Source: Folioceros fuciformis
Lineage: Eukaryota
Direction of reading: 5' to 3'
Assembly (NCBI GenBank): GCA_049999805.1
Contig: JBNGIO010006317.1
Coordinates: 598,493-661,661 of the forward strand
DNA length: 63,169 nt
Shown here: in pieces, positions 1 to 63,169 of the stretch
How the letters are laid out: every line of letters starts with the position of its first letter
Numbering within the stretch: position 1 is the first letter of the stretch
The notes under the pieces: model-generated
What the model was told of the DNA's origin: nothing
What the model saw: only the letters and a program-made list of their open reading frames with translations
Database searches by the model: none
Position numbers and translations under genes: made by a program

Positions 1-31
1 TGTGGATGTTGTGAGGAAGGGGGCTCGTCTA

Positions 32-3000
32 ATGGCATCTACCGAGGGCCTCGTGCCAATTACGCGCCCGTATCTGGCCAAGTATTACGAGAAGTATCCG
101 ATCCCGCAACCGGAATTCGACATTCCACAGATCTCCAGGTTCTTGAAGGAGAAGTATGGAGAATTGGATGCGAGCAGACCGAAGGATTCAGGTGCCAATT
201 CAATTTCGTTGCAGCCCCATGTTGGTGGCAAAGGTGCCAGCTCATGCTGGGATTATGGAATCAGTTGTCATTCAACTTTCTCTTGTGGCCAGACGACCAG
301 TTTGTTGCCGACTTGGAGTTTGAGCCTCCTCACAAGATGGACGAGAATCTGTGGAAAAACCGCGAGAAGATCGAAGAGGTTCTGCATTTACTGGATCGGC
401 AGCAATGGCCAGGGAAAGTGAGTAGCGGCAGTCACGTGCACTGTCATGGTTATCAGCTGTGCAGGGTGGTCCGTTCGACGGGGAACCTAGTCCTTGGTTC
501 ATGGGCTTTCGTTGGTTGGATGTGAAGCCCATGTGAAGAATCTAAAGGGTATGCATTCTTTTGAATTCTAGGTGTCAGAGCTAAACTTGCAGAACCGTGG
601 TGCTTCGCAATCTGGGGAACAGATCTTAGGACGTCTGGAGCAGGACATGAGACGGTTGCTGAAAGTCATTGAAGCGTTTCAGGCCACCAGCAGCGAGAGG
701 GTTGCCAACATGGGTATAGTTTTCTGCAACTCAAAGAGATCACAAGAAATAGCTCAGTGCTGGGGTATGCGCTTGATCGTTGTTTCCCTGTGGTTGCAGT
801 CTACACATACATGCCTCAGGATTTTCGTGGGACAGTCCTCCGAATGCAGCGTGAGCGCTCTGAAAAACGGCGCCAAGCTGAAGTGGAGGCCCTCGTAAAC
901 GCAGGAGGAAGTATTCATGAAAGATTTGCTCTTCTCTGGAAGCAGCAGATGGAAAGGTACAGATCGTAACCCGCTTTGTGACCTCATCCTTCTATCAGTT
1001 TTAGTGCCTGACCCTGCGTCCTTGATTCAACGGTCAAGAGTTTGAGGTTTTACTAAGTCCTTAGTTACTCACGCTCATCGTCGTTTCCACATCTGGAAGT
1101 ACTCAGAGTTGAGCACTTGGACAGAGTTGGTGACGCGTCTCATCACAAGCCGAGTAGGAAGTTTTAAGTCAAAGCATGGTCCAAGCGCCCTTCCAGTTTG
1201 TATTGCTGTGCATTGGAAAATCTTAGAGCGTATTGATCGAAGTAGATGTGCTGCTGTCTTTGATGGCGAGCCAATGTAATTCACAACTTTCATTCTTTTC
1301 TTGTGTTATGTGCAGGCGGAAACAACTAGCAGGTCTTGGTTCAGCATCAGGAGTGTACAAAACTCTTGTGAAGTATCTTGTGGGAGTCCCGCAGGTGAGA
1401 ACTGTCTGCAAGGGAACTCATATAAGGACTCTTGTGGTATCCTATTTGCTCACCTTGGCTTACTCACTTGATGCAGGTGCTTCTTGACTTTGTGCGCCAG
1501 ATTAACGATCATAATGGGTATGCTAATTGAGGCTCTCAACTGTAGTATTTCTTAAGGTTGGAAGGTTTTGACGTGTTCTCTCAGTTGTCATTTTTAAAAA
1601 ATTGAGTGCGAAGTTGAGTGAGTTGAGAGAACGTGGATATGCACAGGCCCATGGAGGAGCAGCGACAAAGATATGGGCCCCCCCTTTACCAGCTGACAAC
1701 TTGTGTGTCGTCCATTCATATTTTCTTGGCGTTGTGGTGGGCCACATACGAGCAACATATTGGGTAACATCTTTTTGTTGATTCTCCTATCAGGAGATGG
1801 TTTTTGGTAAGCGGGTTATGAGCTGTTGCACTTGCTTTTGATGTTGAACCAACTGTTCTATGTTCATTGGTGGGAAACAGGCAGTCAACGGAGCTACTTT
1901 CTCTGCTTGACCAAGCAGTTAAGGCTTACACTACTGAAAGTCATCGGTTTCTAATATTTCTGGGGTATGCGTTTGAGGCTCATCTCCACAGCTGTGCATG
2001 CCGAGGGGCCTGTGGCCCTCCTTTTCTAAGTGGATGCACAATTATTCTTGGCGTCTTCTTAGTTTCAACTGTTGCTTTGTGCTTCAGGGAAGTCTTTGAG
2101 AACTCGCCTTTTCTAATATCAGCAGAAGAAGCGGGCATTGCTGAAAAGTGAGAAACCCTCGCTACTGATTGGTCTGGAATATGATTTCCGCAAACACACG
2201 GGACCAAGCTGAAACACAAATCCCTCGTTGCGATCTGTTTCAGGGGGGTGGATGACTACAAAGAGACGGTGATTGCAAATGGGAAGACACATGAGGTATG
2301 TTCCAGAATTATGAATGGGGCCCTGCTGCTGTCTTTCGTGAGTGTAGATAGATTGACTCGAAAGATTGACTCGCAGGTTCTTTTGACCGTGGAAATTGAA
2401 GGGTCCCTGGTTGCCTGGGATTTCCGATTGACGTCTGGGAAAGTAAGGTCTACGCAGCATACAATGGCTTTGATGTAGATGTAACTTGGTGATGGCTACT
2501 AGTCGCTCGGTGTCCAGCTGCTCTCCATCAAATGTTTATCCGGCTCCTTGACATGGTTATGCAGGATGTTGGGTTCAGTGTTGAGTTTGTTGATCCATCT
2601 GGCGATAAAAGGGTACGGCCGTGACTCTTTACCAAGTACATATTGCCTGTTGCAATCATATGGTTGATTGAGCTTCAAGGTTCCGGCAGTAGTAAGGTTG
2701 TAATGTGAGCATTGGTTTATTCTTTGCAAGCGTGTCTTTGCTCATGTTACAGTCGTTAATGCAGCCAATGCTTCCTTACAAGCGATATGATGCTGACCAG
2801 GCATGTGACTCTCATCCCTATTGCTTTCCTTCGCACCAAATTTCCGGGAAAAGTCCCTTTTTAGCATTGCTGATCAGTCTGATGATGAGGACTTGCAACG
2901 GGCTCTTGCAGGGCAATTTCTACTCTCCCTCCACTGGTTGTTACAAACTTATCTGGGATAACAGCTACTCAACTTTTTACCGAAAGGTATGGCGGATGAT

Positions 3001-3180
3001 TTCAAGTAATCGTGCTTTTCCAAGTGGCTGGCGAGCTCAATCATAACGAACTTATTTGTCATCCTGACGGATCCCGTTGTCTGCAAGTAGGCTCTACGCT
3101 ACAAGGTAGATGCCATACCCCCTGTTGCTGATGCTCCGCCGAATGATATCATGGAAGCATCCGTTGGGGGGTCTGTTTGA
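32..3180 (+). CDS. Multi-exon GOLD-domain protein (plant emp24/GOLD 'retinal-binding'-like family)
   Basis: Exons read MASTEGLVPITRPYLAKYY..., PPHKMDENLWKNRE, YMPQDFRG, LWKQQMERRKQLAGLGSASGVYKTLVKYLVGVPQV, VAWDFRLTSG, YDADQGNFYSPSTGCYKLIWDNSYSTFYRK and ALRYKVDAIPPV...GGSV-TGA (3178-3180), separated by short introns. Confidence 0.85.
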
Positions 3181-3587
3181 CTGCAGTCCTTGCCCACAGC
3201 GATACCTTCTTCATTGAACGGCAGAAATTTTGCAACTAATTGCTTCGGACAACTGGGGATTGTGGGCATGCTGGCCTACAGCATGATTAGTAGAACATTT
3301 GTGGCGTAATTTGGACATGGAAGGGAGACCCTGATTCCTACGCTGGAGGCCAGCGTCCCCACAACGTCCACCGCTCGACCACTCTTCTGGGGATGAATCT
3401 GGGAAAGGCTTGAACTTCAGGCTGTCTCTCTGCTCTGGAATGGATGTGTTGTACTTCTACTGCAAGTGCGTCGCTTTCTCATTTGGATAAAAATATGGGT
3501 TCCCACCCGTGTATTTTGTTTATTTAAAATATTTATAATCACTTTCCGATCCTGCCTGCAACTGTGGTGACTCAAGGGCTACTCACA

Positions 3588-3936
3588 TGATGAGTAGCCT
3601 CCGTCCGTAAGAGTTCCGCGTATAGCGGAGCGGGTACCGGACGGAGACGTAGCAGCGGGGCACCATTAATGGTGTAAGTGCGAACGCTCTATTTCCTGTT
3701 AACTTTAGGCTGTTCTTAAACATCACCCTTTACATTTCACGAATATAGGGTCCGCTATTTTCGCTTCCCTGCATGTAAAGCCCAATGGCTCCCATATTTT
3801 GGTCACATGAACCTGGGAAAAATTAAGGGGCTGAGAAACGGAACGCATGGTCCCAATTTACGAAAATTTCGGACCGACACCGAAACGGAGCAAACCAAGC
3901 TCGGTCCGTGATACGGAGCCCTCCCCCTACTCATCA
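3588..3936. mobile_element. Possible non-autonomous TIR element (MITE-like)
   Basis: 10-bp inverted repeat TGATGAGTAG (3588-3597) / CTACTCATCA (3927-3936); interior enriched in ACGGA/TCCG motifs; no coding capacity; no target-site duplication seen. Confidence 0.35.
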
Positions 3937-4204
3937 CGGAGATTGGTACGTTTTCTTTTTTAAGAATGTGTAGCCCTTCAGCGCGCGGTCACGACCTACG
4001 GAATGTCACACGCGAAAGCAACTTCCTAACTGTCACCATCTTAGTTGCCAAGCGCGAGACACTTGGAACTTAAAATTGACTTCGGGACACGCGAGTAGTG
4101 CAGAACTTGCTGAAGCGTACTGTTACGAGCGCTCTACGTGTTTGAACTCTGCATGCCGTGTTGTGCAGGTGAGCGGCACATGAATCTCTAACTGCGACCG
4201 GAGT

Positions 4205-6268
4205 ATGGCCACATTATGGCAACCGGATCCGTTGCGGATCCAGCAAAGTGGTGTGTGTACAGGGATTTCGAGGAGCTCCCGCGCACCTAGTCTCAGGGCA
4301 GCCCCCAGCAAACAAAGCAGTCAGGTGCAACATTGTAATTGGCCCTGGTCATCGGAAGAAACGTGGGGGTGGAGATGGATTTTCCAGAGATGATTGTTAC
4401 CAGGAGCAGGAGCACTTGTGGCAACAATTTTTTCTGGACCCTACCATGTGGTGGGACGACAGACGAGGTAACGGCTGTAACGTTGAGCGCAATATGCCAG
4501 CAGGGGAAGCTTTCTCAGGCCGTTGAAGCCCTGGAATCTATGGCGCAGACAGGGTCTGGCATTTCTCAGTCCCTGTTGTACACTGTAGTAAAACTGTGTG
4601 CAGCGGAGAAGGATTTGGTTGTGGGGCGACGAGTGCATGATTTCACTGTGAAACTGGGGTACGAGTCGAATGCATACTTGGAGAACCATATCTTGCGCAT
4701 GTATGCATGTGGAGGGAGGCTACAGGAGGCTATGGATGTGTTCACCAGGGTGGCCAAACCAGATGCCTTCATGTGGTCTTCCATAATTTCTGCATACGCT
4801 AAGCATGGGAAACCTATTGAGGCCGTACAACTGTACCATAGAATGCGTCGATCAGGAGTGAAGGCGGATACTCACGTCTTTGTAGCTTCCCTGCAAGCTT
4901 GTGCACTTGCTGCTGATTTGGAATGGCAGAAAAGTGCCCTGTGATGTGGTACAGAGTGGCATTTCTACTGACTTGTTTGTTGGCAAGTGCCTTGTGGACA
5001 TGTATGCAAAATGTGGGGAACTCAAAGCTGCACTCCAGGTTTTTGACAGCATGACCACCAAGGACGTGGTGACATGGAATGCCGTCATTGCGGGGTACGT
5101 GAAATGTGGTGAACTGAAGGTTGCACGTCAGGTTTTCGATAGCATTGCCACGAAGGATTTGGTAACATGGAATACCATTATTGCTGGTTATGCAAAATGT
5201 GGTAAACCTTACAGAAGGGCAGGCAACTGCATCTACAGATTGAGGGAAGAGGACTGCTGGATGATGTAGTGCTGGGCAACTGCCTCGTGGACATGGATGC
5301 AATATGTGGTGAACTGGAAGCTGCACGCCAGGTTTTTGACAGGATGATGATAAAGGATGTGGTAACATGGATGTCCTTGATATTTGGGTACGGTACTTGT
5401 GATGAAGGTCACAAGGCCCTGGCCTGTTTTGAGGAGATGGTAGCTACTGGCTTTCAGCCTAATGATGCTACTTTTACTTGCCTCTTAGCAGCATGCAGTC
5501 ACGAGGGACTGGCGCACGAGGGTCGCAAGCATGATTCCATGGCTGAACATGGCATCAAGCCTACCATTGAGCGCTACACCTGCATGATTGACCTTCTCGG
5601 GCGTGCAGGCCATTTAGATGGAAGCAGAGAAGAGGCTGTTGTCATGTGAGGGCCAAAGAGATGTCGTGGGATTGATGACCTTGTTAAATGCCTGCAAAAA
5701 TCACGGAGATGTAGAGACGGCAAGGTGGTGTTATGAAAGCATTGTTAGGCTGGACCCCCAGCAGGCGCATTCCTACGTGCTCATGGCCAACGCCTACGCA
5801 GATGCAGGGAGGTGGACCGACGTTGAGCGCATTGGAACACAAAGAAGGTCGGCAGGAGCTAACAAGAAAACTGCAGTGGCAACCACTGAGGTGAATCAGC
5901 GGGTGCATAGGTTTGTGGTGGGACAAAGTAGAGAGGATATTGCGCTTAAGGTAGAGAACATGAATGCACGCGTGACGCAGGAAGGGGGCCACGTCCCTCA
6001 CACAAAGCTGGTGTTGAAGCCAATTTGTGAGAAGGAAAAGGAAGACTCTCTTTGCGGGCATGCTGAGAAGCTGGCTCTGGCTTTTGGTCTTTTGAACACT
6101 CCGAGTGGGACTCCTCTGGTGGTAATTAAGAATCTGCGCATGTGCAGTGACTGCCACAGTTCCACAGAGATCCTGTGAAGGCTTGAGCAGAGAAACATTG
6201 TTGTGAGAGATGGTTACCGCGTGCATCGATTTGCAGCTGGTCTTTGCAGTTGTAAGGGTCGACCGTGA
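4205..6268 (+). pseudogene. PLS-class PPR protein with E/E+ and DYW:KP (GRP-type) domain, frameshifted
   Basis: P/L/S motifs (LVDMYAKCGELKAALQVFDSM, DVVTWNAVIAGY) are split over ORFs 4339-4944, 4901-5269, 5269-5649 and 5618-6178. DYW part: KKTAVATTEV, LCGHAEKLALAFGLL, KNLRMCSDCH, in-frame TGA at 6176-6178, then RLEQRNIVVRDGYRVHRFAAGLCSCKGRP-stop (6266-6268). Confidence 0.9.
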
Positions 6269-9126
6269 GAAGGATGAAGAAGTAGCCAGACCTCAAGTTG
6301 GTACTCCAGAGAATTAGGCTTTCTGTTCTATGGCAGATGTGCTTGCTAAACTTCATCCCTGTCCCATGGCTACCACGTCTGGAGGCTTACGAACTGGCTG
6401 GATCACGGGGTCAGGCAGTCACTTTCACGAGGGGTGGGCAGCGGTGGGGGAACAGGGATCGGGGGTGCACTGCAGGCTTGAAATTTGGCTCAAATCCGGT
6501 GAAATTGGGGCTGCAGTTGCCGGATTGAGCTGCAAGAAACAAACGGATAAAGGGGAAATGATGGCGTGGGGTTGGTGCAGCATGGAACAGGTGGACGGGT
6601 ACGTGGCTGGAAGTAGTAGACCATGAGATGAGTAGCACTGTGGGAAGCAGTTGTCCAGTTTACTGCAAGCAGCATCCCTGTGTCTGGTTGAGGTTAAGCT
6701 CAGACTATCAAACACACCAGTAGACGTGGAGTGATGGCTGCAGCTGTGGCGACCTGTATGAGTGCCAATGTGTGGTCAGGATGAGGCAGCCCCGGTTCAA
6801 CATGTGTTCTAGTGTCTGTGAATGACCGGAGAGCCCTCCAGCAGTACTACATGCACGGCAATATACTGCCACTCGGTCTTACCAGTCGGAGGTCTGCTAG
6901 GAGAACTCTCCATTCTTGATAAAATCAAGAGGATTTCACAGCTAAGAGATGACCTACCGGTGTGATAATGTCAGCACCATTCCTACTCCAGAGATCCGAA
7001 TGCCATCTTTATTGCAGCACATGAACTGAACGTGAGTTATCTTCACAATCAGAGGCAGGACCCCGTTCCACACACTTTAAGAAATGGAATTTCTAGCCCA
7101 CGTTCTTAAGGACTGTGGATTTTTAGGGACTGGACAATGACAAGAACATGCATAATGACCCCAAGTGACTTAACCATTCCGGCCACTTACAGCATTTGTC
7201 AGATATGCTGCAGCTCCCGATTAGGACTAGAAATGGCTACGCTGTCTCGTACACTTGCACATCTAAAGTCATCCCCACCTATCGTGACTAGCTCACATTA
7301 GAAGCGGGTGATTTCTTCCACTGCTCAAAATGGGTAAGCTCACGGCAGATCCCCTGAATTCGTCCTACCCCCGTAGCACGTCACACACGTGGTGTGATAT
7401 GATCCGTATCCATCGTGCACTCTCAATGCAAGACATTATGGAACTCGCGACAAGTGAAGTCTTGCGTAACTTGAAACGATTCTTTAGTTTATAAGCCTTA
7501 AAAAAGATATACTTTTGGCGTCCCCTTTTTTTCGCACTTGGAAGTCGGATCATTGCATGAGTAGGAGGGATTCAACTTAGACTACGGAGCCGTGAATTTC
7601 CGTCTTTGAGGTCCGCATTGTGTGTCACTGGGACGTCGTCATGGCTAGTCTGTAGCCGGAGTCCCTCTGGTCCGGTCGTTTTCCGTTCACGGAAAGGATA
7701 AGTACACTCCCGTGCGATTTCCTACATTGCGGGCTCACTCCTCCTCCCAATCCACAAACCGCAGTTCTCTTCAGAAAAGGGGTAAACTCCATTCTGTTTT
7801 CTGATAGGCCTGTTCGTTGAACAATCGAACGATGCGGCCGGACAATGGTCTCGCACAGTCAAACGACACGGTCGTCCGGTGGCGTCAGGGAATGATGGTG
7901 CATCTGGATAACACAAATTGGAGAAAGGTTGGGAAGAAGAAAATAGATGTCTGGAGGCAGAGGAGGGATCGCGGCCGGGCCGACCTGCAACGCTGCCTCC
8001 TCTTTGCAAAATCATGCTGAGACTTACCAAAGTTTGCGCTGCTCTCGAGTGGTGCACCCTACGTGAGCCAGGCTTCTGTTGGAAACGCGGGCTGCGCTGG
8101 AGCATGAAGGAGGAGGAGGATCCCGTACATTCCGAGTAGATTCACCGAGGGCTCCAACGCTGCCTTCGCGAACCCTCGGGACAGTAACTGGCCGCCTCAC
8201 GACGCCGATACCGATGTGGTCAGGGTTGTTTGATCTTAATCCTAAGCCCTAGGCTGTGCACAGACACGACTCGGCTTTGAGCGAGTATGGATGCACGGGT
8301 GTTATGTGTCAAGCACGCACTGGTGAGTTCCAGGGACCATGCTACCTGACGTTACCTTCCCGTCTTCAAACATGAAAGACAAATAAATGATAGCGGACAA
8401 TAGGCCCTTCCCGATCACCAAGGCTTTCCGTCTATCTTGACTCCTGCCGTTCGAACTGCATGGCCACCTGCCAACGCTCCCGCGTCCGCCTCCAGACAAG
8501 ATCAGATACCGGGGGTAGGAAGGATGGAACAATGTTTTTCGAGGGAGGCAGATATGGCTCCGCAGTCGGCACCTCGGAGAGAAGGCGCCAGCCTGGAAAG
8601 GCATATACAGTTGGTGAGTAGTGTAGCCGACTGGGGGCTATCCCCTGGGTTGCGCTGTGCCGGGCTGGCATGGCCTGGCCCCACACACGAAAGCCAGCTT
8701 ACTTTTTTCCGCAGTGCAACCGTGCTCCCCACTTCCGCCCATGGCTCTCTCTACCTTCGCCACTCAGCTTCGTGCCCGGTCTGGTAAGATTATTCGAGAC
8801 GTGCTTCTGGGCCTTGTTTAGTCCAAGGCCCGCCCTATCGGAAGGCGCGGCTGGCTGTCTGCCTGCCCCAGGTGATGGGTAGCAAGGCGAAGTAGGGGAA
8901 AGAAGGGAAGGGGATGCAAAGGAGAGGGAAGAAATGAGAGGAAGGGGAAGGATAGGTTGGGTTTTCCAGAGCAAGCCAGGGCAGTGCATCAGGAACATGA
9001 AGGGCAGCGGGTCGTCGTGATGGAGATCGAGCAGGCCCTGGAGGGCAGCGGCGGCAACTGAGGACCCAGGTTGTTTTGCGTGGATTGGGAGTGTGTGGGT
9101 TTTGGGTGTGGATTTGTCGGGTGAAG

Positions 9127-11052
9127 ATGAGTTCCGATGGATTCCGCGAGAGAAAGCGGGATGCGGGGACCGAGACGGAGCCGCTGGAGAGGGAGGCAGA
9201 GGACGGGCCTCTGCATCCCCGGGTGCCTTCCAGGCACTGGAGGCTGCTGGATCTTGTGACGGGAGCGATCATTGCGTCGGTTGTGATCGTGTTCGTGCTC
9301 ATCTTCACGCCCATGGGGGATTCCACTGCTGCGGCGGGCAGGCGTGCGCTTGCTCAGCTGGCATCCGATCCGCAGAACCGGGACAAAATTCTAAGGTGGG
9401 TGCAGGAGAAGGGACTGCCTGTGGAGCCGTGTGACCAGGGTCTCACTGATCACATTCCGTGCCACGACCCCAAGCGGGCTGCGCGCTTCAGCAAGGAGAG
9501 GAACGAGTACAGGGAGAGGCACTGCCCTCCGCCCAGGGAGAAGCTGGCATGCCTCGTCCCTCCCCCCGAGGGGTACCAGATTCCAATCCGGTGGCCGCAG
9601 AGCTTGCACGAGGTGTGGTATGCCAATATGCCGCATAAGAAGATCGCGGAGAAGAAGGGGAATCAGAATTGGATGAGGCTGGAAGGTGAGAAATTCGTGT
9701 TTCCGGGGGGAGGCACCATGTTTCCTGACGGGGCTATCAAATACATTCAGAAGCTGGCAGGGTGGATCCCGCTGGAGAACGGAGAGATCCGCACGGCGTT
9801 GGATGTTGGGTGTGGGGTGGCCTCCTTCGGGGCTTATCTCCTGCGGAAGGGAGTGCTTACTTTGTCCTTCGCACCCAGGGACTCTCACAAGGCTCAGATT
9901 CAATTTGCTCTGGAGAGAGGGATTCCAGCCTTTGTGGGAATTCTGGGCACCAAGAGGCTTCCCTTCCCGTCCAGAGCATTCGACCTGGTGCACTGTTCCA
10001 GGTGCTTGATCCCCTTCACGGCCTACAATGGCTCCTACCTTCTGGAGATGGACAGACTCCTACGGCCGGGAGGGTACTTCGTACTCTCTGGCCCCCCTGT
10101 CAAGTGGGCTGGCCAAGAGGCAGAGTGGAATGATTTGCAGATTCTGGCAAAAGGAATGTGCTACCAGAAGCTGGTGGTGCAGGACACCACTGCCATCTTC
10201 CAAAAGTCATCGAACCATTCCTGCTTTGCGGGCAGACGGAAGCCATACCCTCCTCTGTGTAGCAAACGAGAGGACCCTGATGCAGCATGGTACGTTCCCC
10301 TGTCGTCGTGTGTCACCAGGTTACCTCCACTGGAGGACGACGATGAGGCATGGGCAGGGGGCAGCATTCCGCGCTGGCCACTCCGGCTGGAGGAAACTCC
10401 GAGGAGGATGGTGGAGCTGGCATCCCTCTCGTCTGGAGTGGGCTCTGCTGCCGGCAGCAGGAGGTCAGATCTTGCCTTCTCTAACAAAGAAGGGTTACCT
10501 GCACCCACCCCCGACTTCAAGGCTGATTCACGGCGATGGAGGCAGCGTGTGGCACGGTACGAAGAGATTCTGTTGGGCCAGTTTCATCAGGTAGGTGTGA
10601 GGAACGTGCTGGACATGAATGCAGGGTACGGAGGATTTGCAGCGGCCCTGGTTCCCGAGCTCTTGTGGGTCATGAACGTGGTTCCAATAGGAAGTGACTC
10701 GCTCCCTGACACGCTACCTGTCATTTACGATCGTGGGCTCATCGGCATGTATCACGACTGGTGTGAAGCATTTTCCACCTACCCTCGGACCTACGACCTC
10801 ATCCATGTCGTGAACATCAGAGCCTTCACCACGGACCTGAAGAGGTGCAGCCTGGTGGAGGTCATGCTGGAAATGGACCGCATTTTGAGGCCCGAGGGCA
10901 CAGTAATATTTAGGGATGGGCCGAAGATGTTAGAAAGCATCGCCAAACTCTCCAAGGCAATCAGGTGGGACACAGCGTTCTTTGACCCTGAAATCAGCTC
11001 TGCAGGGAACAAGAGACTGCTGGTGGCCAAGAAAAGGTTTTGGAAGGTTTAG
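9127..11052 (+). CDS. Golgi type-II membrane SAM-dependent methyltransferase (Methyltransf_29/DUF248; PMT13/QUA3-like), single coding exon
   Basis: N-terminal TM helix, DHIPCHDP, YRERHCPP, FPGGGTMFPDGA, RTALDVGCGVASFG, QIQFALERG, FDLVHCSRC, RNVLDMNAGYGGFAAAL, YHDWCEAFSTYPRTYDLIH, EMDRILRPEG. Confidence 0.93.
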   Translation: MSSDGFRERKRDAGTETEPLEREAEDGPLHPRVPSRHWRLLDLVTGAIIASVVIVFVLIFTPMGDSTAAAGRRALAQLASDPQNRDKILRWVQEKGLPVEPCDQGLTDHIPCHDPKRAARFSKERNEYRERHCPPPREKLACLVPPPEGYQIPIRWPQSLHEVWYANMPHKKIAEKKGNQNWMRLEGEKFVFPGGGTMFPDGAIKYIQKLAGWIPLENGEIRTALDVGCGVASFGAYLLRKGVLTLSFAPRDSHKAQIQFALERGIPAFVGILGTKRLPFPSRAFDLVHCSRCLIPFTAYNGSYLLEMDRLLRPGGYFVLSGPPVKWAGQEAEWNDLQILAKGMCYQKLVVQDTTAIFQKSSNHSCFAGRRKPYPPLCSKREDPDAAWYVPLSSCVTRLPPLEDDDEAWAGGSIPRWPLRLEETPRRMVELASLSSGVGSAAGSRRSDLAFSNKEGLPAPTPDFKADSRRWRQRVARYEEILLGQFHQVGVRNVLDMNAGYGGFAAALVPELLWVMNVVPIGSDSLPDTLPVIYDRGLIGMYHDWCEAFSTYPRTYDLIHVVNIRAFTTDLKRCSLVEVMLEMDRILRPEGTVIFRDGPKMLESIAKLSKAIRWDTAFFDPEISSAGNKRLLVAKKRFWKV

Positions 11053-12299
11053 GATGTTTTTCGCACCAGGAATCCCCACCATCCTGTGTTTGTGCCGTTA
11101 AGAAATAACAGAGCACATGAGCAAGTCGCTGCTTCCACAATGCTCAGCTTTCTCTTCGAAGTATCCCAACTATAATTGGCTGTCCCGGCGGCTTCGATTC
11201 TCCAGTCATGGGTGGTACCCATAGGAGGCAAACGGCAAGCAAGGCAATGTTGAGACGTGTTGAGTCAGGAGGTTAAGATGTGGGCCCTCTATAGTGGAGT
11301 GCGACTTCTTCGAAGTCGACTAACTTATCGCTCCTGAGTTCAATTCCATTCGTTTTCTACACCATTTGTCCGCAAGGGAAATTTGTTTCGCTGAGGGTTT
11401 GTATCTGGCCCTCCGTATTGGAATACTGGCGCGGTGACGCCTCCATTTTGATATCTGCTTGCAAATCTCTGCAGGGATCTTACAGACGCTATTTCCTTGT
11501 GGTCCACTGCGCTGTTCTTCGTCTTCTTCTGACTGTTTGCAGTTGTAGACCTCTAGGACGAGCACTTCTCTAAGAAACCGTAGACCTCTACAGGAATCAG
11601 AAATTGGATTCACAGAATTCAGATCGAAGTACATGTCACACAACCTCCATGTCACACGACCTCCACCTGTAAACATCCTCAGATCTCAATTCACACTCCG
11701 ACCACATCGACCTACACCTTAAACAATCGGACAACACCGTCTCCACCTTCTAACAATCAGACAACACTACCTCCTTCCATTACTGTGGTTTTCGCAAAGG
11801 TTCAGATGTGGTCCATGCCCTGTTGTAACAAGAATTTTTGGGGCGGGCAGAGCCTCACGCAAGCGCGAGATGGATCCACTCATCATGCTTGCAAAACCTA
11901 AGTTTTGGAAGGATCAAGTCGTCCTTGCGGGGGGAGTGATAATAAGTAGCCGTTCCTTGTCTTCGAATTTTGTCTCCCCGCTATGGGTTATACGCAAGTA
12001 TACGTCTCATTTATTCGGAGTCATGTCTTGTGGATCTAGCTACATATATGAGTCCACTAAGGACGGATTTCCTCGTGGACCTAAATCACTCCAATTGATC
12101 TTTAACTAGCAATTTTTTTTCTAGTCTTAGCGCCCTGAGATTTATTAATGTAGCACATCTTATTTATTTTAAATTAGCTTCATTACCTAATAAGTTTATC
12201 CCATTATGTATATTCATGTACTTTCACTTGTAACTTTCCGTGTATATCTCATAAGGCATTACATCAATAAAGACGACTAATGAGGAGGCTATGGAGAGT

Positions 12300-14750
12300 C
12301 TTATACTTGAGGTTAGCTTCTAAGCAAAAACAACTCTAAAAAACAATAGCAAGCTTTCCTATGTTTCCAATATTTGATAAATAACAACCGCAATAGGATT
12401 AGACCCTCATGGGTTGTGCAACCACAATAGGATTAGACCTTCATGGGTTGTGAAACGCGAGCTTGAAATGGTTGTAGAATGCAAGGTCTTCCATCCGCTC
12501 ATGGTCCTAAGTTGAATCTATTCTATTCTATAAAGGAAACCATAGGAGACGAATAAGTCACTAGTCAACCTACCATCGCTAATGTCCTTGTGACTAAGTA
12601 AAGTTACATGCTTGCAAAGGTTTGACAACTCAATGATCTCTTTGATGTGAATCTAATCAATATGGCCTTTACTAAAGAAGAACAAGATGAGAAACTCATT
12701 TACGCCCAAAGAGGTGATACAAACTACCGAAGGTGACTAAACCACCAAGGGCTAGGCCTTGAAAACGTTAAGCCTAAAAACTACCAGTAGAACATAAGAT
12801 ATCATGGTCCAGAGTCATTTTTACCACCTCTTCTACCATTCTCGTCATTTTTGTCAGCCACCTCTTCCACCATTCTCGTCATCCGATATATAGCATTAAG
12901 CAACGTTTTCTATAATCCGATGGAAACCCTCTACTAAAAGAATGCTACAATACACAAAAGACCAAGCTCATTTTCCCTATTGTGAACTGCCTTGGCTTAA
13001 GTCTTCAAAGACTTGGAAAATGCCTTGTACATGATCCTATGGGTCTCAATAATAAGGGAAATCGCACATGGTCCTATAGGTCTAAATAATAAGGGAAATA
13101 AAGATGTGTCTGGCATGCACAAAGGTGTTCTTGTAAGTCGTAGTCGATGCGCTCCCCTTTGCCACCCAAGTTGAGGACTATATGCTTGTAGTCGATGCGC
13201 TCCCCTTTGCCACCCAAGTTGAGGACTATATGCTTGTAGACCGAGACCCATGTAGCATTCGTTACTATCACATTTGCAATAGAAAACTTGTTCTCCCTAA
13301 ATTAGGGGAAGATCAATCTAGAGAGAACGTTTAACACTGTCTAGTAAAGTGTTTGGGTGCTCCTTGAAGGCTGACACCGGCCTCCTTAGCCAACAAAAAC
13401 AATATGACTCATCACAAAGGCCGCATGCGTAGTGATGCTTTGTCCCCCAGTTGAGCAATCGGCAAGATGAGTACTAGAGAGGTCAAGTGGCACCCTAGGG
13501 TTGCAAGAAGAGAGAGTAATCCGGAGGTTAGACCAAACCAAGGCAAAACCTCATCGCATAGAGAATGTGGCTTATGTGTTTAAAATCCCCAATTGTTGGG
13601 TTCAGCCAAGAATCTTGCTCTTTCGCCAGGAAGAATAAAGCCGCTCCTAAACGAGGCGAGGAATAGAAGAATATTGAAAAAAATTAAGCTGAACCAGCTT
13701 GTATTTCTTTTCACGAAGACAAGTTTGGAGCCCTTGGCTCCCTACCTTGAGAATAGAGGAAAATTGAAGCATAGCAACCATGGTCATAGAAGAAAGAGTC
13801 CAAAGTCAATTTAAAAGACACTTGCAAAGGGAGGGCACCCTTTTCAATACCAAGAACAAAAGATTCTAAAATGCAAGAATTCTGGATGAGGAAATTTAAA
13901 AAGTTAAGATGGTGCCGAAAGGGCCTAGCTCCCAAGAAACGCTATCAGTACTAAAATCTCCAAAGCCTATGCTTTAGAACACAACAAGAAGCGATGCATG
14001 TTGCCTTACAAGATCCCCAATGTTTGCACTGGAAGGTGCTATGCATGATGATATCTCCAAAAGCTTGCATATTTTATAGTCAAAGCTCCTCAAGCTTGCT
14101 AGCAATGTTGAACAAGGGTATTGAATAAAGTACGAAGAGAGGAGGATGTTAAATGCCACTTGTGGGTCCCCCAAATTGGAAAGGTAATCCGCATGAGCCA
14201 AGTCCTTCTCAAAGAGAGTATCCACGAAGCCTTGAACAAAGGTTGGAAGCCCCACTAAGACCCCCAAAACAAGAAGGCCCTTTAGGTAAGTAATTTCACC
14301 ACTCAAGAACACGAAAGGAGGCAATTCGTCAGAAGAGGACCAAACACATTTGGAGATCTTTATCTTTAGACCAATGCAAGATAACTCTAGAGGAAAAAGC
14401 TCGAAAGGTTCTCTGGCCCGAACTCTTGGGCCCAAAATGTGAGTATCTTTTGCCAAATATGAAATTAAGGAGGTGATAAGGGCCTCGAAATAAGCCATGA
14501 CAAGGAGGGCCTCCCCTTAGGGATCTCCTTGTTCTTGTGCCTTATACTGAATGAAGCACTAAAAACTGAATAGGGTACTAAAATCCCCACCACTGCTGAT
14601 CCATAAAAGGAGCGTAGAAACGGAATGAGGCTCGCTAATTGGATACCTACACAATGACCTAGTTCAGACGAGACTTTAGGATGACCAAAACCCCAAAAGC
14701 AACCGATACGAAACACCTCCATAAACAAGCTTAGCAAACTTATCAAACCC
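12300..14750 (-). mobile_element. Degenerate, 5'-truncated non-LTR retrotransposon (RT remnant, possibly CRE-like)
   Basis: Minus-strand fragments LIPFLRSFYG, GT-QGDP*GEALL (QGDPLG motif), YLAKDTHILGP (decayed LADD motif), IGLKIKISKC.WS, VLGVLVG, LGDPQVAF; many stops and frameshifts; AT-rich. Boundaries approximate. Confidence 0.65.
13140..13239. repeat. Perfect 48-bp tandem duplication
   Basis: gtagtcgatgcgctcccctttgccacccaagttgaggactatatgctt at 13140-13187 and 13188-13235. Confidence 0.95.
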
Positions 14751-15211
14751 TAGCTCATGGGATAAGCTTATAGTAAACTAGCACAATAAATCTATGATAG
14801 TGTGAGTTTAATATATCTACTAAAAAATGATATAACAAGTGGAGTATGATTGAGATGTAAAAGCAATTCGTTCTATGATCTAACATCACTCATCAAGCAA
14901 AGCATAGGCAATTTGCTTGGTGGCATGGCCTTAGTGTAATCTCACCATCACCAAATTTGGCTAATTGTAACTTTACTTTGCACCCAGTCCACACCTTCCT
15001 ATGGGTAAACAGAAGATGTGAGATTCTGGTTTATGTCCGACGACGTCTGTCATGTGATTGATAAACCCCCTAAAAAAGCTAGGTCGCTATCGGGTAGAGC
15101 CGGGAGCTGAAGTACTCCAGTCTCCGCATACCTAAGAAATTGGTGCAGTCGGCACCAGGTTGTGCCACTGATCTGGTTGCTGTGCACCGTATCCGCGCAG
15201 AGCAACCAACC

Positions 15212-17101
15212 ATGGCGCATTTCGATCTCACGGCGAAGGTGGCTCCCTATCTGGACCGGCATCTTGTGTTCCCGCTCCTGGAATTTCTGCAAGATAAGCA
15301 ACTGTATGCGGAAGAGCAGATTTTGAAGGCGAAGATCGAGCTTCTGTCCAAGACAAACATGGTGGACTATGCTATGGACATCCATAAGAACCTCTATCAC
15401 ACAGAGGATGTTCCCCAAGGTTAGCCGCTGCCATTCCCTGGTCACTTCTGAACTGGGGCTCGTAGAGTATTCGCCCTCATGTTGCCGTGCTCGTAACTGG
15501 ACAGATATGGTGGAGAGGCGTGTAGAGGTCGTAGGGAGGCTGAAGTCTCTTGAGGACGCTGCTGCGCCGCTTGTTAGCTTTCTCCAAAACCCAGCCTACG
15601 TGTCGGACCTTCGCTCTGACAAGCAGTACAATTTGCAGATGCTGCATGAGCGATATCAGATTGGGGGCGAGCAAATAGAGGCTCTGTACCACTTTGCCAA
15701 GTTTCAGTTTGAGTGCGGAAACTATTCTGGAGCATCGGACTACTTGTTTCAGTACCGCATGCTCTGCAATAACACCGAGAGAAGCATTAGTGCTTTATGG
15801 GGGAAGCTCGCTGCGGAGGTGTTGATGCAGAATTGGGATGTCGCTGTCGAAGAGCTGAACCGGCTGAAGGAGATCGTCGACTCAAAGGTATGGGCTAGTC
15901 CTTCCCAGGCCGCTAGCCTCGGTGTTGATTGTCATGTTTACCCACCTGATTTGGACTCGCTATTTTGTTGATTCGTGCAGAGTTTCTCCTCACCACTGAA
16001 CCAGCTGCAGCAGCGCACGTGGCTAATGCATTGGAGTCTGTTCATATTTTTCAACCACGAGAATGGCCGGAATGCCATCATTGATTTGTTCTTTCAGGAA
16101 AGGTAGTGTGATCTAATTTTTGATAAGCCAACTCCCCTTGTGTGGCAGAAAGTTCGGAGTGGAGAGAATGGTTGTTCGGCATGTAACCTGTTCGAGATTT
16201 TTTAGGTACTTGAATGCGATCCAGACCAATGCGCATCATCTTCTACGGTATCTTGCAGCTGCCTGCATTGTGAACAAAAGGAGGCGGAACATGTTGAAAG
16301 AGCTCATCAAAGTGATTCAGCAGGAGCATTACACCTATAAGGACCCCATCACAGAGTTTCTGGAGTGTTTATATGTGAACTACGACTTTGAGGGGGCACA
16401 GAAAAAGTTACGCGAGTGTGAGGAGGTACAGGTTTTTTTTCCAGTATTTGTTCCTCTATTGAAGTTCATGTCTAGAGCATGTACACTCTCGTTTAGGGTT
16501 GATAGGTGTGCTCACCCGAAAATTTGGAATCTTTGCAGCTTATTGTGAATGACTTCTTCCTTGGAAAGCAAGCGCAGGAGAACGGTTTTGTGTCTGTACC
16601 ACTCAGGGATGAGTTCCTTGAAAATGCCCGTTTATTCGTCTTTGAGACTTACTGCCGGATTCACCAATGCATCGACATAGGGTAAATCCTGTACAACATC
16701 ACCTGGGGCAATTGAGGGGAGCGTGCCTCGATGCTTTTTTTTCTCCAAGTGCCTGAGTATATGGGTTTGGACTGTTCAGGATGTTATCGCAGAAGCTCAA
16801 CATGAACTATGATGATGCGGAACGATGGATAGTCAATCTCATTCGAAATGCAAGACTGGACGCAAAGATCGATTCCAGGATGGGGACAGTTGTGATGGGA
16901 ACGCAGCATCCCAATGTGTCAGTATTCCCTTAGGAGGTTCTTTTGTTGCCCATGTTTGTCAGAGGGTAGCTGAAGGTTTTTTGTTCTCCTTGTTGCAGAT
17001 ATGAGCAGATTATAGAGAAGACAAAACAGCTGTCTGTGAGGAGCTATTTGCTGGCGAACAACGTTCTAGGTCTTATGTATCCAGCTGGAGCTGGACGATA
17101 G
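15212..17101 (+). CDS. eIF3e: Eukaryotic translation initiation factor 3 subunit E (multi-exon)
   Basis: [112 protein letters not shown]; stop TAG at 17099-17101. Confidence 0.97.
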
Positions 17102-17538
17102 CTTACGGACCGTATGACAGCTCTGAAATTGGTCGCTGTCAGGTTTTCTTGTCGGCAGGTGTGCAGCTTGTAATTCTTTAGTGTCCTAGCTCCATGTCCT
17201 GGGCACTACGGTGGTAGATCTTGATTGAGAGGAGAGAGGTGACTGCGGGGAATAGTGAAAACGGCCATGTTCAACTTTTGCTTTTATGGTCTAGTAGACG
17301 TTAGTTGTCCTTGGACGAGTTAGGCCACCAGCCCAGCTGTCGTTCAGTAAAGTTTTTCCTTGGCGGTCAGGTCGCACTCTTCGTCACCCTGTGGTACACA
17401 GGATGGTCGACAGCGACATTGATCATGAGAGCTGAGTTCATTTTGTGTCATGGCATGTACATAATGTGAACCAGAGATTCGCGACAAGATAGTATCGAAT
17501 TGCGTAGCTAGTAACGAGAAATCTGCAAATTTGCAGTC

Positions 17539-20500
17539 TTAGATTTCGGGCTCGAGAACCAGGATAATGGATGAGTAGCTTAACATCGGATACAGATTGT
17601 TTTTGAGAAAGCCGGCGTATTGCGCCTGAGCTGCGGCTCTGTCAGGAAGATCCTCTGCCAGGAAATCATAAGGGGTCACCTTGCTGGTATCCACAAGCGC
17701 TTGCCACTTGAAACCTGGCCTTTCGGGAAGCGTTACTACAAGAGGCAAATGTCCTGCATTGAATGCAATGTATAGCTCCTTCCTCTCCGCATCAATCTAC
17801 AGTACAGATGTTGACAGGAAAGGATTGGTTAGGGTTTGTTTCACAGACCTGTCACAGAACAAACAGATTCACCAAAGGTCTCCTCACCAGAGTGAAGGCA
17901 ACGAACCGACTTGTCTCGGACCAATCTGGGGACAATGGCGACACACCGTGCCACTCAAGCCTCTCAGAATTTGGAAAGTCCCTTAACCCCAGGGATTCAC
18001 AACTCCTGATTGACGGAAACGGTCATACACGTGCGTGTAAATTTCACACAAATCAGAAATATGCTTGAGGAAATCTACCTTCGGAAGTGCGTGATCTGCA
18101 TGGCAAATCTGTAAAATCCATTAGGATCGGCTCTCTTCTTGTCCCACCGGAAATAGTTGATCTGTGCAAATATCAAAGCCACAGGTTACAAGAAGCATCT
18201 CAAGCAAATGTGAAGCCAGGCTGAGGACGAGGGAGCTCACAGCAGTGTCATGACAGTAAGTGTTATTGTTGCCTCCCTTGGTGTGGCCGTATTCGTCACC
18301 CATTGTGATCATGGGAACCCCCTGAGCACCCAACCGCTGTGAGCATGTGGTGGTATTGCCTTAACAACAAACAGCTTACTTTGCACATCTCTGCTACCTG
18401 AGCAACCATCAAAGCGAGAAGGAAGTTTCGGAGCTGCCTTTGCCGTAGGCGCTGTACAGGCAAACTGACCAGCTCTCCTTCCTGCATTCATCCTTTTTGA
18501 ACCAGATCAGTAAACATCCTGCGACTGAAGAACCATGCAACCCAAAGATGTAAAATCAACATCACCTCTCCGCAGTTCCAGCTATTATTGTGAGACTCTC
18601 CATCATTATTACCCTCTCCATTCGCTATGTTGTGCTTTTGATTGTAAGACACCAAATCAGCTAAGGAGAATCCATCATGAGCTGTGACAAAGTTAACACT
18701 ATGCCAGGGCTTTCTTCCACCTTCCTGCGCACCCAACCTTCGGTTTGTAAACAGCCCAGGCAGTGGAACTCCATCCGGGGGGGAACAAAGGTACCGTGAT
18801 CCCAAGATAAGAACTAAGCATACTTGGTATAAATGAGGTGAACCGCAAAGGCACTGAGCAAACGAGCCGGCAGTTCCATCTGTTCCCTTTATGAATAGAC
18901 GTACAGTGTCTCGAAACTGAAACAATTATCCAAGCAGGCAACAAATCAGGAAATTTGAATTTGTACGTTTGCCTGCTAAACATCTTGGGCACAGAAACAA
19001 CGAGGTGAAGGTAAGAAGGCACCTGCCCATTCCACTCTGACCAGATACCCCAATGTGGGAAACTACCGACTTGATAGAGACCTCCAGTGTCCCAAGCCTC
19101 AGCAATAAGCTACATTTCACAAGGACTTCTCAGACGGAACAAGGGAACAAAGACAACAGGACGGTACAGAATCTGCTGAACGTCTATTGAGAAACGAGAA
19201 ACTGACAGATGCCCCAAGCTCAATAGGGTTAATATACCTTCACCCCCCTCAGTAAAGGGTCATTGCTCATCATATCAATCAAAGGTGGCTCAGTGAGAGG
19301 TGTGCCAGTTGTGACGTAGTCACCCTCAGGTCCATCAGAGTGTCCAAAGACATTAGATCTGTCCCAGAGACTGCACAAGAAACCAGGCAACATGTAAGGG
19401 TAAAACTTGCATGTGAATACACACTAGACAACTTTGAACCACACGTACCAATCTTGGAGAGAAGATACTCACCTGCTTGCACGGGTCATAATTGAGGCCA
19501 GATCAAAACGGAACCCATCAACATGCATCTCTGTCACCCAGTATCTGAGAAAAAACCATCACAGGTTCAGAAAAATGTGCAGAATGATGACTGGCGAGGT
19601 GCTTGTAGATCTGAAACGCCCATGTTGACAGCCAGTACGAGACGCATTATACCTCAAACAATCGACTATGAATTGGCGCACAACAGGATGATTGCAGTTG
19701 AATGTGTTACCACAACCTGAATAGTTGTAGAACTCACCCTGTGACTACACCTGTCAGTACCTCTAAGAACGAAAAGTTGGCCCGGCAAACCATAGTGGAA
19801 ATGGAAGAAACAGCTGGGCAGAAGCACCGAGGCCTTTCGTACCTTCGGCGCTATCATATAGTACACTCGATTATCGAAACCCCGGAACGAGATCGTCGGG
19901 CCCATCTCATTACCTTCAGCAGTGTGGTTGAAGACAACGTCCATGAAAACCTAAGGCACCCAATCAAGATCTGCCATGTGTCAGTGAAAACCTGAGTCAC
20001 CAGTACCTTACTGTGGGCCAGAAACTTCAACGTTCCCTTCAACTGAAGACAGTACCTCAATGCCTAGCTTGTGTGCCTCCTTCACAAGCGTCTTGAACTC
20101 TTTAATTGCATCACGCCCACAATTCTGAATGCCAGATGCAGCATACCTTGTCATCGGAGAGAAGTAGTTGATTGTAGCATAACCCCAGAAATTCATCCTG
20201 CAGTTCATGATGGCTTATAACTTAAAACCTTGTCCTCTTTGGTTTAGACTGAATTCACGGAGAAACTGATCAGACATATACTTGTAGTTTCCCATCACAG
20301 GATTGTAAGCGTAATACTCCAGTTCGTTGAATTCATGGCTGGGCATAAGCTCAATCGCATTGATTCCCAATTCCTGCATGTAGCTTCGCAAAACGTTCAG
20401 CAGCTGCGCTGCAGGCTGCTCGCAAGAGGCAGCTGCTCATGAGGATGATAGGCGCCATTCATGTACGAGGAGAAAGAAGTATGGCGTAACCTTCAGATGT

Positions 20501-21811
20501 TGAAGCTTTTCCACCAATCCAAGATAAGTCCCAGGATAGCCAACTTTGCTTGATTGATGTTGAGTGAACCCGCGAACATGCATCTCATATATTATCAAGT
20601 CCTTCTGATGAAGACCTGGCGAGGAATCTCCTTCCCAATCAAACTGCACAAACACAGCAAGCTTCATATTTAAATCAATACTTTCGCACAACCAACATGC
20701 GCATGAAGGAGAAGAATTACAATCTTGCTTCACCTCATCGTCCAAATCTGGCACCATTCCAGCCATTTGAGGCCAACAATTGCCATTCAGCCCGACAGCT
20801 CCGTAAGTGCCTCTGCTGATCACTGCCTACATCACACACACAAAAGAGTAGACATTAAGCTTGCTCCTAGCCATCGGTGTGGATGGCAGCAGCTGCTCCT
20901 GAGAGCCTCCACGGCTCATACCTTAGCATACGGATCCACCAAAACTCGTTTTGAGTCGAAGCAATTACCCTCTTCCAAAGAAAATTGCCCATCAACCCGG
21001 TACCCATACAAAAGGTTCTTCCCCAAGTCCTGGAGGAAGACATGCCACACATCCCCAGTTCTGTTGAGTACTGGGTCCAAAGGGATCTCCTTCGAGACAC
21101 GCCCCTGCACCGTGTACCAGGCCAGTTAAGCGAGCAGCTGTGACTAACCACGATTCAGTCACAAACTTCAGTGGCATGTACAGTGGCAGAAGTGAACAGT
21201 ACGGCAAGCTTCCCGCCGTTTACAACTGTACGCACCTTCTGCAAATCCGATTCGGTAAATATACAGAGCGAGACAGACGAAGCACCGCCAGAATGCACAG
21301 CAAAATTCACCCCACCATCTTTCGCAGTTGCACCGTACGGGAGCGGCCTTCCTCTCATAGGCTTGCCAAGCACAGGAGCGGGCTGCTCAGCTGTCCCGGC
21401 ACTAGAACTGCGCACGGCGGACGAGCTCGTCTCTATCACTTCGCATCTTATCAACTGCTGGGTCGTTGGAAGGCGCACAGGCACGTCCAGCAGCGCATAT
21501 CTCCCACATCCCCTCCGCAACAGCTCACCACCACCTCCCACTCCTCTCCGCTCAGGTCTGTGAGGCCTCCCCACCCAGAGGCTCTCTCGTCTGGCCAACC
21601 TGTGCTCCAAGCGCACATTTCCGGACGCCCTGGCCTGGTAGACAGGCTGCTGCATGGAGCCCGAAATTTCAGAGGTTACAAGCGCCTTCCCCACTCGCTC
21701 GTCCAGCAATGCGTCCCCCCAGGACCCAGCGCGGTGAGCACACTGCGGGGATCCTCGGACCGAAAGCGAGACCCGAGCCGAGGGGGGAACCACAACAGCT
21801 GGCATCCCCAT
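17539..21811 (-). CDS. ISA1: Plastid isoamylase 1 (GH13 debranching enzyme), multi-exon
   Basis: [127 protein letters not shown]-terminus [17 protein letters not shown]. The start codon (21811) is uncertain. Confidence 0.93.
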
Positions 21812-22935
21812 TTCCCAGGGAGCCAGCCAGGACCTGTCTGGTTCAATGGAACTAATGCTTTGCTTGCGCGTCCCTTGCCACCCACTCAGCAATTTCCTTC
21901 CTGCATTGGCCCAAGTCTGCCGGACCAGCACTCACCCGCTATTGCATTTCATAATCAGCCACGCAGTGATTACACCGGTTCTCTGCCCATTCTTGCTCGG
22001 AGCGCGGATAACAAGTCTGTGGAGGGCGCAGCGCAGAATAGGCATTCCAGACTACAATCCTTTCCAGCATGCAAACCTCCCGTCCCATCAAGCACGCAGC
22101 AACCGCAGCGGGCCCCGCGCATTCCGAACCGCACAACCCTGAGGGAGGAGCAAACACTTGGGAGACATTGAGGGCAGGCAAGTAGGGGACGATGACCTGT
22201 CACGACCAGAGGCAGGGCGCGTTCAAAGGCATCTCCACGGTAGCTAACGAGCAATGCAGGTGGAAAGCTCCCAATGTCCCCACGCACAGAGCAAAGGGCT
22301 CTTCCAGATTACTCATCGAATCGGAGGACGCCACCTGCTTCCAACTTTCGCCCGTGCTAGTACTTCCCTGGACCAACACTGGCAACGAGGAAAGTATTAC
22401 GCCTGACGTAAACTCCCAACAAATCGAGGAAACTTTGCTCTATCCTCCACAGATCACAACACTTATTCTCAGAAACAGCCTAACGGTGTGCATACATCGA
22501 GGAGGAGATTGGACGGTGGACATAGAATTGCTCCGACAAACAGGAGCCTAGCCCGGAAGTTGAACGGAAAAGTGGTACTCTCCTTCCTTCTGTATGTATC
22601 CGGGATAAAACTGGGCTCAAGCTCAGGTTCATATGTACCCAGGATAACTCGGCTCCAACACATATTCGCGACAACAAGTGAGCTGAAATGCGTATCCTCA
22701 TCCATACCTGCATGGGAGACAAAGCTTTTCAGATCCTTTGCTTAGGACAGGAGCTTTGGGCAGGCACAGAAGGCTTTTCTTACGTGCTGTGCTTAGATCA
22801 GGAGGCGGTGCTTACGTCCTGCTGGGACAGGCGGCTTTCTTCCAGTCACCTCCTGGTGGGACCAACTTCTAATTCGGGAACCCGACGGCAACTGGTTATC
22901 CGCCGAGCTGAGCAGGGACACGTGGTTCCTTGTTA

Positions 22936-25868
22936 TCACGGCTGACCCTGACAACTCCAGTTACCAGCTGCGAATCGATGCATAAGGTAGCCATTCCGTA
23001 CAGCAATGTTTCTCTTTTCAACCCTTGACATTAACTCGGTGGAACTGTATCAGTCGCTGAACAAGCGCAGGTGTGCCACTTGGACTGTTCAAAAGGCCAT
23101 AACCCAGAGCTAGCTTCTCGGTATGCCCACAAAGCAGATCTTCCTTTTCCAGCAGAGGTGTGCCACTCGGACTGCTCAAAAGGCCAGAGATAGCTTCTCG
23201 GCATGCCCACAAAGCAGATGTTCCTTTCCCTTCTCACTCAGTGCCTTCAACACCAGCTTTGTGTCTCGCACCTGGCCCCCTTCCTGCTTGAGAAGGTGGA
23301 GTGCATTTGTGCTCTCTACCTTTAAGGCGATATCATCTGTTTACTTCCACCACAAAGGTAGGTACCTGCTTCGTTACCTCGATGCCTGCGACTGCAGGTT
23401 TCTTTCTAGCTCCTGCTAGTGTTCTCTGTATTTCAATCCTATCTACATCCTCCCACCTGCCTGCATCTGCATAGGTACTGGCCATGAGCACGTATGCCGA
23501 CGCGCCCTGAGGGTCTAGTCTAACAACACTTTCGAAACACCGTCTCGCCCTTGCTTTGTCCCCGTGTCTTTTGCAGGTATTGAGCAAATATGTCAATCCT
23601 AGACCATTGCTTTGGCTCGCACATGATAACAGCATGTTCTGTGCCTCAAGTAAACGGCCTATACGCCAGAGAAGATCAATAATGCAATTCTAATGCTCAA
23701 CAACAATAGGTTTGGTACCGTGCCGTTCACCCATGGAATCAAAGACTTGCGACCCTCATTCACCAGTCCCTCGTGGCTGGATGCGGCTAAAAGACAAATA
23801 AACGTGACATCATTCGACTGAAATCCAGCAGCTAGGATCTCCTCTAAACAAGCTAGAGCGCTGTGACCATGGTCACTAGAACCGCAGCCAGGTATCAGAG
23901 CATTCCATATCACTACATTCTTTACGGCCAGGTTGTCAATAACCGCCCATGCATCTTCCAGTTCACCACATTTCGCATACATGTGCACCAAACCAGTGCC
24001 CAGCACTATGTTATCTGACTCCCCTCGTTCCACAATCTGTGAGTGCAGCTGCCTGCCCATCTGTAGGGCACAGACGCTTGCACATGCCTTCAGGAGGCAA
24101 GCAAAAGAAAGCTGGTCAGCGACAACCATACCCTGCTGCACCATTTGTCCATACAGAACCAGTGCTTATTGACGCAGCTCATGATTTGCATACCCAGCAA
24201 TTAGGGATGTCATGTCACCAGAGTCTTTGTGGTCAAGCTGTCAGACACACTGCGAGCATGTTCCACTTCGCCACATTTCGCCTACATGTCCACCAAACAG
24301 TTGCCCACCAGTATTTCATCTAGCACACCTCTATCCACAATGTCTGTATGCAGCTGGCTGTCCTCCTGTATGTAACGTGCACTCACACAGACTATCAGAA
24401 TGCAGGCGAACGTAAAATGGTCAGCCACAATCAGGTCCTCGTGCTTCATTTTTCCACAAAGGAGGAGAGCTTCTTGACTGAACCCATGATTTGCATATCC
24501 AGCAATCAGAGCCGTCCGTGTAACCACATTTTTTGTGGCCAAGCTGTCAAAACTGCACGTGCATCGTCCAGTTCACCACATTTTGCATACGTGTCCACGA
24601 GGATGGTGCCCACCAATATGTCATCTACCAGTCCTCCTTTGACAATCTGTACGTGCAGCTCCCTGCACTTCTGTAAGGCACCAGCGCTTGCGCAGGCCTT
24701 CAGGAGGAAACCCAGGGTGACCTGGTCAGCCAAAATCAAGCCTCCTGCTCCATTTCTCCACTCAGAACAAACGCCTCCTCATTGTACCCATGATTTGCAT
24801 GCCCAGCGATCAGGGCCGTCCATGTCACAACGGTTTTTGTGGCCAAACTGTCAAAGGCCCGGCGCTCGCCACATATTGCATACAAGTCCACAACGCAGGT
24901 GCCAGCAGACAAATCAAGAGCAAGGCCACTGTGCAACATATCAGAGTGGATTCTTCTTCCAGATTCCAAATCAGCGGCAAATGCACAAGCTTGAAATGCA
25001 GCTAGAAAGAGGAGAGCATCCGCCTTCACACCTTCGCAACGCCCCTTGAGGTACAGTTGTATGGCCTCCTTAGGTTTCCCATGTTTGTTATGTGTTGAGA
25101 TTATGGAAGACCACATGAAGGCATCTGGTTCTTGCACCCTGGTCAACACATCCACGGCGTCCTGTAGCATACCTCCACCTGCACACATGCGCAAAATATG
25201 GCTTCCCAGGTATGCATTAGACTCGTACCCCCAGTTCATGTACTCGTCGCCCAGCATCCAGATCCTTATTAGCTGCATGCACTTCTAGCACAGTGCAGAA
25301 CAGAGCCTGAAAAATAGGACTGTCTGCCTCCGCACAACGGATTTCAGAGCATCCACGGCCTCGATGAGTTTCCCCTGCTCCCAGAACATGCTCACGGTTA
25401 CAGCCGACACAACATCCATTCTCGATTCTGCAACTCTACCAAACTCAGGAATGTCCAGGGAGCTGGCCTTCAAAAGAGACGCACCATGACTTATCTCCCT
25501 GTCCAGAGAAACCAGCTGCTCATCCACCCAGCGTGCAGAAACTGGTTAAACAGAGGACCTCGCCGGAAGTCAGGCGAACGCGAGCTATTCTTATCTAGCC
25601 TGTTATCCCACCACATGGTCGGGTCGAAAAGAAAACGTTGCCATAAGAACTCCTCCTCCTGGAGACGCACATCGCTGGGCAACCCTTCCCCAGCCATATA
25701 TTTCCTAGAAAGTGCTGGACTCCTTACACTGCTGCTGCAACTAAAGGCCATGTTGTCTGCCAGGGTTTGACTCCCAGAGCTGAGGTGAGATGGAGGTACT
25801 CGGAAGACTCCTTTACAGTAACCCATTTGGTCGGACCACGACGGACCTGGTTGCCACGCAGTGGCCAT
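22936..25868 (-). pseudogene. PLS-class PPR protein with DYW:KP (GQP-ending) domain, heavily frameshifted
   Basis: Starts MATAWQPGP (paralogous to MATLWQPDP at 4205). PLS motifs are spread over five or more ORFs; RKKPAVAGIEV; CGHAEKL and CGHTEKLALGYGLL; CxxC region damaged (SD*Y); ends RNIAVRNGYLMHRFAAGNWSCQGQP-stop (22936). Confidence 0.9.
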
Positions 25869-26233
25869 CCTGCGGGCACCGCTCTCTCGAAGATCGTAGG
25901 CGAAGAACATCAAAATTTGCGAACTCCTGGAGGAAGACACGTGAGGAGCATGTTATTTGTTCTCCGTCTCCCTTTCGGAAATTTCGCCTTCGCCATTGAT
26001 CTCGAACGAAGAACCACTATCGACAGGCTTCGCTTCCCGTCGTCTCTTCCAATACACTTCTGCAATCCTCCGTATCTATTACTCACAGTCAAGTGCTCAA
26101 TGCAGGGCACCAGACATTGAGTCATGTGATAGTCGTATATTTGCATGAAAAAGTAACCATAGTTGACGCCAGGGACCTGCACCTGGGTAAGCATGCAGAC
26201 CGGAGTAGGAGATGGAAACGCACGCGTATAGCA

Positions 26234-29200
26234 ATGGCAGCTCGAGCCGCGGCTTTGTCGTCTGTGTCGCGTCGAGCTCTTACGGTTCCTATCAGGGTAG
26301 TGACGTCGACGCATTGTTTGTCATCGGGTTGCCCTCCGTGCGCAGCCTCGACGTCCTCATCCGCCTCCGCCTCTGTGACATCGCGGGGGCTGCGGCGCTC
26401 GTACAAGTTGCTCGGCAGGCGAGGAGTGAGCACCTGTTCTGGGGGAGGTATGTTTAAGGTTGTCAACAGCGCGTCGCGGGTAGAGGCGGGAGGCCCGCCC
26501 GTGGTGACGGAGAAGGAGAAGGAGGTGGAGGTGTCGGCACTTGCAACTGAGGCGGTGGGAGAGCCGTCTCCCGTCGGGCTCACCAGACCGTTCACTCGCT
26601 CGTTCCCCGAGGTGAGCGGGTTTGGATAGTTCGCAGCTTTGCTGCTTTTCGGTTGGGATGGTAGTAAGCAATTTGGGACTTTCTGGGGCTCTGGGTCTAC
26701 AGGTGGTGGTGGGCATTAAGTCTATCGATGCAACCGAGTGGAAGGGGGATGTGCTGGCTCTCGGGGTTTTTGAAGGGGAGCTTGAGACCGATGAAGGGGG
26801 CGCATTCAAGAACAGTGCGTTGCAGAAGTTGGATGGATTTCTGGGTGGAGTCTTAACTGATCTTGCCAAGGAGGAAGATTTATCCGGCAAGTCTGGTTCA
26901 TCTGCGTTCGTGAGGCTCTCGGGCTATGGGTTCAAGAAAGTTGGTCTAGTTGGGCTGGGGAAGGTGGAGGATGCCAAGACTTCCACATGGAAAGGATTTG
27001 GAGAGGCTATTGCTTCTGTGACTAAGACGAAGTCTTCAGTGGCTGCTGCTATCCCTTCTGCCAAGGAGTTATCGGAGGATGTGCAGGTTGCGGCCGCAGC
27101 AGCTATCGTGTCAGGTAGGTGTGTGTAGCTCGCCTGGCTTGGAGGAGGTAGCCTGTTGTTTGCTGTATTGCTGCTATAATGTGGGTGTGCTGGTTCTGAG
27201 CAGGGTTACTTTTGGAGCAATTCAATGACACCAGATTCAAGACGGAGTCCAAGGATCCCCCTGCCATTACGCTGGATATTCTTGGTGGTGGGGATGAGAA
27301 GGCCTTTGCACATAAGTTGCTGCAGGTAACGAGCTCCGCCAATGGTGTGGTGCTGGCTAAACAGCTGGTGAATGCACCAGCAAATGTCTTAACTCCTGGT
27401 ATGTGCTGCTTACTATGTCCGACATGCTCCTGCCAAGATTTCAGTGCAACATTTATCTGACCGCGATTGCTTGCGGCTGAATCCCCAATTGCGATTATAT
27501 CCTCCAGCGGTACTTGCAGAGGAAGCCAAGAAGATTGGTGCGGCGCATCCTGACGTGTTGACAGTCAAAGTCTTGGATGAAACAGAATGCACCAAGTTGA
27601 AAATGGGTGCATATTTAGGGGTCGCCGCTGGTTCTGAAAACCCTCCTGCTTTCATCCATATACAGTACAGACCGGAAGGAGCTATCCATACTAAGTTGGC
27701 GATTGTTGGGAAAGGTTTGACATTTGACAGGTGGGCATGTTTCGTTCCCAGGTGGTCCAATTGTATTAATGTTTTTCTGTATTTTTTCACTCCACCTGAT
27801 CGTTGATTGCCTCAATCGTTAGTGGTGGCTACAACCTGAAGACCGGTCCAGGCTCATTGATTGAGCTCATGAAGTTTGACATGGGGGGTGCAGCCGCTGC
27901 ATTTGGGGCTGCTAAGGCCATTGCAAGCATCCATCCTCCGGGTGTTGAGGTGAGGTTTTGACTTGGGTCATGTTTTACTCTTTGCCTTGCACATTTCTTT
28001 GGTTTCCGGATTCAGTTCTGTTGATGTGCACCTGCAGGTTAATTTTATTGTTGCTGCATGTGAGAACATGATAAGTGGTAAGGGGATGAGACCGGGTGAC
28101 ATTCTGACTGCTTCAAATGGCAAGACCATTGAGGTAAGGGATTCAGAACGTGAGAGTTTGTTGGTGTATTTCCTGGGGAACGCACTCTTACCGTGCTTTT
28201 AACTTGCTTTTCAGGTGAACAACACAGATGCTGAAGGTCGTCTGACTTTGGCCGATGCTCTTGTGTATGCCACCGGTTTAGGAGTTGACAAGGTGTGCTA
28301 TCATTATGCAGTTGGAAATCTCATATGTTGTTGTAATCAGCCTGCTTCTTGCTGTCCATTTGATGCTTTGTATTGTATACAGTAGTCCTTTGACTTTCGC
28401 TCAATTGTTAACGCAATCCTCAGGTGGTTGATCTTGCTACGCTAACAGGGGCCTGCATTGTAGCTCTTGGTAGCAGCGTTGGAGGTACCCAGAAAAAGTT
28501 TCGTTTGCTGCATTGTTGTCCGTTATGGGTTAATGACTGCGGACTTTTCTGATACTGTACTGTGGACTGTGCAGGATTGTTCACGAAGCACGATGAACTT
28601 GCGGAGGAGCTAGTTACAGCATCTAAAGCAGCTGGAGAGAAGCTTTGGAGACTTCCAATGGAAGAGAGTTACTGGGAGGGCATGAAGTCTAACATTGCTG
28701 ACATGGTTAATACAGGGGGACGGTATGGCGGATCAATAACTGCTGCTCTGTTCCTGAGCCAGGTGCAGTGGACTCTCCTTTCGTTGGTTTGATCCGTTTA
28801 TTTGATAGGTAGGAAAGCCTCCAGAAAATTGTGGGATGATGTATGGTTTGGTTCTGGATTGAAAATCTGGAGGTCATGTCCGTTGATGAATTCTGTCTGG
28901 AATTATGGGCTTGGGTTTCTGTCATGCTGAAACCTTTTTGTGCTGTGATGATACCAAATGTTTCGGACTAGAGTTTCTGATCTGATCATCAGATCTGACG
29001 ATACGCTTTGGCTGTCTGAGCATAGCCGCCGTGTGACGTGGCTGTCTGGACCTTAATTTATGACTGGTAGGCTGAACTACCGTGCGATTGTGCTTATCTT
29101 CGTGTATTTGCTATCAATACAGTTTGTTGACAAGGATATTCCTTGGGCCCATTTGGACATTGCGGGGCCAGTGTGGAACGAGAAGAAAGGCGGGGGCACA

Positions 29201-29263
29201 GGTTTTGCTGTTGGCACCCTTGTGGAATGGGTTGTCAAGCAGTCATCGCCATCTACAAGCTGA
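26234..29263 (+). CDS. LAP: Leucyl aminopeptidase, M17 family, with Ser/Ala/Arg-rich transit peptide
   Basis: [98 protein letters not shown]; stop at 29261-29263. Confidence 0.96.
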
Positions 29264-29744
29264 GACTGGACTGCTATGTGGGGGACCTTGCGTTCTGTAA
29301 ATGGCATGTGGGTGAGGATGCAGGTGGGCCCTGCCCACATCACCACCTGCAAGTCCTAGTGTCATGAACATTCCGCTAAGAGAATTTCGTCCTGGTTTGC
29401 AGGTCCGATGATGGGTTTCGTCCAAAGTGAATGAACTGTACATACAGTCCGATTGTAGGCCTGTTTTTGTCCCCAACAACACGGATCGCAGTTTCTGCTG
29501 CGATTCCCAGTGTTGTCCATCACTACATTTCTACTTGTAAAGTAAGCGGAGATTGTATCCATACAACTCATCACGAAACGCATCTGGATCCTTCCGGAAC
29601 TTTCCTTTGTCACTTGATCGTGTCCAATGTGTGTGCACGGTAATTCTCTAGATGTGAATATGCACATTACACCCTGAGAATGCATTGACACTCCTACGTT
29701 GCTCCGAGGAATTCACTCCTGTCCCAGTTGTTAATTTTTGCGCC

Positions 29745-31977
29745 ATGGCTACGTCGTTTTGTTCCCAGGTCGCCTGCCATGCCACCTCGTTGGGAAGCCG
29801 CTGCATATCCATGAAGGGCGGGAGACGCTCCGCACAAGCTACCACCAGGAAGATGCATCGCACCGGTGTCCGAGCAGAGATAGTCTCGGACCCTGAGGCT
29901 GGAGAAGATGCTCCAGCATCTTCCTCCTCGTCGGGATCCCCTCCCGTGCCGTCAATCCCTTCCCCGGCCTACAAGACTCCGCAGCCGAGGAGGTTCTATG
30001 TGAGGCCAGACAAGTTCCTAGACGTGGCCGGCGGGGCTTTGAGCTTGCCTTTCCGACTAGGGACTGGGGTGTTCGCGAGCGGGTGAGCTCTTGTGTTGAT
30101 TGAGCTGAGCTTTGCACGGTTACTGGCACCCACATCTCTGCGTCTCCGGGGCTGAAACGTCGCAACTGTTGAAGGAAACGTGGGCCCCCATGTTGGCAGG
30201 TACCAAGCAAAGTTTGTTCCGAAGGCAGAGGTTCCCGCTGACACCTACTCAATTCTGGAACTTGCAGGTAATGTCATGCCCTGCAAGTGCGTCGGGCTTG
30301 GAGTGAGCATAGTCGTGGATGAGACTTCTGAGCGGTTGATAGCAGCTCACTGATGTTTGTGTCCTGTGATGGTTGGTGCAACAGGTTACAAGCTCATCGA
30401 GTCATCAAATCTAAGCCCTCGACCTGAGAAACCGATTGAGATCTACGAATTTGAAGGGTCTGTCTCTCCACGTTTTAGCTGTCTGCTGCAGAGCTCATCA
30501 ACCACGGTCATGAACACTTATATGCCATAGTGTGGCCTGCGCAGATGTCCCTACTGCCGGAAGGTGAGTCCATGGTCCCCGGCACCAATCAGAGGCGCAC
30601 TTTCTCACGTTTTTGCTACTCACTTAGCTGGGAAGCCGTGATGAAAGTTGAGCCCACATGTCTGCCGACTGTGATGTCATGCAGGTGAGGGAAATTGTAT
30701 CTATTTTGGATCTTGATGTGCTTTACTATCCTTGTCCCAAGGATGGGCCTACATTCCGGCCCAAGGCAATCAAGCTCGGGGGCAAGAAGCAATTCCCCTA
30801 CATGGTAGTAGATTTTGTCTTCTGTTTGCTTCTGTTACCTTTGCGGGATTGAGAGTCTTGTCTTCTGTTTGCTTCTGTACCCTGTACGGGATTCGGGTCT
30901 TCATGTGTCAAGCTGTTTTGCTCTCGTTCTTTGTGAAGAGTTTACTGATTGTTACTACCTCTGCTCCTTTTAGGTGGATCCCAACAGCGGGGTGTCTATG
31001 TACGAATCTGATGATATCATAAATTATCTGGTGACGAGTTACGGTGCGTGCAGCTCCAATCCTTCCATCCTCTGTTCACAGAACGCCGGTTGTTGGCTTG
31101 CAAACTCATGTGCAGTTCGTGTGGACAATGTTTTCAGGTGATGGAAATGTCCCTCGAATGCTTTCTTTGGGCATGTTCACGGTAAGCACCTCTACATTCC
31201 AAACGTTTAGAGCTGCAGGCGTACGGAACCTGTGTCAAACCTAAACGTGGGCGTATGTGGCAGACCTTGACAGCAGGCTTTGCCATGGTCGGGAGAGCTG
31301 GAAAGGTATTTTTCAACCAATAAAGGAAAGGAGCAATATCCCGTGGTGATGGCAGCTCTCTCATGTTCATCCCGCTTGAGACAGTCTCTCTTGGTTCGCA
31401 GGGCTCCAAGTACACCCCAGCCAAAACAGCAGCCTTACCTCTCGAGTTGTGGGCTTATGAGGTAGATACCTGATAACTCCCCTCTTCAAATGAGAGACTG
31501 AGAGAGACATAGCATCTGTCACAACGAACTGTGACTTCGGCGTGCAGGGCTCTCCGTTCTGCAAAATCGTGAGGGAGGCGCTCGTGGAGCTTGAACTGCC
31601 CCATGTGCAACATAGGTACGTCACTCACCGAGAAACGATTAGAAAGTTGCCGATGCAACCACTTTCATGTCCCAGCTATCATGTCCTGAGACAGTCTTTT
31701 TGTCTAATTCACAGCACTCCCCGAGGAAGCCTCAGACGCTCTGAACTTCTCCAAAGGACCGGTACTTTTCAGGTACGAGATTCCTCCCTGCTTTCTGACC
31801 CGGATATGTGGGCAAGAATAGAAGTCCTACCAAATCTGGCTGTCTTACCATTTGCGCGGTCCTACCATTTCCCAGGTTCCCTATCTCGAGGACCCCAACA
31901 CGGGCGTGAAGATGTTTGAGAGCGCCGAGATTGTAGAGTACCTCCGCGCCGCATATGCCCTTCCAGCTGCCTCGTAG
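29745..31977 (+). CDS. Plastid protein with two GST-N/glutaredoxin-like domains (2GSTN type), multi-exon
   Basis: IEIYEFEGCPYCRKVRE..LDLDVLYYPCPKDG..GGKKQFPYMVDPN..MYESDDIINYL; second domain LWAYEGSPFCKIVRE..FQVPYLEDPNTGVKMFESAEIVEYL; TAG at 31975-31977. Confidence 0.88.
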
Positions 31978-32366
31978 TAGCATCCGTGTTGGATACTAAA
32001 TAGCTATAGTTAGTGTACACAGCGCCACCATGTAATGCCAAACTCTCCTGTTCCATAAGCTCTGTTCATGATCTTCCCCGGCTGGCGGCCATCCCTTGAC
32101 CTGGGATTCAACTCACAAATCTCGCGTCCTCATCGTCTAGCAATCACTGGCTTGTCTCGTAATCCCGCTTGTAATCCTATTCGCAATCCTGCCTTCAGCT
32201 GGATTACGAATAGGCGTGAATCAGGATCCTGTCTCTCCATTCGACGATACCAAGTGGGCCATTTCCGGCACTACCGGGCTCTAGCGGGTTCGCAGACAAC
32301 GTAAGCCTAGCGGGCATGTCGCCCTATGGTCTAGTTGTACTTGCTATCCAGAGCCCCATATTCCTC

Positions 32367-32374
32367 GGATATTC
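32367..32374. promoter_or_regulatory. P1BS-like element (GNATATNC; PHR1-binding consensus)
   Basis: GGATATTC about 460 bp upstream of the PHT1 ATG; a second match, GCATATGC, at 31951-31958. The motif is short and also occurs by chance. Confidence 0.45.
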
Positions 32375-32830
32375 CCCTGCCGAGACGTCACTGAACTGTG
32401 GATCCCGCTCACGTCGCGTAAAAATGGGAGGAATCGCAACTCGACGAACCGGGGTCCGCCTTGCCAAGCAGGCGGGTGGCTCGCCGCGGCACTGCAGGCC
32501 ACGCAACTGCCTCTCCCGGGCCCGCAGAGACGAGCTCGACTTGGCCTACAAGAGCAGCCGCGAAACGCACGCTCGGGAGTTTCATCTGCAACGAAGAACT
32601 GGCACTCTGGAATGACTGTTGCAGTGTGGCTTCACCCTTCACTTGTCGCTTCTGCTGCTGTTGCTGGCGCTGCCTGTGCTCATGCAGGTATGGCGTAGGG
32701 TAATCGCAAGCCTTTATGGTGGCGGCGGCTTGTGTTCGGTGGAGCCTGCAGTCGGTAACGAATTGTGTTCGGTGAAGCGTTTGAATTCGGGAGGGAATTG
32801 GAAGGGAGAAGGAATTATCCGGCGCTGAAG

Positions 32831-34603
32831 ATGGTGGGAACGCACAGGGTACTCCAGGCCCTGGACTCGGCCAGGACACAATGGTACCACTTTACCACCA
32901 TCCTCATCGCGGGCATGGGCTTCTTCACAGACGCGTACGACCTATTCTGCATCTCCACGGTGTCGCGCCTACTGGGACGGCTCTATTACTACGATCCGAA
33001 GGCTGGGACTCCGGGGGTTCTCCCAGCGAACGTCTCCGCGGCCGTGAACAGTGTTGCCCTCTGCGGGACTCTCGCCGGCCAGCTCTTCTTCGGCTGGCTT
33101 GGTGACAAGATGGGGAGGAAACGGGTGTACGGCATCACGCTCCTCCTCATGATCTTCTCCTCAATTGGCTCGAGCCTGTCCTGGGGCCACTCGGCCAAGG
33201 CGGTGATGTGGTCTCTGTGCTTCTGGCGCTTCTGGCTGGGGTTCGGGATCGGCGGGGACTACCCGCTGTCGGCCACCATCATGTCGGAGTATGCAAACAA
33301 AGCCACCCGGGGGGCCTTCATCGCGGCCGTGTTCGCCATGCAGGGGGTCGGGATTGTGACGGCCGCGTGCGTGGCGATCGTGGTGTCGTCGGCATTCCGG
33401 AGAGGATACCCCTCCCCGAGTTTCGACGAAGATCAAGTGTTCTCCACCCCGCCCGAGGCAGACTACGTGTGGCGGATCGTGTTTGGGCTCGGGGCCGTCC
33501 CGGCCGGGCTCACATTCTACTACCGCATGAAGATGCCGGAGACGGCGCGGTACACGGCCCTGGTGGAGGGAAACCTGAGGCAGGCGGCGGCGGACATGGC
33601 CAAGGTGATGGACGTGAACTTCCCGGAAGCGGAGATGCCGGACGATGATCAGCTGGACGCCTTGCGAATGGAGCAGTTTCAGCGCCGGCTGCAGATCGCT
33701 GCTTGCGGCGGGAAGTACGGGCTCAACAGCAAGGAATTCATCCGGCGGCACGGGCTACAGCTGTTAGGGTGCTCCGCTTCCTGGTTCTTCCTCGACGTTG
33801 CTTTCTACAGCCAGAACTTGTTCCAGAAGGACGTGTTCTCGGCCGTCGGATGGCTCCCACGTCCAGGCACCATGAGCGCGCTGGAGGAAGTGTTCCGGAT
33901 CAGCAAGGCCCAGGCCGTGATTGCCCTAGTGTCCACCGTTCCGGGGTACTGGTGCACGGTGGCCACCGTCGAGAAGCTCGGGCGGAAGGTGATCCAGCTG
34001 CTTGGCTTCTTCATGATGACGCTCTTCATGTTCCTCATCACGCTCAACTACGACGAGCTCACCTGCGGGAGCCACGGGGTGGGCTCGGAGAATGAAAGAT
34101 CCAAGTGCGGGGGGAGCAGCGCTGCCTTCCTCTTCCTCTACTCCCTCACCTTCTTCTTCGCCAATTTCGGACCAAATGCAACTACTTTCATCATTCCGGC
34201 CGAGCTGTTCCCCGCGCGGTTGCGGTCCACGTGCCACGGCATCTCCGCCGCGTTTGGCAAGCTCGGGGCCATCGTCGGCTCCTTCGGATTCCTGTACGCC
34301 AGCCAGCAGAAGCACAAGCCCCAACCGGGCTTTCCGCGCGGGATCGGGATCAAAAACGCACTGCTCCTGCTGGCCGTCACCAACACCGTCGGCCTCCTTT
34401 TCACCATCTTCTTCGTCCCCGAGACCAAGGGCAAGTCCTTGGAGGAGCTCTCCGGCGAGGCAGAGCTCATGGACATCAGCAAGTCCAGCGTCGTGCCCAT
34501 GACCTCGCCCCCTGACCTTCATTTCGCCGCCCCAACCATCTCTGTTCAAAGGCGGGCTCACGACGGCCATTTCCAGACACACGACGGCCATCTCCAGATC
34601 TAG
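32831..34603 (+). CDS. PHT1: PHT1-family inorganic phosphate:H+ symporter (MFS), single coding exon
   Basis: [31 protein letters not shown], signature [63 protein letters not shown]. Confidence 0.97.
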
Positions 34604-35542
34604 CCTTCACGCGTTGTTCTGCTCACAGCTACTATGCTTCCATGTACCATATCAAATCTACACAGGTACATACATATACAAGTATGCTGCTTGTTTCCTC
34701 TGGAACACTCATGCAGTGCGCACCACTTTGTTTTAGGTTGTGGTTGTATTGTATTGAAAGATGTTGGGGCATTCCTGTGTCACACCTGCCATGGTGGAAT
34801 ATAATATGCCATTTCATGTACTGTGATATATTTTTGTTGGATTGTATTTTATTGAAATTTATTAAAATATTTTTAAAAAAATTAATATACTATATATTAT
34901 ATCAATGTTGTATATTTTTGCTCTAATATTCAACCCCACAAAACTATAATATGATCTAGCTGAGGTTTTTGTTGTTCCATTAATAAGGATTTTATTTTGG
35001 GTTTCTCGCAAATCATGTAGTGATTAAGCATATTAGAATATTTCGATGAGCTTTATCCTAAGTCTCTTGCAACATTTGGTGCCTTGGTCAGGTTAATCTA
35101 CTTAGAAGGGTTATCTCTTATGTTTAACTTCACAAGTTGCTGCTTGCGTTTATCTAGATAAAGAGAGAGAATATAGGTATGTTACATAGAATAGAGAAAT
35201 GAACAATATTTTCTATTATTGAAAAAGAGATGGAAAGTCCCATTACTCGAAAGATTGGGGAAACAATTGGAGCAAGGCCAAAGATCAAAAAGGTACTAGC
35301 CTCTTCAAATAGTATTGTCAACAACTTACCCAACTACGGTCAAAGGCCAAAAGGATACTAACCATAAATAATAAAAACACATACCAAAAAGAAAAAGGAA
35401 GGGGGAAAGAAAAAAAGAAGAAAAACCTCATCGTGGCCGTCTTGGTTGTTGTCAGCCCTAACAGTGAGGTTGTTGTGGTTCCAGGAATTTGTATATATAT
35501 ATAATATGATGCAAGATCGTGAACCTTCATATATAGGATACC

Positions 35543-36370
35543 TAATGGTTCTAATTTCTCTTTTTGGAAGTTTCGTGTTAAGGTTGCCCTTTTAGATGAT
35601 TGGTCTATTGTTGATAGTTCTGAGGTTTATCCTCAAAATGGTACCCTAGCAGAACAATTATCTTGGAGGCAAAGGAATTCAAAAGCTCTCATGCTTTTAA
35701 TTGGATCTATTGAAGATCTTTGTCTTGGCCAACTTATGACTAAGACTACTGCAGCAAACGTGTCGTGTGGCAGGTGTTGCTTTCTTCTTATGAGTTGCGT
35801 GGCTTGGCGCACTCTCAAGCCAATCTTGCTCGACTCATGGATTTTAAAATGGGGGTGTTTCAATCAGTTAAAGACTTCATTGATCAATTTACTTCTCTCA
35901 TTGTGGATTGTCAAGCTTTTGGATTGGAGGTGTCTATGGAAATGCAAATTTTTCATCTTCTTCGAGCATTGCCTTCTTCTTATGAGACTTTCAAATTGTC
36001 CTTTAATAATGGTGCTCTTCCTCTTACTATTGAAGCTTTACAAGATTTATTGTTCATTGAGGAGTTACGACAGAAAAAGATACGATCTGATGCTGGTCCA
36101 GATGAGGCCTTGCTTGGCTATCCAGCGAAAAGGCAACACCTTTCTCAAAGTGGGGACTGGCATCCTTTTGTCCACAATAATTCTCGTTTTTCTTCTTCTC
36201 AGGCTTATGTGGTACCGTAGTTTTCTGGATCATCATCTCATCCAACGGGACCTATTATTTGTTTTCGATGTCATCGGCTAGGGCATATTGCTCGTTTCTG
36301 TCGTTTTTCTTCTTCTTCTTATTGGCGTGATCTTACTATTACTGAAGAAGAGAAAATGAAAAGAATCTAG
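35543..36370 (+). mobile_element. Ty1/copia gag remnant (UBN2-type gag plus CCHC zinc knuckle), no pol
   Basis: NGSNFSFWKFRVK..W..RNSKALMLLIGSI, (frameshift) WQVLLSSYE..LMDFKM..LLRALPSSYETF, then CFRCHRLGHIARFC near 36260-36301. Confidence 0.75.
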
Positions 36371-36914
36371 TTGAGACTGTGAACAAGCCAGTGATCCCCC
36401 TTATGTTTAATATTCGTGTTGTTGCTCACTTTGGACGGAGTTCAACTCTGCATGCCATGTTCAGGTTGTTGCAATGCGCACAACTATTTGCGCATTTCTT
36501 CCTTCTTCAAGGATGGACCATGTTAACACGGTCGGTTGGACACGCGCCCCGTGTGGTGTGGTAAGGTTGCACCCACTTCCGCATGAGTCCGATCTTTCAT
36601 GCGAATTTAAAGGGGGTGGTAGTCGGTGCAGCCACTGTAACCCGAATGGGAAATGCGCAGCGGTGGAAGCCGTTCACTGCGACAGCCGGTCGCGCTCCTC
36701 ACTGCTCCATCACCAGTACGGCTCCACTCACGAATTGCCACTCTCAGGAATTGCAGCGCAGTAATCGAGAAGAAGCCGGAGAAACGGGGAACAGCAGTCA
36801 TTGGAATCTTGACCTGAATAAAGAATTCTGTGGAGAAGGATGCTGCAGAGTCCCATCGATCTCAAAAGCGTGTCCATCCGCAGTCCAGGCCGGGGGCAGA
36901 GTCGAGTCGTGGAG

Positions 36915-38589
36915 ATGCCAATGGGAGCTCCCACAATGCGAGTGCTGGAATTTGTTATCCTCATGTGCCGGATTTCTGTTCTGCTCTTGATCCCCGTCCC
37001 GCTCAACGCGAGTCGGCAAGGCTATAATTTTGAATGCCCGGCGGCGATTTTTGGGCTTGGAGACTCTCTGCTGGACACCGGGGAGTTGCTGCGAGCGTTC
37101 CCATCGCCAGCGTTGGCGCTGTCAGGAAACCCACCTTACGGCAGCTCGTTTCCTGGCTACCCGACTGGCCGCTACGGTGATGGCAAGCTCATGATCGACT
37201 TCATCGGTGAGTGAAGCTGGTGTATGGATCTGGGTTCGTCGTGGCCTGGTGCAATGACCGGATAATTTGCCAATGCCGGTTGACGGGTGCACCGACTGTG
37301 CAGCGGAAGGAGTCGGTCTACCCCTTGTCCATCCCTATTTCGCAAATCTTGGAGCTGAATACAAGCACGGTGTGAACTTCGCCGTCGCGGGATCCACTAG
37401 CCGGAACACTCCGATATCTGTGCCATTCTTCCTTGCTTTTCAGGTGGACCAGGCACTCTTCTTCCACTCCGCATCTCTTGCACGCTCGAAACGGCTGTTG
37501 CTCCCACACTCAGGTTACGAAGGATTGATCATCTTCAGTGCCTTGCAGCTTTTTGTATCCAGATAGGCTGCATGTCTTGACTGCGGCTACTGTCTGCGTG
37601 CAGCGCCAGGGCCTTCTTCCTTTACTCGCCGCGGCCTCTACTACATCACATCGGGCGGAAATGACATCATCTTGCACCTCGCGCTCGGAGGCCCCGTCGC
37701 CCGGCTTACAATCCCTACCATCAGAGCTGTGATCTTACCGGAAGTTGTTTCCAACATTTCCGCCGCCGTCACTGTAAGTAACGTGTGCAGGTCTTGCGGG
37801 GTTCGGTTGTTGCAGTTTCTGCAGGAGGAGCCTCCTGGAGAGTAGTCTCGAGCCCGGAAGGGAAGGGACAGGAATTGCCTGAAAAGATTTCAGGATACCT
37901 CCGAAACTGAGTGAAGCGTTTTTGTTGTTGCCTCTCCATGGCAGCGACTGTATGAAGAGATTGGAGCCAGACAGTTTGTGGTGTGGGGCATTTCCGCTGT
38001 GGGATGCACCCCTGCTCTTCTGACTTTGCTGCAAACAGATCCTGAGGCTGGTCCGCTCGATGAGCTCGGATGCCTGGAAGGCGTCAACAACCTTGTCCAG
38101 GAATTAAACTCGCAACTGGCAGCAGGCATCCAAGGACTGAGACAGAGCCTTCCAGATGCCCTCATCATCCTTGTCGACTTCTACAGCATCACGCGCAACA
38201 TCACAACCGATTACCGAAACTACGGTAACTTAGCATCGCCTTGATCCAGCCTGGAATTCAAAATTCCTGGAAGTGAATGTACATACGAAGGGAGGTTCGG
38301 TAGCGGTGCTTGCAAACATCCGAAATGTTTCTTACCTTTCTGTGCAGGATTCAAGGAGAAGCTGAAGGCGTGCTGTGGCTCGCCCACAGGTCCCTACGAC
38401 TACAACTACGATCCAACCGCTCTATGTGGGATGCCTGGGGCAAACTTTTCTGTCTGCGCTGAGCCTGCCAAATATATCAGCTGGGATGGAGTTCACTACA
38501 CACAGGCGGCTTACAAGCTTATGGCAGAGGCTTTCCTGAGTGGACAGATCTTGGATCCGCCAATTCCGATATCCTCCCTTTGCAATTAG
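36915..38589 (+). CDS. Secreted GDSL esterase/lipase (copy 1), 5 exons
   Basis: IFGLGDSLLDTG, PPYG..PTGRYGDGKLMIDFI, GVNFAVAGS, SGGND, PAKYISWDGVHYTQAAY; TAG at 38587-38589. The start could also be 36921 or 36936. Confidence 0.9.
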
Positions 38590-38687
38590 CAAGATGCTAA
38601 ACGCAGGTAGTTAAAAGCAACAAACAAAGGAATCGCAATCCTGCCTCAAGTTTTTTGAACAAACCTAATTATAACAGCATTGGGTCT

Positions 38688-38907
38688 CAGCTTGTCGTGA
38701 GAAAGGACACCAAAGTATTTCAGCTTGTGGTGAGAAAGGACACTAAAGTATTTCAGCTTGTGGTGAGAAAGGTGAAGAGCCATTCATTATCGTATTATGT
38801 CAAGATGAAGCTTGTCTTGCGCATAGTGGACAAAAGGGACACCATACTGAAGAACCATTCATTATCGTGTTATGTCAAGATGAAGCTTGTCTTGAGCAAA
38901 GTGGACG
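38688..38907. repeat. Composite tandem repeat: about 2.7 x 33 bp followed by about 2 x 75 bp
   Basis: tcagcttgtggtgagaaaggacactaaagtatt units (38688-38772), then tgaagarccattcattatcgtrttatgtcaagatgaagcttgtcttg... twice (38773-38907). Confidence 0.9.
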
Positions 38908-39038
38908 TGTGGATTGTATTAGAGTAGGATTTCATTGCACTACTGGCTAGCACCATTTAGAGGATGGTAAAAAGTAGATGGTATTAGTCATGCTTAGCTT
39001 CTTATATCTCCAGCCATGACATTCTTAAACTGGACAAA

Positions 39039-40658
39039 CTACCCCAGCCTGGTGCTCACATTCAAATGGCACTGCTGGGCGATGTTCACAGACGGCGTGA
39101 CAAGGGTTCCATCCAGGATCGCATTTGCAAACAGCCTGTACGAGGCTTCCGTGTTGTGGATCCCATCCCACCAGACGTACTCCGAGGGATTACTGCAGAG
39201 GACCGTGTTGCCTGCTCCACAGAACCCCGTGATATTGAAGTTGTAGCCCAAGGCGTCTGGAGATCCACAGCACACTAGGAATGCCTCCGTAAATCCTGAT
39301 CACCAAAGCATGCGCCCATGTTATAAGATGATGGGTCGTGAAACAGGTGATGAGGCGGGGATCCGGAGCAGCCCTACGAGGACCTTACCGTACTCCTGCG
39401 GGTTTTGCTGCACATTGTAGATGGATGTGTAGGAGTCCGCCTCCAAGATTAGTATCTTGTTATAGGCGACTCGGAGTTGTTGGAGCGCCGCCGCGAGGAG
39501 GATGTTTATTTGGGTGACAAGGGAGTTCACTCCTTCCAAGCAGCCAGTATCCGCGCTGTATCCAGTTTCAGGTCTACTCCGGAGCGAGGAGTTGCTGAGC
39601 GCGACTGGAGTGCAGCCAACGGGAGGGACGCTCCACACTATGAACTGGCTGGCGCCAACGCCCTCGTGGAGCCTCTGCAACGATCACAGATTAGTCCCCT
39701 CACCCTTGAGAGCTTCGGATCGATTGATCGAGACGATGTACGTGCGGCGCCCCGGTTCCGAATGTGTGAGTGATTACCCCGATCGCTTTAGAGACGTTGC
39801 CGACGATCTGAGGAGCGATGACATCGGTGAATGTCTGAAATGGTGTGTTCAGAAACAGCTGGTAGAACACGTCGTTTCCTCCGGCTTCTATGTGATAGAG
39901 CCCTTTCTTGTTGAAAGAAGACGGCGCAGGGACTGTGGCAGGCGTTCCATCGTCCAGACCAAATGTTGAGACAAAACTCAAAAGGAATCCGTCGTGCCCA
40001 ACAAAAGAAGATAGTCTGCGCCACCCACCTGGGAATGGTATGCTCCCGTTCTGAGCTCTAGCTGCGAAGTCAAACATCTGATCCACCTGTTCTGGCAGAT
40101 TCCACGGGACGAAGGTCGGGACCGGCTCGGTCTCGTTTCTGGCTGTAGCACCGGCGACAGCGAAGTCCACCCCGTGAGTGAAGTCGGCTCCGACTGCGCT
40201 GGGGTTGAGGCTGTCGAAGTAGACTGATAGCACTTGGTTGAAAAAAGCCAGAGCTGAGGTCGCAGATTTAAAACACCGCGATCACACGAAATGAGACAAC
40301 GCACCATTCAGCTTCCATGCATGAGACAACAGTACATTCTGCAAATGTTTCTCTTTATGTTACCGATCCAGTCGATCACGAGCCTTCCATCGCTGTATCT
40401 GCCTGTAGGGTAACCAGGATATGTTTCTCCGTAGGGGGGAAAGTTGGAAGGGGTTGTGGGCAGCACTGTACCGAGCTCGCCTGTATCCGACAGCGAGTTC
40501 CCAAACGCGAATATGGCTTCGGGGCAGATGAAGGAGAGGCTTTTCCGGACTTCTGCTGGGGTGTGCAGCGTTTGGACATCCTGGAAGCTGCCCGGCTGCA
40601 CATGTACAGACAGAAGCAACAGGCCCAGGCAAAGCAGCAAGGTGGCAGGTGACTCCAT
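39039..40658 (-). CDS. Secreted GDSL-family esterase (copy 2; block I reads GNSL)
   Basis: Signal peptide MESPATLLLCLGLLLLSV, IFAFGNSLSDTG, PTGRYSDGRLVIDWI, GVDFAVAGA, AGGND, PSEYVWWDGIHNTEASY. Confidence 0.9.
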
Positions 40659-41589
40659 CCTTAGAGAAATCGACGCAGGCGGTGTGGCTGATTGAGATGC
40701 CTTGTATGTAGGCACCTGATGCGCTGCTTCGAAGTCTGCACCAGTTGATACCCCAGCGTGGTAGGCTTGACAGTTCACCCCACATCGATCACGCGATGTA
40801 GCATGCAGTGCCGTCCGCACTACTCAGATGCTGTCTGTATTGGGACTCTTCCATGCCATGATCGCACTGTGCCGTTAAAGCTGCGGAGATATTCACTAAC
40901 CACGTGAAGAAATTAGGATGAGTGTGGCATCAAACTTCTGCGTGCCATGCGAAGTCGACTGCCGTACACAAAGGTGGTTCACCAAGCCAGTCGACACTAT
41001 ACGTGCGCTAGGCAGAATTCGCACCTTGGTGTGGAGCTGGGATGACAAGTGTCCTAACCAGCGACACCAGACCACAAACAGGCAACAAGCCGAGTCGAGT
41101 CGAGTGGAGATCGGTAAAGCTGGTTCTGGCAGGTGAGCAGGGTCGGAAATGGTCTTCGGGTGAAGCAACACAAAGAGTCGAGCACTTCCACGTCCCAGAA
41201 AGCTAAATGTAGGTTGAGGCGGAATTTCCAACCATGGTCGTCGCCAGGAGTCTTTTCCAGCAATGGTCGGCCAGGAGCTGGAGTACTTGTGGCAACAACG
41301 TTATTTGTTCCTGACCATGTAGTGGGACAACAGACGAAGTAAGAGTTGCCGATCACCTGACTTCCTGCGTAAGGGCTACGGCGAGGTGCTGTGGTCAAAC
41401 AAGTTAAGGCCAGCTTGGCTTGATGAGCAGACCAGTTTGCTTGGCTATCCAGATGGGTCGTGTTGCCTCTTTTTCCAAGTCCACCTCTTCGAATAGGCCC
41501 GAACCTGGCAGGCGTGCAGGAGTCGGAAAAGGGCTTCGTTACGGCTGTAACCGTAAGCACGTTATGTGATCAGGGAAGCTTCGTGAGGC

Positions 41590-41820
41590 GGTGACGTTGA
41601 ATGCACTGAATTCTAGATATGCTGATGAGCAAGGTCTGGGACACGAGGCACTTGCTCTGTATGGACAGATGGAATAGGAGATCCAGATGATTTTGGCTCA
41701 CCATGTTACATTTTCCTGCCTTTTAAGGGCCTGCTCCTACACTGCTGCTTTACAGAAAGGCAGGCAGCTGCACACATTGATTGTGGAAAGAGGCCTAGGA
41801 CTGCTGGATGATGTAATACA
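41590..41820 (+). pseudogene. Isolated PLS-PPR fragment (one P and one L motif)
   Basis: Translates VTLNALNSRYADEQGLGHEALALYGQME*EIQMILAHHVTFSCLLRACSYTAALQKGRQLHTLIVERGL, similar to the motifs at 23950-24750. Confidence 0.75.
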
Positions 41821-42056
41821 GTTACGTAACTCATAGCTGAGCAGAGAGGCTAACAGGATGACCTCCTCTCGTCACAACATAGAGAATCAAAATCTAGTGA
41901 GTCTCTTGAGAACGAGAGTATTTTAGAGTACTGAACAGATCAGTTGATGTCCACAACTTTGAGCACACCAGTTTCTTTCAAAGGATGTTGAAAGTTACAA
42001 TTTGTGAACCAGAGCCATTTTGATTCTTGCTTGACATGCAGCAGAATACATCTGGA

Positions 42057-43711
42057 CTAACAGACGGAGGCTATCGGGATTGGCGGATCCAAGATCTGTC
42101 CTGTGAGGACAGCTTCTGCGACAAGCTTGTAGAAGGCCTCTGTGTAGTGAATTCCATCCCAGCTGATATACTCTGCAGGGTTTTCGCACACAGAAAAATT
42201 TGCCCCTGGCATTCCGCATGGAACGTTTGGATCATAGTTGTAGCCGTAAACGCCTGTGGATGAGCCGCAGCACGCCTTCAGTGGCTCTTTAAATCCTGCA
42301 AAGAAAGCCAGGAAGCGTTAGAGATATGTGGTTGGCATCGAGGCTATATACATCCTTTCTGACATTCACGTTCTGGACTTCGAGAGTTTCCAGCCTATTC
42401 TGCCGCATGCCCTACCGTAGTCTCCATAGTGCGTTGTGATGTTGAGCGCGATGTCGTAGAAGTCGACAAAGATGACAAGAGCATCTGGAAGGTTGTGTCT
42501 CAGACCGTGAACGCCTGCTGCAAGTTGCAAGTTTACTTCCTGGGCAAGGGCATTGATGCCTGCCAGGCATCCGTGGTCATCGATCGGACCGGCTTCACGC
42601 ACAGTTTGCAGCAAGGCCAGTAGAGCAGGGGAGCATCCCATAGGCGCAAGGCCCCAGACCATAAACTGTCTGGCTCCAATCTCTTCGTACAGTCGCTGCC
42701 ACGGAAAATCAAAGACAAAGGTTTATTACACCAGTCACTCGGTTCCAGTGGCATTCTGAGATCTTTCATCATGTCTGGCGATCCATCAGGAATCCCTTGC
42801 CATTCATGTCCGCCAGTCCTGCCCATGGTAAAGACGCACGTACAGTGATGGCTGAGGAAATGTTGGAAACAACTTCTGGTCCAATCACGTCTTTAAAAGC
42901 ACCAATTGGAAGCTTCACAGGGACGGGCGTGGCGCCTCCCGGCACGAGGGCCACTCGTATGTCATTTCCCCCCGATTTGAAGCTGTAGAGCCCGCGGTTA
43001 GCGAAGGAAAAAGGCCTGGACACTGCACACACCACGCAAACTACAGACACGTAACTCAAATGGAGAATCAGCTGTGCAAGGCACGGGAGATGAAATCTCC
43101 AAAACTGATCAATTCCTCCAGTGCGTAACCTGAGGCTGGAGGCCGATCGATGCTTGCAAGAAACGTGCGGTGGAAATAGACCGCCTGGTCCACCTGAAGA
43201 GCAAGAAAGAAAGGCACAGGAGCCGGAGTGTTCCGAGCAGTGGATCCCGCAGCAGCGAAGTTCACACCCTGGTTGAAATTGGCTCCAATGTTCTTGAAAT
43301 AGGGATCGAGTAAAGGAAGACCGAGCCCCTCGGCTGCACAGTGCGTGCAATCAGATCATCGGCAACCATCAAATGCGGCCACGACGGCACAGATCCACAC
43401 ACCCGCTTCACTCTCTCACCGATGAAGTCAATCATGAGCTTGCCGTCGCTGTAACGGCCAGTCGGGTAGCCAGGAAACGTGCGGCCGTAAGGCGAGTTTC
43501 CTGACAGCACCAACGCCGGCGACGGGAACGCTCGCAGCAGCTGCCCGGTGTCCGTCAGAGAGTCTCCGAGGCCGAAAAGCGCCGCCGGGCATTCGAAATC
43601 ACAGCCTCGCGGACTCCCGTTCACCGGGGCATGGATCAACACAAAAACAGAAATGCAGCGGAGGAGGAAGAGCAATTCCAGCACTCGCATTGCTGGAGCT
43701 CCCACTGCCAT
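42057..43711 (-). CDS. Secreted GDSL esterase/lipase (copy 3; close paralogue of copy 1)
   Basis: LFGLGDSLTDTG, PTGRYSDGKLMIDFI, GVNFAAAGS, SGGND, PAEYISWDGIHYTEAFY, ends GQILDPPIPIASVC-TAG (42057). Confidence 0.9.
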
Positions 43712-44689
43712 CTCCAAGACTCAACCCGCCGCCTGGCGTGGACTCTGGATGGATGGACAGATCTTGGGACGCCGGGACCATGCGCTTCCGTCTCCACACA
43801 TCGTTACTCGGGTCTTTGAGTCCAACGACTGACTTGCTGCAGTTCCGCTTTTCCCCCATGGATCCTCGATTACTGCCTTGCAATACCTGTTGTTGGTTGA
43901 GCCGTAATTACGATAGAGCCTGAAGGGAGCGCGACCGGTTGATGCAGTGACCAGCTCCCACGGCTGCGCATTCCTACTCGTGTTTTTAGTCGCTGCACCG
44001 TCTCCCACCTCTCTCGAATCGCGTGCGAGAGCGGACTTTTTGTGAAGAAGCCGGTGCAGTAGCCTCACGTCAAAGGGATGGCTGTGTCGGACCGTGTTTG
44101 TTTTGTTTACTTTGTGAACGCGCTTCACTTTTTGTTTGTTCGGAGGAAGGGAATGCACTAGCACTACTAGAAAAAGGGGCACATTTACTAAGGGGGTTTG
44201 TAGGCATGCAACGTTCTGCAAACTTGGAATTCTTCCTTATACCTTTATTATATAGATTTTATTCTAAGTTTTGTAGTCAAGTATAGTCAAGAATGTTCTT
44301 TTGTAGGTGGCATATGATTTATTATCGTATTACTACTTTTTTAAATAAATGTGTCATAATCCTATGGAATACCTATGTCGTCACCGTGTTGCTGCATCGA
44401 TCGCATGCAACCCATTACTTGAATCACAGCTTTTGCTTTTGGGACACGCAATTAGTGCATGAGTGGATGGAACCGGTTAACACGCTTGAATCTCTCTTGA
44501 AATCAGACATTGAGCCGACTCGGCCTTGAGCTCGGTGGCTCCGCTTGGGCTTGAGCACTACTGCGTCAGAATTTGCCGTCTGCGGGCTTCATTGACTATG
44601 TTGGAGGCATATCGAAACATACAATGGTGGATAAATTTGTGAGGAAAAAGAATCGAGAGAGTATTCCTCCAATAAACACATTTTACCAA

Positions 44690-44762
44690 TGGAGATGCGG
44701 GGTATCGATCCCCGTACCTCTCGCATGCTAAGCGAGCGCTCTACCATCTGAGCTACATCCCC
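44690..44762 (-). tRNA. tRNA-Ala(AGC): tRNA-Ala (anticodon AGC), nuclear
   Basis: Reverse complement GGGGATGTAGCTCAGATGGTAGAGCGCTCGCTTAGCATGCGAGAGGTACGGGGATCGATACCCCGCATCTCCA forms a cloverleaf with G3:U70; T5 tract downstream at about 44645-44649. Confidence 0.98.
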
Positions 44763-45363
44763 TGATATGCAATTGCATCATACGTTGTTTATTTAAAAAA
44801 ACAGTTCTTGGACTTTTATTACCAAGTTATTCTAAGGAAGATGAAACAAGAGCTCCTAACCACCATAGAAAGCCAAATATCCCTTCCCTTGTCAGCATGT
44901 AAGTAATTGGGCTGAAACACCAACTATTTCATAGTTGTCAATGAAAACCTTAATATGTAGTGATAGTTTTCTTCTAAACCGTTTTAGGTATAAACCAAGA
45001 AATAACATTACTTTATGACGCCTCCCGAAAACTCGACTTCCCTAAAAAATATTCTCTTTTGTTTTTGAGTAAATAGAACCCGGTACGTCTGGATTCCGGA
45101 ATGGTCGAATATATGAAGCTTAAAAATCATCCCTCCCTGTGTCCCCGAGGCTCGTGTGATTCTGTTCCGGTGACTCTTTTCTGTCCTTCCCACTTGGTCC
45201 AAAAAAACAATAACAAAACAAAAAAATATCACAAGTTGCATCGTCGTGTGTAATGTGAGGAGAAGTCTCCAAACAATTTGCAAACACGGCACACGAGTCA
45301 CTCGGGAAGGCCCAGCCCAAGCACAAGCCCTGGCCCCAGAGAGTAGTGAGGGACCGATGCATT

Positions 45364-46830
45364 TCACAGATGCACATTGAGTGACTTGGGTTCGAACAGC
45401 CAGGACTGTTTCCCAAGGCCGATGGAGGCACGAGGAAACAGAATCCTCCACGTCCTGGAAGGAATGTGGAATGCAACCACATGGTGCAAACTGAACGCCA
45501 ACATGTGAAGGTTTTCCGAATGGAGGTTGAAGCAGATGCAATCGCCTACCAGGGTGATGGCGCCGCAACAGAAAGGCGTCCAGTCGGTAGATTTGAAGCT
45601 AGGGTTCTTCTTGGCTAGGTCCATCACCTCGCTGTTGAGCGAGTCCGGAAGCAGCACTGAATCGGCCCAGGCCTTCCTGTTCTGGTCCAGCTTACTGATG
45701 CCTTCGAAATGGTGCAGCCCAGAGCGGAAAACGAAGGCCCCGTACACACAGCCTTCGTGCTCCATGAAGATCACCCGCACATACCGCACCGGCAACTCGT
45801 AGCAGGCGCACTCCATGTGAGGGATGGGAGGGAAGCCGACGGACACCGTTTTCACCAGCATGCCGTCGTCCCGGTTGTGGATGAGCAAGTCCCCCAGCAG
45901 CCTGTCGTGGCTGTACACCAAGTTGTCGATGAAGAATCTGGGCCAGTACTGGAAATACCTATGGCCTTGGAAGGGTTGCCCTGCCACAATTCTCCACCCG
46001 TGAGACGCGGACGAGTAGACGCAGATGAACCAAGAATCGCTGCTTGTGCCCTTGACCACCACCACGTTGAAGCCGCCAGAGGAATCCCTGTCCACGGTCA
46101 CCTCCTCCGCCCATATCCTCTCCCGGAAGCTGAGAGACAGGGGGGGCAGCTCCCGCCAAGACCTCGTCAAAGGGTTGATGACGCACCTCACGCCTGGCAT
46201 GCCCTCCGACAGGCAGAGCAGCAGCCCGTTCCCCTGCGACTTCACCCGCTTGCTCAGAAGCTTCGAGGGCACGAAGGACAGGTCCACCGGGAACACCCTC
46301 CGCCGCTCCGACGCACCGCTGCTCAGCACATCCGACAGCAACCTCGCCTCCTCCATCTCCTCCTCGCATCGTTCCACAGGCTTGGACACAGGCGGGGAGC
46401 GCTCGCCGCTTAAGATGGTGAGCCTTCTCCTGGCCGCCCCCAACACCCGCGTCAGATACTGGGACCGCAGATAGGAGTCGTACTCATAGGCGCAGATGAG
46501 ATCCGGCACAAAATTCGATCTCCCCAGAGCAGCACTCTCCTGCCGGAAGCCAGGGCATGACATGAGGAAGCGCCAGCCGCTGCAAACCGCCTGGAATCGA
46601 TGGCGGCTGGCGGAGGGCAGCCGGATCAGCACCCGCTCCACCACGTCCTGTGGCAGGCGGCTCCACACTGTGGCATCCATCTCCCTCTCTCCTTCCCCCG
46701 CAGCCCGGAGCCCACCATTGAAGTTCCCCTGCAGCACATGCAGGTGCAGCTCCGGCACCTGCTCCGCCTTCTGCATCGCCCCCTCCTCTCTGCCCGACTC
46801 CCGGATCAAGTCCCAGAGCACAGTAAACAT
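45364..46830 (-). CDS. F-box protein with degenerate kelch/F-box-associated C-terminal region, intronless
   Basis: 488-aa ORF containing MDATVWSRLPQDVVERVLIRLP..RFQAVCSGW (F-box), GNGLLLC..VINPLTRSWRELPP, VYSSASHGW and terminal WLFEP. Confidence 0.88.
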   Translation of the reverse strand: MFTVLWDLIRESGREEGAMQKAEQVPELHLHVLQGNFNGGLRAAGEGEREMDATVWSRLPQDVVERVLIRLPSASRHRFQAVCSGWRFLMSCPGFRQESAALGRSNFVPDLICAYEYDSYLRSQYLTRVLGAARRRLTILSGERSPPVSKPVERCEEEMEEARLLSDVLSSGASERRRVFPVDLSFVPSKLLSKRVKSQGNGLLLCLSEGMPGVRCVINPLTRSWRELPPLSLSFRERIWAEEVTVDRDSSGGFNVVVVKGTSSDSWFICVYSSASHGWRIVAGQPFQGHRYFQYWPRFFIDNLVYSHDRLLGDLLIHNRDDGMLVKTVSVGFPPIPHMECACYELPVRYVRVIFMEHEGCVYGAFVFRSGLHHFEGISKLDQNRKAWADSVLLPDSLNSEVMDLAKKNPSFKSTDWTPFCCGAITLVGDCICFNLHSENLHMLAFSLHHVVAFHIPSRTWRILFPRASIGLGKQSWLFEPKSLNVHL

Positions 46831-47648
46831 ACTCTCGACCCTGGGGCTGTAGCTTCACCCCTCCCAAATGTGCCAGCCAGCCGTCCCTGCAAGGGCCCAG
46901 CATCAAAGTCCTCTACAAACTGTCGTGGGTTTCAATGTTCAGTTTGTCATGTTGCTCATCACCATGCTTGTCACCATGCTCGTCATCCCAGGATGTAGGC
47001 TGTCTATTTTTAGAGACCCGGCTTGGGATTGGAAGATATTTCTCTCCAGGCGCGCGCTCATCGGCCCTTCCCTCCTATCATGATACTGCTGGACGAGCAT
47101 ACAACAGAGGTTAGTTCACGATCGTTTTCTTGGAATACGAAAGAAATTCCAGTAACACCACCAGCTCTTTGACCGCCCAAGCTACCAAGAATCTTAAGCA
47201 TCAGCAAAGGGAGGAACACAACTGTGATGAGAGCCGGTGAAAAGAGGTTCGATCAACCCACTACCTGCAACAAACTGCCAGTGAGGCACACTTTCCCCAC
47301 ATCACACAGTGCCCATGCGTCCAGTTTTTCCTTTTGCAGACTGCGGTTTAAATGCGATGGCACAAGTGGCCGGCCAGAAAGTGACAAAGGAGCGACCCCA
47401 GTCTGAACCACCTTATCTGGCACTTTTACACGGGAAGTAGGTGGAATCACTCAGATCAGGCTATGCAAACAACCGTGACGCACCACCTGCAGTGCACGCA
47501 TGCCCTCACATAATCAGCGTTCGCAAGAACGGAGGCGTTGTCATCCACCTACAAGACCCAGTTGAATGACTGATTACGCCTCCCTTCTCGCATTGGAAGG
47601 CTGTGTCTTACTTGGGAGACATGCAGGTGTCAAGAAGCATCCATCCCT

Positions 47649-50306
47649 TTAACTGGACACCCACGCCGACTCAGCGATAGCAAACCTCTGCGGAAGCTGG
47701 AAGGATAGACACAACATCCACTTGCCCGGGGCAACCAACCGCACACGGTGCGTCTTGGATTGTCCGGGAGATTCTCCTAGAATGCTGGCCACACGCTGCA
47801 CCATGAGAGTAAGAAGGAAACGTTAGACTCACTGACGGTCTGCGGCCCACGCACAGGAGATAGGTTCAGCACATGCACCTGCATGAATTCTACTTCTGGA
47901 ATTGCAGCCTTGGAAAAACCATAGACATGAATGACTGGGAGTGGATGTCTGCCTCCTTTTATGACACCCTGGAATGCATCTGAGGCACGGGCATCACCAT
48001 CGTGAGCGCTGAGATCACATCAAACCTGACTCTTCTCGACAGCACGCTTTTTCAACATGAAATGGTCAGGCAGGCGAGCGGCTTTGCACGTAGGAGCCCA
48101 GGGCAGAGCTGGAAGGAAAGGGAAGAAGATAGACCAAGAAACTCTGCAGCATCTGCTGGGAGGTTCATAACGACTTGAGTACAATAGTCTGGTCCATCCC
48201 CTTCGTACACCTTTCGTATGAATTCTCGTCCATCCAAATTGAACATCTGCGAAAGTAGATTGCAGATCAAGAAAAAACACATTTCCACAAGTCTCTCAGG
48301 CGTAGTCTTTCAGCTCGTAGAGGTTCAACATCAGCTGGAGGCATGCGCACGTGGAAGAGCCTAGAGGGACGAGATGTACCTCAACTTTTTCTGCTACCTT
48401 GTTGCAAGCGATGTTTTTAGCCAAATAGGTCACGGCCACTGCATTCAGATCATTGGCAAGAACTTTGCGAACTTTCTTGGCAGCGGCTATTGTAATCGGT
48501 CCCACTCCGGCGAACACATCACCTGCAACGTGCAATGCACCAGCAAACCACGTAAGCAGCAGCCAGGAAAGAGCTCTCAGACTCAGCAAAACCAAACCAC
48601 CACCGTCCCGATCAAAGAATGTGCTGTCATGACCTACACACAACATCTGTGCTCTCGAACTGTTGCACAAGACGCTGTCGCTCTGAAGCCAGGCGAGTGT
48701 TCCAGTAACTGAACACCAAACAGGCGCATGGTATTAATACTCCAGCCCTCTCCCCCTGCAGCAGTAACTACAAAATAGTGTTATGAAAAGGAGCAGACGG
48801 TCACAAGATTAGGTACTGCAAAGCTTGAAAGGACCGTTATGTACTTACACAAGAGACAAATCTAAGTGAAAAAGCAACCCATGTTCAACAATGGTTGTAA
48901 CGAGCGCAGAATCCCCAGCAAGTACTTCAAGCTGCATTGTGCGATAAGTATTCTGGATAGCATTCAGCTTGTTCACGACTGACCTGATTTTTGGCCAGTT
49001 CTTATCCAAAACCACCTGCAGACACGCACACCATCACAAAGAACACTGCAATCAGAAGAAGCCTATCGTGACAGCAAACCAGCCACAAGTTTTCTCACAT
49101 CATTTGTGGAGGCAATGGCTACTAGGGATAGAAGCAAAGCATGAATGAAACCTGTGCAATAACATGCCGGTAGGGTAGATGCTCACTGCCGAGATTGAGG
49201 TGGGCAATGTGACCCACAGTCTCAAATGCTGAGGGCACTGGCATGCCGGTTGGCAGCAATTGATACAGAACCTTCATGAGTTCCAGAATTCCACCACGAC
49301 AATGTATCAGCAAACGACCACCAGGAGAACGGATTTCAAAGCCTGGTATAAGCATCGAAACACGGCGTCCCTGGCAAAGGACAGCACTGAATGACTGAGG
49401 GAACCAATACCTCATTTACTGCCCAGTAGTCGTAAGAAATAATAAGCTCACATTGCACCAGCGAACCAGCTTCCTGTCTTCCATCACCCTGAATCAGATC
49501 CTACATTGCAGCAGAGAGGTCCCCCTCAGATTTCACGTCTACCGGTACCCTGAAAGTATTTGAGAGCAGCAGACGTTTCTACCACCACCGCTGACCTGGA
49601 CAGCAGCAGGGAGCTCAGACGCAGGTCTGTCTGAGTACTTCTCATGAAGTAACAATAGCCTCGTTTCCCTTGCCACCACTCCGCACTGACCCAACGCATT
49701 CTCGGTCACCACACGAGGTTCAGGATGGTTGACGTCTACTACTCTGACAGAAAACGCCTTGCCCTCCTCACTTTCCTCTCTGCTACGGACCGGACATCCT
49801 TCCGTTGAAGGCAAGAAACCCTGCCGAACTTCCCCAGGGACTCTCAGCACGTTCTTAATCCGCGACCAGTTCAGAAGGTGACCTTTGAGCCGTTTCACCA
49901 GAATCCCACACTCATCAGCCGGCACCCGCACTGCGGCAACATTGTACACCCTGCTAAACATGCGTCTGTCAAGGTCACACCATCCGCCATGTCCACAACC
50001 GTCCACACGCGCTGAAGAAGGATGGAGCAACCGACCCCTTGCAAGCGAGGGACCCGACGGCTCACAAACAGCAGGAACAGAGCACCTTGTCCCAACACCT
50101 TCCCTCACCGTAGACAACAAGGGCCCCTGTTGAGTACCACCTGTCAGTCCAAGGACGCGGAACGAGCAGGGCAGAAAGTACGCCTGAAGCTGACGCCTGC
50201 TGCTGCCAAACCGCAGCAAGGCACACGAGTGGCACATCCTGTCTCTGAAAACGAAACCCACTGGAGGAGACCTCCAACGCACCGCGGTGTGCACGTGGTG
50301 ATGCAT
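47649..50306 (-). CDS. TRM5: tRNA (guanine37-N1)-methyltransferase, TRM5/Met-10+ family, probably organelle-targeted
   Basis: [107 protein letters not shown] at 47649. The start codon is uncertain. Confidence 0.88.
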
Positions 50307-51030
50307 AACGCCTACCAAATCTGCGGCTGCCAGCTTCCTCAAATCCACAACAAACTTTCCTTTTCTCCTGCACCCGGTTCCCCCCACGCATGCCTCGACA
50401 TCAGCAGCCTGTCCAGACGCCCGACGGGTTAAACCTCTCTAGCTGCAGCTCCACCCACTACCAACCAGGCCGTAAAACAACTTCCAGCGTCCAAGCACAT
50501 ACCTTCAGAGCTCCTCTCGGGGTCCCGAGAGTACAAAAGACGTGCACAATGAATGCCTGGCATGTGCACCACCATTCACGCCACAACCTCCTCGCACCCA
50601 GCACCAACATCAAGAGCAGGTATGCATGTACACAAAACTTGAGAACACCATGATGGACCATACCATGCCAGGACGCGCGGAAGGTGGGTGGTGCCCACAA
50701 ACGCACCAACTGACAGCGACATGGATTTGAGTTCCGTCAGACTCCCAAACTCCCTCGCTTCCGACACACACCCAACCTGCCTCCAAAGTGGAACGGCACT
50801 GTCAAAACATGAACGCAAACCACCACTTTGTTGAATCCTCGTCTTTGATTATTCCTATGTCAGGAAAATTCAGGACCCGGAAAGTTCCCTCCAACTTCTG
50901 CAACAAGCTTCCATGAACTTCCAACGCTACTGGAAGCGACTGGAAGGCGAGAGCAGCAAGACCAGCTGGTCAACGACCATGACCATGACCTAATCTACCC
51001 GCCAGCTCCGATCAAGATGACACCTCTAGT

Positions 51031-51037
51031 TATAAAT
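51031..51037 (+). promoter_or_regulatory. Probable TATA box of dirigent gene
   Basis: TATAAAT 64 bp upstream of the ATG at 51095. Confidence 0.55.
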
Positions 51038-51094
51038 GCTGGAGCGTCGGAATCGGCATATGTCTTCTCACATTGTGAACAAGTATCGAGTTCA

Positions 51095-51661
51095 ATGGCG
51101 TCCTCAAGAACCAGCACTCAAATTGCAGTGGCTCTGCTTGCAGCCTCGTTCGTCCTGTTCACAATCAGTGGAGTCGAAGCCGACGCACCCCTACCAAGAG
51201 CATGCAAATGCAACCAGCAGTCCGAGAACATCACGTTCTACCTACACTTCCGGAACAACGTGGACACCTTCGTGTTTCTGCAGGGCAGCGCAGGAGGGCT
51301 CACTCTGTTCGACAGTCCCGTGACAACCGACCCGGAAGATCTGTCCACCGAGATCGCAAGAGCTAAAGGGTCGTACACGTTCTTGACTGAGGGAGCCTCA
51401 TCCGCCACTGACTCCAGCATTCAAGGACTAGAGTTCGTCTTCACCGTGGTGTTCAACGACACCAGCCCGTTTGGGCGCAGCAGCCTGAGCTACCGGGGCT
51501 ACGATCGTGACTCGTTTGCCGTGCGCGAGGGATTCGTCATCACAGGGGGCAACGGCATATTCAAGCTTGCCCAGGGCTGGACCATCCTCAGCACCTACTT
51601 CCAGGATGTGAGCTCCTCCATTCTGCGAGTCACATCCAACATCTACTATGGAGGATACTGA
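51095..51661 (+). CDS. Dirigent-family protein with signal peptide, intronless
   Basis: Signal peptide followed by ITFYLH, LFDSPVT, IARAKGSY, FTVVFN, SSLSYRGYD, VITGGNGIFKLAQG, which match dirigent motifs I-V. Confidence 0.85.
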   Translation: MASSRTSTQIAVALLAASFVLFTISGVEADAPLPRACKCNQQSENITFYLHFRNNVDTFVFLQGSAGGLTLFDSPVTTDPEDLSTEIARAKGSYTFLTEGASSATDSSIQGLEFVFTVVFNDTSPFGRSSLSYRGYDRDSFAVREGFVITGGNGIFKLAQGWTILSTYFQDVSSSILRVTSNIYYGGY

Positions 51662-51885
51662 CAGGCCCCGCGGTGGGCCCAGGACGCCAAAGCAGGACGT
51701 CCCACTTCCTGCTGCTTTCTCCATATAGCTTTCAAAGTTGCCGAGAACCTGTACGGTGCTAATCCTCGGCACATACGTTTTAGGTAGAGGCTTAAAGCTC
51801 TTTTTTTCTTTTTTCTTCTTTTCCTATACTTCACTAAAGTGTCAAAATAAACCCTTTGCTGTAATATATATATATATATATATTC

Positions 51886-52188
51886 GGATCAAGTAAGAAT
51901 ATCCCTATCCAGAAATTGCTATGGGATAGGTGAAATAAATCATTAAGATACTAATGATGAATGGAAGTGATAGAAATCTATAGCTAAATTAGTGTAACAA
52001 ATCCTCAAAATACTAACCATGAATACAATAGTCATTTGAACTCTATCGAGATCGAAATATTGTTATGTCTAGACACTCTATCGAGTGACCCTACACCCTA
52101 TCGAGTGATCCATAGGGTTTAGGGTTTAAGGTTCAGGGTTTAGGGTTTATGTCTAAAGTCAGTCTATCTAAACCCTAATACTTGATCC
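51886..52188. mobile_element. MITE-like element with 10-bp TIRs and internal telomeric repeats, flanked by (TA)n
   Basis: GGATCAAGTA (51886-51895) / TACTTGATCC (52179-52188); TA runs on both sides; TTTAGGG-like array at 52113-52149. Confidence 0.6.
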
Positions 52189-52202
52189 ATATATATGTAT
52201 AT

Positions 52203-53940
52203 GGATCAACTAAGAATCAGCTCTATCAAGACACATCCCTATCAAGACATTGCTATAGGATTAGTATAATAAATCATTAAAATACTAATGATGAATGGAA
52301 GTGAGCGAAATCTAGCCTAATAAGTGCAACAAATCCCGAAAATACTAACCGTGAATACTCTAGCCATAAAAAATAATACTGTAAGGATCATGATAAGGTT
52401 CAACTCTATCAACATAGTATTCTAAATCAATATCATAAATCCTTAGATTATAAATAATGAATGGTACTGTCATCAAAAATAATTTGAAGATTGGAATAAG
52501 GTTCACTCTATCGAAATATTGTTGTCTATAGGCTATATATGCAAGCACAATCTACTAAAGTTTTGATGTGTTGAACTTGGGCCTTGTTGTTTGCTAACAA
52601 GAGTTGTTGCTTGTCTTGCAAGGTGCGTTGGTAGAATTCGTGCATACCTATCCTTGAAGCCTTGTTTGTGGAGCAATCTCCCCAAGCATGGAATCAGAGT
52701 TTGGATACGATTTTCAGCAAAGCTTGACAATCTTTCTTGGCATGTTCATATATGAGGGGCTTGTGTGATTTTTGTGGAGGCTCATGGACTTGCAACTCTT
52801 ATGTGCAACTTGTAGTATTTATAGGCTTGTAGATCTGGATGGTTTTGAGACGACTCAAATGGGGTATGAAATGCAGGAGTTGATGGATCTTTGGGTTGTT
52901 TGAATTTTCCTCGTCCTCTACAATTCCACCCTTTCGCATGAGTCCGTGAGTTCCTTGTTAAGGATGGATTGATGCACCTTAATGCTTGACAGCAACAAGC
53001 TTCAAAGACCAAGCTTGAAGATTAGATTGTCTATGTATCACTCCCTCATTTCTATCGCATTGGGTTAATGCGCTAGGAATGAGGATGACTATGGATAAAT
53101 ATTCTAATCTCAAGGACTTGGTCTTTCATGCTTATGTTTGCATGTCAACCTTGGAGATGGATAGCAATCCTTCCTTCACAATGTATTCGTGGATTTCTAA
53201 AGCCTAGAATTCGAGAGGAAGGGAACTACAAGCTAACCTAGAGTTCTGCCAACTTCCAATCTCAGACAACATTTAAGCTGATGTCTCTAAGCTTCCATGA
53301 CATTTGAAGCCCCAAAAATGTAGGTGAGGCACTTTGGGGTCATATGCTCTTCTTCAAATCGGAGGATGCTTTCTCAATCATCGTATTACTAAAGGAGTCT
53401 ATGATCTCTTAATAGTTTTAATGTACAAGTTTACGATTGTGTTAATAAAGATAGAGGATAACAATTCGTGTAGCCTCGAAGCGGAGTAGGCCAACCTTGA
53501 TGCTTTGTTGAAAGTTATATGCCCCTTCATTCTTTGTTCCTTAAATTAGAAGTCATTAGAAATGTTGTGACTTACTTTTAATTTGAAATTATTTTTATTT
53601 TTTCCTTTTTATTTGTCTTTTTTTTTATATTCCTTGATCGATTTTAATACGTATAATATTTCTTCATATCAAGATCAATAGGTCGCTAAACCCTAAACCC
53701 TAAACCCTAAACCCTTTAAACTAGACGACCTTTTCACTATTATGTGTCGATTTTACGATTGCAAGTATTCTTAGTTAAGGGTCGCCTAATTTGATATTTA
53801 ATTGCCCTGTTTGGTAAGAGAATTTCTTTAGGACCAAGAGTGGGTGGCGTTCTCAACCAAGTAGTTTTACAAATACAATTAATTAATGTTTGCAATTTCA
53901 CTTACAATCATAAGAACCTGTAACATATTAGAACTTGATC
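52203..53940. mobile_element. Longer related copy of the TIR element (right end uncertain)
   Basis: Begins GGATCAACTAAGAAT; 52203-52358 is a direct paralogue of 51886-52026; CCCTAAA array at 53686-53715; candidate ends CTTGATCG at about 53633 and 53935. Confidence 0.45.
53686..53715. repeat. Interstitial plant telomeric repeat (CCCTAAA) x about 4
   Basis: ctaaaccctaaaccctaaaccctaaaccct. Confidence 0.92.
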
Positions 53941-54117
53941 GAAAATAGTTCATGTTGCGAGATAAAGACAAATAATATCGTGATTATAACTGTACATGTA
54001 TGATAGTGTAGTGTATCGAACTAGGGTTTATGGTCTTCTAAATGGAGGTGGGTTTGTCGTTTCCTAAGACATGATTAGATCTGCGGGGAGAAAACCGGGT
54101 TGAGTAATGCTGAGGAA

Positions 54118-54952
54118 ATGTGGGTTAATATGCTGTGCTTCGAGACGATGGATCCGCTGGTACGTGACCGCATCCGTATCTGCTCCTTAGCGCCGGAGAT
54201 TGTGGCGCGCATACAGTTAGATGCAGCTGATGCTTTGGAAAGAGAGACGCTGGAGCTGAAGAGACTGGCAGCGACGGCATTTCGTAAGAAGCACAAGAAA
54301 CAGCTTGATCTGACCCGGTACAGAAGAACAGCAAGTGCACATCGTGAAAGCCAGAGTCGGACGAGAAGTGCTCTACTTTGGAGGATCGACGAACGTTGAA
54401 CATGCTGAAGAAATGGACGATCTTATGAGCATAAACCTGCACCTGCTCCAGAAGATGGGGCTTGCTGACTGACCTCATCCTGCAAGCTTGGAGCTGAACT
54501 ATCCTGTGCAGGAATACTTCGGGCTGTTGACCCCCCGGATTCTGGGAACCACGAATGTACTGGAGTTTCGGGAGTACATGAGAACAGAGGTGTCTGATAA
54601 TGGAATCCGGCGGGATCTTGTTCCCGGCTTGCACGGCGTCTACAGAGTCTTCGAGAAGTACAAGGTGCAAGGACCGGGGGGACCACTTGTATTTGAACGT
54701 GAGATGGTCCCTGGGAGATTTTATGTCTGGCTCTTCAACCCCACTTCTAAACGCATGGTTCAGGTGGTCGGCGAGAACAGCAGCAGATTCAATGCGTCAT
54801 TCGAGTTTCTGGAAGATGCAGCTTCCTCGCACGACAAGAAGCTTATTGAGATCGGTGCTCTGGGCAAATGAATGCTTCATTTCCAGGTGGAGAAGTACGT
54901 GGGAGAGATCGGGCAGTGGCTGCGGCTACAGGGTTCCTCTGGATCTTGTTGA
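54118..54952 (+). pseudogene. Highly diverged double AP2-domain gene relic, intronless
   Basis: LTRYRRT..AH(fs)IVKARVGREVLYFGGSTNVEHAEEMDDLMSINL..*..LELNYPVQEY; linker EFREYMR..GLHGVYR; GRFYVWLFNP..FEFLEDAASSHDKKLIEIGALGK*MLHFQVEKY; stops at 54470 and 54869. Confidence 0.55.
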
Positions 54953-55155
54953 AGAGCAGGAACTTGATTCCCCCAGATCGTGGTTGCGGCGGATCTGGCC
55001 TCTTTCTTGTCTCCCTGAAGGTATGTTGGGTACTTTGTTGTTCAGGTACGTGCTAGGGAGGGTACATTTTGTAGAAGGCAGGCCGCATCCGGTGAGGGAA
55101 GGGCATGCAGTCCTGTAATCTTGCGGACTTTGTAGGCCCCATCATGAGTTCTTTG

Positions 55156-57233
55156 TTAATGGCGGTGAATCCGGTATGATGTGTAAGCGCTGTCGTCTCC
55201 AGCCAGGGCTTCTCTTAGCAGCTGCAAAATCCGGCCCTCTCCTGGCAGTGCTTTGGAGCCGGTGTTGCCTAGCCGTCTTGCAAGTAGTGCGTACTCGTCT
55301 TGTGGATCACTCTGATCCACAGCTTCATCTTCCGTCTCAGAGGGCTGTACTTGCTCTACGGTTATCACCAACGATCCGATGCTTGAGAGCATACCGTTGT
55401 CCAGTGTCATGAGGTTTAGCTGCACCCCGTTGGGCAGAGCATCTGCACGGAAAGGCATTGGCAGTGGTAATTCGCTGGATGATGCAAATGTCAAAGCCCA
55501 GTCCTGTACAGTGGCAACCACCTGCAAAAAAGACCGTATCCGACTGGTGAGTGTTGAGCATCTTTTCCATTCCGTGAAATGGTGTGAAAGAATTGGAAGC
55601 AACCTTCATGATGAGCTCACCTTGGAGACATCGTCCGAAATTACAGGGATGTGTAAGAGTTCAGAGGTGCTTGCACGACCGAACATCTTTTTCCAGGGTG
55701 AGCTCTCGTGTTTGGATTTGCCTTTGGAGCCAGAAGGTCGTTGAGACGGTGTGGTCCACGACCAAAACCGCCAGAAGGCCCCTGCACGCATTTTCAGATC
55801 TGCATCCTGTCGAGCTTTCTGCTGAGCCGGTGTCTCTTTTCCTGCTGCTGAGCCTGACATGGCAAGCAAGAAGGATGAGAAACATGAGCCATGGACAAGT
55901 GAACTTCTAGAAGCTCCTTTCATGCTTGATGTGCAAACTCACGATGTAGGGCAGCTTCAGCCTGATCCTTCATTCTGCGCTGGAATGCCCGTGCTGNNNN
56001 NNNNNNNNNNNNNNNNNNNNNNNNNNNNNNNNNNNNNNNNNNNNNNNNNNNNNNNNNNNNNNNNNNNNNNNNNNNNNNNNNNNNNNNNNNNNNNNNTACT
56101 CAAGAACTGGCAGGTCTTCCTTCTCCACATAATGGATGCAGTTCACAGGGCAGGCATCGATCGCAATCTGACACAGCGAGGGCCACTCGTGAGTGGCATC
56201 TTTGCAACGAGCAGCCCAACCTCTATAACAAAAACAATGTGTTCAGGACACTCCAATCACCTTGATTCGCTGGTCAGGGTCTCCCCATTGAGTTCTCACA
56301 CGCGCAGACCCCCCTGACTCATCCATGCCAAACGTATTTCTCGCCACGAAAACACATTCCCTACAACCTGCAAGACTGTGCTGTTTACCCAATCTGCCCA
56401 ACACCAAGCTGCCGCAGCTGGAATTGCCCAAAACTAATGCACAAAACACATACCAACACAAGCATTCTCATCAACAAAAATGCCCTGCGGCCTGTCTGGC
56501 CCCTGCCATGTGCTGTACGGCATGCCTGTAAATGAGCCGTGCCCACACGCTCGGATGACCGTCTTGTAGGAATGAGCAGCATCGTACGCCGCTCTGCGAT
56601 CCCCATCCATCAGCGTCTCGTAGGCTTCATTGACCAAAAGTGCAATAGCATGGCCCTGGGAGAAGCACCAACCGTCACGAAATCAAAATCCCTTCCTCCC
56701 TCATCACAACCGGCTGTCACATTCACACCACCAAACAACATGACGAATGTAAAGCTCCTCTGACAACCTCCAAACCAGCGACATCAGGATGGTACTTCTT
56801 CTGCAAAAGCCTGTACGCCTTCCGAATATCCGCAGACGAGGCATCAATTGCAACACCGAGCAGTTCATAGTGATCCTGTTGATGACTCGCAATCTGAGAC
56901 CCAATCCCCCGTCTCTCCCCTGCCGCCGCACACCTAGTGAAATAAACGAGATGCCTGGATGTCGTCAAATAACTACTCCTGCAAAATCCCACACCAAGCC
57001 CGCGGATCAACACTCCAGTCCGCCTCCCCCTCGTCTCGCAAGATCTTCCAAACGGCACAACCAACCCACCTAAGCTCATCGCGCGCGTCCTTTGTTCCCA
57101 TCGAGTGATGAATCAAAGACACCACTCGAAGGCTCTTGGGACCGAGCAGACAAAAACTCCTGCTACCTCCCGTGTGCACATTCGGAGCACCAGACGAGAG
57201 AGGCCCCACAGACATCCTTCCTGCCAGCTCCAT
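55156..57233 (-). CDS. Chloroplast DnaJ-ferredoxin protein (DJC76/CDJ3-5-like), interrupted by assembly gap
   Basis: J domain DHYELLGV..IRKAYRLLQKKYHPD..VNEAYETL; Fer4-like IFVDENACVGCRECV..QWGD..IAIDACPVNCIHYV; C-terminal ETPAQQKAR and FASSSELPLPMPFR. Confidence 0.9.
55997..56096. other. Assembly gap (100 N)
   Basis: Run of exactly 100 n characters. Confidence 1.
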
Positions 57234-58284
57234 CCCACGCGCAGCCCCCGAGCTCGCTGAAATGCTCGTGAGCCAAAATCACACCCCAATTCAACTCATC
57301 CAAAGGCCCGGGGACGGAGCCCTACAAATTGTTGAGGAGGCAAAGTTCTGCCACCGAATTCCCGGTGTGGAAGAATGCAAGCTACGTCACGCACACCAGG
57401 GGCCGGGCCGGGCAGGACGGGAGAGCGGAGAGCTCGGGAGCTGTGACGAAGACAGATCTCTGCAGCCCGCGATTGCCACAAGGGCACGCAGGGCCGATTT
57501 GCAGCCTCTCGAACGCCAGCCCGAGCAGAAAGGAAGGTAGATACCAAAATATCTGCCTCGCTTCTTCCATGTCAGCATCGACGGTCGGGCATGCTGTGAA
57601 GCCGGCAGGGCGTGGGGTCTTGCGGGCTTTGTGCTAAGAGCGCCATTCCACCTTTCGTAACCTTCTGTCTCCCAGTTTGGCACGGGAAATCAAGGATTAC
57701 ATTTTAATATACTTATGTTACAATTATCTTCCGGTTTCGCGGAAAGACAATCGCGGTTAGCATTTATGTACTGTGGGTAAGGTGAAGTAAAGGGTCTGAT
57801 CCGGAGACATTAGGTGTTGTCAAATCGGAACGCGGGGAAAGACATTATCCACTCAGTTGGTATCCAGGCGTCTGGAAAGGCGAGGATTGTGGATGAGGAG
57901 AGCGTTTTTCGGGAGGCCGGAAGGCCGGAAGGATCTGCGTCGGAGTGCGAGAGAGCGCATTGCTGGCGCACCGATTTCGGGCGCGAATGCCCGTGCCCTG
58001 GAACGAGTATTTATACTAATATGGACGAAGTCGGTGACAAATCCAGGCTGCTTGGCAATGCTCCTGGGGCGAGCACTGCCCGAAATTTGATCCAAATGCG
58101 CTTGTCTTATCCGCTGAGCGGGGCCACTGAATGGTCCTCGGCTTCCTGGAGGGGAAGATGCTGAGTTCGTGTTCGCTTTGAGTGTGTGGCTGCTCGGGGC
58201 ACTGCGTTGAACGTGGAGATGGCCTGATGAAAATGCTGCTTCTAGGGGCCTGCATTGTGGGCAGTCGGTCGCAGGGCCGTGAGC

Positions 58285-60950
58285 ATGGTGGGCTCGCATG
58301 TGGGGCAGTCTCTGCGGAATTTGAGGGCGGTGAGGGCGGACAGGCCTGCTGCTGTGTGCCAGGGCCGGGTGAGGACGGGCGCGGAACTGGTGGACCGGGT
58401 GGCAGCGCTGGCCCTGGGGCTCCTCCGGTTGGGGCTCCGTCCGGGGGATAGAGTGTGCCTGGCTGCACTTAACAGGTGCGTGGATGTGGGATGGATTTTT
58501 GGGCTGGGAAGGGGAGGTGGGTTGATTGCTGATTTTGTTGGGTGGTTGGCAGTGAGAAGTATCTCGAGTGGCTGCTGGCGGTTCCTTGCGCAGGTGGTAT
58601 CGTTGCTCCGTTGAATTACCGCTGGGTAGGTATTGGATGTGCTGGGTTGGCGAGAGTTTGCGAGGCAGGGGACTGTGCGGGGTTTGGTTTTCATTTTGGG
58701 AGGGGTGTTTGTGATGCAGAGTGCGGAGGAAGCCAGTGAGGCTGTGGGGCTGGTTGGGCCTCGTTTTTTTGTGTGTGACGAGACTTGTGTGGGGTGGTGC
58801 GACGTCTTTAAACAGCGACATGTGGTGAGCGATTTTTTTATTCTCATCTCGACATGTCCGAGGGCGGACGGGGATTGTAAGTGATAGTGACGTGGGCTTG
58901 TTCGAGTGTTTTGTGTGGCTTTGGTGTTTTGTGGGTAGTGAGTGACATTGTTGCGAATGTGACTCATGGGACGGGTGCAGTTGTCGATGCCGAGCTGTTG
59001 ATCCAGTCGGCTGGTCCCAAACCCGAGCTGGTGCTTCGGCATTCTCCAGATGGCATCGCTCTCATTTGCTTCACTTCAGGTGAGCTTCACGTTCTGCAGA
59101 GTAGGGTGGATAATGAGATCCTGGTGGATGGGATGAGCTGGGGTGTCCTGAAGTGTTTTTTTTGGCTTACAGGGACGACCGGGAGGCCCAAGGGGGCCTC
59201 TATCAGCCATGATGCGATCGTGATCCAGTCTTTAGCTAAGCTTGCAGTTGTGGGATACAGTGCAGAGGATGTAAGTTGAAGTTGAGATTTGTGCGTTGGT
59301 TACGCGTAGTGTTGGGCCCCCTCTTGGAATAAGGTCTCACGGAGGCGTTTCTGATGCCTGCAGGTGTTTCTTCATAGTGCACCCATGTGCCACATTGGAG
59401 GAATCTCCTCCAGCCTTGCGATGGTCATGGCTGGGGGGTGCCAGATATTCTTGCCCAAGTTCCAAACAGACCAGCTGTTGGAGGCGACGCACAAGTTCAA
59501 AGCGACGGCGATGATCACGGTCCCTGTCATGGTGGCTGACATGGCTTCCTCTGGCTACCTGTCTGCAAGGTTTGGGGCTCTCTCACAGACCTAGGCCCTG
59601 GACGGTTGCGGTTGTTGCAGCATGCGGTGGAATGCGGATGGGTCATGCCGAGTGTCGTTGTTTGCAGGACGGGGGATGAAACGCTCTTTCCAAGTGTGAA
59701 GACCATTCTCAACGGTGCTGGAGGTTTCCCAACGTCCATGCTGCACTTCGTGACTCGTTCTTTTCCTAACGCCCGGATCATGTCAGCTTATGGTGAGGCA
59801 TGCGACCTCCTGTTTCCTCGGCAAGGATATGGCAAGGTAGAAACTTCTGACACCCTGTGTCTTCCGGTCCAGGGATGACGGAAGCTTGCTCTTCCATGAC
59901 CTTCAAACTGATCCACGACGTGGGCATTCGAGCGGAAACAGGTGAGAGGCGTGGCCCTCGCCATCTTGGAGGTGTCTGTGTGGGAAAACCAGCACCGCAT
60001 GTGGAGATGGCGATTCGAACAAAAGGAGACTCGTCTGGAGGGCCGTTTGTTGAAGGAAACGTGTTGACAAGGGGCCCCCATGTGATGTCCTTCTACTGGG
60101 GTGATCCTCAGCAGACGGCAGGTGCATTGAGCAAGGACGGCTGGCTGGACACAGGGGACATTGGATGGTTCGATAAGCAGGGTGAAGTATGGCTGTTGGG
60201 GCGTGAAAAGGATGTCATCAAGACGGGCGGCGAGAACGTGTATGCATCCGAGGTAGTACTTGCTGGTCGTTCCCGGCGCCCGTCTCGATGTGTGTGGAAG
60301 CAACGGGGTTGGTCCACTCGTTTCGTGTAGTTTGTGAACATGCAGCCGATCCTGCCCATGCTCATGGTCTGCTATTTGGATCATGTCAGGTGGAAGCAGC
60401 CTTGGTGACGCACCCGGCTATTCTGGCTGCGGCTGTGGTGGGCATTCCAGACCCTCGGCTGAACGAAGCCGTGGCTGCTCTAGTCCGCCTTCACCAAGGA
60501 TGGAAATGGGAGGCCAGCACGCTTAGAAGCCACGGTGGCAACGCAGCGCCAATCCCGTCTCTTAGAGTAGAGCAAACCTCGGCATCGGCAAGCGACCTCG
60601 ACCACAACGTGGTTTCCTCCTCTTCTCTCAGACTACACTGCCAAAAATTAGGACTGTCCAGGTACGCCCGGCTTCCTCCCCCCTTCCTCCAGTGCGTTCC
60701 GATGCTGCAATCCACTGTACTTGTTCGTCTCTCATTGGTGACCTTCCTGACAGTTCTGCTGCCTTGCCTTGCCTTGCCTTTCCCTGCCCTGCCGTCCCAT
60801 TCCTGCAGGTACAAGGTGCCCAAAATCATCCTCATGCAGGAGGATGCCTTTCCTGCAACACCCACAGGGAAAGTGAAGAAAGATGCCGTGAGTGCCGTCC
60901 TACTCGACAAGCTCAACCAAGCGGTCAGAGCTGCAAGCAGCAGACTGTGA
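58285..60950 (+). CDS. AAE14: o-Succinylbenzoate-CoA ligase (phylloquinone pathway), multi-exon, C-terminal PTS1
   Basis: GGIVAPLNYRW, LICFTSGTTGRPKG..SH..QSLAKLAVVGY, FLHSAPMCHIGGISS, SAYGMTEACSSMTF, GGVCVGKPAPHVE, GWLDTGD, IKTGGENVY, YKVPK..TGKVKK; ends SRL-stop. Confidence 0.9.
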
Positions 60951-63169
60951 GAAGGGCACACAGCCCTCCATCACAACACCATACCCAGCATCCGCGAAAT
61001 CCAAAATGCTGGTACCCATAGTTCAATGTTTGCACACAAAGCCACCACCGACATATTCTCCAAACCAGTTATGGGCTGTTCTCATTTTCATCTCCCACTC
61101 CCCGCCTCTTCAGCAAACGCCCCCCTTCGCAGCACAACCCGGATTCCTAAACCCACCCCTCCTGTTGGCAGCAGAAACCGATAAACTTAGCATTATCCTA
61201 TCGTCGCACAAGCCAGCGGTGGACGGGAGTGGGGGCCGGAATCGGGCCCCCCTTCTCGTACCACCACTGAAGCAGGAAAGTCGCAGGCAGCTCCCCCCCC
61301 TGAGTCAGGCGGCCTGTACCTCCGTGGCGTACAGAAACGCCAAAGCGAGAAGGAAGCCCGGAGGAAGTTGGGCTCAGCGCGTGCCGCTGGTACATATGGA
61401 TCTACTTTAACCACCACTGTTCGTAGGTTCAGTGCCCGCTGGAAGAGAAATGGGCAAAGTATACCGTCGATGCCGCATCGACCTCTCATCTGGCGGGCCA
61501 TGTGGTCGACCCAAATCCATGTCTGGTGTGTGTGAAACACGCACCCCCGTCAACAACGCAGCACACCGCCTCCCAACACTAAGGTACCATCTGCACAATA
61601 ATATGCTAAGGACTGAAGACCCTTGATCCGTGTCCTGAACATGCTTGATCCCTGTCCGATTAGAAAGTCCTCCCCACCAAACAAACCTGTTTGCTAACCT
61701 GCAAAGACTCCTCTCCCACACAGGCACTGCCGGCATCACCTACACAAGAAACCCCGTAGTTCCTGGCACCCCGATTCCAATTCCCATTCCCATCACCAGC
61801 ACAGGAAGACGAAGACTGTTTAGGGTGGGTTCACGGCGGAGGGACTCGAGCCGAGGAAGGCGGGAGAGTTGGTTAATTTCCGTTGGGCAGGCGTATGTCG
61901 GGGCGAGGTCACAGGGGGACGGAAGACCAAAGGGATGCAAGAATATTCCTATCTAAACCCGGGCCCCACCGCCCAACGCGCTTACTGCAATCGGAAGGCA
62001 TAACCTGCATCTCTATGTGACATAAACATCACGGAACCCGCATCCAACATGCTACCGACGCCGTCCCTTCCCCTTCGCACTTCCCTCCCGGCTTCCTCCA
62101 TTGTCGCTTACCGCCACTGGCAGGTCCCACTCCATGTATCTCTCTCCCCACTATGTACAGTATGTGCGAAAGACCGACCAGCCAAGCCAAGCCAAGGACA
62201 TGCGCAGAAGACATCTGGCAAGTCGCACCGGGCGGAGGTGCTCCGCAACGACACTTGAGAAAAACGCCTTTGAAGGATGTGGCAAGCAGCAAATTTGCCA
62301 TCCTGAGATATGGAGATGGAGAGGCCGTCGGTGTACCCAGGTACCAGCCTCCTCACACTCCATCAGGTTCTCAACCTCGTGTAGATCGCTCCTGCCGCCT
62401 GGCCTTACGGCTACTGAAGCTTCGGGTCAGCTGCTCCAGGATTATTTATTACAAGGTGGGATCCCCACAACTCTTCCGTTTTGCGTTCAGAATGTGTTAC
62501 AGACGCTAGCTGGTCAATCGTGCTTCACCGCCTTTTTCTCCAGCTTCTTCGGTGGCCGGTCCTGGGGCTCTCACTGCCAACATTCAACACCCGGTCCCCG
62601 ACCGGGTACATTGCACGGCAGCCGCTGTCTCCACATTTGGGGGGAATGCCATTCGTGCGGGTACCTTTCTTCAAACTATCTTTGTGCATAAGCAGCATAG
62701 GGAGATAATATTAAGCCACCACCGTCCGCGGAGCAGCTCCACCACGACACACCAACCTGGAAGCCTGGAAGCATGGAAGCATGGCAAGCAGCGGGCAGCG
62801 GCATTATCCCTGATGCCCGAGGGCTGTGATGAAGCCCCGAGCAACACGCCTTCGCGGCGCATCACATTCTGCCTGTAGACGTTGGTAGAGTCTGGCCCGT
62901 GTGTTTGGAGGCGGCCAGTTCCTTCACCCGGTCCTTTCTTCATTCCCCCGTTTCGTGTCCCTGGTTTCGAGAACGTCGCAAAGTTCAGTGAAAAAGCGTC
63001 CCCCCGGAACGACTAGGCCCCACAGCGGCACGCCAAGCTCTGCTTCCGCGGACCGGGCAGCTGCGACGCGGTTGGAATCGTCGTGCATGGACGCGTCTCA
63101 TGACTCGAAGGGACGGATTCCTGCGCCGTCGTGCCCACAGCAGGAGCAGCAGCAGCGAGCCAGCCAGCC

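Follow-up and report, generated by a model that had tools for sequence, protein, structure and literature searches.

Does this locus encode an RNA editing factor with an additional nucleic acid-binding module? The usual description of a PPR editing factor is a targeting peptide followed by a PPR tract and E/DYW domains. Heterologous assays and designer editors routinely dispense with the N-terminus. A conserved nucleic acid-binding module at this end, found in numerous genes from several seedless plant lineages, would, if true, be an additional part of the editing machinery. An earlier note on the window (the whole 63,169-nucleotide stretch of Folioceros fuciformis DNA analysed here) read such a module, the PDF motif of organellar ssDNA-binding (OSB) proteins, ahead of a PLS-PPR-DYW:KP gene. 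We ask whether the motif is real, whether the gene carrying it works, whether it has intact relatives and what the module might do.

The PDF motif

The locus in question, copy B, is one of three in the window (Table 1). Its motif contains two frame changes and retains the WWDNR core and the PDF triplet. The frameshifted pieces that the earlier note listed, including the GQP-ending DYW:KP domain, can all be found in the translation.

Table 1. Positions of the three gene copies and their parts in the window.
Feature	Position	Strand	Details
Copy A PDF motif, first half	4404-4469	+	EQEHLWQQFFLDPTMWWDDRRG; remainder deleted; OSB-only HMM E 8.3e-6
Copy A PLS-E-DYW:KP body, decayed	4456-6268	+	tblastn; ends CSCKGRP + stop
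Copy B DYW:KP deaminase, decayed	22936-23340	-	Pfam, translation, tblastn
Direct duplication of ~85 nt in copy B DYW domain	23064-23230	-	repeat search
Copy B PLS-type PPR array and E motif, decayed	23333-25500	-	Pfam PPR, PPR_2, E_motif
Copy B PDF motif	25501-25658	-	~52 aa, complete but in three frame pieces
Copy B PDF piece 3	25501-25545	-	PVSARWVDEQLVSLD; RWVDEQLVSLD at 25501-25533
Copy B PDF piece 2	25547-25561	-	third frame, reads EVLCL
Copy B PDF piece 1	25563-25658	-	frame reads EEEFLWQRFLFDPTMWWDNRLDKNSSRSPDFR (EEEFLW...PDFR)
Open frame 5' of copy B motif	25659-25868	-	in-frame ATGs 25866-25868, 25749-25751
Copy C PDF motif, nearly whole	41281-41442	+	OSB-only HMM E 1.6e-8
Copy C PPR remnant	41582-41797	+	~72 aa, one stop; tblastn

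The 153-aa N-terminal ORF of copy B matches 57 proteins at E<=1e-3 in a phmmer search of 1.84e9 representative proteins. Ten of these matches reach E<=1e-10, and the best has E = 1.1e-14. All 57 are confined to query residues ~74-150, and the SSB OB fold (PF00436) is present in 18 of them. As the earlier note had suggested, an HMM was then built from OSB motifs: 56 PDF instances out of 18 PF00436-bearing proteins (the OSB-only HMM). Searched against all 2663 six-frame ORF pieces in the window, it is significant at three sites, with E = 6.7e-10 for copy B and the values in Table 1 for copies A and C; the next ORF piece has E = 0.34. Chance resemblance is virtually ruled out: the motif is short and Pfam is silent on it, but the phmmer match was found in a very large library, and with the OSB-only HMM the three sites stand more than four orders of magnitude clear of the 2660 others.

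Judged by sequence similarity, the copy B stretch is genuinely homologous to the PDF motif of OSB proteins and is joined directly to a PPR array. The claim of a genuine OSB-type motif ahead of a PLS-PPR-DYW:KP gene is thus borne out by phmmer, by the OSB-only HMM and by the Pfam matches downstream. Pfam itself assigns no family to the 153-aa ORF, motif included. A separate homologue search with the same ORF returned none at E<=1e-3 among 437 candidates, which is weak evidence. The open frame 5' of the motif may be a presequence remnant. DNA likeness between copies B and A begins only ~37 nt ahead of the motif.

Is the window gene then an OSB gene? Its ~50-aa PDF motif agrees in the conserved W, P, WWD.R, K, PDF, W and W positions with that of OSB proteins (AtOSB1-4; Zaegel et al. 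2006, cited through PMC6963530 and PMC4166229), and the motif is present in one to three copies both in OSB proteins and in the PDF-PPR group. In OSB proteins, however, the motif lies C-terminal to an SSB-like OB fold. In the window gene the motif is N-terminal, Pfam finds no OB fold in the 153-aa ORF, and a PLS-PPR array follows. Hence, the window gene is not an OSB.

Three decayed copies

Downstream of the motif, the ORF pieces of copy B match PF13041, PF01535, PF12854 and PF20431 in Pfam, that is, tandem PPRs and then an E motif. Two pieces match the DYW deaminase family (PF14432; 2.1e-6 and 1.3e-4). The deaminase retains KKPAVAG and CGHAEKL, with HAE in place of HSE, and its C-terminus reads ...HRFAAGNWSCQGQP followed by a stop, i.e. 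CQGQP and the triplet GQP.

The reading frame of copy B is thoroughly broken. A chain of tblastn matches aligns it to residues 109-905 of P0063, an intact relative of 950 aa, with six in-frame stops and five frame changes, a count that is a minimum. The CxxC of the zinc site is destroyed: copy B reads LRLFSD*Y (asterisk, stop), compared to LRMCSDCH in copy A and LRMCMDCH in P0063. The deaminase domain also contains a direct duplication, whose units (23064-23150 and 23151-23230) are 89-91% alike at spacings of 80 and 87. It is visible in the translation as a repeated LCGH.EKL..GLL..PSGTP. Tandem Repeats Finder did not detect this duplication; a separate repeat search did.

Contigs of three sequencing runs match positions 25484-26000 with 0 differences, motif breaks included. 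Two of the runs (X1 and X2) come from one sample and the third (X3) from another study. The assembly is sound, because the neighbouring M17 aminopeptidase gene has open exons with clean Pfam matches.

The contigs add up to a greater depth over 25500-25603 than over the flanks, and positions 25567-25625 are also covered by a second contig of X3, which shows 5 differences. Both observations fit paralogues and give no copy number.

Copy B is a pseudogene, because of its frame changes and stops, the lost CxxC, the deaminase duplication and the motif breaks reproduced across two studies. It is a dead paralogue within a genuine family and itself does nothing. A working copy B, whose frame breaks would be assembly errors or small introns, is very hard to uphold. 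Nothing except the general assembly error rate speaks for it. Against it, the contigs of both studies are identical letter for letter across the motif breaks, and homology to P0063 crosses the breaks without intron-sized gaps. Six in-frame stops, a stop in place of a zinc-site cysteine and an internal deaminase duplication also speak against it.

Copies A and C are pseudogenes too, so that all three window copies are dead. Copy A keeps the WWDDR core of its motif; the PDF part was lost by deletion. Its body has three frame changes and one stop by tblastn, lacks a counterpart of P0063 residues ~388-596 and is 63% identical to P0063 in the DYW region, where it reads CGHAEKLA. In copy C a stop replaces the first W of WWDNR (*WDNR) and the PDF triplet is kept. 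With two stops in all, copy C is truncated, and nothing further of the gene was found downstream of its PPR remnant.

By their residues, the window pseudogenes belong to the GRP subtype of DYW:KP, with the DYW domain read in copies A and B. PMC9478123 sums up the work of Gerke et al. and Gutmann et al. (both 2020) on GRP-type DYW:KP proteins of hornworts. The criteria given there are HAE for HSE, an altered PG box and, in hornworts, a C-terminal triplet GRP or DRH. Like these proteins, the window genes and P0063 have a PLS array, E motifs, KP(A) for PG, HAE for HSE and a GRP-like end (GRP in copy A, GQP in copy B, GRP in P0063). Unlike them, the window copies are broken, and the summary in PMC9478123 mentions no N-terminal PDF module. 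According to the same summary, U-to-C activity has been shown only for designer KP proteins.

A family of PDF-PPR proteins

The window itself is sobering, with three pseudogene copies and none intact. Do intact genes of this architecture exist? P0063 combines PDF motif, PLS array, E motif and DYW:KP domain in one open frame, with KKPAMAG, CGHAEKLA and a GRP end. Together with the two further window copies, it confirms that copy B comes from a family, as the earlier note had inferred. Fern proteins from Adiantum capillus-veneris (P0021, P0059), A. nelumboides (P0061) and Pteridium aquilinum (P0056) have the order PDF-PLS-E and stop after the E motif, without a DYW domain. P0058, from a EukProt assembly, is a further PDF-PPR protein; it and P0056 have transcript-style record names. 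P0070 is a PDF-PPR protein with a canonical PG box (KKPGKAYIEV, SHP). Pfam finds PPR families and no PF00436 in P0063, P0004 and P0021.

Metagenome contigs of plant origin add further members. Of the best 80 loci, which were the ones kept, 59 have a PDF motif and then a PPR array on the same strand. Because PPR-linked motifs were the query, this proportion is inflated relative to PDF motifs at large. At 43 of the 59 loci, one ORF spans the motif and 100 aa or more of PPR; counted as distinct sequences at 98% identity, these make 31 of 43. A DYW domain is visible at 25 loci, 18 of which end in DYW. Only two of the 25 (L001 and L021) are open from the PDF motif through the DYW domain. Thus many members elsewhere may be decayed as well, or those assemblies may be error-prone.

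The C-terminus of intact members is of one of three types: E only, canonical DYW or DYW:KP. Our main reading, to which we assign a probability of about 0.75, is a real family of PLS-class PPR editing factors with one to three copies of a ~52-aa PDF motif between presequence and first PPR, and a dead paralogue of it in the window. The relatives suggest that the family of fused genes is widespread among seedless plants. A literature search that lacked the two most relevant papers, those of Gerke et al. and of Gutmann et al. (both 2020), returned no description of the PDF-PPR fusion.

Other PPR proteins with a second general nucleic acid-binding module are known. Maize PPR4 and PpPPR_3 have an N-terminal RRM in addition to the PPR tract (PMC9459714), and PPR-SMR and PPR-LAGLIDADG proteins likewise combine a PPR tract with such a module. 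However, these are P-class proteins with Pfam-visible domains, whereas PDF-PPR proteins are PLS-class and carry a motif without a Pfam model, which makes the PDF module invisible to domain surveys. For Physcomitrium PPR proteins, PMC9459714 names RRM, LAGLIDADG, SMR, NYN, CBS and SAP as additional domains, but not PDF.

Possible roles of the PDF module

Ten columns are invariant in 16 PPR-linked motifs (W9, P16, W19, W20, K26, P32, D33, F34, W44 and W53). The OSB-only HMM matches intact PPR-linked motifs over positions 3-57 of 58 with 61-79 bits and gives no match on P0064, a PDF-less Selaginella PPR protein.

What would the module do in intact members? In PPR proteins, the N-terminal repeats lie towards the 5' side of the RNA. 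Because the PDF motif sits a few residues ahead of PPR 1, the module would be expected to contact the RNA immediately 5' of the PPR footprint and might act there as a sequence-unspecific clamp for single-stranded nucleic acid, which could raise affinity or hold the editing site unfolded. In lineages without MORF proteins, such a clamp could be a built-in helper. We tentatively favour a putative single-strand clamp beside the first PPR, while granting it somewhat less than an even chance. The ten invariant columns and the short distance to the first PPR match fit this reading indirectly. The PDF motif of AtOSB1 alone is enough for ssDNA binding (PMC6963530), and MORF proteins are described as restricted to seed plants (PMC13386178). 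The MORF/RIP proteins of seed-plant editosomes resemble the proposed clamp in an inferred helper role, boosting the RNA binding of PLS-PPR factors. They are separate proteins of unrelated fold, and the likeness would be functional only. Against such a clamp, the moss factor PPR56 still edits in E. coli when its N-terminus is missing (PMC10482289), so that no N-terminal module is needed for catalysis in PPR56, a protein that possibly has no PDF motif.

Alternatively, the module may have retained the ssDNA preference of its OSB relatives and may tether the editing factor to nucleoids, as the earlier note had proposed, so that editing occurs next to the template. Transcription bubbles, R-loops and replication or recombination intermediates could all serve as anchors. 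OSB1 and OSB2 favour ssDNA over dsDNA or RNA (PMC4166229), which favours a DNA tether over an RNA clamp. The ssDNA binding of the isolated motif and the retention of OSB-conserved residues in PPR-linked motifs argue in the same direction. On the other hand, the motif adjoins the first PPR, with a median gap of 25 nt between motif end and first PPR match, and leaves no long flexible linker. We regard the tether as possible but doubtful.

It is rather improbable that the PDF module of PPR proteins has lost nucleic acid binding and serves protein contact (oligomerisation or docking to OSB or nucleoid proteins), folding or import. AtOSB2 is a tetramer (PMC6963530), and a small predicted module without a solved relative leaves the use of its surface open. 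However, most conserved positions hold aromatic or basic residues (5 W, F, K, R), as would be expected for base-stacking binders, and the ssDNA binding of OSB1 maps to the PDF motif (PMC6963530).

The earlier note had also tied the motif to U-to-C factors. All three window copies and P0063 are assigned to GRP-type DYW:KP (with the DYW domain read in copies A and B and in P0063), as expected if the motif marked these factors specifically and were tied to the reverse reaction. Yet the fern proteins end at the E motif, P0070 has a PG box, and HAE and a GRP/DRH end are both absent from all 25 metagenome loci that show a DYW domain. Since canonical-DYW and E-only carriers exist, the fusion is not specific to U-to-C factors. 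Co-occurrence with DYW:KP as opposed to canonical DYW thus did not hold, nor did the idea that copy B is a functional editing factor, and a specific link to U-to-C editing is now most unlikely.

A broader proposal is that the PDF-PLS factors of seedless land plants (hornwort GRP-type DYW:KP, fern E-type and many with canonical DYW) form a large overlooked class. The PDF motif would have been recruited from OSB proteins as an accessory for efficient editing, either as an RNA clamp replacing MORF or as a nucleoid or transcription tether. This proposal is speculative, and we consider it unlikely as a whole. It offers a hypothesis for how seedless plants edit without MORF-type helpers, or for how editing is placed near the template. 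The module may also be relevant for engineered C-to-U and U-to-C editors.

Predicted structure and motif tree

AlphaFold2 predicts the P0063 motif (16-row alignment) to be a small helix-strand-strand-helix unit. The best model has pLDDT 90 and pTM 0.72; the other four have pLDDT 61-74. With the predicted module, Foldseek gave 0 matches in the PDB at E<=0.001. The best Z-score of VIA-align against 48,161 chains was 3.9, with none at Z>=5, and the ESM Atlas gave no usable match. This lack of a fold relative shows neither novelty nor a difference in fold.

A motif tree of 126 rows and 53 columns, built with a quick method, is mostly unresolved. One fusion event and several are therefore indistinguishable. 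The PPR label needs eight changes on this tree, and the starred branches force at least three. The sole supported grouping is that of the three window copies (97 SH-aLRT).

The PDF motif of copy B

Copy B, a decayed minus-strand gene (22936-25658), carries a complete N-terminal motif of ~52 residues, which two frame changes split into three pieces (see table). Three-frame translation recovers the whole motif, and both the position (25490..25658) and the reading in the earlier note were right. At the first break about four codons are missing compared to intact relatives, for example, PDFRHKSSGEVLWLDS in the PPR protein P0004.

Pfam finds no family in the 153-aa ORF bearing this motif. A phmmer search with the ORF against 1.84 billion representative proteins yields 57 proteins at E<=1e-3, 10 of them at E<=1e-10 (best 1.1e-14). 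All matches are confined to the motif, with 2-9 matched stretches in most of the proteins. According to Pfam, 18 of the 57 contain the SSB OB fold (PF00436), two contain PPR families (P0004 and P0021) and one (P0044) contains a kinesin motor. The remaining 36 show no OB fold, PPR or kinesin at E<=0.001; they have either no match or isolated sub-threshold ones. In the OB-fold proteins, the motif occurs in 1-13 C-terminal copies, the architecture that the accessible parts of PMC6963530 and PMC4166229 describe for OSB proteins.

From 56 motif instances, taken solely from the 18 PF00436 proteins, we built an OSB-only HMM. Of the 2663 ORF pieces that six-frame translation of the window yields, it matches three, one in each of copies A, B and C; the next best piece has E = 0.34. 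Homology between the copy B motif and the OSB PDF motif is established, and the phmmer and HMM matches bear out the identity first proposed for it.

Features of the window and of the intact protein P0063 (positions in P0063 are residues)
Feature	Position	Strand	Detail
Copy A	4404-6265	+	motif reduced to EQEHLWQQFFLDPTMWWDDRRG; end CSCKGRP
Copy C	41281-41797	+	motif nearly whole; stop replaces first W
PDF motif piece 1, copy B	25563-25658	-	reads EEEFLWQRFLFDPTMWWDNRLDKNSSRSPDFR
PDF motif piece 2, copy B	25547-25561	-	EVLCL; frame starts one base after piece 1
PDF motif piece 3, copy B	25501-25545	-	third frame, one base on; reads PVSARWVDEQLVSLD
OSB-only HMM match, copy B	25494-25952	-	6.7e-10
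OSB-only HMM match, copy C	41323-41493	+	1.6e-8
OSB-only HMM match, copy A	4173-4523	+	8.3e-6
M17 leucyl aminopeptidase gene	26230-29300	+	with introns
Assembly gap	55997-56096		100 N
PDF motif, P0063	62-114
DYW_deaminase (full), P0063	858-948		KKPAMAG, CGHAEKLA, end CSCGGRP

Class and decay of copy B

On the same strand, 3' of the motif, Pfam reports PPR, PPR_2, E_motif and DYW_deaminase; the C-terminal end reads ...HRFAAGNWSCQGQP, followed by a stop. The closest intact protein found is P0063 (950 aa, Logan assembly), in which a PDF motif, a PLS array, an E motif and a DYW_deaminase domain follow each other. DYW:KP domains differ from canonical DYW domains by an altered PG box, HAE instead of HSE and a different last triplet; those of hornworts form two subgroups named by this triplet, DRH and GRP, with GRP under-represented in transcriptomes (PMC9478123, accessible part). 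Copy B carries KKPAVAG, CGHAEKL and the end GQP. Hence it is, judged by these signatures, a decayed gene of the GRP-type DYW:KP PPR group, which makes a hornwort the probable source of the window; the fusion ahead of a PLS-PPR-DYW:KP protein is as the earlier note described it. Because the OB fold is missing, the copy B gene is not an OSB.

Chaining copy B to P0063 with tblastn gives six colinear matches with five frame changes between them and six in-frame stops. The break within the motif is additional to these five. The zinc-site CxxC reads LRLFSD*Y, and the deaminase contains a tandem duplication of ~85 nt (23064-23150 and 23151-23230). Copy B is an inert pseudogene. The exons of the adjacent M17 gene are open and its Pfam matches clean.

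Assembly error as the cause of the motif breaks is ruled out, since contigs from three sequencing runs show zero differences over the copy B region: 25102-26000 and 25103-25599 in X1 and X2 (from a single sample, which may be that of the assembly itself) and 25484-26000 in X3 (another study). One X3 contig of 2508 nt covers the PDF region and continues past 26000 towards the aminopeptidase gene. Its word depth is 174.8, compared to 9-27 for other X3 contigs on the pseudogene; that X3 is RNA is a guess.

Distribution of the PDF-PPR fusion

A search of 731 candidates with the first 300 residues of P0004 returns seven proteins at E<=1e-3. Six are PPR proteins with an N-terminal PDF motif: P0004, P0058 (EukProt transcript), P0059 (Adiantum capillus-veneris), P0061 (A. 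nelumboides), P0060 and P0062 (both Logan). None of the six has a DYW domain; each stops after its E motif. The seventh, P0016 (Kingdonia uniflora, 1160 aa), is not a PPR protein: it carries 13 PDF motifs and, close to its C-terminus, a weak OB-fold match. Further fusions are P0021 (A. capillus-veneris, two PDF motifs and PPR), P0056 (a Pteridium aquilinum transcript fragment) and P0070 (692 aa), where PDF, PLS and E lead into the first part of a canonical DYW domain (KKPGKAYIEV...SHP). Each of these PPR-linked motifs is matched by the OSB-only HMM (positions 3-57 of 58, 61-79 bits); the PDF-less Selaginella PPR protein P0064 gives no match.

P0004 (1371 aa) and P0058 (1374 aa) resemble fern PDF-PLS-E proteins and have three N-terminal PDF motifs before a very long PLS array. 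Thus, as in OSBs, PDF copy number varies among PPR proteins. In P0044 (Coptis chinensis, 1526 aa) three PDF copies precede the kinesin motor; this architecture and that of P0016 may reflect either chimeric gene models or true expansions.

An alignment of 16 PPR-linked motifs served as query for a scan of metagenome contigs, which gave at least 601 pattern matches, at least 390 of them confirmed by tblastn. The best 80 of these at least 390 loci form our set, which the query biases towards PPR-linked motifs. In 59 of these best 80, the motif is immediately followed, on its own strand, by a PPR array; an OB fold lies upstream in 4, and neither is seen in 17. Counted at 98% identity, the 59 reduce to 43 distinct sequences. 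A single ORF holds both the motif and 100 aa or more of PPR in 43 of the 59 loci (31 distinct), and the median distance from motif to first PPR match is 25 nt. A DYW domain is seen in 25 of the best 80 loci; two of these, L001 (875 aa) and L021 (872 aa), have an uninterrupted frame that begins ahead of the motif and runs through to the terminal DYW. The earlier note had suggested comparing co-occurrence with DYW:KP and canonical DYW: 18 of these 25 end in DYW and none has HAE or a GRP/DRH end. Within the best 80, frame changes or stops interrupt many of the PDF-PPR copies that these plant-derived contigs carry, and identical sequences recur across contig sets (12 groups of near-identical loci).

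Despite the query bias, the conclusion that the PDF-PLS fusion is common stands. The fusion is found with three kinds of end (E only, canonical DYW and DYW:KP), and we therefore reject PDF as a mark of U-to-C factors. The proposed family of PDF-bearing editing factors does exist as an architecture, intact and with DYW:KP in P0063; a specific tie to U-to-C editing is not supported.

Our literature search returned no 'PDF motif' paper on PPR proteins and none joining 'PDF domain' with PPR. In their accessible parts, a 2026 paper on OSB evolution (PMC13393729) does not mention PPR or pentatricopeptide, and a 2026 kingdom-wide survey of editing factors and domain fusions (PMC13386178) does not mention OSB or single-stranded DNA. 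Extra domains listed for Physcomitrium PPR proteins are RRM, LAGLIDADG, SMR, NYN, CBS and SAP (PMC9459714, accessible part). We found no description of an N-terminal PDF module in PPR proteins, with Gerke 2020, Gutmann 2020 and supplements outside the search. Starting from a pseudogene locus, where the original observation was correct and its interpretation only partly so, the analysis arrived at a PDF-PPR architecture that is broad and apparently undescribed.

Conservation and possible role of the module

Ten columns are invariant in the 16 PPR-linked motifs: W9, P16, W19, W20, K26, P32, D33, F34, W44 and W53 (numbered as in the P0063 stretch). From their alignment AlphaFold2 predicts a helix (2-14), strands (19-21 and 34-36) and a second helix (53-65); the best model reaches pLDDT 90, the other four only 61-74. 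Among solved structures, Foldseek returns nothing at E<=0.001 for the predicted module and the best VIA-align Z is 3.9. A tree built from 126 motif instances and 53 columns has little resolved structure and does not separate one fusion origin from several.

In intact members the module is homologous to the ssDNA-binding one of OSB1, conserves the same positions and lies a few residues before the first PPR. N-terminal repeats of PPR tracts lie towards the 5' side of the RNA, so the module would sit just upstream of the recognised sequence. Its most likely role, with a probability of about 40%, may be that of a single-strand clamp without sequence specificity, which would add affinity or hold the site open. 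The main rival to this role, a nucleoid or ssDNA tether, is favoured by the finding, reported for OSB1 and OSB2, that they prefer ssDNA to RNA (PMC4166229, accessible part), and we consider it somewhat less likely. That the module serves protein contact is improbable. Lineages that lack MORF helpers, which are confined to seed plants (PMC13386178, accessible part), would benefit from a clamp.

Other copies and neighbors in the window

Searching the window with P0063 (tblastn) reveals two further family members, copies A and C. Copy A has three frame changes and one stop, and the counterpart of P0063 residues ~388-596 is missing. Only a 72-aa remnant is left of the PPR part of copy C. DNA likeness among the three copies is 66-78%; hence they are old paralogues, not recent duplicates. 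The M17 gene and pseudogene B are arranged head to head, with a few hundred bases between them; the former has Peptidase_M17_N and Peptidase_M17 matches on four exon ORFs and an NTDAEGRL stretch.
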